Source: a virus (lineage: Duplodnaviria > Caudoviricetes). Taken from it: a stretch of DNA of 41,425 nt. Below the pieces are notes generated by a model. It made no database searches. It saw only the letters and a list, made by a program, of their open reading frames with translations, and was not told where the DNA came from. Made by a program: the position numbers and the translations under genes. The DNA lies in IMG/VR virus record IMGVR_UViG_3300027863_001337, positions 1 to 41,425 of that record, one strand, 5' to 3'. Below, one piece after another: positions 1-41,425 of this stretch. Positions within the stretch are counted from its first letter, which is position 1; each line of letters starts with the position of its first letter.

Positions 1-112
1 ATATATATACCAAAAACTTCTCTAGTTTGGAAAACCTTTTAAAAATCTTATTGTTCCTACTTGGCACAAAAACTAATTCAATGTTCCACTTGTTGCTTTC
101 TGTGGAACAATT

Positions 113-910
113 TTAAAATAAAGGTCGTATAGTATTTTTAAGTCGCCTAACTGCTATATCACAATATTCTTTGTTAATTTCTATACCTATACCTTGTCTG
201 CCTAACTCTTTACAGGCGACCAAAGTAGTACCACTCCCCATAAAAGGGTCAAGAACAAGGTCGTTTTTATTAGTATGATAATTAAGTATATCTTTTAATA
301 ATTTTACGGGTTTTTGAGTAGGATGTTCCGTTCTTTCATTACCTTGACATATTGGATGAACAAAAACATTATGTTTTTGCCCTAATTGGTAGTTAAAAGT
401 ATGTCCTGCTCCTGTATTTTTAGTAGCCCAAGTGAGAAATTCACAAGCAGACATATAACCTACCTTAAAAATTTGAGGAACAGGATTTGTTTTGTGCCAT
501 ACTAAAGTTTGTCTTACATGAAATCCAATACCCAACATAATCGATTCAAAAAAAGAAATTTCAGACTTAGAGTAAAAAGAAATAATCTGCCCATTCATTT
601 TTAATATACGATAACTTTCTTTTAACCATTTTTCTGCAAATTCTAATTGCTCATCTACACTATTATAAAAATCCCATTTACCAAAATCATAACAAAGTTC
701 ACTAACTTTATCTTGCCGTTTAGATACTAAGCGTCTAATTTTACGATTTTGAATTTTAGACCTATCTATTTTCCTTTCTTTTTGACTAATATTATACGGT
801 GGGTCAGTCAATACAAGGTCTATTGACTCATCTGGTATTTCTTTCATAATCTCTAGACAATCACCTAAATAAATCTTTATCCCTTCTTCTTCGTAATAAG
901 AAGTAATCAT
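113..910 (-). CDS. DNA methyltransferase, N4-C/N6-A beta class, intact
   Basis: GDCLE start, DLVLTDPPY (motif IV), HPTQKP, VLDPFMGSGTT (motif I), GIEIN. Confidence 0.93.
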   Translation of the reverse strand: MITSYYEEEGIKIYLGDCLEIMKEIPDESIDLVLTDPPYNISQKERKIDRSKIQNRKIRRLVSKRQDKVSELCYDFGKWDFYNSVDEQLEFAEKWLKESYRILKMNGQIISFYSKSEISFFESIMLGIGFHVRQTLVWHKTNPVPQIFKVGYMSACEFLTWATKNTGAGHTFNYQLGQKHNVFVHPICQGNERTEHPTQKPVKLLKDILNYHTNKNDLVLDPFMGSGTTLVACKELGRQGIGIEINKEYCDIAVRRLKNTIRPLF

Positions 911-912
911 TC

Positions 913-1203
913 CTAAAATAAACTTCCCATTGTAGCGTCTATCCTTCGTTCTGCTATTTTTACATAGTCAGGGTCTTTTTCTATTAAGATATAACTTCTT
1001 CCTGTTTTCTTACACGCCATACCTGTAGTTCCACTTCCAGCAAAGGGGTCTAAAACTATGCCACCTGTGGGAGTTTTGGTTAAGATACAAAGATATTCCA
1101 TAAGTTTAAGGGGTTTGACTGTCGGATGGTCATTACGAAATTCTTTAAAATATTTTTTATATTTTTCTGGTAGTTGATTATATTGTTCTTTTGAGATAAT
1201 CAT
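913..1203 (-). CDS. Split DNA methyltransferase fragment 3 (SAM-binding C-terminus, 96 aa)
   Basis: NDHPTVKP and VLDPFAGSGTTG, no DPPY. ATG at 1203 overlaps the TGA of the upstream HNH (ATGA), so it is preferred over the ORF-track start at 1230. Confidence 0.88.
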   Translation of the reverse strand: MIISKEQYNQLPEKYKKYFKEFRNDHPTVKPLKLMEYLCILTKTPTGGIVLDPFAGSGTTGMACKKTGRSYILIEKDPDYVKIAERRIDATMGSLF

Positions 1204-1883
1204 TTTTTTATCATTATTGTATTGTGGCATTTTTTACATAAAGTAATGCCATTATTTATATCCCATAATTCCCGACACTTTAAAGCATCATACATTGTTT
1301 GAATATTATTTTCTTTTATAATTTCCGACAATTGTTTTTTATGATGAACATTTAAGTTTCCGCCTCTTTTATCCCCACACATTTGACAGGTAAAGTTATC
1401 TCTTTTATAAACATTAAGCTTCCATTGAATATATTTTTTTGAACTTCTTATCTTATTATTTATAGTAGAAGTTCCACCTTTCCATCCATAACCATTTTCT
1501 CCTATACAAAACTTACTTTGCCACTCCCCAAAACATTTTCTTGAACAAAAATTTCTTTTTGTCTTTTTAATCTGTGATATTTTTTTTCTAAATTCTCTGC
1601 CACACCAATCGCATTGCACAATCTTGGTATTTTTTTGTGTATTATACCGATGATAACAATCAGAAGAACAAAAATTATGTTTTCTTATTCTACTATTCCG
1701 AATTCTAAATACCTTACCACAATAATCACATTTTACTTCTGAACTTTTATGCTGTGTATTCCACTTATGTTGACAAGATAAACTACAAAATTTACGCTTA
1801 TAATAAGAGTTAATACTTTCATTTTTGCGTTTGATAATTTCTGACCCACAGTATTCACAATATTTTTTCCTATATATCTTCAT
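1200..1883 (-). CDS. HNH homing endonuclease (gene-splitting element B)
   Basis: Three CxxCG...FCSxxC repeats, WKGG, RDNFTCQMCG...VHH...NGITLCKKCH. Confidence 0.9.
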   Translation of the reverse strand: MKIYRKKYCEYCGSEIIKRKNESINSYYKRKFCSLSCQHKWNTQHKSSEVKCDYCGKVFRIRNSRIRKHNFCSSDCYHRYNTQKNTKIVQCDWCGREFRKKISQIKKTKRNFCSRKCFGEWQSKFCIGENGYGWKGGTSTINNKIRSSKKYIQWKLNVYKRDNFTCQMCGDKRGGNLNVHHKKQLSEIIKENNIQTMYDALKCRELWDINNGITLCKKCHNTIMIKK

Positions 1884-1889
1884 ACAATG

Positions 1890-1918
1890 ATTATACTATA
1901 CTTATTTAGCAAAATCAA
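1890..1918 (-). promoter_or_regulatory. Sigma70-type promoter for HNH 1200-1883, probably leaderless
   Basis: TTGATT(1918-1913)-N17-TATAAT(1895-1890), 6 nt before the ATG at 1883; no SD. Confidence 0.65.
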
Positions 1919-2783
1919 GTATTTTCTTTATTTCCTCAACTATTTCTTGTGGAGTTTCGCTTCTTAAAATATATCCCTCTAAACCTTGCGAACGCTCTTT
2001 TCTACTTGCCTTCGCTACATAGAAAAAGCGATTATTGTTTATGTTCTGCTCTATATCGTTTGTGATATTCGTTCCAGTGTTCTCTATTTGCTTCACGCCA
2101 TTTTTTAAGTTCTGCTCTTGCACAATCCTTACAATATCCTCCAAAAGTTCCAGCAGTTCGTTTCCAAAAATTATCAAGTGTTTTATATTGTCCACATTTC
2201 TGGCATTTTCGGTATTCCACTCCTTCAATAATTTTATAATCTGCTCGCAATTTTCCGTGAAGTAATCTATGCTCGTGGCGAGAAAGACATTGTAAGTTTT
2301 CAATTCTATCATCTGTTGTATCAAGGTTGATATGATGGATTTCATATCCTTTTGGAAGTTTTCCATTTTGCTTTTCCCAAATATAAACTGCTCTACGCTT
2401 TGAGTATATTTTTCTGCTTCCTTTATCACGCCATTTAACATACCACCGATTTTCTGATTTTCTAAAATATTCCCACATATTGTCTCCTTTAAATAAATTA
2501 CTCTATCTGTATTATACATAGAAAAATCTAATAAGTCTACCTTTATATTTTTCACAAAGCGAGAAGCACCACCTGTATCGCCATAACCTGGGTCGCCCTT
2601 TTGATAATTATTTCCACACATATTTAACATAGACCCTTTATTACCAATTCTGCCACCAGTTGATTTACTTATTCCACTCTGTTCGTCTAACATATAACAC
2701 GGACACCCTGGATCGTGTTTTAATTCAAATAAATCCTGTAATTCTTTTGGCATTTTTTCAAAAATTTCTTTATCAATCTTCAT
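1902..2783 (-). CDS. Split DNA methyltransferase fragment 2 (293 aa) carrying an in-frame 177-codon insertion
   Basis: CPCYMLDEQSG, GDTGGASRF and FFYVAKASRKER are typical of this phage MTase family. ATG at 2783 overlaps the end of HNH 2773-3357. Confidence 0.82.
   Translation of the reverse strand: MKIDKEIFEKMPKELQDLFELKHDPGCPCYMLDEQSGISKSTGGRIGNKGSMLNMCGNNYQKGDPGYGDTGGASRFVKNIKVDLLDFSMYNTDRVIYLKETICGNILENQKIGGMLNGVIKEAEKYTQSVEQFIFGKSKMENFQKDMKSIISTLIQQMIELKTYNVFLATSIDYFTENCEQIIKLLKEWNTENARNVDNIKHLIIFGNELLELLEDIVRIVQEQNLKNGVKQIENTGTNITNDIEQNINNNRFFYVAKASRKERSQGLEGYILRSETPQEIVEEIKKILDFAK
2032..2478 (-). CDS. HNH endonuclease nested out of frame inside MTase fragment 2
   Basis: EIHHINLDTTDDRIENLQCLSRHEH plus C-terminal CQKC...YCKDC; SD AAGGAG before the ATG. 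Confidence 0.88.
   Translation of the reverse strand: MWEYFRKSENRWYVKWRDKGSRKIYSKRRAVYIWEKQNGKLPKGYEIHHINLDTTDDRIENLQCLSRHEHRLLHGKLRADYKIIEGVEYRKCQKCGQYKTLDNFWKRTAGTFGGYCKDCARAELKKWREANREHWNEYHKRYRAEHKQ
2511..2539 (-). promoter_or_regulatory. Internal promoter for HNH 2032-2478
   Basis: TAGACT(2539-2534)-N17-TATAAT(2516-2511), inside the insertion. Confidence 0.55.
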
Positions 2784-3357
2784 ATTTTTTTCCGTGAATT
2801 TTATAATGGCATTTTTTACATAAAGTAATTCCATTGTCTATATTCCAAAGTGCTTCACAATTTCTGGCATCATCTAATGTTTTAATATTATAATCCTTTA
2901 TCAATTTTGCTAATCCTATTTTATGATGAACTTCTAAATTTTTAGTGCTTTTACATATCTGACACTCATAATTATCTCTTTTCAATACTGATTTAATCCA
3001 TTTTAAATTTTCAGCACAAGTTCTAATAGCAAGTTGTAATTTAGATATTCCCCCTTTCCAATTGTAATGATTTACTCCTCTTATTTTTAACCCTCTTATT
3101 TGTGCTACCTCTGAATGTTTTTGATAAAATAATTTAACACTTTTAGCTCTCTTTTGTTTTTCTTCTAATGTATTTTTATGTCCTTTTTTTATTAATCCTT
3201 TTTGTCTACCAAGTTTTAGATTTGGTGATGGTTGTCTTCTTTTATACAATTCCGACCGACATTCAGCACAGCAAAACTCTCTTCCTTCTTTAAATTCAGA
3301 TGGTCTTCTATAAAGTGGTTTCCCGCATATTGAACATTTTGTATTAGGTGTTCTCAT
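2773..3357 (-). CDS. HNH homing endonuclease (gene-splitting element A)
   Basis: CSICG...FCCAEC, WKGG, RDNYECQIC...EVHH...NGITLCKKCH; C-terminal half clearly paralogous to 1200-1883. Confidence 0.9.
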   Translation of the reverse strand: MRTPNTKCSICGKPLYRRPSEFKEGREFCCAECRSELYKRRQPSPNLKLGRQKGLIKKGHKNTLEEKQKRAKSVKLFYQKHSEVAQIRGLKIRGVNHYNWKGGISKLQLAIRTCAENLKWIKSVLKRDNYECQICKSTKNLEVHHKIGLAKLIKDYNIKTLDDARNCEALWNIDNGITLCKKCHYKIHGKKYED

Positions 3358-5848
3358 ATAACCAATTCATTAACTTTTTCTTTTGTTCTTCTGTTATACC
3401 ACTTTTTAATTTATAATCGCAATCACAAGAAATCACCAGATTAGCGGGAAAACGCCCTTGATTTGTATAATAATTTGTATCACTACCCCTATCTGGTTCA
3501 CCACCCGCAAAAGTTCCTTTAGGTGCGTGATGTGCTTGGATTTTTTCAATCCCTATTCTTGCTTCGTTAATGTTTAACCCTGCCACTCCCCATTTCAAAG
3601 CATTATTAACAAAATTTTTATCATTTGGTTTTATTGCCCATATAATCGGCTCAAATGCTGGCTTTAAAGCAGTTCCGTATCCAATCCATAAGTTCGCTTG
3701 TTCATTTCTAAAAGGTGGTTTTCTTCTCATTTCCTCGCCAGTATCTCTATAAACCCATTTATTATCTTTTCTTTCACATAACTCTTGTTCAAATTGTAAC
3801 GCTATATTTAGAGATTTCGGAAAGCCACTATTGCCTGTAATAAAAATTTTGCCGTTTCTTCTGGCTACAAAAGCACCCGTCGGAACTTCTACACACCATA
3901 CATTCCCTTTATATTCAATTTCTTCAATTTTTGCTCTTGTGCTTCGTATAGTTTGTGTTCTTTGTTGTTTTGAAATAATATAAGATTCTCTATTCTGTTG
4001 TCTTGAGAATTGTGATTGATATGATGAACCACTTCCGTTCTTAATAATGGTCTGCCCAATTTTTGTGCTATTATAAGCCGATGTTCCATAACATAACCAT
4101 CTTTCCGAGCCATAATTGAAAATTCTTTTGGACATCTGACATATTTTATTGGCAAATAATTCCCGTGTTTTCTGAAATAGGTTACTCCACCTTTCCAAGA
4201 CGGGTTGTTTGCCCCAGTCATTTTTTGGCGATAACTTTCTAAACTCTTTTCTGTCCAATTTTTTCTGCCTAAATATCCTATCTTCTTTAACCAATCTTTT
4301 GCTTTTCCCGCACAATGTCTTGAACAATAATGGTTGTTGCTCTTTTTTATCCAAGCCAAAGGAAGCCAAAAATCTTTGCCACAAATCGGACATTTTATTT
4401 TTTTCATCTTTCTTTCTCGTAATGGCTTCTTCTTCTTGCTTTTTTGTATTGCTATTTTGAGACACTCTTTTGAGCAAATCTGATTTCTTAATGCCTGTGT
4501 GTGATTGAAAGTCATAAATGGTTTCTGGCAAATCTTGCAAACTTTCCAATATGGGTATATTTTCTTCTGGTTGAAGTGTCTCTGCCCTTTGAAATATAAA
4601 TTTTCCTTCTCGTTCAATAAGGATACGATGGTTTCTGGAGACAATTTGGTCTGTAAAATCTGATTTAATTCTGTAAGCGGGATATTCGTTTTCATACAAA
4701 AATTTTCTTGTTGGTTTGTGAAACTCAAAATTATCATTATTTACATTATAACATAATACAGGATACTTATCAATGTCTTTATGGTAATGTTCCCACCCGT
4801 TAATAGTAAGTATTTCAGTATCTTCTGACAAACAACCATAGACCCACATTAGCGTATCTTTTATTACAAACCCCGCATCCTCTAATCCACAAGCCAATCT
4901 ATGAAATGTTCTTGTTCCACCAAAACATAAAAGAGTTGCACCGGGCTTGGCTACCCGTAAGCATTCTTTTGCCCATTGATAATTAAAATTTTCTACTAAT
5001 AAGTTGGGGATTGTTTTCTGCTTTTTGATGGCAAACAACGCACAAAGTAATGAGGTTAGATAAGGAATTTTCTCGTGTCTCTCTATATTTTCTGATATGA
5101 TGACACTGAATTTCTTTTCTTTGACATTTTTTTCCGCATAATTGACAAGTGTAATTATCTCGTTTATAGACAATTTTTCTGATTTGTTCCCAGTCACTTC
5201 CTCTAAAGCATCGTTTATTTTGAGACCTTCCATCAATGTAAGATGGATTATTCTTTCCTTGCATTTTTTTACTTTTATCTTTCTCATAACACCGCCGAGA
5301 GCAGAATTTTTGATTTCTCTTTTTAGCAATGAAATCGGTATTACAAACAATACATTTTCTTTGTCTCCATTCGGGAATAGGTCGTTTTTTATAAGGTTTC
5401 CGCACCACTCTTTTAACAATTCCAGCAGTTCTTGCTTTGTAATGACAATCGCTTGAGCAAAATCTCTTTTTAGACGATTTTGTAACTTCAAAAGACTTTT
5501 TACATAACTCACATCTTCTAACTTCTCTTCTTTTGCTACTAATTCCTTTGTATTGACACTCCCTTGAACAATAAATTCCTCTTCCCCAACGGCTTCTGGA
5601 TGGATTGGCATAAAAAACTTTTCCGCAAAATTTACAAAGTCTTTGTTCAACCATATCAATTTCATTATATCATTAATACTATCCCAAGTTAAGCCCATAA
5701 AACCAGAACTACTATCGTTAGTCAGAAAATATGGAGGGTCAGTTATAATAGTATCAATACAATTATCTGGAATATTCTTCATTACCTCTATGCAGTCCCC
5801 ATTTATCACTTTATTAACAAAATCATCTGGATATTTCATTTTACCCAC
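3344..5848 (-). CDS. Split DNA methyltransferase fragment 1 (catalytic DPPY) with an intein and a further in-frame insertion
   Basis: GDCIEVM, IITDPPY, FMGLTWD, WAKECLRVAKPGA, FGGTRTFHR, MWVYG|SGFPKS, GTALKPAFEPI, GRFPANL; lacks the FxGxG motif, which is in 913-1203. Confidence 0.9.
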   Translation of the reverse strand: MGKMKYPDDFVNKVINGDCIEVMKNIPDNCIDTIITDPPYFLTNDSSSGFMGLTWDSINDIMKLIWLNKDFVNFAEKFFMPIHPEAVGEEEFIVQGSVNTKELVAKEEKLEDVSYVKSLLKLQNRLKRDFAQAIVITKQELLELLKEWCGNLIKNDLFPNGDKENVLFVIPISLLKREIKNSALGGVMRKIKVKKCKERIIHLTLMEGLKINDALEEVTGNKSEKLSINEIITLVNYAEKNVKEKKFSVIISENIERHEKIPYLTSLLCALFAIKKQKTIPNLLVENFNYQWAKECLRVAKPGATLLCFGGTRTFHRLACGLEDAGFVIKDTLMWVYGCLSEDTEILTINGWEHYHKDIDKYPVLCYNVNNDNFEFHKPTRKFLYENEYPAYRIKSDFTDQIVSRNHRILIEREGKFIFQRAETLQPEENIPILESLQDLPETIYDFQSHTGIKKSDLLKRVSQNSNTKKQEEEAITRKKDEKNKMSDLWQRFLASFGLDKKEQQPLLFKTLCGKSKRLVKEDRIFRQKKLDRKEFRKLSPKNDWGKQPVLERWSNLFQKTRELFANKICQMSKRIFNYGSERWLCYGTSAYNSTKIGQTIIKNGSGSSYQSQFSRQQNRESYIISKQQRTQTIRSTRAKIEEIEYKGNVWCVEVPTGAFVARRNGKIFITGNSGFPKSLNIALQFEQELCERKDNKWVYRDTGEEMRRKPPFRNEQANLWIGYGTALKPAFEPIIWAIKPNDKNFVNNALKWGVAGLNINEARIGIEKIQAHHAPKGTFAGGEPDRGSDTNYYTNQGRFPANLVISCDCDYKLKSGITEEQKKKLMNWLYENT
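3889..4737 (-). CDS. HNH endonuclease nested out of frame inside the intein
   Basis: CKICQ...CSKEC, CPICG...YCSRHC, GANNPSWKGG, YVMEHRL...VVHHINHNSQDNRIENL. Confidence 0.88.
   Translation of the reverse strand: MIILSFTNQQENFCMKTNIPLTELNQILQTKLSPETIVSLLNEKENLYFKGQRHFNQKKIYPYWKVCKICQKPFMTFNHTQALRNQICSKECLKIAIQKSKKKKPLRERKMKKIKCPICGKDFWLPLAWIKKSNNHYCSRHCAGKAKDWLKKIGYLGRKNWTEKSLESYRQKMTGANNPSWKGGVTYFRKHGNYLPIKYVRCPKEFSIMARKDGYVMEHRLIIAQKLGRPLLRTEVVHHINHNSQDNRIENLILFQNNKEHKLYEAQEQKLKKLNIKGMYGV
4745..4773 (-). promoter_or_regulatory. Promoter for the intein-nested HNH, probably leaderless
   Basis: TTGATA(4773-4768)-N17-TATAAT(4750-4745) with extended TG, 7 nt before the ATG at 4737. Confidence 0.68.
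4983..5654 (-). CDS. HNH endonuclease nested out of frame inside MTase fragment 1
   Basis: Three CxxC...CSxxC repeats, GKNNPSYIDG, RDNYTCQLCG...CHHI...NLITLCVVCH. Confidence 0.88.
   Translation of the reverse strand: MVEQRLCKFCGKVFYANPSRSRWGRGIYCSRECQYKGISSKRREVRRCELCKKSFEVTKSSKKRFCSSDCHYKARTAGIVKRVVRKPYKKRPIPEWRQRKCIVCNTDFIAKKRNQKFCSRRCYEKDKSKKMQGKNNPSYIDGRSQNKRCFRGSDWEQIRKIVYKRDNYTCQLCGKKCQRKEIQCHHIRKYRETRENSLSNLITLCVVCHQKAENNPQLISRKF
5664..5692 (-). promoter_or_regulatory. Promoter for HNH 4983-5654
   Basis: TTAACT(5692-5687)-N17-TATAAT(5669-5664) with extended TG, 9 nt before the ATG. Confidence 0.55.
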
Positions 5849-5987
5849 ACAAAATCAAAATAACTGATAAAATCAATCTTACTATCCTTATGCTGTGGTC
5901 TTTCCAAAAAGTCTCTTTCCAGTGCAAAATCAAACTGTATATGCTATCAGATAATAACCAAACTCCAATGCATTTTACCCAGCACAT
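5841..5987 (-). CDS. Small hydrophobic protein (48 aa)
   Basis: SD GAGGAG then MCWVKCIGVWLLSDSIYSLILHW...RLILSVILILCG; fills the gap between genes; below the ORF-track cutoff. Confidence 0.55.
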   Translation of the reverse strand: MCWVKCIGVWLLSDSIYSLILHWKETFWKDHSIRIVRLILSVILILCG

Positions 5988-5996
5988 CTTTTCTCC

Positions 5997-6470
5997 TCAA
6001 TATACTTTTAACACCCAACTTAAAAAGTTATTTTCTTCTTTTGTGAAAATCAAATAAAAATATCTGCCATACCACCTCTTATCCTGAAGGATATGCATTC
6101 TCTTTAAACTAAATCCTCTTTGTTTTAAAGTCTCTAATCTGTTAGGGACTACCATGCTGTTTAAAAACTTAATACTTCCTAAAAAAGCGATTCCTTTCCT
6201 TGCTATTCTGCTTGCTTTTTCTAAAAACTTCCAACCTAACTGAAAAGGTGGATTTCCTACCACCCAGTCAACTTCTAAGTTCCACTCAAAGAAGTCTCTA
6301 CCTTCTTCTATCTCGCATTCGTATTTTTCCTTTTGTTTTATGTTGTTATACCATACCTTGTTTAACCCGCTACCTGCATCCAAAACTGAATCGTTTTCTC
6401 CTATTGGAGTTATTGCCAATAAATCTTTTACAGTCTCTTCTCTTGTATAGTAAAACTCTCTTGGTCTCAT
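5997..6470 (-). CDS. Small N6-adenine DNA methyltransferase-like protein
   Basis: FYYT, VLDAGSG (motif I) followed by VVGNPPF (motif IV). Confidence 0.8.
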   Translation of the reverse strand: MRPREFYYTREETVKDLLAITPIGENDSVLDAGSGLNKVWYNNIKQKEKYECEIEEGRDFFEWNLEVDWVVGNPPFQLGWKFLEKASRIARKGIAFLGSIKFLNSMVVPNRLETLKQRGFSLKRMHILQDKRWYGRYFYLIFTKEENNFLSWVLKVY

Positions 6471-6545
6471 AAAAAATAGGGCAAGGAGACCGCCTGATTT
6501 ATCTGGCGGAGGAATTGCCCATCCTCCTTTCTTAAAAAATTTCTC

Positions 6546-6574
6546 TTGATATTTTCAAATAAATGAATTATAAT
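6546..6574 (+). promoter_or_regulatory. tnpB promoter, probably leaderless
   Basis: TTGATA-N17-TATAAT, 6 nt before ATG 6581; no SD. Confidence 0.7.
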
Positions 6575-6580
6575 TAAACT

Positions 6581-7702
6581 ATGAAACTTACTTTGCAGAT
6601 AAAACTTTTGCCTGATGATACACAGTCTAAAAGCCTTATAGAAACTATTAAGGAATGTAATAAAGTTTGTAATATCATTTCTGATATTGCCTGGCAAAAT
6701 AAAACCTTTAATCAATTTAAACTTCATAATCTTGTTTATCATTCCATAAAAAAATCTTCTAAACTTTCTGCTCAAGCTCTTGTTAGATGTATTAGCAAGG
6801 TCGCTGATAGTTATAAACTTGATAAGAAAAAGAAACGAATTTTTAATCCTCTTGGAGCCATTACTTATGATGCCCGAATTCTTTCTTATAACATTGAAAA
6901 ACGAATTGTTTCTATTTGGTCTATTGATGGGAGATTGAAAATCCCTTTTATCTGCCATAATCCCAAATATCTTCCTTATATTAAAGGTGAAGCAGACCTT
7001 GTTTATAAGAAAGATAAATTTTATCTTTTTCAGACTGTAGAAGTTTCTGAAGAAGATGTTAAAGATGTTGAAGAATTTATAGGTGTAGATTTTGGTATAA
7101 CTGACATTGCCACACTGTCTGATGGAACAAAGTTTAGTTCTGAACAACTTAATAAGATTAGAGATAAATACTTTAAAGTGCGACGCTCTGTTCAACGCAA
7201 AGGCACGAAAGGAAGCAGAAAGCTTCTGAAACGGCTTAAAGGCAGAGAACAGAGATTTGCCACTATTACCAATCATACAATTAGCAAACGCATCGTAGAA
7301 AAAGCTAAAGCTGAAGGTAAAGGAATTGCTATTGAGGATTTGACCCACATTAGAGAAAGAACTACTGTAAGAAAGGCACAGAGGCGGAAACATCACTCTT
7401 GGGCTTTTAGGCAACTCCGTTTCTTTCTTGAATATAAGGCAAGGCTTGCTGGTATTCCTCTCGTTGTTGTTGACCCTAATTACACTTCTCAGATTTGTAG
7501 TGTATGTAAGACAATTGGTAATAGAAATGGCAAGCACTTTAGTTGTCCAAGCTGTGGCAATATTATTGATGCCGATGTTAATGCGGCTAAGAATATTGCC
7601 CAGTTGGGGGCTCTTTGTGGTAAACAGCCCCGAAAGGATGTGAATATGTTGAATTTTGTTTCGCATATTCCTCCTAAAGCTGACTGCTTTAGCTGTCAGT
7701 AG
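6581..7702 (+). CDS. tnpB: RNA-guided endonuclease TnpB
   Basis: RuvC GVDFG, IAIEDL, DADVNAAKNI; zinc finger CSVC...CPSC. Confidence 0.93.
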   Translation: MKLTLQIKLLPDDTQSKSLIETIKECNKVCNIISDIAWQNKTFNQFKLHNLVYHSIKKSSKLSAQALVRCISKVADSYKLDKKKKRIFNPLGAITYDARILSYNIEKRIVSIWSIDGRLKIPFICHNPKYLPYIKGEADLVYKKDKFYLFQTVEVSEEDVKDVEEFIGVDFGITDIATLSDGTKFSSEQLNKIRDKYFKVRRSVQRKGTKGSRKLLKRLKGREQRFATITNHTISKRIVEKAKAEGKGIAIEDLTHIRERTTVRKAQRRKHHSWAFRQLRFFLEYKARLAGIPLVVVDPNYTSQICSVCKTIGNRNGKHFSCPSCGNIIDADVNAAKNIAQLGALCGKQPRKDVNMLNFVSHIPPKADCFSCQ

Positions 7703-7703
7703 T

Positions 7704-8273
7704 TTACTTTCCTTTGGCTAATTTTTCTTCTCTTAAAATTCTCTTTCTCAATCTTTTTAAAATTGCATCCTTTCTTTTATAAAGGAACCAAGGCTTTCTT
7801 TTACCTACTAAAGAAAGCCATTCTTCTATAAACTTCTTCTCTTTGTCATTTGCCAGCTCTAACAAACTTTCAAACTCTTTCTGTGCGTCGTTTCCCTCTT
7901 TTCCTATGTCTTCAAGTCTACATCCTAAATCTAATGCACTTAGATTCTCTTCCTTCATCAAACCCTTATATTTCTTATAACAATACCTGTAAATTCTGGA
8001 GTTTAAATAAAAAGGCAAGAAGTTGTATTTAGGAAGTTTTTCTTTGCAAACAGTTTCACCTAAAACTACTACTGCGTCCTGATAAAGGTCTTCTATAGGA
8101 ACTTTATAAAAAGGCAATTTATAAGACATTTTAAGCACTATATACAACAACAACTTCTCGCCCCTCAAGAGAACCTCCCTAAAATTCTCCTGCGTTGGCG
8201 AGTTCTTATATTCTGCAATCGCCTCCCAAAAGTATTTTTCTCTTCTTAAAATAGTATCTAAACTTATCTTCAC
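7704..8273 (-). CDS. Sigma-factor-like protein (region 2-like)
   Basis: LLYIVLKM...PIEDLYQDAVVVL...FYLNSRI resembles sigma70 region 2; start uncertain. Confidence 0.5.
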   Translation of the reverse strand: MKISLDTILRREKYFWEAIAEYKNSPTQENFREVLLRGEKLLLYIVLKMSYKLPFYKVPIEDLYQDAVVVLGETVCKEKLPKYNFLPFYLNSRIYRYCYKKYKGLMKEENLSALDLGCRLEDIGKEGNDAQKEFESLLELANDKEKKFIEEWLSLVGKRKPWFLYKRKDAILKRLRKRILREEKLAKGK

Positions 8274-8332
8274 ACCACTTAATCATTTTTTTATCACCCC
8301 TCCTTTATGCCTTTTGAAAAGGAGAGTTTACT

Positions 8333-8354
8333 TTTTTGACACGCGTGTCAAAAA
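8333..8354. repeat. Perfect 22-bp palindrome with TGACAC-NN-GTGTCA core
   Basis: tttttgacacgcgtgtcaaaaa; the core recurs at 22365, 24119 and 32500. Confidence 0.85.
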
Positions 8355-8371
8355 TTGCCTGCCGACGCGTA

Positions 8372-10309
8372 TCACTTTTTTCTCTTCAAAAGCCCAATGA
8401 ACTTCTTTATGTCTTCAGCAGTTCCAACAATCTCTTTTCCTCCTATTTCTGCCCACCAAACTTTCTTTAAGAAATCACTTGTCTCTTCCCCTGACTTTAC
8501 TTTTTCTAAAATTGCTTTCATCTTATCCACATCCATTACTTTCTTAATTTCTTCACTTTCTACCTCTACTGCTTTTGCCACTGAGCCACATACTGCATCT
8601 GCAAGGTCCTTAGAGCCTTTTAAAACTACCTCTTTTACATTTCCGTCTTCTAAAAATACAACCTCTTGCACTTTATCCGGATGGTCTATTTTGCCCTGCT
8701 CTTTGTCCCATTCTAAATTACTTAACTCAAAATGCAAGTATGAATCTTTATACATAACCCATCTTTTCTCCAATACCAACTGCTTAAAGTCCATATAAGG
8801 CTTTGTAGTCCTGTCTACTGAGAAATACTCTGAGTTTATCCCTGCAACTTGTAAAATCTGTAAAGTGTCTGTTGAGGCTAACTTCAAATCGGAAGTAAAC
8901 AACTTTATGTTGAACCCTAAAGCCTTTAAATCTAAAACGAATTTCCTGATTTTAAAAAGTGGTAGTTCTTTTCCTTCCTTTGCAACTATCCGCATAACAA
9001 AGTCTGTCCTTACTATCGGTGCTTTCTGTTTCACAAAAGTCCCATCAGGCTTCTGAACATTTATCTCTTCCCACCTTTCTATTCCTGACATTGCTATACC
9101 TAAAGCGTCGTGAGATATCCCAACATCTAAATGTATATAGCGAGGAACTTCTTTTGGCAGAACAAGTTTACCTACATCCAGATACCAGATAAGTTCGTCT
9201 TCACTCTCTAAATCCAAGATTATCTCTGGCTTTGTTATTGGCGACTCTGTCTGCGGGTCATAACAAAGATTTAAAAACTTCTCTGAGGAAAACAATTTTG
9301 TCTTTCTAATATAACTTACATTTATCCCTGCAATGTCCCTTAAGCTTCCTATTATGTCTGTCTCAAAAGAAGTTCTATATTCCTCCGGAACTTCTATTAC
9401 TTTAAATCCCTGTTCCTCTGCCTTTTTTCTTTCGTCTTCATCTTTTAAAATTTTAGGTGAAGTATAAGCGTCTCCACAAGCAACTAAAAAAGTCTTTCCT
9501 GAAAATACACTTTTTGGCTGTGCCTTCCATAAAGGTATATCATAAACTAAAACATTCTTTGCACCTCTCATACTGGCTATATATGTTTCTAAAAAACTCA
9601 TCTCGTCTTGTTTTGAAGCACAGAGAAAAAGTTTTCCTAAAGACCTGCCTTTGACTACGAATCTGGACTCAAATCTACGAGCTGTTGCCTCATAGGCTTT
9701 TAAGACCTTAAACTTCTGCTTTTCAGATTCTGTTGGACTATCTACTTCATCCATCAATCCTCCAATTATATTATGTCCTATTACTCCAAAACCCCTGCTA
9801 TAAGGCGATGCTAAAAGATATTCAAATAAATCAAATCTAACTTCATTGCTGGCTAAAAAACCCCTTCTTCTAAACCAAGCACTCTTTCTTAAATAGCCCT
9901 GCATAATTTGAAACCCTCTTGATTCAGATAAGTTTTTAGTTAGGTTAAAAAAAGAAATTGCCATCTTTCCGCTCTCTGTTTTAGAAAAATACTGCCACGG
10001 GTTTTTTAAGCACAATACCCGATACATCACATACAACAAACCTATAACCGCAATGCTTGACTTACCTGTTCCAATAGCTCCTGTAAAAACTATCAAATAT
10101 CTATCGTTGTAATCAAATATCTCTCTTAAAACCTCTCTCCAAATCGGATAGATACCTCTTCCAAAGTTAGTTGAGCTTCCTAAATACTCTCTTTTCTCTA
10201 TAAATTCATCAATAGAAACAGGACGCTCCTGATAGTCCAACTCATAAGTGGCTAAAAGCAACTTTTCTATTCTTGCCTTATTTATTCTCTTGTTCTGGAC
10301 TTCGCTCAT
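8372..10309 (-). CDS. Terminase large subunit
   Basis: Walker A GAIGTGKS, Walker B GLMDE, nuclease YIHLDVG...DALG, KIDHP...SKDLADAV. Confidence 0.85.
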   Translation of the reverse strand: MSEVQNKRINKARIEKLLLATYELDYQERPVSIDEFIEKREYLGSSTNFGRGIYPIWREVLREIFDYNDRYLIVFTGAIGTGKSSIAVIGLLYVMYRVLCLKNPWQYFSKTESGKMAISFFNLTKNLSESRGFQIMQGYLRKSAWFRRRGFLASNEVRFDLFEYLLASPYSRGFGVIGHNIIGGLMDEVDSPTESEKQKFKVLKAYEATARRFESRFVVKGRSLGKLFLCASKQDEMSFLETYIASMRGAKNVLVYDIPLWKAQPKSVFSGKTFLVACGDAYTSPKILKDEDERKKAEEQGFKVIEVPEEYRTSFETDIIGSLRDIAGINVSYIRKTKLFSSEKFLNLCYDPQTESPITKPEIILDLESEDELIWYLDVGKLVLPKEVPRYIHLDVGISHDALGIAMSGIERWEEINVQKPDGTFVKQKAPIVRTDFVMRIVAKEGKELPLFKIRKFVLDLKALGFNIKLFTSDLKLASTDTLQILQVAGINSEYFSVDRTTKPYMDFKQLVLEKRWVMYKDSYLHFELSNLEWDKEQGKIDHPDKVQEVVFLEDGNVKEVVLKGSKDLADAVCGSVAKAVEVESEEIKKVMDVDKMKAILEKVKSGEETSDFLKKVWWAEIGGKEIVGTAEDIKKFIGLLKRKK

Positions 10310-10955
10310 TTTTTACCCAAGTCTCTAATCTCTTTATAACTTCCTCTCTGTCTACAGGCGACAAATCCTTAATTTCTTTAAACACTGCTTTTTCTTCCTC
10401 TGTTAATTCTTTAAGTCCTTCCTCCCCTAAATATAAAACATTCTGCACTTTCTTAATTAAAGGCTGTTGTTGTGTCTCTGCCGTATAACCCATCTTTGAA
10501 GCAAATTCTACCAATGCTTTGTCTTCTTCTCTTAACACTTCAAGTAGTTTAATCTTTAAAACAAGAACTCCTAATTTGTCTATTCTCTCTATCTCTTTTG
10601 AGACTTTACCACACTTTAAACAGATATATGTATCTTTATAACTACTTACTGGCATATGACAACATTTAGATACTAAACTCTGCTCTTTTCCCTCTAAATC
10701 CCTTAGCATCTCTTGAATATATGTGGTTCTCTGCTGGTAGCCTTCCATCAAAAATCTCATTAAAGTATTGCAGATTAAAAGTGAAACATTTCTTTCCTCA
10801 CTCTTCCTTAACTTCCTTAAAACTTTTTCTACAAATTCAAAACTTTCTCTGGTATCAGGCAAGTTAAGTTCTTTTACAATAGCATTGATATTTCCTCTAT
10901 GTTTAAAAGAAGCAATTTTTATCTTCTCTTTAAGTTTAAAAATCTCAATGTTCAT
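10278..10955 (-). CDS. Putative terminase small subunit
   Basis: Overlaps the start of the large subunit; helical with an HTH-like N-terminus; positional inference. Confidence 0.4.
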   Translation of the reverse strand: MNIEIFKLKEKIKIASFKHRGNINAIVKELNLPDTRESFEFVEKVLRKLRKSEERNVSLLICNTLMRFLMEGYQQRTTYIQEMLRDLEGKEQSLVSKCCHMPVSSYKDTYICLKCGKVSKEIERIDKLGVLVLKIKLLEVLREEDKALVEFASKMGYTAETQQQPLIKKVQNVLYLGEEGLKELTEEEKAVFKEIKDLSPVDREEVIKRLETWVKNERSPEQENK

Positions 10956-10964
10956 TTCTGTGTT

Positions 10965-11261
10965 TCATTCCCATTTTCCTTTCTCTACTGGAATATTATT
11001 CTGTCTATCCCATTCCATCAAAAACTTCTGAGCCTGTTCTATTGCCCAATTCTTATCTTCTCCAGAACATTTCTTCAATCGCCAATCCAGACATTTATTT
11101 CGCCACAATTTACATTCTTCCTTAAGAACAAAATTTTTAGGTATCTTAAGTTCAAATAAATGGTCAGCAGCCACGAACCACAAAGCACTATTTTTCTCTG
11201 CGTGTTTTAAAAATAATCCTATACAATATGTGAATCCTTTACCAAAATCACTCATTTTCAC
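10965..11261 (-). CDS. Hypothetical phage protein
   Basis: ORF in a tightly packed operon with SD. Confidence 0.7.
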   Translation of the reverse strand: MKMSDFGKGFTYCIGLFLKHAEKNSALWFVAADHLFELKIPKNFVLKEECKLWRNKCLDWRLKKCSGEDKNWAIEQAQKFLMEWDRQNNIPVEKGKWE

Positions 11262-11634
11262 CTCTCTTCATTCTTCTCACCTCTTTTGCCCCACCTATCA
11301 AAGCAAAAACCCTGATACTCTTAACATCAACATCTTTATCTTTTACAAGTCTTTTCACTTCCTTATATAACTCTCTTCTTGTTTTACAGAATATCACAGG
11401 GTCTTTCTTCTTGGCATAGAAAACACAATATCTTGCTTTTGCCGGACTTCCTTTTATCACTTCAATCTTATTGTCATCTGCATAAGTCCATCTTTGTCCA
11501 TCTCTACGATACTCCAACTCTTCATTTCCCCAAGTAGCAACAGGAACTACACCAGCAGTATATCTAACATTATTCCACCATCCTATACTATCAGCATTAA
11601 TCTCTGTCGTCCAATCATTTGTCCAAGTCCACAT
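11248..11634 (-). CDS. Hypothetical phage protein
   Basis: ORF with SD GGAGG. Confidence 0.7.
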   Translation of the reverse strand: MWTWTNDWTTEINADSIGWWNNVRYTAGVVPVATWGNEELEYRRDGQRWTYADDNKIEVIKGSPAKARYCVFYAKKKDPVIFCKTRRELYKEVKRLVKDKDVDVKSIRVFALIGGAKEVRRMKRGENE

Positions 11635-11673
11635 TCTTACACCCCCCTCCTTCTAATTCCATTCTTCGCATAT

Positions 11674-11988
11674 TTATCTCCCTCTCAAACCATAAATCTC
11701 CTTTAAATGTATTCTATAGTTTTTAACAGCCTTCTTATGCCTTTCTCTTTCATAATCCCAATGTCTATCTCTTTTATAATCATATTGCTTCTCTAACCTT
11801 TCAGGAAACAGAATAAACTGAATAGCTCTTCTGGTAACTTTATGCTCAAAAATTTTAGCAATTCTTCTAATAGAAACACCGTTTTGGTATAAAGACTTTA
11901 TTGTCTCTCTCTCCTCATCAGTTAATTTCCTTCTTCTGTCTAAATCCTTACCTACTCTCAAATTATTAGATTCAAACCAATAAGGCAT
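11674..11988 (-). CDS. Helix-turn-helix protein
   Basis: KLTDEERETIKSLYQNGVSIRRIAKIF. Confidence 0.65.
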   Translation of the reverse strand: MPYWFESNNLRVGKDLDRRRKLTDEERETIKSLYQNGVSIRRIAKIFEHKVTRRAIQFILFPERLEKQYDYKRDRHWDYERERHKKAVKNYRIHLKEIYGLRGR

Positions 11989-11997
11989 TTCTCTATC

Positions 11998-12207
11998 TCA
12001 CTTATCTTTTGCTTTTAACATTTTTAACCTTTCTTCATAAGATAGCCACTTTCCACATTCTGGACATTTAACACAAGGTGGCTTCATAGTGCCATCATCA
12101 AAATAATGAGCAACATTACAACACTCAAAAATAAAACTGCCTTTATACTCTCCAGTCATAACCTTCCGCATTACTTCGTGATTACAAACATCATTACTAT
12201 TCTCCAT
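11998..12207 (-). CDS. Small Cys-rich (zinc-ribbon-like) protein
   Basis: FECC...CPECG. Confidence 0.6.
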   Translation of the reverse strand: MENSNDVCNHEVMRKVMTGEYKGSFIFECCNVAHYFDDGTMKPPCVKCPECGKWLSYEERLKMLKAKDK

Positions 12208-12212
12208 TGCTA

Positions 12213-12623
12213 CTAATTCTCCTCAATCTTACATTTCACATCAACTGAACCCATATATCTAACTAAATATCTACTTCCATCTGGAGCTTCTACATCCATC
12301 CACCAAGGACAAGTCTTATCAAAAATTACTCTGTCTCCTACTCTAAAATTTACCGGGTGAAATTTTCCTTTCTTATCCCAATATCCCTTTCCTACTGCAA
12401 GAACAGTTCCTGTTTCTATTTCTGATTGCATATTTGCTTTTACTACTGGTGGCAAAACTAAACCATCTGGCAAGTCCTTAACAGGGTCTGGATATATAAA
12501 AACAATATCTCTTGTAGGTTTAAACGGAAAGTCTATGCCACCACACACTTTACATTTAAAAGGCGTATTGTTTTCAATTGCCCTTAATTCGTTTCCACAT
12601 ACTTCACACACTGACATCTTCAC
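12213..12623 (-). CDS. GroES/Cpn10-like co-chaperonin with N-terminal zinc ribbon
   Basis: FKPTRDIVFI...GLVLP...GTVLAVGKG...VGDRVIF; N-terminal CEVC...CKVC. Confidence 0.8.
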   Translation of the reverse strand: MKMSVCEVCGNELRAIENNTPFKCKVCGGIDFPFKPTRDIVFIYPDPVKDLPDGLVLPPVVKANMQSEIETGTVLAVGKGYWDKKGKFHPVNFRVGDRVIFDKTCPWWMDVEAPDGSRYLVRYMGSVDVKCKIEEN

Positions 12624-12762
12624 CTCCTGTTTCTCCTATTTCTTCCTCTTTCCCAAACAAAAAAGTAGCAATCATTATGCACCCTACAACTAACAAAATC
12701 AAAAATAAACCTGACAGAAAAAACCCCAACCCCCACATAAATCCATAAATAAAATTATGCAT
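12604..12762 (-). CDS. Small membrane protein (52 aa)
   Basis: SD GGAGG; MHNFIYGFMWGLGFFLSGLFLILLVVGCIMIATFLFG. Confidence 0.6.
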   Translation of the reverse strand: MHNFIYGFMWGLGFFLSGLFLILLVVGCIMIATFLFGKEEEIGETGGEDVSV

Positions 12763-12775
12763 TTTTACACCTCCT

Positions 12776-13195
12776 TCACAATCTCTCTATAACCTTCTTA
12801 ACTTCACTAAGACAATCATTCCAACCTTTCCTATCATCAAAATCAGAATAATCAAAAACTGTTGTTATCCCATTTTTTGGTAACGAATTACAAACAGACT
12901 TAACCCATTCTCCTGAAGCCTCTTTTTCTTTTGGCAACTTCTCCACTAATTCCTTTTTCCACATCTGCTTCATTTCTTCTTCAATACATTGCTCTATTTC
13001 CTGCAACTGTGTTTTTATAGCTTTAAGTCTTACATAAACCATATTTCTACAAATTGTCCAACCTACTTCATATGCCTCATCTTTTTCTTGTGAACCAAAT
13101 TCAGGCTTATTTAACAGACACAACTCTCTATCTTCTTCATTATTCCAGTTAATTGACTCTATCAAATTTTCAAAAACTTCTTTTATCTTACTCAT
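12776..13195 (-). CDS. Hypothetical protein with WKKELxEKLP...GWNxCL module
   Basis: C-terminal module shared with 13371-13637 and 13747-14340. Confidence 0.7.
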   Translation of the reverse strand: MSKIKEVFENLIESINWNNEEDRELCLLNKPEFGSQEKDEAYEVGWTICRNMVYVRLKAIKTQLQEIEQCIEEEMKQMWKKELVEKLPKEKEASGEWVKSVCNSLPKNGITTVFDYSDFDDRKGWNDCLSEVKKVIERL

Positions 13196-13207
13196 TACCT
13201 ACTCCTT

Positions 13208-13369
13208 TTAAATCCTTATTATCCTTTCCCCTCTACCCTCACACTCTTGACAGGGATTTCCATCTTTATCTTCCCCTGTCCCATCACAGAATTCACACTC
13301 CTCTAAAATCTCTGTATAATCTGCCACACTATTACCACTTCCGCTATATTTCCAGCGTTTTATTTCCAT
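13208..13369 (-). CDS. Mini protein with DnaJ-type zinc finger (53 aa)
   Basis: SD GGAGG; CEFCDGTG...CQECEGRG (two CxxCxGxG). Confidence 0.65.
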   Translation of the reverse strand: MEIKRWKYSGSGNSVADYTEILEECEFCDGTGEDKDGNPCQECEGRGERIIRI

Positions 13370-13370
13370 T

Positions 13371-13637
13371 TTACACCTCCTCTATAAGTTTTTTGATTTT
13401 AGAAAGGCAGCTATTCCAACCAGCATCCCATACCTCATCTCTAACGCCGTTAATCTCGTGGGCAAGATATCTTTCCGTTCTTTCCTTTGGCAACTTCTCT
13501 AACAATTCTTTTTTCCACGCTTCTTCTTTGGCGGAGATTTCAGATTCAATCTGGGCAACTAACTCTTCGGTAAATCCCTCTTTACCCGTTATTCCATATT
13601 TTGCTTCTAAACGCTGGATTATTTCTTTTAAATTCAT
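13371..13637 (-). CDS. Hypothetical protein with WKKELxEKLP...GWNxCL module
   Basis: Paralogous C-terminal module. Confidence 0.7.
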   Translation of the reverse strand: MNLKEIIQRLEAKYGITGKEGFTEELVAQIESEISAKEEAWKKELLEKLPKERTERYLAHEINGVRDEVWDAGWNSCLSKIKKLIEEV

Positions 13638-13746
13638 CTCTCACCTGCCTTTCTGTTATACTTGAAACAAAAGGTCCTCAAGAGAAATTTCTATCTCCGC
13701 TATATCACTTGTAGAAAGACCTAAAAATTTACCACTTATCTTCATT

Positions 13747-14340
13747 TCATATCTCCTTTACGATTTTTTTAATCTCATCAAAACAATTATTCCATCCTCT
13801 CCGCATTAAATCTCCGCTTACTCTATCAAGAGAAAATCCCATTTCGTTTTGAATAAGTTTGGCAAGTTTCTTCCAATCCTGCTTTGTTAAAGGAATAAAA
13901 ATATCTTCGGGATATGGATTGTTCGATAATTTTTCTAACAACTTCTTCTTCCATTCCTCCTTTTGAATCTCGGCTTTGACTATAGCTCTGACTACCCAAA
14001 CCAATGCTAAAAATACAGCATCTTTATCTCGTTCGTCTTTTGGTAATTTATTATAAGATACCAAATCCGGATGTGTTTTCAATACAGGGTCTCGCTTTTT
14101 TCCATACTTCCAACCCATCTTAAAATAACTTTCCATCCAAGAATTATGAGCTTCTTCTGGTGTTGGCAATTTTTCCATTGTTAAATACTGTCTAACAATA
14201 TCTATCATTTGCTTTCTAAATACCTCATCTCTTTCTGCCCATACTTCTGGAACTATACCTCTATTAGACCATATTGCCTCTAATCTTGTTGCCTCATAAA
14301 TAATTTCTGTTATCTTCTCTACATCCACTTCCTTCACCAT
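13747..14340 (-). CDS. RyR-domain protein
   Basis: AHNSWMESYFKMGWKYG...KTHPDLVSYNKLPKDERDKD. Confidence 0.8.
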   Translation of the reverse strand: MVKEVDVEKITEIIYEATRLEAIWSNRGIVPEVWAERDEVFRKQMIDIVRQYLTMEKLPTPEEAHNSWMESYFKMGWKYGKKRDPVLKTHPDLVSYNKLPKDERDKDAVFLALVWVVRAIVKAEIQKEEWKKKLLEKLSNNPYPEDIFIPLTKQDWKKLAKLIQNEMGFSLDRVSGDLMRRGWNNCFDEIKKIVKEI

Positions 14341-14346
14341 ATATAT

Positions 14347-14523
14347 CTAATCCTCTTCTTCAATTCTTAACCTTTTACTTCTAATAAATTCTGAAGTAGC
14401 CCCACATTTCGGACAATGCGCAACTATTTCAAATCTTTTTAACTCTTCGTTATCCTTAACATTTTCTATCTCAAGACTTACCTTACACTTTAGACAAATG
14501 TCATTACGCCTCAATCTAAACAT
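14347..14523 (-). CDS. Small zinc-ribbon protein (58 aa)
   Basis: CLKC...HCPKCG; start overlaps the upstream stop. Confidence 0.6.
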   Translation of the reverse strand: MFRLRRNDICLKCKVSLEIENVKDNEELKRFEIVAHCPKCGATSEFIRSKRLRIEEED

Positions 14524-14747
14524 TACAAATACCTTCCTTTATAATCCAATTTCTTAAACCTTCTCCAAATTGCAACTCTGCTTATCCCTAAAGGCTTAGA
14601 CAGTTGATTAGTCGGTATTCCTAATTTTTCTGCTTCATTAAATAACTTCCTTAATCTTAACTTTAAATTCTTCCATTCCAGATAAGTATAAACTATCTCT
14701 CCTAACATTTCTTTCTGTTTTTTAGTCAATTCTTTAGGTTTCCTCAT
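14523..14747 (-). CDS. Small HTH-like protein
   Basis: MRKPKE start directly after the resolvase stop; GIPTNQLSKPLGISRVAIWRR. Confidence 0.55.
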   Translation of the reverse strand: MRKPKELTKKQKEMLGEIVYTYLEWKNLKLRLRKLFNEAEKLGIPTNQLSKPLGISRVAIWRRFKKLDYKGRYL

Positions 14748-14748
14748 T

Positions 14749-15258
14749 CTATTTTCCCCTATTTTCCCACATTTGTCTAAACAAATATTCAGCAATCAAT
14801 AATCCATCTGCATCCTCAAAACCAATATAGTCAACATTCGGAAATATTCTCTTTGCAACTTCAAGTGACATTAACTTCAAATCTTTAATCTGAATCCTAC
14901 CAAACAACTCCTTCTGCCATCGTTTTGAATCTATATACAACAAAGGCAACCTCAACTTCTCTAAAACTATCAAGGTTGCCTCTAACGCTCTTAAAGCGGA
15001 CACTGAAGCCCTAAACCGCATAGGATTTACCATTGGTCTCTCTACCCCTACAATAGTCGCTTCCGGTTCATATTCTGCCAATAAATCTTCTAACTTATCT
15101 ACATCAATACGGTTTAAATATCTCTCTTTCTTGATATAGTCCAAACATCTTTTAACAGGCATTTTGCATAACTTTACTTCCTTCCTCAAATCTATCGTAA
15201 AAGTAATTATGCCTATACTACCTGAAACTCCGTTGTCAATCCCTATATAGTTTCTCAT
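14749..15258 (-). CDS. RuvC-like Holliday junction resolvase
   Basis: YIGIDNGVSG, VGVERP, DADGLLIAEY. Confidence 0.78.
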   Translation of the reverse strand: MRNYIGIDNGVSGSIGIITFTIDLRKEVKLCKMPVKRCLDYIKKERYLNRIDVDKLEDLLAEYEPEATIVGVERPMVNPMRFRASVSALRALEATLIVLEKLRLPLLYIDSKRWQKELFGRIQIKDLKLMSLEVAKRIFPNVDYIGFEDADGLLIAEYLFRQMWENRGK

Positions 15259-15271
15259 TTTTTTCTTTTAT

Positions 15272-15499
15272 TTATGCCCCACTGCTACCATAGACTTTTT
15301 TTTCTACCTTAAATAGCCCATCTCTTACCTCATTCAATCTTTTTATCCCACAATTTCTGCAATAAAACAAAGGCTTCGGTTCTCCTTCTATTATCTCTGC
15401 TATTACTTTTTCACCTTTGTCAATTCTATCTAAACATCCACTCTTTCCCTTGTTTATGCAATATATATCTTTTTTCATAACTACTATTGCTTTAAACAT
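15272..15499 (-). CDS. Hypothetical protein
   Basis: ORF in operon. Confidence 0.6.
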   Translation of the reverse strand: MFKAIVVMKKDIYCINKGKSGCLDRIDKGEKVIAEIIEGEPKPLFYCRNCGIKRLNEVRDGLFKVEKKVYGSSGA

Positions 15500-15698
15500 T
15501 TGTTTTCCTCCCTTTTATTAATTGAAAATTTTTTACTTTTTCAAGCGGTATATTCACATCCTCGAAATAAAATTTACCTTTTTTATATTTTATATCACTC
15601 TGCTCTAATAATTCCTGATGACGCCAACAAAAATGGCTAAACTTATTATAAGATGAAAGTATAGTATTACATCCCGGAAATGCACATTTCTTTTTCAT
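15492..15698 (-). CDS. Hypothetical Cys/His protein
   Basis: CAFPGC...FCWRH; ATGA overlap with the upstream gene. Confidence 0.6.
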   Translation of the reverse strand: MKKKCAFPGCNTILSSYNKFSHFCWRHQELLEQSDIKYKKGKFYFEDVNIPLEKVKNFQLIKGRKTNV

Positions 15699-26163: not shown

Positions 26164-26710
26164 CTGGTTTTCTCCTATCTTTCCCTTTTATATGGATAAA
26201 AAGACACCTTTCCTTTAATCTTGATAACCAGTAGTCCTCTAACTTTAACTTTGCCACAATTTCTCCTATATCATCTGCATTCATAGAAGTAAAAAACTTA
26301 ATCTGTTTTTCATAAATTTTCTCTATCAGCTTCTTTAAGATAATCTCGCTTCTTTCATCTACAGGTCTTATATCATCTAAAATTAAAATTTTAACTCTGG
26401 TAATTTCCTCTACCGCTCTATCCCAAGAGATACCTCCTGCTTGAGTTATTTCTTGCATTAAGCTACTAAATTGAGTAAAAATAATATCCTGACCTACATA
26501 TAAGTTTTTCTTTAAAAACTCTACAAATATTCCTATTAAAAGATGTGTTTTTCCTAATCCCGGGTCACCAAAAATAAAAAGACCACATTTGTTCTCTAAA
26601 GAAAGACATTTCTCTACTAACTGTTTAGCCTGCTCTAAATTTCTCCAGTCAAAATTGTCTAAAGTCTTGTCTTTATGGCTTTCTGGAAGCCAAATCCCCC
26701 ACCAGTTCAT
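26156..26710 (-). CDS. DnaC/IstB-like AAA+ helicase loader
   Basis: TLDNF, GDPGLGKTHL, LILDD, SRL. Confidence 0.85.
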   Translation of the reverse strand: MNWWGIWLPESHKDKTLDNFDWRNLEQAKQLVEKCLSLENKCGLFIFGDPGLGKTHLLIGIFVEFLKKNLYVGQDIIFTQFSSLMQEITQAGGISWDRAVEEITRVKILILDDIRPVDERSEIILKKLIEKIYEKQIKFFTSMNADDIGEIVAKLKLEDYWLSRLKERCLFIHIKGKDRRKPDV

Positions 26711-26713
26711 AAT

Positions 26714-27250
26714 TTATTGACCTGTGCTTATTACTTCTATTCCGTGTTCTTTTTTGTCCTCTTTTGGTCTATTGTTAAGATAATATATGCACCATCCCGG
26801 GTATAAAGTTGTAAAGTCCTTTCCTGCCCATTTTAAACTTCTTATTATCACCTCTTTAATGGACATATTGTCTTTTAATCTGCATAAAACCAAAAAGTCC
26901 CAAAGATACTTTCCGCCTATATATATCTTTGCAATCTTAACATTCCTGCCTAAAACTCTAATCCTTTTAGAGATTTCCATATCCCTAAGGCTATTCCACT
27001 CATCTATCTCAGCAGATGGTATTCTACTAAAAAATTCAAATACTTCCCAATATACTCTCTCTTTTTCTTTTAAAACTGAAATTAATCTTGTAGGTGTTTT
27101 TCTCCAAGAAATGCACCAATATCCTCCATCTACAGGGTCAATTATTCCCTGTATACATTTTTCTACTAAAAAATAATTCTTCGGATTAACATTCTGCTCC
27201 GACAAGAACTTCTGCACTACATCTTTCCAATCGAATCCTAAATCCATCAT
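26714..27250 (-). CDS. Hypothetical protein in the replication module
   Basis: ORF with SD, directly upstream of the loader. Confidence 0.65.
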   Translation of the reverse strand: MMDLGFDWKDVVQKFLSEQNVNPKNYFLVEKCIQGIIDPVDGGYWCISWRKTPTRLISVLKEKERVYWEVFEFFSRIPSAEIDEWNSLRDMEISKRIRVLGRNVKIAKIYIGGKYLWDFLVLCRLKDNMSIKEVIIRSLKWAGKDFTTLYPGWCIYYLNNRPKEDKKEHGIEVISTGQ

Positions 27251-27536
27251 TTTTAAAAATCTCCTTTATAAAATTATAATCATCCATCGTTCCAAAATAT
27301 TCTATCCTATTATCCTTTTTTCTTAAAAGGCTAATAAAATGATTCTGACAACTTACTTTTAAAACTTTGATAAATTCTTCGTAGGATAAGCGTTGGTGGT
27401 AGTAATTGTAAACTTTGCAATATACTAAAATCCCTTCGTGGTATAAATCTTGAAGTTCGCAGTCTTTAAATCTCTTTATCCATCTCCGACTTACTCTTTT
27501 GATATAAGGATAATAAAACCAGAAATCCCTCCACAC
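27186..27536 (-). CDS. Short sigma70 region 2-like protein
   Basis: ELQDLYHEGILVY...FIKVLKVSCQNHFISLLRK. Confidence 0.55.
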   Translation of the reverse strand: MWRDFWFYYPYIKRVSRRWIKRFKDCELQDLYHEGILVYCKVYNYYHQRLSYEEFIKVLKVSCQNHFISLLRKKDNRIEYFGTMDDYNFIKEIFKNDGFRIRLERCSAEVLVGAEC

Positions 27537-27556
27537 TTTCTATCTCCTTTCTTTTC

Positions 27557-28090
27557 TTATTTTTTCTTAATCTCAAATTCTATCTCGCTTGACTTAACTA
27601 TTACTTTTTTAATTTCACCTCCTTTCTCTTTTTCTTTCATTCTCCACCATCTTAATAAACCAAATTCGTCTGGAAAAGACAAAATATCTGATACTGGTCT
27701 CGGAAATTCAAAGTCTACATACTGATTAACTAACTTGTGCCACGATATATTTTTTGGAAATTTCTCCTCAATTTGTTTGAAATCACTAAATTTTTCTCTG
27801 AATGCTAAACACCGGTATAATTCTCTTTCTGAAATTCCTACATCTTTTGAGAGTTGCTTGATGACATTGTTTTTAGCGTCTTTTAATGAGCCATACTTTT
27901 CTATATATTCCCTTGCCATAAAAATAGTATTGCCTACTTCCCACTTAAGCCTGATTGTCTCTATTTGTCTAATGTAGAGAATCTCCGTGATAGAAGCCTT
28001 AATATCCTCAACAATACCTTGATACCAAGCTTCCTCTATAAATGGTGGTCTTAATTCTGCTAATTCTTTAGTGGCTTTTTTGGAATGCAT
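27557..28090 (-). CDS. DUF1016 N-terminal-like helical DNA-binding protein
   Basis: KWEVGNTI...IKQLSKDVGISERELYRCLAF...ISWHKL. Confidence 0.55.
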   Translation of the reverse strand: MHSKKATKELAELRPPFIEEAWYQGIVEDIKASITEILYIRQIETIRLKWEVGNTIFMAREYIEKYGSLKDAKNNVIKQLSKDVGISERELYRCLAFREKFSDFKQIEEKFPKNISWHKLVNQYVDFEFPRPVSDILSFPDEFGLLRWWRMKEKEKGGEIKKVIVKSSEIEFEIKKK

Positions 28091-28145
28091 TTCACTCTCT
28101 ACTTTTCTATCTCTAAAAATCTATCTCTAAAAATATCGCACCTTG

Positions 28146-28173
28146 AATATATCATATTGGATTTTTTTGTCAA
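28146..28173 (-). promoter_or_regulatory. Promoter for the replication operon
   Basis: TTGACA-N16-TATATT with extended TG; resembles the promoter at 32415-32443. Confidence 0.6.
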
Positions 28174-28206
28174 GACTTTTTTGCTAAGAATTTATTTCTA
28201 AAAAAC

Positions 28207-28235
28207 TTGACAATCTAATAAATTTAGTTTATAAT
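28207..28235 (+). promoter_or_regulatory. Perfect-consensus sigma70 promoter firing antisense into the RlpA-like gene
   Basis: TTGACA(28207-28212)-N17-TATAAT(28230-28235). Confidence 0.65.
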
Positions 28236-28604
28236 ATTAGGTTTAAGTTCTTCTATTTTTACCTTTACCAAACCTTTCTTCAAATCCTCAATCTCACTAA
28301 ACGCCCTTTTAGTTAAATCAATTATCCTGCCTAATCTTTTTGCCGGTCCTCTATCGTTTACTTTTACTATTACTGATTTGCCATTTCTTAAATTCGTTAC
28401 TTTTAGATAAGTCCCAAACGAATAATACCAACTTGCACAGGTATATCCTTCTGGATTAAATACCTCTCCATTTGCTGTATACTTATTTAACTTCTCACCT
28501 CCACCATACCAACTTGCTATACCTTCCTCTGCATAACTGAAACCTACCGATACTACAAAAGCCAAAATCACTAATAGCAAGTAATTTATTTTATTTTTCT
28601 TCAT
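28224..28604 (-). CDS. RlpA-like (DPBB) lytic transglycosylase with signal peptide
   Basis: GIASWYG, TANGEVF, VIVKVNDRGP, RIIDLTKRAF; start MKKNK follows SD GGAGG. Confidence 0.88.
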   Translation of the reverse strand: MKKNKINYLLLVILAFVVSVGFSYAEEGIASWYGGGEKLNKYTANGEVFNPEGYTCASWYYSFGTYLKVTNLRNGKSVIVKVNDRGPAKRLGRIIDLTKRAFSEIEDLKKGLVKVKIEELKPNIIN

Positions 28605-28608
28605 TGCT

Positions 28609-29196
28609 CTACCTCCTCCTATCATCCTCATCTTCTCTTCTACCTCCTCCTCCTGTGCCCATAAGCCACAGATATAACATCACAATCAAAATAACCACTA
28701 TTATAACAACACAAAATGATGCAGTTAACCTCACAAACAATAAAATTATAGCATATTTTAAATTCGTATTACTTTTATCCATCCAGAATTGAACTCCTAA
28801 AATAATACCTACAAACCCTAAACCAAATGCAATATCTAAAGCAGTCAATCTACCAAATGTTCCTCCCAATGCTAAAATTATAAGCGACAAAGTTTGAACT
28901 CCAAAAAGAAGTAATTTGCCGGGTGAGAAAATATCATATCCAAATTCATCAAGTAATTTCTTATTCAAATGCCAAATAGCAAATCCTTCTACAGTGAAAA
29001 CTGCCAATACACTTATCAATATTGGAATTAACAATCCACTTTCTTGAGGTTCCCACGAATCAGACGATGAACTATATGTTGAATAATAGCCATGAACTGG
29101 GTAGCTCACCGAATAACTTTTATAACTTTTGGCAAAAGCAGACATACTTATTAACAACATTATCATTAACAATATTACTCTCCTCATCTTACTCAC
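28609..29196 (-). CDS. Multi-pass membrane protein
   Basis: Signal-like N-terminus and about four hydrophobic segments. Confidence 0.7.
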   Translation of the reverse strand: MSKMRRVILLMIMLLISMSAFAKSYKSYSVSYPVHGYYSTYSSSSDSWEPQESGLLIPILISVLAVFTVEGFAIWHLNKKLLDEFGYDIFSPGKLLLFGVQTLSLIILALGGTFGRLTALDIAFGLGFVGIILGVQFWMDKSNTNLKYAIILLFVRLTASFCVVIIVVILIVMLYLWLMGTGGGGRREDEDDRRR

Positions 29197-29210
29197 CTCC
29201 TGCTACTATC

Positions 29211-29507
29211 TTATTCCACTATCTCTTTTTTCTCTACTAATAATCCCTTCTTATTCATCTCTGTTCTCCTCTCAATTGCTTCATCTATCAAACGAACATA
29301 ATATTCACCTCGCCAAGCATTATCTTCTATATTGTTCCTATTTAACATATCAACATCTAAAGCAACACACATTATATTTCCCACTAAACTATCCAAATCC
29401 TTAAATCTTATTACCACTTTTCTGCTCTTTTCATCTTTAACAATCCCCACATAAAACGGCATACCACCAACACCATTTCTATGATAAGTTAATTTCACTA
29501 CTCTCAT
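29211..29507 (-). CDS. Hypothetical phage protein
   Basis: MRVVKLTYHRNGVGG start follows SD GGAGG. Confidence 0.7.
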   Translation of the reverse strand: MRVVKLTYHRNGVGGMPFYVGIVKDEKSRKVVIRFKDLDSLVGNIMCVALDVDMLNRNNIEDNAWRGEYYVRLIDEAIERRTEMNKKGLLVEKKEIVE

Positions 29508-29521
29508 CTTTACCTCCCCTT

Positions 29522-29851
29522 TTAAATCTCCCAAGTAAAACCACAAATTCTGCATATCCAATTATGTGTCCTTGACCTATATTGTATTTTTGATGTATTA
29601 TGACAAGCAGGACACTGGGAATCCTCAACAAATAAAGTCTCAGCCCATTTTTTTAGTTCCCCTATCTCCTGCTTTTCAATCAAACCTATCAATCTTTTAT
29701 CTTTGCCTATCAAAACACCTAAAATAGGTACAAACAACTCCGGGTCCTTACATAGTCGCAAATCAAAATGTTTATATCTTCCTAAAGAAACAATAATAAA
29801 CGCATAGTTCCTAATCCTCGGATTCTGCTCCAATATAGTTAGAATACTCAT
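29522..29851 (-). CDS. Hypothetical protein with C-terminal zinc ribbon
   Basis: CPAC...WICRICG. Confidence 0.7.
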   Translation of the reverse strand: MSILTILEQNPRIRNYAFIIVSLGRYKHFDLRLCKDPELFVPILGVLIGKDKRLIGLIEKQEIGELKKWAETLFVEDSQCPACHNTSKIQYRSRTHNWICRICGFTWEI

Positions 29852-29854
29852 CTT

Positions 29855-30493
29855 TCACCTCCCTATGTTTCTATTACTTCTTTCTTTTTTTATTTCTTTC
29901 TCAACTATCATAAAATTTTCACACTCATCTATTGGAGATTTTATCTTATGTCCTACATCTCGTAATGTTTCCAAAACAGACATAATAAGCGCAGTGCTTG
30001 CATTTATATTGTCTGCAAGTCTGTTTAAATCTCTGGTTTCCCAAAATTCTCCTTCATCACACACTTCTTTTAAAAATCCAAGTTCCTCAATATAGTCTAA
30101 AATAAAAATCACCAAAAGATGGCATCTTAAAAAGTTTTCCGCATATTGTGTCTTTGTAAATGCTTCTCCTATCCAGTGAACTCCATCTTTACTTACAAGT
30201 CCAATATTCGTTGGCTCACATCCCGGTCCTGCCCACAAGTTTATTATATATCCCTTATACTTTCTTGCTTCCTCTTTTGTTTCATCAAGCAGTTCATATT
30301 GTATCTTTGCCCACCTATAACCCTTATCTGTTTTCTCTCGTTTGTCCTTCCTACTGTAATCTACTCTCCATAACTCATCTTCCACTTTTGCAAATCCCAA
30401 TTCCTTAGCCTTATCTCTTACTTTTAAAAGTTTATCCTTTACTTCCTCTTCGTTTCCCTCAAATTCAAATCTAAAATAAATTGTCAATCCCAT
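29855..30493 (-). CDS. Hypothetical phage protein
   Basis: MGLTIYF...GPGCE...FTKTQYA...DEGEFWETRD; SD GGAGG. Confidence 0.75.
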   Translation of the reverse strand: MGLTIYFRFEFEGNEEEVKDKLLKVRDKAKELGFAKVEDELWRVDYSRKDKREKTDKGYRWAKIQYELLDETKEEARKYKGYIINLWAGPGCEPTNIGLVSKDGVHWIGEAFTKTQYAENFLRCHLLVIFILDYIEELGFLKEVCDEGEFWETRDLNRLADNINASTALIMSVLETLRDVGHKIKSPIDECENFMIVEKEIKKERSNRNIGR

Positions 30494-30496
30494 TTT

Positions 30497-30751
30497 CTAC
30501 CTCCTCTCTCTCCCAAACTCATCTTCTAACTTCCTTACCACAACATACATAGGAAACAAAGTTTCCAACAACATTTCCATATCTTGGATATTTGATTCCT
30601 CACGATACTTTGGCTCAACCTTTCTCATCTGCTCTACTGCAATACTCAAAGCCTGTGAAATCAAATAACTTCCTCTTGCACTCTGCAATAACTGGAGTGC
30701 AATTTCCTTTTTCTTACTCTGTGATAACTTATCCCAATTCTTAGGTTTCAT
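30497..30751 (-). CDS. Hypothetical protein
   Basis: ORF with SD GGAGG. Confidence 0.7.
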   Translation of the reverse strand: MKPKNWDKLSQSKKKEIALQLLQSARGSYLISQALSIAVEQMRKVEPKYREESNIQDMEMLLETLFPMYVVVRKLEDEFGRERR

Positions 30752-31271
30752 CTTTCACCTCCAAATCTCCCTCTTGTATAGAACCTCTTTTTGATATTCC
30801 ACTTGTTCCATTTTTCACCTCCTGTATTTCTATGGAAATGTTATCTTCAGAATATTTAATATAATTGTTATAAATTTCCACCGCTTTTTCGGTGGAAATT
30901 TCTTGCAATTCTATTTCTGATTGAAAAATGTCCGCTTCTGGGCGTTTTTCAAGCAACGCCCAGTCTTGCCGAGAATACTTCATTTGGGCAGTCACCTTTT
31001 TGTTCACATTTTTGGGCACAAAAATCAAAGTTTCACGGAAGTCCCACTGACATCCGTGTCCATACGGAAAATTTGTCAGTCTGACTATGATACTACCTGA
31101 GGGGGTTTCATAATTCAACACTTCTGAGTAACTATAATGTTTCGCCCCCCATTTGTAACTCTCATATAAATAAAAAATTTTATAGTTTGAATTTTTTATG
31201 ATTTTCTCTATTTCCATGTTCTCACCTCCTCTTCTTCTTTGTTCTATTGTTTTTTTATTTATTTTTTTCAT
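30741..31271 (-). CDS. Hypothetical protein
   Basis: ORF with SD; a second SD+ATG at MEIEK. Confidence 0.7.
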   Translation of the reverse strand: MKKINKKTIEQRRRGGENMEIEKIIKNSNYKIFYLYESYKWGAKHYSYSEVLNYETPSGSIIVRLTNFPYGHGCQWDFRETLIFVPKNVNKKVTAQMKYSRQDWALLEKRPEADIFQSEIELQEISTEKAVEIYNNYIKYSEDNISIEIQEVKNGTSGISKRGSIQEGDLEVKDET

Positions 31272-31285
31272 CTTTCACCTCCCTT

Positions 31286-32341
31286 TCAACACCCACAATA
31301 CCAACCAAAACCATCCCAGTCCTTTCTCTGTGGTTTAAACCAAGTCCCACATTCCCAACACTGCACATATCCCTCTTTCACATAGTCAATCTTTTTGTCG
31401 TATTTTTTGACTATATCAATAGTTTTCTGTAAATTCTCATCTGAATACTCAATCTCCCACCTTTCCTCCTCACCATTCCATCTGAAACCTACTTTTTTCA
31501 ACTCCTCTTTCACTGGATATGTTTCACCACACACCTCTATGATATTTCTCCTTTTTGGTGAATAGAATATTTTCAACGAATGTCCGGCTATAAAATTTAC
31601 GCTTGAATACACTTGGTCTGTATCCAAAATATATATCTCCTCTTCTATCGCCTGCTTTCTTTTTCTTTCTTTTTCCTCTTCCTTTTTTCTTCTTTCTTCC
31701 TCTTCAATTTCAATATCCCTTTCAATATTCTTCACAATCTCTTGAAATTCAACATCTGAAAGCGTGAACTTCATAGTCTTAACTTCAAGACCATACATAT
31801 CTACATATCCTTCTTCTTTTTTTACACCTGTCTCCAACAACTTCTGAAGCAATCTTTTCTGCCAATCCTCTATTCTTTTCACATCCTTCAAAAAATACCA
31901 AATCGCTTCTGTTTGTTCACTCTCACACATAGAAAACGAGAACTTGTCAAGCAATATTGGTATATCATATGTATTGACTTCCTGCCGGTAGACAATCACA
32001 ATTTCACCTGACAGATGTTTCTCGTAGTATTCTTTCACTTTTTCTTCGTTAATCTTCATCAGTTTTTCATATATACCGTCAGGCAAAACAAAGGTTACAC
32101 TCATTCTTCCGCCCGTAAAGAATTTTGAAACTTCACCCATATTGTAAAAATATATAGCATTCTTGGTTATTTGCAAATTGTGTGTGCAAAAACTGTCATT
32201 CACAACTGTATCTCCTACCCTTATCCTGATTTTGAAGTTTGCGTGCGGAGGAATAGCACTACAGTTTTTTATCTTGGCATATTCTATTTCTATATCATAT
32301 ACCTTTCCATCTTTTTCTTTCTGAAACTGTATTTTTTCCAT
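31286..32341 (-). CDS. Hypothetical protein, first gene after a strong promoter
   Basis: SD AGGAGG; GETYPVKEELKKVGFRWN motif; C-terminal CWEC...YCGC. Confidence 0.75.
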   Translation of the reverse strand: MEKIQFQKEKDGKVYDIEIEYAKIKNCSAIPPHANFKIRIRVGDTVVNDSFCTHNLQITKNAIYFYNMGEVSKFFTGGRMSVTFVLPDGIYEKLMKINEEKVKEYYEKHLSGEIVIVYRQEVNTYDIPILLDKFSFSMCESEQTEAIWYFLKDVKRIEDWQKRLLQKLLETGVKKEEGYVDMYGLEVKTMKFTLSDVEFQEIVKNIERDIEIEEEERRKKEEEKERKRKQAIEEEIYILDTDQVYSSVNFIAGHSLKIFYSPKRRNIIEVCGETYPVKEELKKVGFRWNGEEERWEIEYSDENLQKTIDIVKKYDKKIDYVKEGYVQCWECGTWFKPQRKDWDGFGWYCGC

Positions 32342-32414
32342 CTTTCCACCTCCTTTTTGTTCATCTTCATCCTCCTTTTTATTTTAATTTGCCTCTCTTT
32401 CCATCTCCAATATA

Positions 32415-32443
32415 AATATACCATATTTTTTCTCCTTTGTCAA
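32415..32443 (-). promoter_or_regulatory. Strong sigma70-type promoter (candidate early promoter)
   Basis: TTGACA(32443-32438)-N17-TATATT(32420-32415) with extended TG. Confidence 0.72.
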
Positions 32444-32499
32444 GGTAAATTTTTTTGGATAATTAAAAAGCAAAAAGTCAGTTACCTATATAGGAATAC

Positions 32500-32513
32500 T
32501 GACACAAGTGTCA
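32500..32513. repeat. TGACAC-AA-GTGTCA palindrome upstream of the candidate early promoter
   Basis: actgacacaagtgtcaa is the reverse complement of the copies at 22364 and 24118. Confidence 0.85.
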
Positions 32514-32661
32514 ATTTTCCTCTAATTATTTGCCCCTAACTGTAATCCAGACCTTATTTCCGAATTGAATTATTCCACAGGCAAGCTCTTTTGATTCAAG
32601 TAGAACTTTACAAAAATTTAAGCAAGAAAGCCCACGACTTCAGTCGTGGGATGAATTGCTT

Positions 32662-32690
32662 TTGACAAATTTCCTTTTTTAAGGTATGAT
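32662..32690 (+). promoter_or_regulatory. tnpB promoter, probably leaderless
   Basis: TTGACA-N17-TATGAT, 7 nt before ATG 32698. Confidence 0.7.
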
Positions 32691-32697
32691 AATAAAT

Positions 32698-33837
32698 ATG
32701 GAAAAAACCCTTAAATACAGAATATATCCGACAAGTAAACAACGAAGACTTTTGCAGGAACAGTTGAATGAGTGCCGTTGGCTTTATAACCATCTTCTTG
32801 AGCAAAGAAGAAATGCTTGGGAACAGGATAAAAAATCCATTGGTTATTTTGCTCAATGTAAATCGCTTGTTGCTTTGAAAAAAGAAAGACCGTCTCTTAA
32901 CAATGTCTATTCTCAAGTCCTTCAAGATGTTGCAGACAGAGTTGATAAGGCATTCCAGAATTTCTTTCGTAGAGTTAAAGCAGGTGAGAAAAAAGTTGGT
33001 TATCCAAGATTTAAAGGATTTGACCGCTATGATAGCCTGACTTATAAACAGGCTGGATTTGGTTGGGAAGTTAAAGATAACCGTCTTAATCTTTCTAAAA
33101 TTGGCTCTATTAAAATTAAAATCCATAGACCTATTATTGGAACTCTTAAAACTTGCACTATTAGAAGGCAGTCTGGTAAATGGTATGCTTGTTTTTCTGT
33201 TGAATATCAAAATAATCCTTTGCCCAAATCTGATGAAGCAGTTGGAATAGATGTTGGATTGGAAAGTTTTGCTACTTTGTCTACTGGCGAAAAAGTTGGC
33301 AATCCTTGCTTTTTCAAAACAGACCAGAAGGCTCTTGCAAAGGCTCAAAGAAAATTGTCTAAACAAGAGAAAGGTTCTCTTGAAAGAAAAAAAGCCAAAA
33401 AGGTAGTTGCTCATATTTACGAAAGAATATCTAACAGGCGTCATAATTTTATTCATCAGGAAGCCAGAAAAATTGTTAATCGCTTTGGCATAATTTGTAT
33501 TGAAAAACTTAATGTTAAAGGTATGATGCATAATCATACAAAAATCTTTGGTAATAAACTTAATAGAGGCATTGTGAATGTTGCTTGGGGTCAATTTGCT
33601 AACGTATTGTCGCACAAAGCGGAAGAGGCTGGTCGGCAATTTGTAGCAATAGACCCAAAGGGAACAAGTCAGATATGTAGTCAATGTGGTTCTGTTGTTG
33701 AAAAAGAACTGTCTGACCGTTGGCACGATTGTCCTGTTTGTAATGCTCATCTGCATCGTGATTATAATGCTTCTTTGAACATTTTGAGACTGGGACTACA
33801 GTCTCTGGGGTTTACCCCAAGAAGCCTACGACTTTAG
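32698..33837 (+). CDS. tnpB: RNA-guided endonuclease TnpB
   Basis: KYRIYPT N-terminus, GYPRFK, GIDVG, ICIEKL, TSQICSQCG...CPVC...HRDYNAS. Confidence 0.95.
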   Translation: MEKTLKYRIYPTSKQRRLLQEQLNECRWLYNHLLEQRRNAWEQDKKSIGYFAQCKSLVALKKERPSLNNVYSQVLQDVADRVDKAFQNFFRRVKAGEKKVGYPRFKGFDRYDSLTYKQAGFGWEVKDNRLNLSKIGSIKIKIHRPIIGTLKTCTIRRQSGKWYACFSVEYQNNPLPKSDEAVGIDVGLESFATLSTGEKVGNPCFFKTDQKALAKAQRKLSKQEKGSLERKKAKKVVAHIYERISNRRHNFIHQEARKIVNRFGIICIEKLNVKGMMHNHTKIFGNKLNRGIVNVAWGQFANVLSHKAEEAGRQFVAIDPKGTSQICSQCGSVVEKELSDRWHDCPVCNAHLHRDYNASLNILRLGLQSLGFTPRSLRL

Positions 33838-33930
33838 TCGTAGGAGTAGTCACCTCTTTATTATATCTCTCAACACATTTCACTTCATAAATCTTCCTAA
33901 ATTCGTTTATCTTATTTAAAACATCTTTTG

Positions 33931-34161
33931 TCATTTACTGGCAAAATTTTTATTTGCCTTATCCTTATAATTTGTTTCAAAATCTTGTATGTCTTCTTCT
34001 GATATTGCAGTTGTCATCCAAAATACATCTCTATCCAATACAAATACCTCATATCCCAAAAACTCATCAAAAGGACCTCTCAAAATTTTGTAGTTTATCA
34101 AAGCACCTTTATCTAAAATCTCATTCTTAAAATCTTTATAATTCATCCAAATCTCTTTCAT
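33931..34161 (-). CDS. Hypothetical protein
   Basis: ORF with SD. Confidence 0.7.
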   Translation of the reverse strand: MKEIWMNYKDFKNEILDKGALINYKILRGPFDEFLGYEVFVLDRDVFWMTTAISEEDIQDFETNYKDKANKNFASK

Positions 34162-34174
34162 TCTTCGCTCCTTT

Positions 34175-34582
34175 TCATATTATCTCTATTATAACCCATA
34201 ACCTCCCTACCTGAGACTCAAAATCTACAAGTAACACATCCACAACTCTTTCATAAACTCTTATATTCCATTTAGCCCCTGTATACAAATGCAAAGGTGG
34301 TTTATTCTCCATCGTGTTAAAATATATCACAGGACTTCCAATTTCTGCATACAAATGTAAAGCAAATCTATCTAATCCTTTTGGTATCTTCACTACAGCT
34401 TTTGGAGCATCAAAAAACCCTGACATAGCAACCGGATTAAAACAAGGAAAGTCTGAAATCTTTCGCAAACCCGGATACTTATCTATATCAAGCCAAATCA
34501 AAGTTTCATACTCTGAATCAGATGGAATTTTTATACCACCATTTATAGTTACAAATTTCCCTTTATTAAAGTATCTCGGCAT
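34175..34582 (-). CDS. Hypothetical beta-rich protein, possibly virion-associated
   Basis: Resembles neighbour 34587-34985 (MPxYxN..., GLxxISDxPxFxPV). Confidence 0.65.
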   Translation of the reverse strand: MPRYFNKGKFVTINGGIKIPSDSEYETLIWLDIDKYPGLRKISDFPCFNPVAMSGFFDAPKAVVKIPKGLDRFALHLYAEIGSPVIYFNTMENKPPLHLYTGAKWNIRVYERVVDVLLVDFESQVGRLWVIIEII

Positions 34583-34586
34583 AGCT

Positions 34587-34985
34587 TCAAATTCTCAAAA
34601 TATTATAAATTACTTCAGCATCACTCTCTGCTAATACATTTATAACATCTATAATTCTACTTAAGCACTTTTCCGAATATCTCATACCAGCAGTCAACAT
34701 TAATTGGTTGGAACCACCATTTATCGTCAGATTTACATCTCCTGACTTAACAAATATATCTATAAAGAAACTCTCAACACCAGACGGTATTTCTATATCT
34801 ACATCGTGATTTGCAGTTATAGTTAACCTTTCAGAAGCAATAACTGGGTCATAAAATGGCTCATCTGAAATCCTTGTCAGCCCCTCAATAGAATAATATA
34901 CATTCGTTGCAATTGTCTGACCTGGCTCAAGTGTTTGACCTGATACTACTAACCTCTTATCTGAATCGTTTCTATATGTTGGCAT
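34587..34985 (-). CDS. Hypothetical beta-rich protein, possibly virion-associated
   Basis: SD GGAGG; paralogue-like similarity to 34175-34582. Confidence 0.7.
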   Translation of the reverse strand: MPTYRNDSDKRLVVSGQTLEPGQTIATNVYYSIEGLTRISDEPFYDPVIASERLTITANHDVDIEIPSGVESFFIDIFVKSGDVNLTINGGSNQLMLTAGMRYSEKCLSRIIDVINVLAESDAEVIYNILRI

Positions 34986-35032
34986 ATTCCACCTCCCAAT
35001 AATTTACCTACGATTTCAATCGTAGCATTTCC

Positions 35033-35332
35033 TTAAAATACTTTAAACACATCAATATCACCCAATAAAACTTTACCATCTTTTTCTATATAACTTTGAC
35101 ATTTCCATATTCCTCTCTGCATAATTTCAGTAGGACTAACATAACACCTTAACTGAGTAGGCTTCTTATCCGAAACCATACCATTCCATTGTAATTTAGA
35201 ACCATCTGGCTTTTCTACTAACAGTTTCAAAACAGAACTTTCTCTTAAATCTATACCTGTCTCTACTATTAACAAAAATCCAAAATCTCTGGAATATAAC
35301 CTCGAAATTCTTGATACATCAATTACTATCAT
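35033..35332 (-). CDS. Putative tail/baseplate-associated Ig-like protein
   Basis: VETGIDL...VEKPDG...W...GIWKCQSYI; start MIVIDV overlaps the upstream stop. Confidence 0.55.
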   Translation of the reverse strand: MIVIDVSRISRLYSRDFGFLLIVETGIDLRESSVLKLLVEKPDGSKLQWNGMVSDKKPTQLRCYVSPTEIMQRGIWKCQSYIEKDGKVLLGDIDVFKVF

Positions 35333-35712
35333 AACAAATTCTCCTCTACTGGAATAATAATTCTTTCTCCAAATGCTTTCCAATTCCCAAAATCTACAAA
35401 AGACTGTATTTGCCATATTCCAGACATATCAATATCACCTTCTCGCACATAATAGACTAATCTGCTACCTCTAATCTCATCAGCTAACCAAATTCTTGAA
35501 ACACCTGCAGGGTCTACAGCGTATATCCCTGCTCTTCTACTACTTACTAAATTCTCACCTGTCTCTAAAACAAATTTTACCCCTTTTACTCCAACAAACA
35601 AATTCTTGTCCCAGATTACTTCTGAAATAACGCCTGATTTTACTTCTTCCCTATAAACTATTAGACAATACGAAACTGCATTCAAACTTAAAATTAAATT
35701 TCCTTCATACAT
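35329..35712 (-). CDS. Putative tail/baseplate-associated Ig-like protein (paralogue of 35033-35332)
   Basis: LETGENL...DPAG...W...GIWQIQSFV. Confidence 0.55.
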   Translation of the reverse strand: MYEGNLILSLNAVSYCLIVYREEVKSGVISEVIWDKNLFVGVKGVKFVLETGENLVSSRRAGIYAVDPAGVSRIWLADEIRGSRLVYYVREGDIDMSGIWQIQSFVDFGNWKAFGERIIIPVEENLL

Positions 35713-35722
35713 TTTATTACTA

Positions 35723-36265
35723 TTATCTAACTAACGACATTAATTCTAATTCCTTTTCTATTAAACTTTTCAACCGCAATACTTTAAGTGCAAATAATCT
35801 TCCTAATACAATATCTATTTCTAACAATCCCTGATACATAATTTCTTCCTTATGCAAGCTCTCTAAATTAAAAGTAGATACAACCTGACCTACATAAGTA
35901 TATTCCTGCTTGTATAAACTCTCTAAATTAAAAGTAGATACAACCTGACCTGTATAAATACCTATAAATCTACATAAACTCTCTAAATTAAAAGTAGATA
36001 CAACCTGACCTACATAAGTATATTCCTGCTTGTATAAACTCTCTAAATTAAAAGTAGATACAACCTGACCTACATAAGTATATTCCTGCTTGTATAAACT
36101 CTCTAAATTAAAAGTAGATACAACCTGACCTGTATAAATACCTATAAATCTACATAAACTCTCTAAATTTAAATCAAGGCTTATCTCACCAACATAAGTA
36201 AAATCAAATATTACTACTACTTCTCCACCATAAACTGCTGTTCCATACGAAAAATCTCCGTGCAC
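35723..36265 (-). CDS. Repeat protein with 20-aa tandem units
   Basis: YTYVGQVVSTFNLESLYKQE and GIYTGQVVSTFNLESL variants. Confidence 0.7.
   Translation of the reverse strand: MHGDFSYGTAVYGGEVVVIFDFTYVGEISLDLNLESLCRFIGIYTGQVVSTFNLESLYKQEYTYVGQVVSTFNLESLYKQEYTYVGQVVSTFNLESLCRFIGIYTGQVVSTFNLESLYKQEYTYVGQVVSTFNLESLHKEEIMYQGLLEIDIVLGRLFALKVLRLKSLIEKELELMSLVR
35859..36169. repeat. 60-bp tandem repeat, about 5 units of two variants (A B A A B)
   Basis: Consecutive 60-nt lines from 35881 are identical within each variant. Confidence 0.95.
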
Positions 36266-36281
36266 TAAACCCTCCTGTATT

Positions 36282-36337
36282 TACTAACTTCTACTTTTTT
36301 AACTTTTTATCTACTAACTTCTACTTTTTTAACTTTT
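36282..36337. repeat. 26-bp direct repeat with 30-bp period
   Basis: tactaacttctacttttttaactttt at 36282 and 36312. Confidence 0.85.
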
Positions 36338-36485
36338 CTTCTTTAGCTTCAGAATTTGGCAATATTTGTTGACGATTCAACCCTTCTGCAATTTGCCGTT
36401 TAATTTCTAAAATTTTATTGTTTAAAATTTCTACTTCTACCATCAGCCTGCCATATTCTGCGTATAAGTCTTTTAAATCAGCCAT
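36321..36485 (-). CDS. Small coiled-coil protein (54 aa)
   Basis: MADLKDLYAEYGRLMVEVEILNNKILEIKRQIAE; SD GAGG. Confidence 0.6.
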   Translation of the reverse strand: MADLKDLYAEYGRLMVEVEILNNKILEIKRQIAEGLNRQQILPNSEAKEEKLKK

Positions 36486-36762
36486 TACTTTCCTCCTTTG
36501 TTTTTTCCTCTGTAATTATAATTTCTTTCCCTATAAGTGGAGATTTTTTTTCTAATTCTGCTATCCGTGTATCAATACTTTCTTTTAACTTCTCATATGC
36601 TTTATTAATTGCTTCTTCATCTGTTGTTGTCTCTTGATACGAAACTAAAGTGTCCATATAAAAAGTTCTGCTATTATTACACGTAACATTAAACCCAACT
36701 ACCCAGCCTGTCGGTTCATCTGGAGGGTAAGGTTCAAATCTTACTACAATTATTCTTGCCAT
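36478..36762 (-). CDS. Hypothetical protein, possibly tail-fibre associated
   Basis: Follows the fibre gene; SD GGAGG. Confidence 0.65.
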   Translation of the reverse strand: MARIIVVRFEPYPPDEPTGWVVGFNVTCNNSRTFYMDTLVSYQETTTDEEAINKAYEKLKESIDTRIAELEKKSPLIGKEIIITEEKTKEESNG

Positions 36763-36783
36763 ATTACCTCCTTTATTTATAAT

Positions 36784-39090
36784 TTACCATGTTGATAGAG
36801 CAGACCTCTTCCACCCATCTGAAGTTTTAACATATAAATAATCATTATCCCACGCTATATCTCCTATCTCCCCAGCACCATCTGATGTTCCTGTCGGAGT
36901 ATAACTTGTTTCTAATCTAAACTGATTATACCCAGTAACTCCCTGAATATGAAGCGTAGAAGTAGGATATGGTGTTCTGATACCAACATTGCCAGTGGAA
37001 ACCATATTAGCACCCGTGCTTAAATATGTTCCAAAAATTAATCCTCCAATGTTTAAAAAGTTTGAAGTAGTTGGATATGGTGTCCAAGCATTGTAGCCAA
37101 TCAAGATGTTGTAAGAACCACTGGTTGGAGAATAGTTTGAATCATAACCTGCTTGATAGCCCAAAATGATATTTCCTGTTCCACTGCTTATTTGATATCC
37201 AGAATAAGCACCGACGAAAACATTCTGACTTCCAATAAAATTACCCTCAGAACCATAACCCGAATAAGCCCCAACAAAAACATTATATCTATCAGCTGAA
37301 GTATCTATATTATAGCCCGTGTAATAACCTACTGCTGTTCCATAACTTACTCCCTTAGAATAATACCCCACTGCTACGCCATAGTTGTAACCAGAAGCAC
37401 CCCACCCTACTGCTACGCCGCTACTATAACCAGCAGTACCATACCCTAACGCTACGCCGCCATAATAGCCAGCGGAACTATACCCCACTGCTACGCCATA
37501 GTTGAAGGCAGAGGCAAGATACCCTATTGCTACGCCGTAGGTATAACCAAAAGCGCTATACCCTAACGCTGCGCCGTGGTCGTAACCAGAGGCGCTAACC
37601 CCAACTACTACTCCGTAGTTGTTACCAGTGGCACCATAACCAATTGCTACTCCATAATCGTTACCAGTGGCATTAGACCCAACCGCTACACCGTTGGTAT
37701 AACCAACAGCGCCACGGCCTATTGCTACGCCGTAGGTATAACCAGAAGCGCTATATCCCACTGCTACACCGTTGTTGGCGCCAACGGCAAAACCTCCTAC
37801 TGCTACGCCGTAATCACGACCAGAAGCACTATACCCTACTGCTGTGCCGTAGGTGTAGCCAACGGCATAATATCCTATTGCCACATTCAGATCACTACTT
37901 ATTCCTGTTCCAATACCCGCAATCCAGTTTGTGCCATCAAAGATATACTCTCTAACTGATTGACTATAGATATAATCTATTGTAGTTGCTCCTTGATTGA
38001 TTTGAAGACGATAACTGATATTATAAGCAGCATTGTTTCTGATGACAAATTTATCTCCAGCACGAGCATTTGTTGTGGATAAAGTAATAGTTCTGTTTGC
38101 CCCGTTCGGATTTAGATACTGATACATTTTGTCAGTACCAGGGGTTAGGGTTTTATTACCAGATAAACTTTCAACATTTATTCCAGCGGTTATTGAAATT
38201 TGAGCCCTTAAATTTCCTGAAACATCAAGTTTGTAAGCAGGACTTGTTGTTCCGATACCAACATTGCCAGCAAAATTTGCCCCTCCATCTCCAGCATCAA
38301 GGGTGTTATTATATGTAACTACTTTATTGTTCGCATAGATTGTAAAAGCTATATCTCCTATCCCGTGTCCTGATTGTTGGGAATTTAAGACGCCAAAAAT
38401 CGGGTCGCCTGTTCCAGCCACTATCCCACCTATACCAAGTCCCTTAAAATATCCTCCCAAAGTAGAAGCACCAGAAGGAGAAGGCACTTGGGCTGAAATC
38501 CCATAATACAAACCAGTAGCAGAATTATAAATTCCAAAATATGGATTTCCGCCAGTATTTACCCACCTAACATTTCCCGTGATATTAGTAGCACCAAGTT
38601 GAAAAGGCGCTCCTGGACTTGTTGTTAAAATGCCAACTCTATGATTTACACTATCTACAAAAAAAGTATTAGTATCTACGGTTAGATTGTGAGCGCCCAA
38701 ATCAACATCTTGTGTTGCTCCTGTATATGGAACATATATTTGTCCTATATCATCTATCATCTTCTTGGTAGGAGCAAGAATTATTCTATATGTCTTACCT
38801 GTAGTATTATGATTTTTAGCAGTAGTCCCTTCCTGTGCTCGTGTAATCGTATAAGTTATATTACCACCTGAACTTTGAGCATTAGTTACTCTGACTATCT
38901 CTACATCTGGGTCTTCAGCAGGATTCTTATAATCTGTATAGTTATAAATTACAACATTAAAAGCACCATCTATATTCGGGTCAGGAAATTTACTTGCATC
39001 ACTATCAGATACAGTCAAAGATGTATCAGTGTCTGAAATACCTGATATTAAAACTCCATAAGCAAAGTTTCTAACTGGGTCTAATGACAT
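36784..39090 (-). CDS. Tail fibre / receptor-binding protein with YadA-head-like repeats
   Basis: VGIGTTSP fibre motifs, about 14 copies of a 13-aa GVAVGYxAxGYxY repeat, C-terminal GDIAWDNDYLYVKTSDGWKR. Confidence 0.8.
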   Translation of the reverse strand: MSLDPVRNFAYGVLISGISDTDTSLTVSDSDASKFPDPNIDGAFNVVIYNYTDYKNPAEDPDVEIVRVTNAQSSGGNITYTITRAQEGTTAKNHNTTGKTYRIILAPTKKMIDDIGQIYVPYTGATQDVDLGAHNLTVDTNTFFVDSVNHRVGILTTSPGAPFQLGATNITGNVRWVNTGGNPYFGIYNSATGLYYGISAQVPSPSGASTLGGYFKGLGIGGIVAGTGDPIFGVLNSQQSGHGIGDIAFTIYANNKVVTYNNTLDAGDGGANFAGNVGIGTTSPAYKLDVSGNLRAQISITAGINVESLSGNKTLTPGTDKMYQYLNPNGANRTITLSTTNARAGDKFVIRNNAAYNISYRLQINQGATTIDYIYSQSVREYIFDGTNWIAGIGTGISSDLNVAIGYYAVGYTYGTAVGYSASGRDYGVAVGGFAVGANNGVAVGYSASGYTYGVAIGRGAVGYTNGVAVGSNATGNDYGVAIGYGATGNNYGVVVGVSASGYDHGAALGYSAFGYTYGVAIGYLASAFNYGVAVGYSSAGYYGGVALGYGTAGYSSGVAVGWGASGYNYGVAVGYYSKGVSYGTAVGYYTGYNIDTSADRYNVFVGAYSGYGSEGNFIGSQNVFVGAYSGYQISSGTGNIILGYQAGYDSNYSPTSGSYNILIGYNAWTPYPTTSNFLNIGGLIFGTYLSTGANMVSTGNVGIRTPYPTSTLHIQGVTGYNQFRLETSYTPTGTSDGAGEIGDIAWDNDYLYVKTSDGWKRSALSTW

Positions 39091-39108
39091 TATTTCACCC
39101 CCATCACT

Positions 39109-39282
39109 TTAACAAAACTCTTTAATTTCATCTTCTTCATAGTCAATTAGCGACATTAACTCTAATCTCTCTTTCGTCAAACTTTCTAAATATATCACTT
39201 CATATATTTCTGCACCATATAAACTTACAGGATAAAAACATCCTAAAGTTAAACCTTCATATTGCATAGTGAAACAATCCAT
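39109..39282 (-). CDS. Small hypothetical protein (57 aa)
   Basis: Fills the gap; LESLTKERLELMSLI resembles LKSLIEKELELMSLV at the end of 35723-36265. Confidence 0.45.
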   Translation of the reverse strand: MDCFTMQYEGLTLGCFYPVSLYGAEIYEVIYLESLTKERLELMSLIDYEEDEIKEFC

Positions 39283-39322
39283 TTACAAAACGAGAATACT
39301 AAACATATTTCCTTTTTCTCAA

Positions 39323-39349
39323 GGAGAGACAAGAAAAACTTGCCTCTCC
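39323..39349 (-). terminator. Stem-loop after 39363-39755, possible weak terminator
   Basis: GGAGAGGCAAG-TTTTT-CTTGTCTCTCC on the minus strand; poor U tract. Confidence 0.4.
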
Positions 39350-39362
39350 AGTTCCTTATCCC

Positions 39363-39755
39363 TTACGAAATTCTAATCTTAGGAGTAATCTTTATACTGC
39401 TACCATCTGTTACGTTGTAAGGTCCATTTGCAAATTGCTCAACAGCAAGCAAAAGCCCATCCGTAGAAGTACAAATAAAATACCCATATACATTACCCCA
39501 GTTTCCACCTGACGCAGTAAACGTAACTTCTGAGTAAGTTGCAGTATCACCTGAAATTGTCCAACTTCCCCTGGTAAGGTTTATACGAGAATATCCATTA
39601 CCTGATGGCTCAGTTAAATCACTAAGTGTAGCAGTTTCACCAGGCTCAGAAGTCGGTGCAGTATAAAGCCCTATTTTTAAAGTTGTATCTGGAGAACGAC
39701 TACCAAATAATACATTCGCAGTCCAGTTCTCACCTAAATCAGTCCATACTGGCAT
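39363..39755 (-). CDS. Virion structural (tail-associated) protein
   Basis: IGLYTAP...EPSGNGYSR...FTASGGNWGNVYGYFI pattern, as seen in phage tail modules. Confidence 0.65.
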   Translation of the reverse strand: MPVWTDLGENWTANVLFGSRSPDTTLKIGLYTAPTSEPGETATLSDLTEPSGNGYSRINLTRGSWTISGDTATYSEVTFTASGGNWGNVYGYFICTSTDGLLLAVEQFANGPYNVTDGSSIKITPKIRIS

Positions 39756-39862
39756 ATTAAACCTCCTTTAATTTTTAAAATAACTCTACATGTCAAGTGA
39801 ACAATCTAAAACTACAAGTGGTAGTTTTCTATACATCATCTCTCCTCCTTCAATCCTCTTCA

Positions 39863-40585
39863 CTAATCCGCTAACACTATAGACTTTACTGCTGAACCAT
39901 CATAAATCCTAACTGCAGATGCCTCAGGGTCATCTGTATCTACCAAAGGAACAGCATAAATACTTGTTCCTTTGCAAGTTCTCAATTTATTTCCTGCCAA
40001 GACCTCACTCCTTCCTAATCTAACTACTGACCCTCCTTTAGCAATCCTAAATATCTCTGCCCACTTCTCTCTATAACACTGAACTTCGTGAAATCTAAAT
40101 TTTACAAATTGCTGTCTGTCTCCTTCATAACTGTAAGAATAACCATACTGGCGATGTCTTATTCCAGTAACATTATCCCAACCAGTAGTCAAGTTCCTTT
40201 CATAAGTTCTCCAACCCCAATAATTAGAACCAAAACCCGGCTCGTTTTTAGCCCACTCATCAATCGATATCCAATTACCCGAAATTCTTAAATATATTGT
40301 AAAAACCATATAAGATTCTTTATAATTACCACCATAAGTGCCCTGCGTAGAATAAACATATACTCTATAAATCTTTTTAGGCTTTGTCCAAACAGCATCA
40401 AAAGTCAAACTACCTTCTGCATAACCATCTCCACCGTGGCGAATAGTCTCTTGATAATAAGTATCTACATTACCATCATAAATATTCTCAATACTTCCTG
40501 CAGTATCATAAAGATAACCAGAGTTTATCACCCGAGTTGTAGTCTTTGTTACATAACTTTTAGGAACTAAATTTATGTATTCCAT
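39863..40585 (-). CDS. Putative tail protein with beta-sandwich domain
   Basis: ENIYDGNVDTYY resembles a discoidin-like start; tail-module context. Confidence 0.5.
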   Translation of the reverse strand: MEYINLVPKSYVTKTTTRVINSGYLYDTAGSIENIYDGNVDTYYQETIRHGGDGYAEGSLTFDAVWTKPKKIYRVYVYSTQGTYGGNYKESYMVFTIYLRISGNWISIDEWAKNEPGFGSNYWGWRTYERNLTTGWDNVTGIRHRQYGYSYSYEGDRQQFVKFRFHEVQCYREKWAEIFRIAKGGSVVRLGRSEVLAGNKLRTCKGTSIYAVPLVDTDDPEASAVRIYDGSAVKSIVLAD

Positions 40586-40597
40586 TACACCACCCCT

Positions 40598-41425
40598 TTA
40601 TATATCAGTTCTTATCCATATCCGACCTGTTGTCGGACTGGTAGGGTCAGAAGTCCTATTTTCTATTACAATCCCACCAGCAAACGTTTTCAATCCTAAA
40701 ATAGTCTGGTCACCTGTTAACATAACTGCACCTGAAACAGGTGGCGTAAACCCTCTAACATCTTTTATATCCTCTTCAGTAATCTCAGTCATACCAACAG
40801 TCAAAGTTATTTCTGCCAAAACTATCTTTCCATCATAAGATGGCGGAGCAGGCGGACTTCCTTCTGTTCCTGTTTTTATCTTAACTGTTCCATCCGTATC
40901 AACATAAACTAAATCAATTCTTGGATTACTACTTGGAGCTGTAATCGTAGAAGTCAACTGTTCATATACATCAAAATTCTGCAATCCATAACTAACTCTA
41001 CCTGCTCTTACTCTAACTTTCATAGAAGCTGGAACAGTAGGCTCTACTTTCAAAAATAAATCCCAAACATTAGGATTACTTCTTTCTGAATAATCAAAAC
41101 CAGTCAATGTCGAACCACTAAATACACAACGACCTACAATCAAATCTCCATCTTGTATATCTGTCTCTGCAACTGCAAGAATATCCATATAGTTATTTGC
41201 ATTTTCCGCATAAGACCATCTTAAAATTACATAGGGCGTTGAAGTTGAAACATCTACTGCTACTGTATCTCTCGTTCTTATTCTCGCTTGAATTACATCC
41301 TCTACACCAGAAATATCTGAATACTTTCCTATCTCACAAAGAAGCGGGGATAAGTTTACTTGTGTATTTGAGACTTTCTCAAGATATCCTCCTGAGTAAA
41401 TACCTCTTGGTGTTATTACACTATG
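40598..41425 (-). CDS. Tail/baseplate protein, 5'-truncated by the window edge
   Basis: Frame is open from 41425; APSSNPRIDLVYVD...GTEGSPPAPP...LAEI...IKDVR; ends DPTSPTTGRIWIRTD. Confidence 0.7.
   Translation of the reverse strand, partial: HSVITPRGIYSGGYLEKVSNTQVNLSPLLCEIGKYSDISGVEDVIQARIRTRDTVAVDVSTSTPYVILRWSYAENANNYMDILAVAETDIQDGDLIVGRCVFSGSTLTGFDYSERSNPNVWDLFLKVEPTVPASMKVRVRAGRVSYGLQNFDVYEQLTSTITAPSSNPRIDLVYVDTDGTVKIKTGTEGSPPAPPSYDGKIVLAEITLTVGMTEITEEDIKDVRGFTPPVSGAVMLTGDQTILGLKTFAGGIVIENRTSDPTSPTTGRIWIRTDI

Follow-up and report, generated by a model that had tools for sequence, protein, structure and literature searches.

One gene for a beta-class N6/N4 methyltransferase was confirmed as the host of five HNH genes: two in read-through inserts, one in an intein, and two at sites where the gene is split. 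It lies in a 41,425-nucleotide stretch of viral DNA (the window; Duplodnaviria, Caudoviricetes; IMG/VR record IMGVR_UViG_3300027863_001337, positions 1 to 41,425). Judged from its sequence, the gene would be read as three polypeptides, which probably reassemble into an active enzyme through two related pairs of cassette-borne peptides.

Layout of the locus

An earlier note, made from the sequence alone, had described five HNH ORFs within a methyltransferase gene spread over three ORFs, and all features were indeed found on the minus strand between positions 913 and 5848, where it had placed them (Table 1). Each of the five HNH ORFs matched PHROG HNH families (E 3e-30 to 2e-11) and Pfam HNH models (E ≤ 0.01), three lying clearly above the Pfam cut-off, HNH5 narrowly above it, and HNH3 below it. 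With 3,733 nt taken up by inserts, the host sequence amounts to 1,194 nt, or 398 codons (the ends of inserts 1 and 4 being approximate), in agreement with the ca. 3.7 kb and 390 codons estimated earlier. Motif IV (DPPY) lies N-terminal to motif I (FxGxG) and PF01555 is matched, which is the arrangement of the beta class. Along the lines of the checks that the note had proposed, the uninterrupted homologues P0002 and P0003 could be aligned collinearly to six host segments, the five inserts appearing as gaps, and empty alleles were found for all five insertion sites. The note had also counted three strategies of tolerance. An intein, two dual-frame inserts, and two tagged splits are present, with the correction that the HNH gene of the intein is itself out of frame.

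The homology between the tags of the two splits, the dual-frame coding of the intein, and the promoter-like sites at most HNH genes had escaped the first reading of the locus.

Table 1. Features of the methyltransferase locus, from high to low coordinates
Feature	Positions	Strand	Description
Host ORF, piece A	3344..5848	-	likely start 5839, replacing 5848
Host segment 1	5678..5839	-	catalytic motif IV (DPPY); likely ATG at 5839; 61% identity to residues 1-48 of uninterrupted P0003
HNH1 σ70-like promoter site	5664..5692	-	10/12 matches; -10 ends 9 nt before HNH1 ATG
Insert 1	5000..5677 (approximate ends)	-	about 226 host-frame codons read through; no PHROG match
HNH1	4983..5654	-	223 aa, +2 frame relative to host; Pfam HNH 1.7e-08
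Host segment 2	4835..4999	-	WAKECLRV to VYG; 76% identity to P0003 83-137
Intein	3830..4834	-	335 aa, Cys1 ... Gly-Asn, then Ser; center overprinted by HNH2
HNH2 σ70-like promoter site	4745..4773	-	11/12 matches with TG; -10 ends 7 nt before HNH2 ATG
HNH2	3889..4737	-	282 aa, +1 frame within intein; Pfam HNH_3 1e-08
Host segment 3	3416..3829	-	SGFPKS to GRFPANL; 66% identity to P0002 146-295
Site-3 tag a	3344..3415	-	last 23 aa of piece A (tail), up to its stop codon; 14-nt overlap with HNH3 start
HNH3	2773..3357	-	194 aa, free-standing; separates pieces A and B; PHROG HNH 5e-12; 52% identical to a same-site relative in L081
Host ORF, piece B	1902..2834	-	likely start 2783, replacing 2834
Site-3 tag b	2721..2783	-	first 21 aa of piece B (head); its start shares 11 nt with the HNH3 end
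Host segment 4	2556..2720	-	LDEQSG to GGASRF; 93% identity to uninterrupted P0011 649-694
Insert 4	2034..2555	-	about 174 host-frame codons read through; 7-nt direct repeat at both flanks restores RF dipeptide (junction DNA)
HNH4 σ70-like promoter site	2511..2539	-	10/12 matches; 32 nt before HNH4 ATG; followed by Shine-Dalgarno-like AAGGAG
HNH4	2032..2478	-	148 aa, +2 frame; Pfam HNH_3 7e-15
Host segment 5	1974..2033	-	FYVAKAS; 79% identity to P0002 351-369
Site-5 tag a	1902..1973	-	last 23 aa of piece B (tail), up to its stop codon
HNH5 σ70-like promoter site	1890..1918	-	10/12 matches; -10 ends 6 nt before HNH5 ATG; -35 within tag a
HNH5	1200..1883	-	227 aa, free-standing; separates pieces B and C; 36% identity to HNH3; same-site relatives in L169, L170
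Host ORF, piece C	913..1230	-	likely start 1203, replacing 1230
Site-5 tag b	1141..1203	-	first 21 aa of piece C (head); its start and the HNH5 stop share ATGA
Host segment 6	913..1140	-	HPTVKP, SAM-binding DPFAGSGT; Pfam N6_N4_Mtase 4.9e-22; 86% identity to P0002 394-463

Contigs of run X1 showed no differences from the window over 1090-2151, 2122-3485, 3582-3908, and 4811-6200, so that every insert junction was covered; those of run X2 showed none over 1090-2151, 2122-2469, 2440-3485, and 4811-6200. As far as contigs can show, an assembly artefact is not indicated; either X1 or X2 is possibly the source sample.

Selection on the methyltransferase gene

The claim that the enzyme is still under selection held in part. 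Pairwise dN/dS of the host segments was 0.06-0.29, but such values average over both lineages; like those for the tags, they were obtained from 15-83 codons, several are near saturation, and they cannot place selection on the present lineage. Elements that arrive by homing bring frames that are already open, and open frames alone would not establish an active enzyme. The gene might be dead or dying, a dispensable methyltransferase in which five pre-adapted elements were piled up by homing, their frames inherited open. It may be dispensable, since two further methyltransferase genes flank it, and such methyltransferases are described as non-essential in PMC9957025 and PMC11855218. Elements do move ready-made, as the intein is 88% identical to that of another host allele (P0025), and occupied alleles may decay, since locus L170 contains the site-5 cassette between frameshifted host pieces. 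Against this, the host frame (about 1,220 codons) and the five HNH ORFs are free of stop codons and frameshifts, and every catalytic and SAM motif is intact, both as the earlier note had stated. In addition, pS exceeds pN in comparisons of segment 6 with L001 (0.125 and 0.038) and of segment 4 with L174 (0.37 and 0.03). A gene with no active product is unlikely in our judgment.

Split sites and the tag family

At sites 3 and 5, a free-standing endonuclease gene stands between two host pieces, both of which bear a tail that intact alleles lack; this is the layout of the Aeh1 type. The tags do not have the form of a split intein (fractured gene): they are 21-23 aa long and have neither the size of a Hint half nor Asn-before-Cys/Ser/Thr motifs. 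When scored with a profile built from site-5 tags alone, all four site-3 b tags and all five site-3 a tags outranked at least 99.996% of 200,000 background windows. A search with the tag-b profile matched 67 proteins: 55 other site-5 C-fragments, four other site-3 fragments, one fused allele, three proteins of this phage, two with the tag directly before the SAM motif, and two HEAT-repeat proteins, taken as chance. These searches were seeded with methylase-borne tags, mostly site-5 words, and apart from the HEAT-repeat proteins none of the 67 matches was a tag in a non-methylase host.

Mean identity of tag b among 52 bearers was 77%, compared with 48% for the adjacent host segment (an ungapped comparison, in which the host figure is understated), and the C-segment of the present gene shares 89% identity with an empty allele but at most 79% with any tagged one. 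A tree of the 62-residue C-segment required 19 label changes. These observations suggest that the site-5 cassette spreads by homing; we do not go further, because the tree does not reject a single origin of tagged alleles (AU p = 0.089, no starred branch).

In the natural fused allele P0127 (locus L002), the joined tags were modeled by AlphaFold as an ordered E-H-E-H-H-E unit with pLDDT 77-87, few sequences covering tag a. Sites 3 and 4 border low-confidence loops of this model, and the intein site falls in a well-ordered conserved stretch. The tags of both splits are likely a portable clasp, since they are homologous, recur on other fragments, and form one small domain in the fused-allele model.

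The tag domain could also be a native accessory mini-domain of some methyltransferase alleles, into the middle of which HNH genes were inserted and whose halves re-associate; the tags would then not be borne by the elements. The existence of an intact fused allele fits such an origin, as do L011 and L013, in which site 5 holds a different small insert whose beginning resembles tag a. The different HNH type that lies between site-3 tags in L028 fits both this origin and a portable clasp. However, homologous tags occur at two host sites with unrelated flanks, and a single fused allele among the 67 matches stands against 61 split ones from other sources. Moreover, P0127 retains a Met at the start of tag b, and the residues preceding it resemble the out-of-frame HNH end of the split allele P0128, which suggests that the fused allele arose by loss of the HNH gene. 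A native origin is, in our view, quite improbable, and we retain the portable clasp as the preferred reading.

Wider searches added little. No second case of two clasp pairs in one gene was seen among the other loci examined, and no tag-b match among 50,697 GenBank phage records. A phmmer search of 1.84 billion representatives with the 55-aa fused tag region returned one match, a site-5 fragment (a result too weak to inform), and two genome-contig loci matching this region were both rejected as chance. DNA-pattern scans of viral sequences yielded eight loci for the HNH3 start and six for tag b, two of them real in each case and already among the loci found; a scan with the site-3 tag a region yielded 14 loci, and none of the four read out had the tag. 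An atlas search with tag b returned viral clusters at 0.90-0.91, with few shared features, a result of no use for the comparison.

Intein and read-through inserts

The intein has a Hint fold, C1, the block B histidine H69, N335, and a +1 Ser, and is inserted between two codons of a conserved site. Although Pfam and NCBIfam intein models did not match it, a profile search matched it to the AceL NrdHF intein (4.2e-06), and the best Foldseek matches of its model were inteins and Hint domains. All five aligned copies have Gly instead of His at the penultimate position. Protein splicing is inferred from the motifs and from the C-terminal splicing end, where dN/dS was 0.03 in comparison with L048 (19 codons). 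In the part shared with HNH2, the HNH frame is the constrained one (dN/dS 0.30, versus 0.75). An intein at the same site also occurs without HNH2 and with a LAGLIDADG-type core (L003), and PF14528 was found in P0016, P0036, and P0062.

Inserts 1 and 4 have a stop-free host frame with an HNH gene in another frame and carry no intein or intron signature, as in the ShiLan type. The number of host-frame stops expected under each nested HNH gene was obtained by synonymous-codon resampling (5,000 draws each). No stops were observed under HNH1, HNH4, and HNH2, where 9.3, 5.9, and 26.2 were expected, respectively, and none of the 5,000 draws was this low in any of the three cases. The third frame of these genes and both other frames of free-standing HNH3 and HNH5, which served as internal controls, contained about the expected number. 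Empty alleles are common. For site 1, no close occupied allele was among the loci retrieved; three distant HNH relatives were found, and a 95% identical piece was present in run X4. About 400 residues of overprinted read-through are predicted to remain in the product, a point against the assembly proposed below.

Removal of some inserts at the level of RNA or the ribosome (an unrecognized self-splicing intron or translational bypassing), which would give one continuous polypeptide and to which the 7-nt direct repeat flanking insert 4 might point, is very improbable, because an Rfam scan of positions 1-7000 gave three chance matches, with E 1.5 or worse, the HNH ORF and tags fill the split cassettes so that no ribozyme core would fit beside them, and such removal would make the stop-free host frames and the conserved tags with their own start codons unnecessary. 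Group I and II introns are not indicated, as no ribozyme core was found with covariance models and the host frame has no stops under the nested HNH genes.

Promoter-like sites

Sites resembling σ70 promoters were found for four of the five HNH genes. In positions 1-6600, all four minus-strand sites with at least 10 of 12 matches lie within 32 nt of an HNH start, and ca. 0.65% of positions have a site that close. At other loci, by contrast, a -10 box lies 6-8 nt upstream of only five of 13 HNH starts, and none was found within 75 nt of four of the 13 (the starts having been chosen by eye). No RNA data set was listed as containing the locus, a result with no bearing on its expression. HNH1, HNH2, and HNH5 may have leaderless or near-leaderless transcripts of their own and HNH4 a leadered one, while HNH3 would be made by coupling, and pieces B and C by translational coupling to the stop of the upstream HNH gene.

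Proposed assembly of the enzyme

Piece A (831 aa) would lose the intein by protein splicing, with the insert-1 product remaining as a loop on its surface, and in piece B (293 aa) the insert-4 product would likewise remain as a loop. Tag 3a is proposed to pair with 3b, and 5a with 5b, forming at each break a mini-domain of roughly 40 residues (beta-alpha-beta-alpha-alpha-beta), so that the piece with the catalytic DPPY motif and the one that binds SAM would meet. Each HNH enzyme likely spreads by cutting empty alleles at its own site. A bolder version, which we advance tentatively and hold to be somewhat less than an even bet, is that the split mini-domain is a portable part of HNH cassettes, a counterpart of split inteins that needs no splicing and is usable at different sites of a host protein, that two diverged pairs without cross-pairing yield a three-chain methyltransferase, and that promoters hidden in the host frame drive the nucleases.

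If the clasp reading is true, introns and inteins are joined by a third general means by which selfish nucleases spare a host gene, and one with a recognizable sequence family, unlike the Aeh1 nrdA tails, which are peculiar to that case. With its two pairs, the gene would also provide a natural test of orthogonality and 20-residue tags for joining proteins. The promoter-like sites make expression of the hidden out-of-frame HNH genes directly testable. The locus also illustrates how annotation overlooks nested nucleases and miscalls split methylases as pseudogenes.

Comparison with known systems

Each single strategy is already published, as the ShiLan domain, the out-of-frame intein nucleases, and the Aeh1 nrdA tails; no report of a conserved clasp or tail family, an HNH-split methyltransferase, or five elements in one gene was found in open-access PMC articles and bioRxiv.

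The host enzyme shares the DPPY-before-FxGxG order with CcrM, M.BceJIV, M.RsrI, M.MboII, and M.PvuII, the group that the P0127 fused-allele model matches (E 1e-12 to 1e-5), but differs from these beta-class amino-methyltransferases in being coded in three pieces with long variable loops. The ShiLan hidden HNH is likewise a stop-free insert in the frame of a methylase of the same Pfam family, with HNH and zinc fingers in the third frame and no splicing signature. The likeness drawn here is one of layout. The ShiLan paper reports up to three inserts in one methylase, whereas here two such inserts accompany three other HNH elements; it proposes leaderless HNH initiation, leaves HNH production open, and mentions neither a promoter nor a split, whereas each nested HNH gene here has a promoter-like site just upstream.

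Out-of-frame nuclease inteins, as presented in bioRxiv 10.1101/2025.01.02.630785, likewise have splicing ends around a same-strand nuclease in another frame; there the nuclease gene is endonuclease VII-like and read in frame 3, and the hosts are polymerase, capsid, terminase, and thymidylate synthase, whereas here an HNH_3-type gene lies in frame +1 of a methylase intein.

The closest counterpart of the splits is Aeh1 nrdA-a/mobE/nrdA-b, in which, according to PMC3045599, the split enzyme works with element-derived tails. As described in PMC3045599 and PMC2988022, an enzyme gene is divided there too by a free-standing HNH gene, short tails are borne by both pieces, starts and stops overlap, and no splicing is involved. 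The Aeh1 tails are described as having no database matches, as expected to vary between cases, and as needed for the tetramer but not for the a/b heterodimer. In contrast, the tails described here belong to a conserved family, a putative clasp, that occurs at two sites and on about 60 other fragments, and two tag pairs occur in one gene, each predicted to form a joint domain.

An interrupted methyltransferase gene on a phage contig

Mapping of the uninterrupted homologues P0002 and P0003 onto the window delimited six host segments, all of them minus-strand. The proposal of the earlier note, that one methylase gene holds five HNH inserts, was borne out: the inserts total 3,733 nt, leaving 398 host codons. 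At sites 3 and 5, the host ORF stops after a 23-aa tail (tag a), a free HNH gene follows, and the host restarts with a 21-aa head (tag b). The piece A stop overlaps the HNH3 start by 14 nt, and the HNH3 end overlaps the piece B start by 11 nt; HNH5 begins 18 nt after the piece B stop, and its own stop overlaps the piece C start by 4 nt.

Coordinates of the host pieces and of the inserts read in the host frame
Feature	Position	Strand	Remark
Piece A	3344-5848	-	
Piece B	1902-2834	-	
Piece C	913-1230	-	
Insert 1	about 5677-5000	-	host frame read through; HNH1 in +2 frame
Insert 2 (intein)	4834-3830	-	HNH2 in +1 frame
Insert 4	about 2555-2034	-	host frame read through; HNH4 in +2 frame

Split 3 parts a Cys-x-Cys (3416-3424) from a His/Cys cluster (2700-2720), two elements that lie near each other in P0002; if both bind metal, pieces A and B would share the site. 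In P0007 and L011 (5249-7249), the loop at site 1 contains a LAGLIDADG-type domain that is in frame and lacks intein ends.

The window, one contig of 41,425 nt, encodes replication proteins of phage type (DNA polymerase A, helicases, primase, SSB, resolvase); at one end it has weak matches to virion proteins. Sampled window words were present at 94% and 93% in two DNA runs labelled hot-spring metagenome; the source sample may be one of the runs X1 and X2, and both may belong to one campaign. Every insert junction was spanned by X1 contigs with zero differences, and the X2 contigs without differences, among the pieces listed, covered all junctions except the 3' junction of the intein. X2 also contained a relative with an empty site 3. 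X2 depth over the intein region was ~2-fold that of the flanks, which fits a second intein copy in a relative.

The minus strand carries three consecutive methyltransferase genes (113-910, 913-5848, and 5997-6470, the last with a weak match, E 0.003). Two plus-strand tnpB genes (6581-7702 and 32686-33837) each face a stop-free antisense minus-strand ORF (6467-7666, 399 aa, and 32608-33756, 382 aa); the end of the former overlaps the start of the small methylase by 4 nt. A family A DNA polymerase (20072-22360, minus strand) has a uracil-DNA-glycosylase-like domain at its N-terminus.

Host frames under the nested HNH genes

Synonymous codons of each HNH gene were resampled with window codon usage (5,000 draws per gene). 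Expected host-frame stops were 9.3, 26.2, and 5.9 for HNH1, HNH2, and HNH4; none was observed in any of them, and none of the 5,000 draws for each gene reached zero. Stop counts were about as expected in the remaining frame of these genes and in both alternative frames of HNH3 and HNH5. Thus, read-through of the host frame was at some time under selection. The homologues L008, L012, L020, L028, L048, and L076, selected by eye among 80 viral loci, have nested HNH genes of the same type at other positions.

The intein at site 2 matches a solved intein by profile (4.2e-06), and Cys1, His69, the terminal Gly-Asn, and the +1 Ser are invariant across five aligned copies. Its structure model, confident at the two splicing ends only, matches inteins and Hint domains. 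The same site is occupied by versions with an out-of-frame HNH gene in L007, L048, L062, and P0025 (whose intein frame is 88% identical to that of the window copy) and by versions with a LAGLIDADG-type core in L003, P0016, P0036, and P0062, which suggests that the usual intein nuclease was replaced by an HNH gene. Compared with L048, dN/dS was 0.03 at the C-end and 0.31 at the N-end of the intein; where the two genes overlap, the intein frame gave 0.75 and the HNH2 frame 0.30. A terminase-like ORF (L005 3130-5415) contains an intein-like insert, with an HNH4-like match at 4893-5114 in another frame.

Putative clasp tags at sites 3 and 5

The same tag pair flanks site-3 splits in L048 and L081 (HNH3 type) and in L028 (a different HNH type); site-5 splits were found in L169 and L170. 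Profiles built from site-5 tags only (26 b, 6 a) were scored against 200,000 background windows and shuffles. Every site-3 tag, four b and five a, outscored at least 99.996% of the background windows and no fewer than 99.96% of the shuffles; these scores indicate that the two tag pairs are homologous. Between HNH3 and HNH5, sequence identity is 36%.

Of 831 candidates, a tag-b profile search retrieved 67 proteins, most of them (55) other site-5 fragments; the rest were 4 other site-3 fragments, 1 fused allele, 2 with the tag directly before the SAM motif, 3 from the window phage, and 2 HEAT-repeat proteins. In P0158 and P0165, a SAM-binding motif directly follows tag b, a possible third clasp site. 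A different small in-frame site-5 insert in L011 (6902-7048) and L013 (408-554) begins with tag-a-like residues.

Tag identity was 77%, versus 48% for the adjoining host segment (ungapped, 52 bearers); the nearest relatives of the window host segment beside the tag are empty alleles. A tree of the 87 rows left by thinning at 85% identity is compatible with a single origin of tagged alleles (AU p = 0.089). In the AlphaFold model of the natural fused allele P0127, which as a whole matches beta-class methyltransferases, residues 391-430 form an ordered strand-helix-strand-helix-helix-strand unit with strands from both tag halves; this model is the sole structural support for the predicted pairing of tag a with tag b. 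None of the loci read out carries both splits, and L048 and L028 combine a site-3 split with nested elements.

Selection on the host gene

Pairwise dN/dS against empty alleles was 0.15, 0.14, 0.06, and 0.29 for segments 1, 2, 4, and 6, and 0.12-0.29 for the 3' part of segment 3, and that of the tags against four related tags was 0.02-0.49, all resting on small counts and with several synonymous distances near saturation. These values fit a working gene, short of proof for this lineage. The frameshifted host pieces of L170 represent either an alternative outcome or an assembly error.

Promoter-like sites

All four σ70 consensus matches (at least 10/12) on the minus strand of 1-6600 sit just upstream of HNH1, HNH2, HNH4, and HNH5, with 9, 7, 32, and 6 nt from the end of the −10 box to the ATG; a site of this kind is equally close at about 0.65% of positions. 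HNH4 has a Shine-Dalgarno-like sequence, and HNH1, HNH2, and HNH5 look leaderless or nearly so, as predicted from sequence. HNH3 has a weaker promoter-like site only, and its start overlaps the stop of the piece before it. Among 13 HNH starts in other loci, 5 have a −10 box 6-8 nt upstream, which in two cases is accompanied by a perfect −35 at a distance of 16 nt; 4 have none.

Comparison with known systems

Phage methylases with hidden, read-through HNH inserts have been described (PMC11855218, PMC9957025), as have intein nucleases read out of frame (bioRxiv 2025.01.02.630785). A split enzyme rescued by tails is Aeh1 nrdA (PMC3045599); these tails had no database matches, and the authors of that study expected variation between cases. 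In the open-access literature (PMC and bioRxiv), we found no report of a tail family that is conserved, of a methyltransferase split by an HNH gene, or of a single gene carrying five elements. Each part of the proposed mechanism is plausible, and it is somewhat more likely than not that the enzyme would work as a three-chain methyltransferase. What is particular to this locus is the stacking of five elements together with one tag family used twice; this double use in one gene implies a three-chain enzyme and, with it, a problem of pairing specificity.

Follow-up and report, generated by a model that had tools for sequence, protein, structure and literature searches.

The principle of splitting a host gene and adding tails to the pieces is already published, for Aeh1 MobE/NrdA, T4 MobA and an SbcD-like locus. 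In Aeromonas phage Aeh1 (nrdA-a / mobE / nrdA-b), the strongly basic/acidic tails are derived from the element and are essential for activity; they are described as dispensable for binding of the two halves into a heterodimer and as acting in higher-order assembly (Crona et al., PMC3045599). T4-type MobA, found in the topoisomerase gene 39/60, comes with conserved extensions (CTE and NTE) of about 44 aa at one site, together with ribosomal bypass (bioRxiv 10.1101/2022.08.31.505936). In fractured genes, of which the SbcD-like locus is an example without an intein, the order is N-part, free-standing nuclease (often Vsr-like) and C-part; most such genes contain split inteins (Dassa et al., PMC2677866). 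Finally, in ShiLan-type loci, HNH genes are inserted out of frame in phage methylases (Arsenault et al., PMC11855218).

The locus analysed here lies in a stretch of 41,425 nucleotides of a Caudoviricetes virus (IMG/VR record IMGVR_UViG_3300027863_001337), hereafter the window. The host gene encodes a phage beta-class DNA methyltransferase (MTase), broken at two variable loops by tail, stop, HNH gene and head; the two cassettes divide it into three separate genes. The features are:

3344..5848, minus strand: MTase piece 1, 834 aa, with the catalytic DPPY, two in-frame insertions and tail 1 at its end (PF01555 and motif positions)
3347..3415, minus strand: tail 1, 23 aa from Tyr, net charge +2 (stop at 3344-3346)
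2773..3357, minus strand: site-1 HNH endonuclease, 194 aa, its start overlapping tail 1 and its stop overlapping head 1
2727..2783, minus strand: head 1 (site 1), 19 aa, net charge -1
1902..2783, minus strand: MTase piece 2, 293 aa, made up of head 1, a variable region with an overprinted HNH insert, and tail 2
1905..1973, minus strand: tail 2, 23 aa, net charge -1 (stop at 1902-1904)
1890..1918, minus strand: sigma-70-like promoter, with the -35 box inside the end of tail 2 and the -10 box six nt before the HNH ATG
1200..1883, minus strand: site-2 HNH endonuclease, 227 aa (sequence and HNH tree)
1147..1203, minus strand: head 2 (site 2), 19 aa, net charge +2
913..1203, minus strand: MTase piece 3, 96 aa, with head 2, HPTVKP and the SAM-binding DPFAGSG
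4983..5654, minus strand: ShiLan-like HNH gene, overprinted on piece 1 in a different frame (PMC11855218)
2032..2478, minus strand: ShiLan-like HNH gene, overprinted on piece 2 in a different frame
3830..4834, minus strand: probable intein in piece 1 (Cys start and Asn-Ser end from the sequence; no Pfam intein match)
3889-4737: out-of-frame HNH gene within the probable intein

An earlier, sequence-only reading had described the tail-stop-HNH-head layout at two sites, and all the features it named are present. At site 1, the HNH start shares 14 nt with the end of tail 1 and the ATG of head 1 shares 11 nt with the HNH end; at site 2, an 18-nt spacer separates the tail 2 stop region from the HNH gene, and head 2 starts via an ATGA overlap. 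The site-2 promoter is predicted to give a leaderless transcript for the nuclease and piece 3. The arrangement of piece 2, from head 1 to tail 2, recurs in P0097, P0114 and P0120/L173. An intact second methyltransferase (113-910) adjoins the split one, which therefore need not be active. The overprinted HNH gene at 4983-5654 represents another insertion strategy in the same host gene.

Like the genes in pieces described before, the locus has a free-standing nuclease between N- and C-parts, and conserved, cassette-derived extensions that are missing from uninterrupted alleles. With Aeh1 it shares an HNH gene that separates parts of the active site, added tails at the new C- and N-termini, overlap of the nuclease with the downstream piece and the absence of splicing; unlike Aeh1, described as a single-site case, it has an MTase host, two sites, one tag family, three pieces and three nuclease types (PMC3045599). 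With MobA it shares a mobile cassette, out-of-frame overlaps and conserved extensions, the nuclease being swapped for VSR/GIY-YIG, lost, or the pieces re-fused with the extensions kept, whereas the window sites are without bypass (bioRxiv 10.1101/2022.08.31.505936). The SbcD-like locus also has extra ends, of 25 and 9 residues, and a nuclease end overlapping the downstream start, but in the text consulted 'methyl' has 0 matches and a recurring tag family is not described (PMC2677866). ShiLan-type insertion concerns related host methylases and accounts for the overprinted HNH genes at 4983-5654 and 2032-2478; it differs in being without tags, and 'split' has 0 matches in the text consulted (PMC11855218). 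There the host frame is open, as it is across the gene's other inserts, whereas stops at 3344 and 1902 close it at the tagged sites.

The tags are unrelated in sequence to published ones. Neither the tail nor the head profile matched the Aeh1 record (0/2 records matched either; positive controls were run), and the T4 MobA extensions scored under 1 bit. Assignment to MobE or MobA proper was rejected because the tails are not homologous and the host is neither nrdA nor topoisomerase. A description of the tag family was not found in the main texts searched; the supplementary lists of PMC2677866 and the MobA preprint may contain more examples. The sequence-only reading knew of no dedicated tags at Aeh1 nrdA, which was mistaken: tails essential for activity have been published there (PMC3045599), and MobA adds extensions (bioRxiv 10.1101/2022.08.31.505936).

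Among relatives and the window there are 47 different tail+head pairs, of which 25 belong to site 1 and 22 to site 2, and every one is in this methyltransferase family; both sites are length-variable loops of the enzyme. A tail is present upstream of 50/51 MTase heads with 1 kb of upstream DNA, a count that takes in duplicates and four copies of a fused allele; the single exception has a frameshifted tail. L194 has a frameshifted site-1 tail, and several alleles are broken just past the head. In the window, heads 1 and 2 are identical at 6/19 positions (a score reached by 10 of 100,000 shuffles, or by 55 when the Met is left out), while the tails resemble each other weakly (5/23 identical; 1,587 of 100,000 shuffles). 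When relatives are included, hhalign relates the site-1 and site-2 profiles with probabilities of 94% for tails and 98% for heads, scores reached by 0/200 column shuffles in both cases; judged by these profiles, the tags of the two sites are homologous. The tail length of exactly 23 aa, true in the window, applies to 25/47 tails (range 21-26).

The third codon position is the most variable in 6/6 tag blocks, and pN/pS is 0.31-0.56 at codons picked to avoid nuclease overlap; by these measures the tags are conserved at the protein level. Their conservation also has partly DNA-level causes, namely the overlap with nuclease ends and the promoter in tail 2. In the window, cognate tail/head pairs are opposite in charge and crossed pairs alike. 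Among the relatives, an anticorrelation of tail and head charge is confined to site 1 (r = -0.52, with kinship left uncorrected), site 2 giving r = 0.09. As the sequence-only reading had noted, split-intein residues are missing: Cys occurs in 0/47 tails and the residue following the head is variable. A split intein, or inteinic fractured gene, was rejected since a Cys/Ser starting the N-fragment, (His)-Asn before Cys/Ser/Thr ending the C-fragment and a Hint profile were not found.

Tag pairs flank HNH, DUF559/Vsr-like or GIY-YIG-like nucleases. That the element is defined by its HNH gene, as initially claimed, does not hold: tags are present at 1/48 loci of HNH relatives, and a DUF559-type nuclease lies within 13/22 site-2 pairs. 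Since the tags flank several nuclease types and outlast nuclease deletion, they are not a property of the HNH. The two window HNHs had also been called paralogues with an identical 23-mer in common; it is present (1225 and 2807) and simply encodes ITLCKKCH, the HNH motif. In a tree that included 24/47 untagged loci (distinct and motif-matching), the two fall in separate clades, each closer to same-site HNHs from other genomes, and the tree does not show a single clade of site-1 and site-2 HNHs. The 23-mer therefore does not point to a recent duplication.

Filled and empty alleles can be compared directly. Piece 3 of the window is 96% identical to the uninterrupted L001 and 75% to the closest of the other tagged alleles; for L034 the values are 96% with the uninterrupted L035 and 68% with the closest tagged allele. 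The L034/L035 junction is clean: the cassette replaces 6 nt and, at this site 1, extends 7 codons upstream of the tail Tyr and 6 codons past the head Phe. Such near-identical pairs suggest that the cassette is mobile, although the host tree is short and its starred branches force just 2-3 changes. In 6/47 alleles the nuclease is deleted and both tags are kept; 5 of these 6 differ from the nearest nuclease-bearing allele at 21-38 of 117 nt. In L002, an uninterrupted MTase, tail and head are in one reading frame. Its tail ends at residue 16 and its junction ends GTTTATG, as in 7/13 DUF559-type and 0/6 HNH-type alleles, so that L002 looks like a secondary fusion by deletion. The sequence-only reading would have taken peptides in an uninterrupted MTase as evidence against it; L002 is such a case, but as an apparent fusion by deletion it speaks for that reading. 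A cassette life cycle of invasion, nuclease swap, nuclease loss and re-fusion is visible in these alleles.

AlphaFold2 models the fused tail+head of L002, a single covalently fused allele with a shortened tail and unpaired alignment rows, as one small domain (pLDDT 82, pTM 0.58), in which the tail contributes strand-helix and the head, following it, strand-helix-helix-strand; the outer strands lie at the host junctions. A complex prediction for tail 2 and head 2 (47- and 46-row alignments; score 0.21, mark 0.32) is evidence neither for nor against docking. Searching for similar folds with the fused model gave nothing usable (BFVD, best E = 0.22; PDB-wide, best Z 3.1), ESM Atlas yielded unnamed clusters only, and the best match of the head profile to solved structures (E = 0.02) was unrelated.

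Our main reading, to which we assign a probability of roughly 0.62, is that two mobile cassettes split the MTase into three genes and that their tags dock as a clip, keeping the enzyme assembled without splicing. The nuclease would cut cassette-free alleles and spread by homing. The cassette provides a stop, a restart that overlaps the end of the nuclease gene at its stop codon and, in the case of site 2, a sequence resembling a promoter, and the pieces would be translated separately. Tail and head would then fold jointly into a small three-stranded domain, the strand at the tail start pairing with that at the head end and bringing the host junctions together like a hairpin loop. With the cut ends kept side by side, DPPY of piece 1 and DPFAGSG of piece 3 would be reunited through the clip, and the MTase would be active.

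Alternatively, the pieces may reassemble via the MTase fold, with the tags serving another protein role, such as cut-end capping, keeping the protein soluble or, as for Aeh1 NrdA, helping dimers to form. Deletion of the Aeh1 tails left the heterodimer intact, while the dimer of heterodimers and 2000-fold of activity were lost (PMC3045599); as those halves bind without tails, the MTase halves may also assemble unaided, and because both sites are variable loops the core interfaces would be untouched. On the other hand, tail and head almost always co-occur and are predicted to form one domain when fused, and one tag pair family serving two different loops fits mutual recognition better than host-specific contacts. 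We consider reassembly by the host fold unlikely, while taking it seriously.

It is improbable that the tags are by-products of nuclease expression signals (stop, promoter and overlapped start) in an inactive or dispensable split MTase. Tail 1 does overlap the HNH start, in many alleles the nuclease gene runs 26-29 nt into head 2, the -35 box lies in tail 2, an intact MTase is adjacent and broken alleles occur. However, amino acids are conserved outside the overlaps and tags are kept in diverged nuclease-less alleles, two of which have a Shine-Dalgarno-like run ahead of the head; the in-frame fused allele and the intact host motifs also speak against it.

Removal of the insert from RNA or its bypass by the ribosome, by an unrecognised intron or a hop like that of T4 gene 60, would yield one protein. 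Gene 60-type elements do couple tags with a bypass gap (bioRxiv 10.1101/2022.08.31.505936), and some relatives have a stop-containing gap of 3-8 nt after HPT. In the window cassettes, however, non-coding sequence amounts to just 0-18 nt, synonymous variation dominates, and spacers of nuclease-less alleles, which are nuclease remnants, range in length from 17 to 68 nt. Positions 800-6000 compared with Rfam gave no match below E = 1 (two unrelated matches have E 1.1 and 1.7), and tail-head RNA pairing is absent (mean z 0.10, 0/46 below -2). A group I or II intron was rejected, as a ribozyme core was not found around the nuclease ORF. RNA or protein splicing at the tagged sites is unlikely, and such routes to a single protein are very improbable. 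Least probable, and disfavoured, is that tail+head originated as a small domain native to certain methyltransferases and was invaded by nucleases later: L002 carries both tags in one frame, but its shortened tail and DUF559-type junction, near-identical relatives without either tag, and the finding of just one fused protein (among 2 candidates, in a 5.8-billion search) argue against it.

A probable source of the head is the module at the N-terminus of phage head-scaffolding proteins (PHROG 206). The head profile matches scaffold P0081 (E = 6e-4) and, when aligned with 12 scaffolds picked by whole-protein similarity, independently of the head pattern, gives a probability of 80% (0/60 shuffles as high). 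For the tail, the Y-x-L strand alone aligns in register, which is not significant (3-16 of 60 shuffles as high). The scaffold N-terminus has the same predicted elements in the order head then tail, in one contiguous chain without nuclease, unlike the split tags; the search with a scaffold model in BFVD gave nothing usable (best E = 0.21).

Tags in an unrelated host gene were not found among representatives, metagenome and genome loci, or in viral tail-pattern and cultured-phage searches, which used strict patterns or 21-column profiles that would miss diverged tags. The 64 head matches in 1.84 billion representatives comprise 57 MTase pieces (7 assigned by eye), 5 multi-repeat proteins, a single scaffold and P0148, a protein of unassigned type that has no genomic context. 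Among the metagenome loci, 85/120 scored at least 18 bits with a profile trained on those same loci (83 were judged by eye to be MTases, one is a scaffold and one is unclear); among 30 genome loci there were 1 methyltransferase and 1 scaffold, 4 viral loci with the tail pattern included 1 MTase tail, and the best match in cultured phages was no better than E = 3. As unrelated hosts were not found in these searches, portability to any gene is unsupported; it is shown between two sites of one gene family only. Of the portable docking pair first proposed, what stands is a cassette-derived, conserved, paired and mobile set of tags whose fused allele folds in prediction. Possible, though we would bet against it, is a stronger version in which the tags form a split domain of 40 residues that is sufficient by itself, comes from the scaffold N-terminus and is opened at its beta-hairpin: a non-covalent intein substitute for any tolerant loop and any nuclease, diverged into two orthogonal pairs that order a three-piece enzyme.

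Published tailed cassettes are each bound to one site of one gene, while here two sites and a three-piece enzyme are involved. If the tags dock autonomously, they would add to introns and inteins a third way in which gene breakage by selfish nucleases is made harmless, one with a traceable origin, and would supply very small heterodimer tags from nature. Many annotated phage methyltransferase 'fragments' may be working subunits.

The virus record in the window, in which DNA polymerase A, a DnaB-like helicase and a primase are present, carries one methyltransferase gene in three ORFs (pieces 1, 2 and 3). The DPPY motif is on piece 1, with HPTVKP and DPFAGSG on piece 3. Five nuclease genes lie within the gene: two split it, and three are overprinted inside open host frames.

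Features of the split gene and other ORFs of the window
5848 to 913, minus: beta-class N6/N4 methyltransferase (PF01555), one gene in three ORFs
3344-5848, 1902-2783 and 913-1203, minus: methyltransferase pieces 1, 2 and 3
4983-5654, 3889-4737 and 2032-2478, minus: HNH genes overprinted in another frame than the host
113-910, minus: intact beta-class methyltransferase, directly downstream of the split gene
5997-6470, minus: small ORF resembling adenine methylases, immediately upstream of the split gene
6581-7702 and 32686-33837, plus: two ORFs of TnpB/IS605 type; opposite the first, an open frame of 399 aa runs on the other strand (6467-7666)
13747-14340, minus: ORF matching a RyR domain (E = 1.6e-10)
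15695-18526, minus: metallophosphoesterase fused to an SMC-like ATPase, 943 aa
20072-22360, minus: DNA polymerase A fused to a uracil-DNA-glycosylase-like domain

The sequence-only reading had described two split sites, each with a tail peptide ending the upstream piece, an HNH gene and a head peptide opening the downstream piece; its coordinates, peptides, overlaps and the 23-mer common to both HNHs were all confirmed, the 23-mer being the coding sequence for the HNH motif. Within the window, the two heads match well (10 of 100,000 shuffles) and the two tails weakly (1,587 of 100,000). In tagged allele L034, set against its uninterrupted relative L035, the cassette extends a few codons past the tags as that reading drew them. 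Each of the two HNHs groups with same-site HNHs from other genomes, in a supported clade of its own (97/81 and 96/93); the surrounding group, whose internal order is not resolved, also takes in five untagged HNHs.

Searches with piece 3, HNH and head patterns gave 47 distinct tail and head pairs, including the window's two: at site 1, 21 with HNH and four without nuclease; at site 2, 13 whose nuclease is of DUF559 type (in L015, Pfam DUF559 matches at E = 1e-10), six with HNH, two without nuclease and one broken. L233 has a GIY-YIG-like nuclease, judged by motif, and L308 a small adenine-methylase-like cargo ORF between site-2 tail and nuclease (L308:1780-2700). A site-1 tagged gene, L138:564-1917, has an additional in-frame LAGLIDADG-like insert, identified by eye. 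A tail was found for 50 of the 51 methyltransferase heads having 1 kb upstream (duplicates counted), and the tags of site 1 share homology with those of site 2. P0097, P0114 and P0120/L173 likewise have a middle piece, a single ORF bearing both head 1 and tail 2; three-piece enzymes are thus not limited to the window. Since tags occur in only one of 48 HNH-relative loci, their association is with the host gene rather than the nuclease. The searches yielded no unrelated host gene, 57 of the 64 head matches among 1.84 billion representatives being methyltransferase pieces. Among the others, P0148, a 196-aa protein that belongs to no known family, on a 681-nt contig, has a head-like N-terminus and is a possible second host.

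In uninterrupted relatives, both insertion sites are length-variable loops. Piece 3 of the window and L034 are each 96% identical to an uninterrupted allele (L001 and L035, respectively), an identity well above that to other tagged alleles; relative to L035, the insertion in L034 is clean and takes the place of 6 nt. On the host tree 13 and 8 label changes are required, of which just 3 and 2 are imposed by starred branches. Nuclease-less alleles retain spacers of 17–68 nt, residual nuclease ends where recognisable. In L002, tail and head share one reading frame; we read it as a secondary fusion, because its tail is truncated after residue 16, its junction resembles that of DUF559-type alleles (7 of 13, against none of six HNH-type alleles) and no other fused tail-head protein was found. 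In four site-2 pieces (L180, L207, L260, L269) and 10 of the 64 head-matching proteins, the frame stops just after HPT and restarts at VKP a few bases on; recoding, a collapsed insertion or inactivation are candidate readings.

AlphaFold2 models the fused L002 segment (pLDDT 82, pTM 0.58) with a strand and helix for the tail, a strand, two helices and a strand for the head, and host sequence joining at the first and last strands. Tail and head would thus form a small split domain, the host chain going in and out at the tip of its hairpin. All tag blocks vary most at third codon positions, with pN/pS of 0.31–0.56 (codons outside overlaps; 11–12 disjoint pairs each, uncorrected), and neither an RNA family match nor RNA pairing between tail and head was found. 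In the window, cognate tags have opposite charge and crossed pairs like charge; across the family, charge anticorrelation is seen at site 1 only. Docking of tail and head, as the sequence-only reading proposed, is reasonably probable (about 0.6). The head pattern also finds scaffolding proteins of phage heads (PHROG 206). The structure predicted for their N-terminus runs strand, helix, helix, strand, strand, helix, which corresponds to head followed by tail. In a comparison with 12 scaffolds picked for similarity over the whole protein, the alignment probability of the head is 80% (0 of 60 shuffles); for the tail only the Y-x-L strand aligns, and it falls in the expected register without reaching significance.

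On the minus strand between 850 and 6000, four promoter-like sites score at least 10 of 12 matches, and every one of them shortly precedes a nuclease ORF. The site-2 −35 box falls within the last codons of the tail; 11 of 20 nuclease-bearing site-2 alleles score 9.5 or higher, compared with 9 of 380 random windows. The ATG follows the −10 box by 5–7 nt in nine of these 20 alleles, which suggests leaderless transcripts. At site 1, unlike this arrangement, the nuclease start overlaps the tail. A sigma-70-like promoter lies just upstream of each overprinted HNH and may explain its expression; one of the three HNHs sits in a probable intein. Overprinting in an open host frame is the layout published as ShiLan (PMC11855218), a paper in which 'promoter' has no match.

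In published systems, mobE of Aeh1 splits nrdA and brings tails that are essential for activity, although the heterodimer forms without them (PMC3045599). The T4-type topoisomerase is split by MobA, whose extensions are conserved and where the nuclease has been swapped or lost and the pieces re-fused (bioRxiv 10.1101/2022.08.31.505936). An SbcD-like locus without intein carries extra ends (PMC2677866). The methyltransferase cassettes resemble these in layout and life cycle, but their tags match no T4 or Aeh1 sequence; they therefore work similarly and form a separate family, of which no published description was found in the literature searched. The split, tagged methyltransferase is real, widespread and coherent. 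The principle of a nuclease-split enzyme with tags is already known; new are one tag family used at two sites, a three-piece enzyme and a promoter in the tail, together with a candidate origin for the head.

Follow-up and report, generated by a model that had tools for sequence, protein, structure and literature searches.

The methylase gene in this viral DNA (41,425 nucleotides, the whole of which is called here the window) contains an intein over which an HNH nuclease gene is open in the +1 frame, and the locus raises the question of how such a nuclease would be expressed and how it would have come to lie inside an intein. The model that we favor with moderate confidence, on the strength of sequence comparison, is a two-gene mobile element. 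The intein, read in the methylase frame, would splice itself out, and the HNH gene would be transcribed separately from a promoter inside intein codons 21-30. The HNH protein would have two roles: at the W-x-Y-G|S-G-F-P-K codons it would cleave methylase alleles free of the intein, and beside the -35 it would bind an inverted copy of this target and thereby repress its own promoter. Carriers would be immune by two routes, interruption of the site by the intein and, in intein-less carriers, mutation of the site.

The intein and the HNH gene in the +1 frame

The ORF of the host N6/N4 DNA methyltransferase (3344-5848, minus strand; PF01555) covers the N-terminal part of a gene that, in this window, is broken into three ORFs, the other two lying at 1902-2834 and 913-1230. 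Within it, the splice motifs, a HINT-fold model and the relatives define an intein of 335 aa (3830-4834, minus strand), with the motif order C1...SRNH...WC...TGN|S. The N-terminal splicing region (4520-4834, minus strand) carries Cys1 and the block B sequence SRNH (His69 at 4630-4628), and the C-terminal region (3830-3946, minus strand) carries the block F Cys314 (3895-3893) and the terminal Thr-Gly-Asn. The intein frame gave no match in Pfam or NCBIfam and only E 0.11 as the best hit of a PDB sequence search, and its identity was settled by the fold: the AF2 model forms a HINT fold, for which the top Foldseek matches are inteins and other HINT domains, the best in PDB being AceL NrdHF (6zgq, E 7e-6). 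The middle part, residues 156-292, is unstructured in the model (pLDDT <50). The first-pass annotation, which placed the splicing blocks in the methylase frame and saw no endonuclease motifs between them, was thus right on both points.

The splice residues C1, Cys F:4 and TGN are each present in 92/92 HNH inteins, the +1 residue is Ser or Thr in all 92, block B S/TxxH was found by pattern in 90/92, and all the catalytic splice positions are also invariant in 26/26 mini-inteins lacking the HNH. The penultimate Gly in place of His, pointed out in the first-pass annotation, is therefore a trait of the whole family; such a Gly is known among splicing phage inteins, one of which splices faster than its His mutant (PMC5050341). 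Class 3 inteins are described as carrying a WCT triplet (Trp B:12, Cys F:4, Thr G:5), usually without the position-1 nucleophile (PMC7891396); the present family, with invariant Cys1, Cys F:4 and Thr G:5 and a residue other than Trp at B:12, falls outside this class, and its block F Cys may serve as the branch point. A total of 192 empty methylase alleles identify the intein as an in-frame interruption of the host gene. Taken on its sequence, the intein is likely to splice itself out of the methylase. As the methylase of this window is in three pieces, however, this copy may not need to splice. It is very unlikely that the intein no longer splices at all, being an HNH insertion like the ShiLan domain (see below), either tolerated by the methylase or fatal to it, with the intein merely shielding the target: the split methylase, the missing penultimate His and the intein-less relatives, of which the host frame is open without a splicing domain, would fit such a reading, but the invariant catalytic positions, the confident HINT fold and the splicing Gly-penultimate phage intein all speak against it.

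The HNH gene (3889-4737, minus strand) encodes Cys-rich zinc-finger-like repeats followed by an HNH_3 domain (PF13392; aa 219-257, 4083-3967), which was detected by Pfam above the cut-off (E 1e-8). Its catalytic motif is intact, EHR, VxHH, N, N and H being invariant in 14/14 sequences. The HNH model gave no Foldseek match below E 0.001, and a PDB profile search yielded zinc fingers only (E >0.1). All 118 complete HNH-bearing relatives carry the HNH in the +1 frame together with an open methylase frame, confirming the separate gene proposed in the first-pass annotation; the canonical intein arrangement (endonuclease in the intein frame, blocks B-F) was found in none of them. That assembly frameshifts made an in-frame HNH intein look off-frame has a negligible probability. 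Two database proteins, P0021 and P0100, do join the N part of the intein to the HNH in one frame, without the C-terminal block, but the HNH lies in the intein frame in 0/118 complete inteins, the contigs compared at the locus differ by no indels, and over 92 loci the host frame contains no stops against a mean of 11.6 in the third frame.

The host frame stays open across the HNH, while 0/5000 synonymous shuffles of the HNH leave it open (mean 14.9 stops). In codons 1-60 and 301-335 the wobble variation tracks the host frame, in codons 101-300 it tracks the HNH frame, and around codons 61-100 it is damped in both. Judged from these patterns, both frames, methylase/intein and HNH, are under selection. 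The overlap of the HNH with block F, also noted in the first-pass annotation, is real in this copy and occurs in only certain copies of the family. Gene-calling programs that retain a single ORF for each stretch would overlook a gene nested in this way. The window includes a second nested HNH at 4983-5654, for which the search of relatives gave 3 weak loci.

Predicted promoter and start codon of the HNH gene

A sigma70-type promoter is predicted at 4745-4773 (minus strand), consisting of TTGATA (4773-4768), TRTG (4755-4752) and TATAAT (4750-4745) in the arrangement TTGATA-17-TG.TATAAT, of which the 3' end is 7 nt before the ATG at 4737. Among the 39 promoter-like sites found in 7 kb, a number close to chance (30.7 +/- 5.6), it is one of the two best, with a score of 11/12. 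The family supports the site: the extended -10, TRTGnTAnnnT, is present in 48/98 HNH inteins vs 1/26 mini-inteins, TAnnnT in 80/98 vs 7/26 (p 3e-7), and the -10 score exceeds the synonymous null in HNH inteins (4.89 vs 4.31 +/- 0.07), with 4.12 vs 4.02 +/- 0.12 in mini-inteins. In addition, a -10 is located 5-9 nt before the ATG in 25/39 intein-less relatives vs 5/181 control ATGs. Against the promoter count the weak -35 (at least 4/6 in 36/98 HNH inteins vs 5/26 mini-inteins, p 0.11) and the lack of TAnnnT in 18/98 HNH inteins. The near-consensus promoter of the first-pass annotation thus holds, by its score and by its enrichment over mini-inteins, and the comparison indicates that the internal promoter is under selection at the DNA level. 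Transcription of the HNH from this promoter of its own, with a predicted start inside the intein, is likely. The RNA runs X8 and X17 represent a 93% relative, as contigs only, and the cover of X17 ends at 4759 with a depth of about 4; they are of no help in placing the transcription start.

The ATG at 4735-4737 (minus strand) is a possible leaderless start of this copy. As a general start of the HNH, for which the first-pass annotation took it, it fails: the leaderless start is open in 34/86 relatives, an ATG at this position is not commoner in HNH inteins (42/92) than in mini-inteins (10/26), and a +1 stop intervenes between it and codon 46 in 40/92 relatives. A second ATG (4693-4695, minus strand; M-K-T-N-I-P) lies where, across the family, the +1 frame becomes free of stops, and selection on this frame sets in at about codon 46-47 (ATG 4695). 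An evident start codon is missing in 9/86 HNH inteins, the count of 86 leaving out 6/92 loci without a recognized catalytic motif, in some of which the HNH core is deleted or changed.

The variable start codon is also what would be expected if the HNH were made from the methylase mRNA, by +1 frameshift or by initiation near codon 46, the promoter-like letters being a by-product of the C-Y-N/D codons. The joined proteins P0021 and P0100 point the same way, as do the outgroup inteins with S-Y-N, which also yield TATAAT (4/12). We regard this explanation as quite improbable, since enrichment of the synonymous -7 T and of the TRTG Leu codon is confined to copies with the HNH, and since copies with a closed leaderless start more often have a Shine-Dalgarno-like site ahead of the downstream start (21/52) than copies with an open one (5/34, p 0.016). 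Given a separate +1 HNH and an internal promoter under selection, expression of the HNH is likely to be uncoupled from that of the methylase; to this extent the uncoupling proposed in the first-pass annotation is retained, without the leaderless start at 4737.

Predicted homing target and its inverted copy

The N-extein W-V-Y-G codons, TGG GTC TAT GGT (4835-4846, minus strand; 9/9 to TGGNTNTAYGG), and the C-extein S(+1)GFPKS codons (3812-3829, minus strand) would form the left and right halves of the homing site. The motif WxYGSGFPK is intact in 0/34 intein-less HNH carriers, which show 18 different variants, vs 80/94 empty alleles, and after searches made without use of the motif in 0/10 vs 169/192; in 72/92 intein alleles it is intact but interrupted. 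Because the site is mutated in 34/34 intein-less carriers and intact in 169/192 empty alleles, the W-x-Y-G|S-G-F-P-K codons point to the target, and the HNH is predicted to cut or nick intein-free methylase alleles there. The locus L046, which keeps WNYGSGFPK next to an antisense HNH, goes against the rule of target loss; in this locus, however, the middle codon does not fit NTN and the upstream codons are separated off by the insertion. Among 20 intein pairs at least 90% identical, 10 have both flanks below 75%, and the intein in run X1 reaches about twice the depth of its flanks and reads on into a different C-extein. That near-identical inteins sit in exteins so divergent indicates recent homing. 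Both signs expected of a homing endonuclease, that it spreads into divergent alleles and that its carriers lose the target, are therefore seen, indirectly; the loci are related by descent, and p-values overstate their independence.

Directly abutting the -35, the intein codons Y17-I21 include an inverted mimic of the left half-site, CCATAAAGACA (4774-4784, minus strand; 8/9), which we take as a candidate operator. An inverted copy of TGGNTNTAYGG with at least 8/9 bases adjoins the -35 in 52/98 HNH inteins, against a null mean of 4.9 and maximum of 11 in 300 trials, and the codons within it are nearly fixed (His CAT 43/43, Lys AAA 54/55, Tyr TAC 71/76). The mimic recurs in another codon phase in 11/39 intein-less elements (10 over the -10 and start) vs 0/78 control windows, 2/9 of its bases there being forced by the -10 and ATG. 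In 8 LAGLIDADG sister inteins, L376 being left out, the best match is 4-6/9. The idea of a mimic was at first dismissed because the extein Gly(-1) codons are mostly GGG/GGA, and was reinstated because the Tyr codon fixes the position to which this base maps in the mimic. In the promoter and in the mimic alike, bases are kept at synonymous positions. A homing-site-like sequence thus stands at the endonuclease promoter, as in an autorepressor, and the mimic is likely to be an operator for I-TevI-like autorepression to which the HNH would bind.

Several observations count against an operator: matches of at least 8 occur at 21 places in the 41-kb window, the mimic is absent from 46/98 intein and 28/39 intein-less elements, and it persists in 6/26 mini-inteins; its co-occurrence with the -10 is not significant (p 0.20). 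It might instead be that TACCATAAAGCCAT serves a transcription factor of the host or phage, or is a UP-like element or a relic of the old promoter of a captured HNH, resembling the homing site by chance. In favor of this explanation, the mimic was spotted post hoc on 9 informative bases only, matches of at least 8 occur about once per 4 kb, the same letters make up the -10 and start in intein-less elements, and about half of the family is without it. We nevertheless consider it unlikely: as a promoter TACCATAAAGCCAT shows no excess (-10 3.53 vs null 3.58, -35 3.35 vs 3.32, TG 0/98), a relic would not retain synonymous bases that are saturated at neighboring codons, and the sequence is seen in two different codon phases and at two positions but is absent from the LAGLIDADG sisters. 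A second -10 at TACCAT was rejected on testing, and an RNA hairpin of TACCATAA with TTATGYTA, picked by eye, was given up for absence of compensating changes.

Comparison with known systems and probable origin of the element

Inteins with an out-of-frame, EndoVII-like endonuclease have been described in a preprint (Gosselin 2025, bioRxiv 10.1101/2025.01.02.630785), and the premise that such an arrangement is undescribed is outdated. Our locus belongs to the same class, with an endonuclease gene on the same strand in another frame and an open intein frame, and shares the intact intein, the unstructured in-frame middle and the signs of continued transfer; an origin from free-standing homing endonucleases was proposed for that class. 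In the published cases the enzyme is EndoVII-like and in frame 3, and the hosts are polymerase, capsid, terminase or thymidylate synthase, whereas the host here is an N6/N4 methylase with an HNH_3 nuclease in the +1 frame, accompanied by signals of a promoter, a target and an operator and by intein-less sisters. The word 'promoter' does not occur in the main text of the preprint.

The mycobacteriophage methylase intein of ShiLan gp65 (one of the N6_N4_Mtase 'DNMT' inteins; PMC5050341 and PMC9957025) has the same insertion site, WxYG|SGFPK, and a splicing domain of the same family, ending WCVKVPTGAFVARRNGKVFITGN, but contains an in-frame LAGLIDADG and is devoid of the promoter and mimic at this position. 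The ShiLan domain, a hidden out-of-frame HNH of phage methylases (PMC11855218, in which 'promoter' has 0 occurrences and none is proposed), likewise leaves the methylase frame open, and its HNH is a distant relative of ours (30% identity, E 2e-7); it differs by its insertion site, after LKP, and by having no surrounding intein. The intein-less sisters found here are of the ShiLan-domain type, unlike the present copy with its splicing domain around the HNH. As to regulation, the gene of I-TevI in the T4 td intron lies within a self-splicing element, is driven by a promoter of its own and has an operator similar to the homing site; the review that covers it also describes collaborative homing, in which a composite element arises from a pre-adapted endonuclease (PMC2988022). 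That system is an RNA intron with a GIY-YIG enzyme and an operator identity of 15 of 20 nt shown by experiment, while ours is a protein intein with an HNH and a 9-base inverted mimic in host-frame codons, deduced from sequence. I-HmuI (PDB 1u3e) is the best structural match of one HNH family member, a middling one (Z 5.3, rmsd 4.4 over 84 residues); the HNH_3 domain is alike, and the zinc-finger-like repeats lie N-terminal to the nuclease in our family.

The same HNH family thus occurs in this methylase with and without the intein, and the sister intein at the same insertion site has an in-frame LAGLIDADG. In short trees, of which that of the HNH is a quick, unrooted one, the LAGLIDADG inteins form a separate clade (support 96) beside the clade of HNH inteins and mini-inteins (support 98). 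From the sister intein it follows that the HNH likely replaced a LAGLIDADG: a site-targeting HNH, already in the methylase without an intein, would have entered the intein there, and would often have been lost again to leave mini-inteins. The same nuclease kept with and without an intein is likely a snapshot of inteins gaining a mobility enzyme.

More tentatively, at slightly less than even probability, the HNH family may have been caught at all stages toward an intein endonuclease: free or gene-splitting; overprinted but unspliced, with immunity by target mutation; and overprinted in an intein at its target, with LAGLIDADG displaced and a promoter and autorepression operator in the splicing-domain codons. 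If true, inteins would here provide their first example both of collaborative homing and of endonuclease autorepression, and separate regulation would explain why the HNH stays out of frame. The locus also packs four information layers (splicing domain, nuclease, predicted promoter, candidate operator) into about 300 bp. What is new here is the intein-less sisters with mutated target, the target mimic at the -35 and the likely replacement of LAGLIDADG, the off-frame layout being already known; the first two are not part of the first-pass annotation. The acquisition of endonucleases by inteins and the expression of hidden off-frame endonucleases are open questions in both recent papers; with a named target, a promoter, a candidate operator and natural intermediates, both become direct experiments. 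Among 50,697 records no cultured phage was found with the element, the one full match being an uncultured phage. Sequencing runs with a small share of the element are no evidence of habitat, and runs X1 and X2 may represent the source sample itself. A member of the family is carried by the cultured bacterium Plastorhodobacter daqingensis (L173).

Off-frame HNH gene in the methylase intein

The window, a complete contig of 41 kb, is phage-like in gene content as judged from ORF translations, by which its presumed terminase, polymerase and helicase genes were identified by eye. The sequencing runs that match it best carry the label "hot springs metagenome" and may be where it comes from. The N6/N4 methylase ORF (3344-5848, minus strand) holds, between VYG and SGFPKS, a 335-aa insert (3830-4834), of which the ends form a HINT domain and residues 156-292 are unstructured in an alignment-based structure model; the top Foldseek matches of this model are inteins and other HINT domains, the first being AceL NrdHF (E 7e-6). 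The +1 frame of this intein carries a 282-aa HNH ORF (3889-4737, minus strand), which encodes an HNH_3 domain as well as Cys-rich repeats, and the best structural match to the model of one member of the HNH family is I-HmuI, at a middling Z of 5.3. The HINT fold, the HNH_3 domain and the family-wide layout bear out the first-pass annotation, which had placed an HNH in the +1 frame of a methylase intein. The off-frame HNH intein is real and widespread.

After an HNH search of viral contigs, a +1-nested HNH in an open methylase frame was found in 79 of the best 80 of 111 loci. Three further scans employed an alignment of mini-inteins, which lack the HNH, as query and were thus blind to it. Pooling of all searches gave 170 distinct inteins, of which 118 are complete, keep the host frame open and carry the HNH at +1, the rest being 7 cut by contig ends, 29 mini-inteins, 13 in other host genes and 3 fragments. 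An assembly frameshift, suggested beforehand as the alternative, would predict homologues with the HNH in frame; none was found among the 170 inteins, and no indels were seen in the contigs aligned at the locus. Two database proteins, known as protein only, join the N part of the intein in frame to the HNH and miss the C-terminal block. In the middle region of the window's intein the host frame contains 0 stops versus 14.9 for synonymous shuffles of the HNH, and it was open in none of 5000 such shuffles. The host frame is likewise free of stops at 92 loci, against a mean of 11.6 in the third frame. At both intein ends wobble variation tracks the host frame; in codons 101-300 it tracks that of the HNH, and around codons 61-100 it is damped in either frame. 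The off-frame layout is a family trait, not an error.

Cys1, the block F Cys, Thr-Gly-Asn and the +1 Ser/Thr are invariant (92/92). Of the class 3 intein triplet (PMC7891396), Cys and Thr are present in the HNH inteins and Trp is absent, and a phage intein with a penultimate Gly was shown to splice (PMC5050341). From its sequence, the intein of the window is predicted to splice.

The layout by itself is not a surprise any more: off-frame intein endonucleases have already been described (bioRxiv 10.1101/2025.01.02.630785), as have hidden HNHs (PMC11855218); the word "promoter" is absent from the main texts of both. A literature search that covered few subscription journals and the main text of the preprint listed no paper on a +1 HNH in this methylase intein, its target or an intein endonuclease operator. 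Noteworthy here are the inferred target, two routes to self-immunity, an operator-like mimic of the target, and intermediates side by side.

Predicted promoter and start sites

The promoter proposed earlier ahead of the HNH gained support from a set de-replicated at 80% (98 HNH inteins and 26 mini-inteins). The sequence TAnnnT at Tyr29-Asn/Asp30 was found in 80/98 HNH inteins versus 7/26 mini-inteins, and TRTGnTAnnnT in 48/98 versus 1/26. With the protein held fixed, the predicted -10 of the HNH inteins had a score of 4.89, the null being 4.31 +/- 0.07, whereas that of the mini-inteins was in line with their own null. The -35 is the weaker signal, above its null (3.17 versus 2.82 +/- 0.06) with an excess over mini-inteins that is not significant. 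Since the mini-inteins are so dispersed across the tree as to force at least 9 changes, and one pair of loci, L200 and L201, shares 99% of the first 300 bases of the intein and 98-99% of the flanking sequence, the mini-inteins are likely repeated losses of the HNH and thus a fair control.

The ATG at 4737 that had been assigned as the start is plausible for the window's copy; it does not extend to the family, in which 40/92 relatives carry a +1 stop in codons 31-46, similar to mini-inteins (12/26). Past codon 47, a +1 stop occurs in 2/92 relatives versus 15/26 mini-inteins. Among 86 scored loci, 34 have an open leaderless start and 9 no evident HNH start. A Shine-Dalgarno-like site precedes a start at codons 41-53 in 21 of the 52 loci closed to leaderless initiation versus 5 of the 34 open ones, and one promoter thus seems to serve two start modes in the family.

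Inferred target and its mimic

At 35 loci the +1 HNH directly follows SGFPKS with no splicing domain, and at 4 loci the same HNH splits or adjoins the methylase gene. A -10 is located 5-9 nt before the ATG in 25/39 of these intein-less loci versus 5/181 control ATGs. WxYGSGFPK is kept in 0/34 intein-less carriers, being broken in 18 different ways, versus 80/94 empty and 72/92 intein alleles; the site is likewise mutated in the gene-splitting copies L311 and L343. Motif-independent searches, using the methylase N terminus alone as query (one taking the best 120 of 4272, the other the best 150 representatives), gave an intact site in 169/192 empty alleles and in 0/10 nested carriers; 104 of the 192 stem from the same search as the 94-allele comparison. 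The simplest reading of this loss in carriers and retention in empty alleles is self-immunity, with a nuclease that would recognise the W-x-Y-G/S-G-F-P-K codons. In P0126, P0129, P0132 and other database proteins, the loop past SGFPKS has about 70 extra residues, HTH-like by eye, and WxYGSGFPK is mostly intact.

Beside the predicted promoter, intein codons 17-21 are skewed at synonymous sites and the adjacent codons are saturated; the opposite strand reads TGG NTN TAY GG, namely W-x-Y-G codons. This mimic, which was identified post hoc and is missing in half of the family, matches at least 8/9 fixed bases in 52/98 HNH inteins, where an unchanged protein sequence would lead one to expect 4.9, and is kept in 6/26 mini-inteins versus a null of 0.7. 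The motif is short and frequent by chance, with matches at this level at 21 places in the window. In another codon phase it occurs in 11/39 intein-less elements (10 over the -10 and start) versus 0/78 control windows. It is absent from the LAGLIDADG sister inteins, and gave no promoter-level score when scored as a promoter. I-TevI represses its own promoter via an operator of homing-site type (PMC2988022); the intein HNH would resemble it in having an operator-like mimic beside a predicted promoter. In one relative, L046, an antisense HNH (2851-3699) is inserted within the site, the protein motif being kept and the NTN codon and upstream codons not; the half-site left is inverted to the HNH gene, in the same orientation as the mimic. 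Antisense insertion of this type is a possible source of the operator.

Mobility, history and neighbouring elements

The flanks were long enough for comparison in 135 inteins. Of the pairs they form, 20 are at least 90% identical along the entire element; in 10 of these both flanks are below 75% (a variable loop lies within the downstream flank, none upstream), and for L006 and L275 the element is 100% identical versus 58% in the flanks. In sequencing run X1, the intein was covered to a depth of 107-121 and its flanks to about 50; one contig exits the intein into a different C-extein. ShiLan gp65 shares both the splicing domain and its insertion site, and has an in-frame LAGLIDADG (PMC9957025). 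The LAGLIDADG inteins form a clade adjoining that of HNH and mini-inteins, outside which lies the HNH intein L042, and both outgroup inteins tested carry LAGLIDADG; the likely order of events is thus replacement of LAGLIDADG by HNH. On the unrooted HNH tree, presence of the intein has to change 5 times, and well-supported branches force at least 4 of these changes; the HNH therefore shifted between intein and intein-less settings more than once, in a direction that an unrooted tree does not fix.

In the protein P0063 the same intein, with a long middle, has jumped to another host gene, an IstB/DnaC-like ATPase (YRYA / C...GN / SEFP). The HNH of the intein at L062 falls among those of the short intein-less type, with a start past the N-terminal splicing region, and is likely an independent capture. 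Related inteins at L185-L197 interrupt EEAHxF / C of an archaeal protein, and the two tested have an in-frame LAGLIDADG-like domain.

One methylase gene of the window (913-5848, minus strand) is broken into three ORFs, 3344-5848, 1902-2834 and 913-1230, and five HNH ORFs, all on the minus strand, are associated with it: that inside the intein (3889-4737), two nested off-frame in open host frames (4983-5654 and 2032-2478) and two splitting the gene (2773-3357 and 1200-1883). The ORF at 4983-5654, for which relatives were 3 weak matches, is a ShiLan-like hidden HNH (PF01844, +2 frame) in an insertion of about 230 aa without splicing motifs, and a predicted promoter, TTAACT-17-TG.TATAAT (5692-5664, minus strand), lies 9 nt ahead of its ATG. 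HNH 1200-1883 has a promoter-like site (1918-1890, minus strand) that ends 6 nt ahead of its ATG, again a leaderless-like arrangement. One contig of run X1 leaves out 2693-3438, and an allele without HNH 2773-3357 is therefore likely in the same sample. Further methylase ORFs are located at 113-910 and 5997-6470. Two plus-strand ORFs opposite to the main strand of the genome, 6581-7702 and 32686-33837, resemble TnpB by eye, and a long antisense ORF overlaps each of them.
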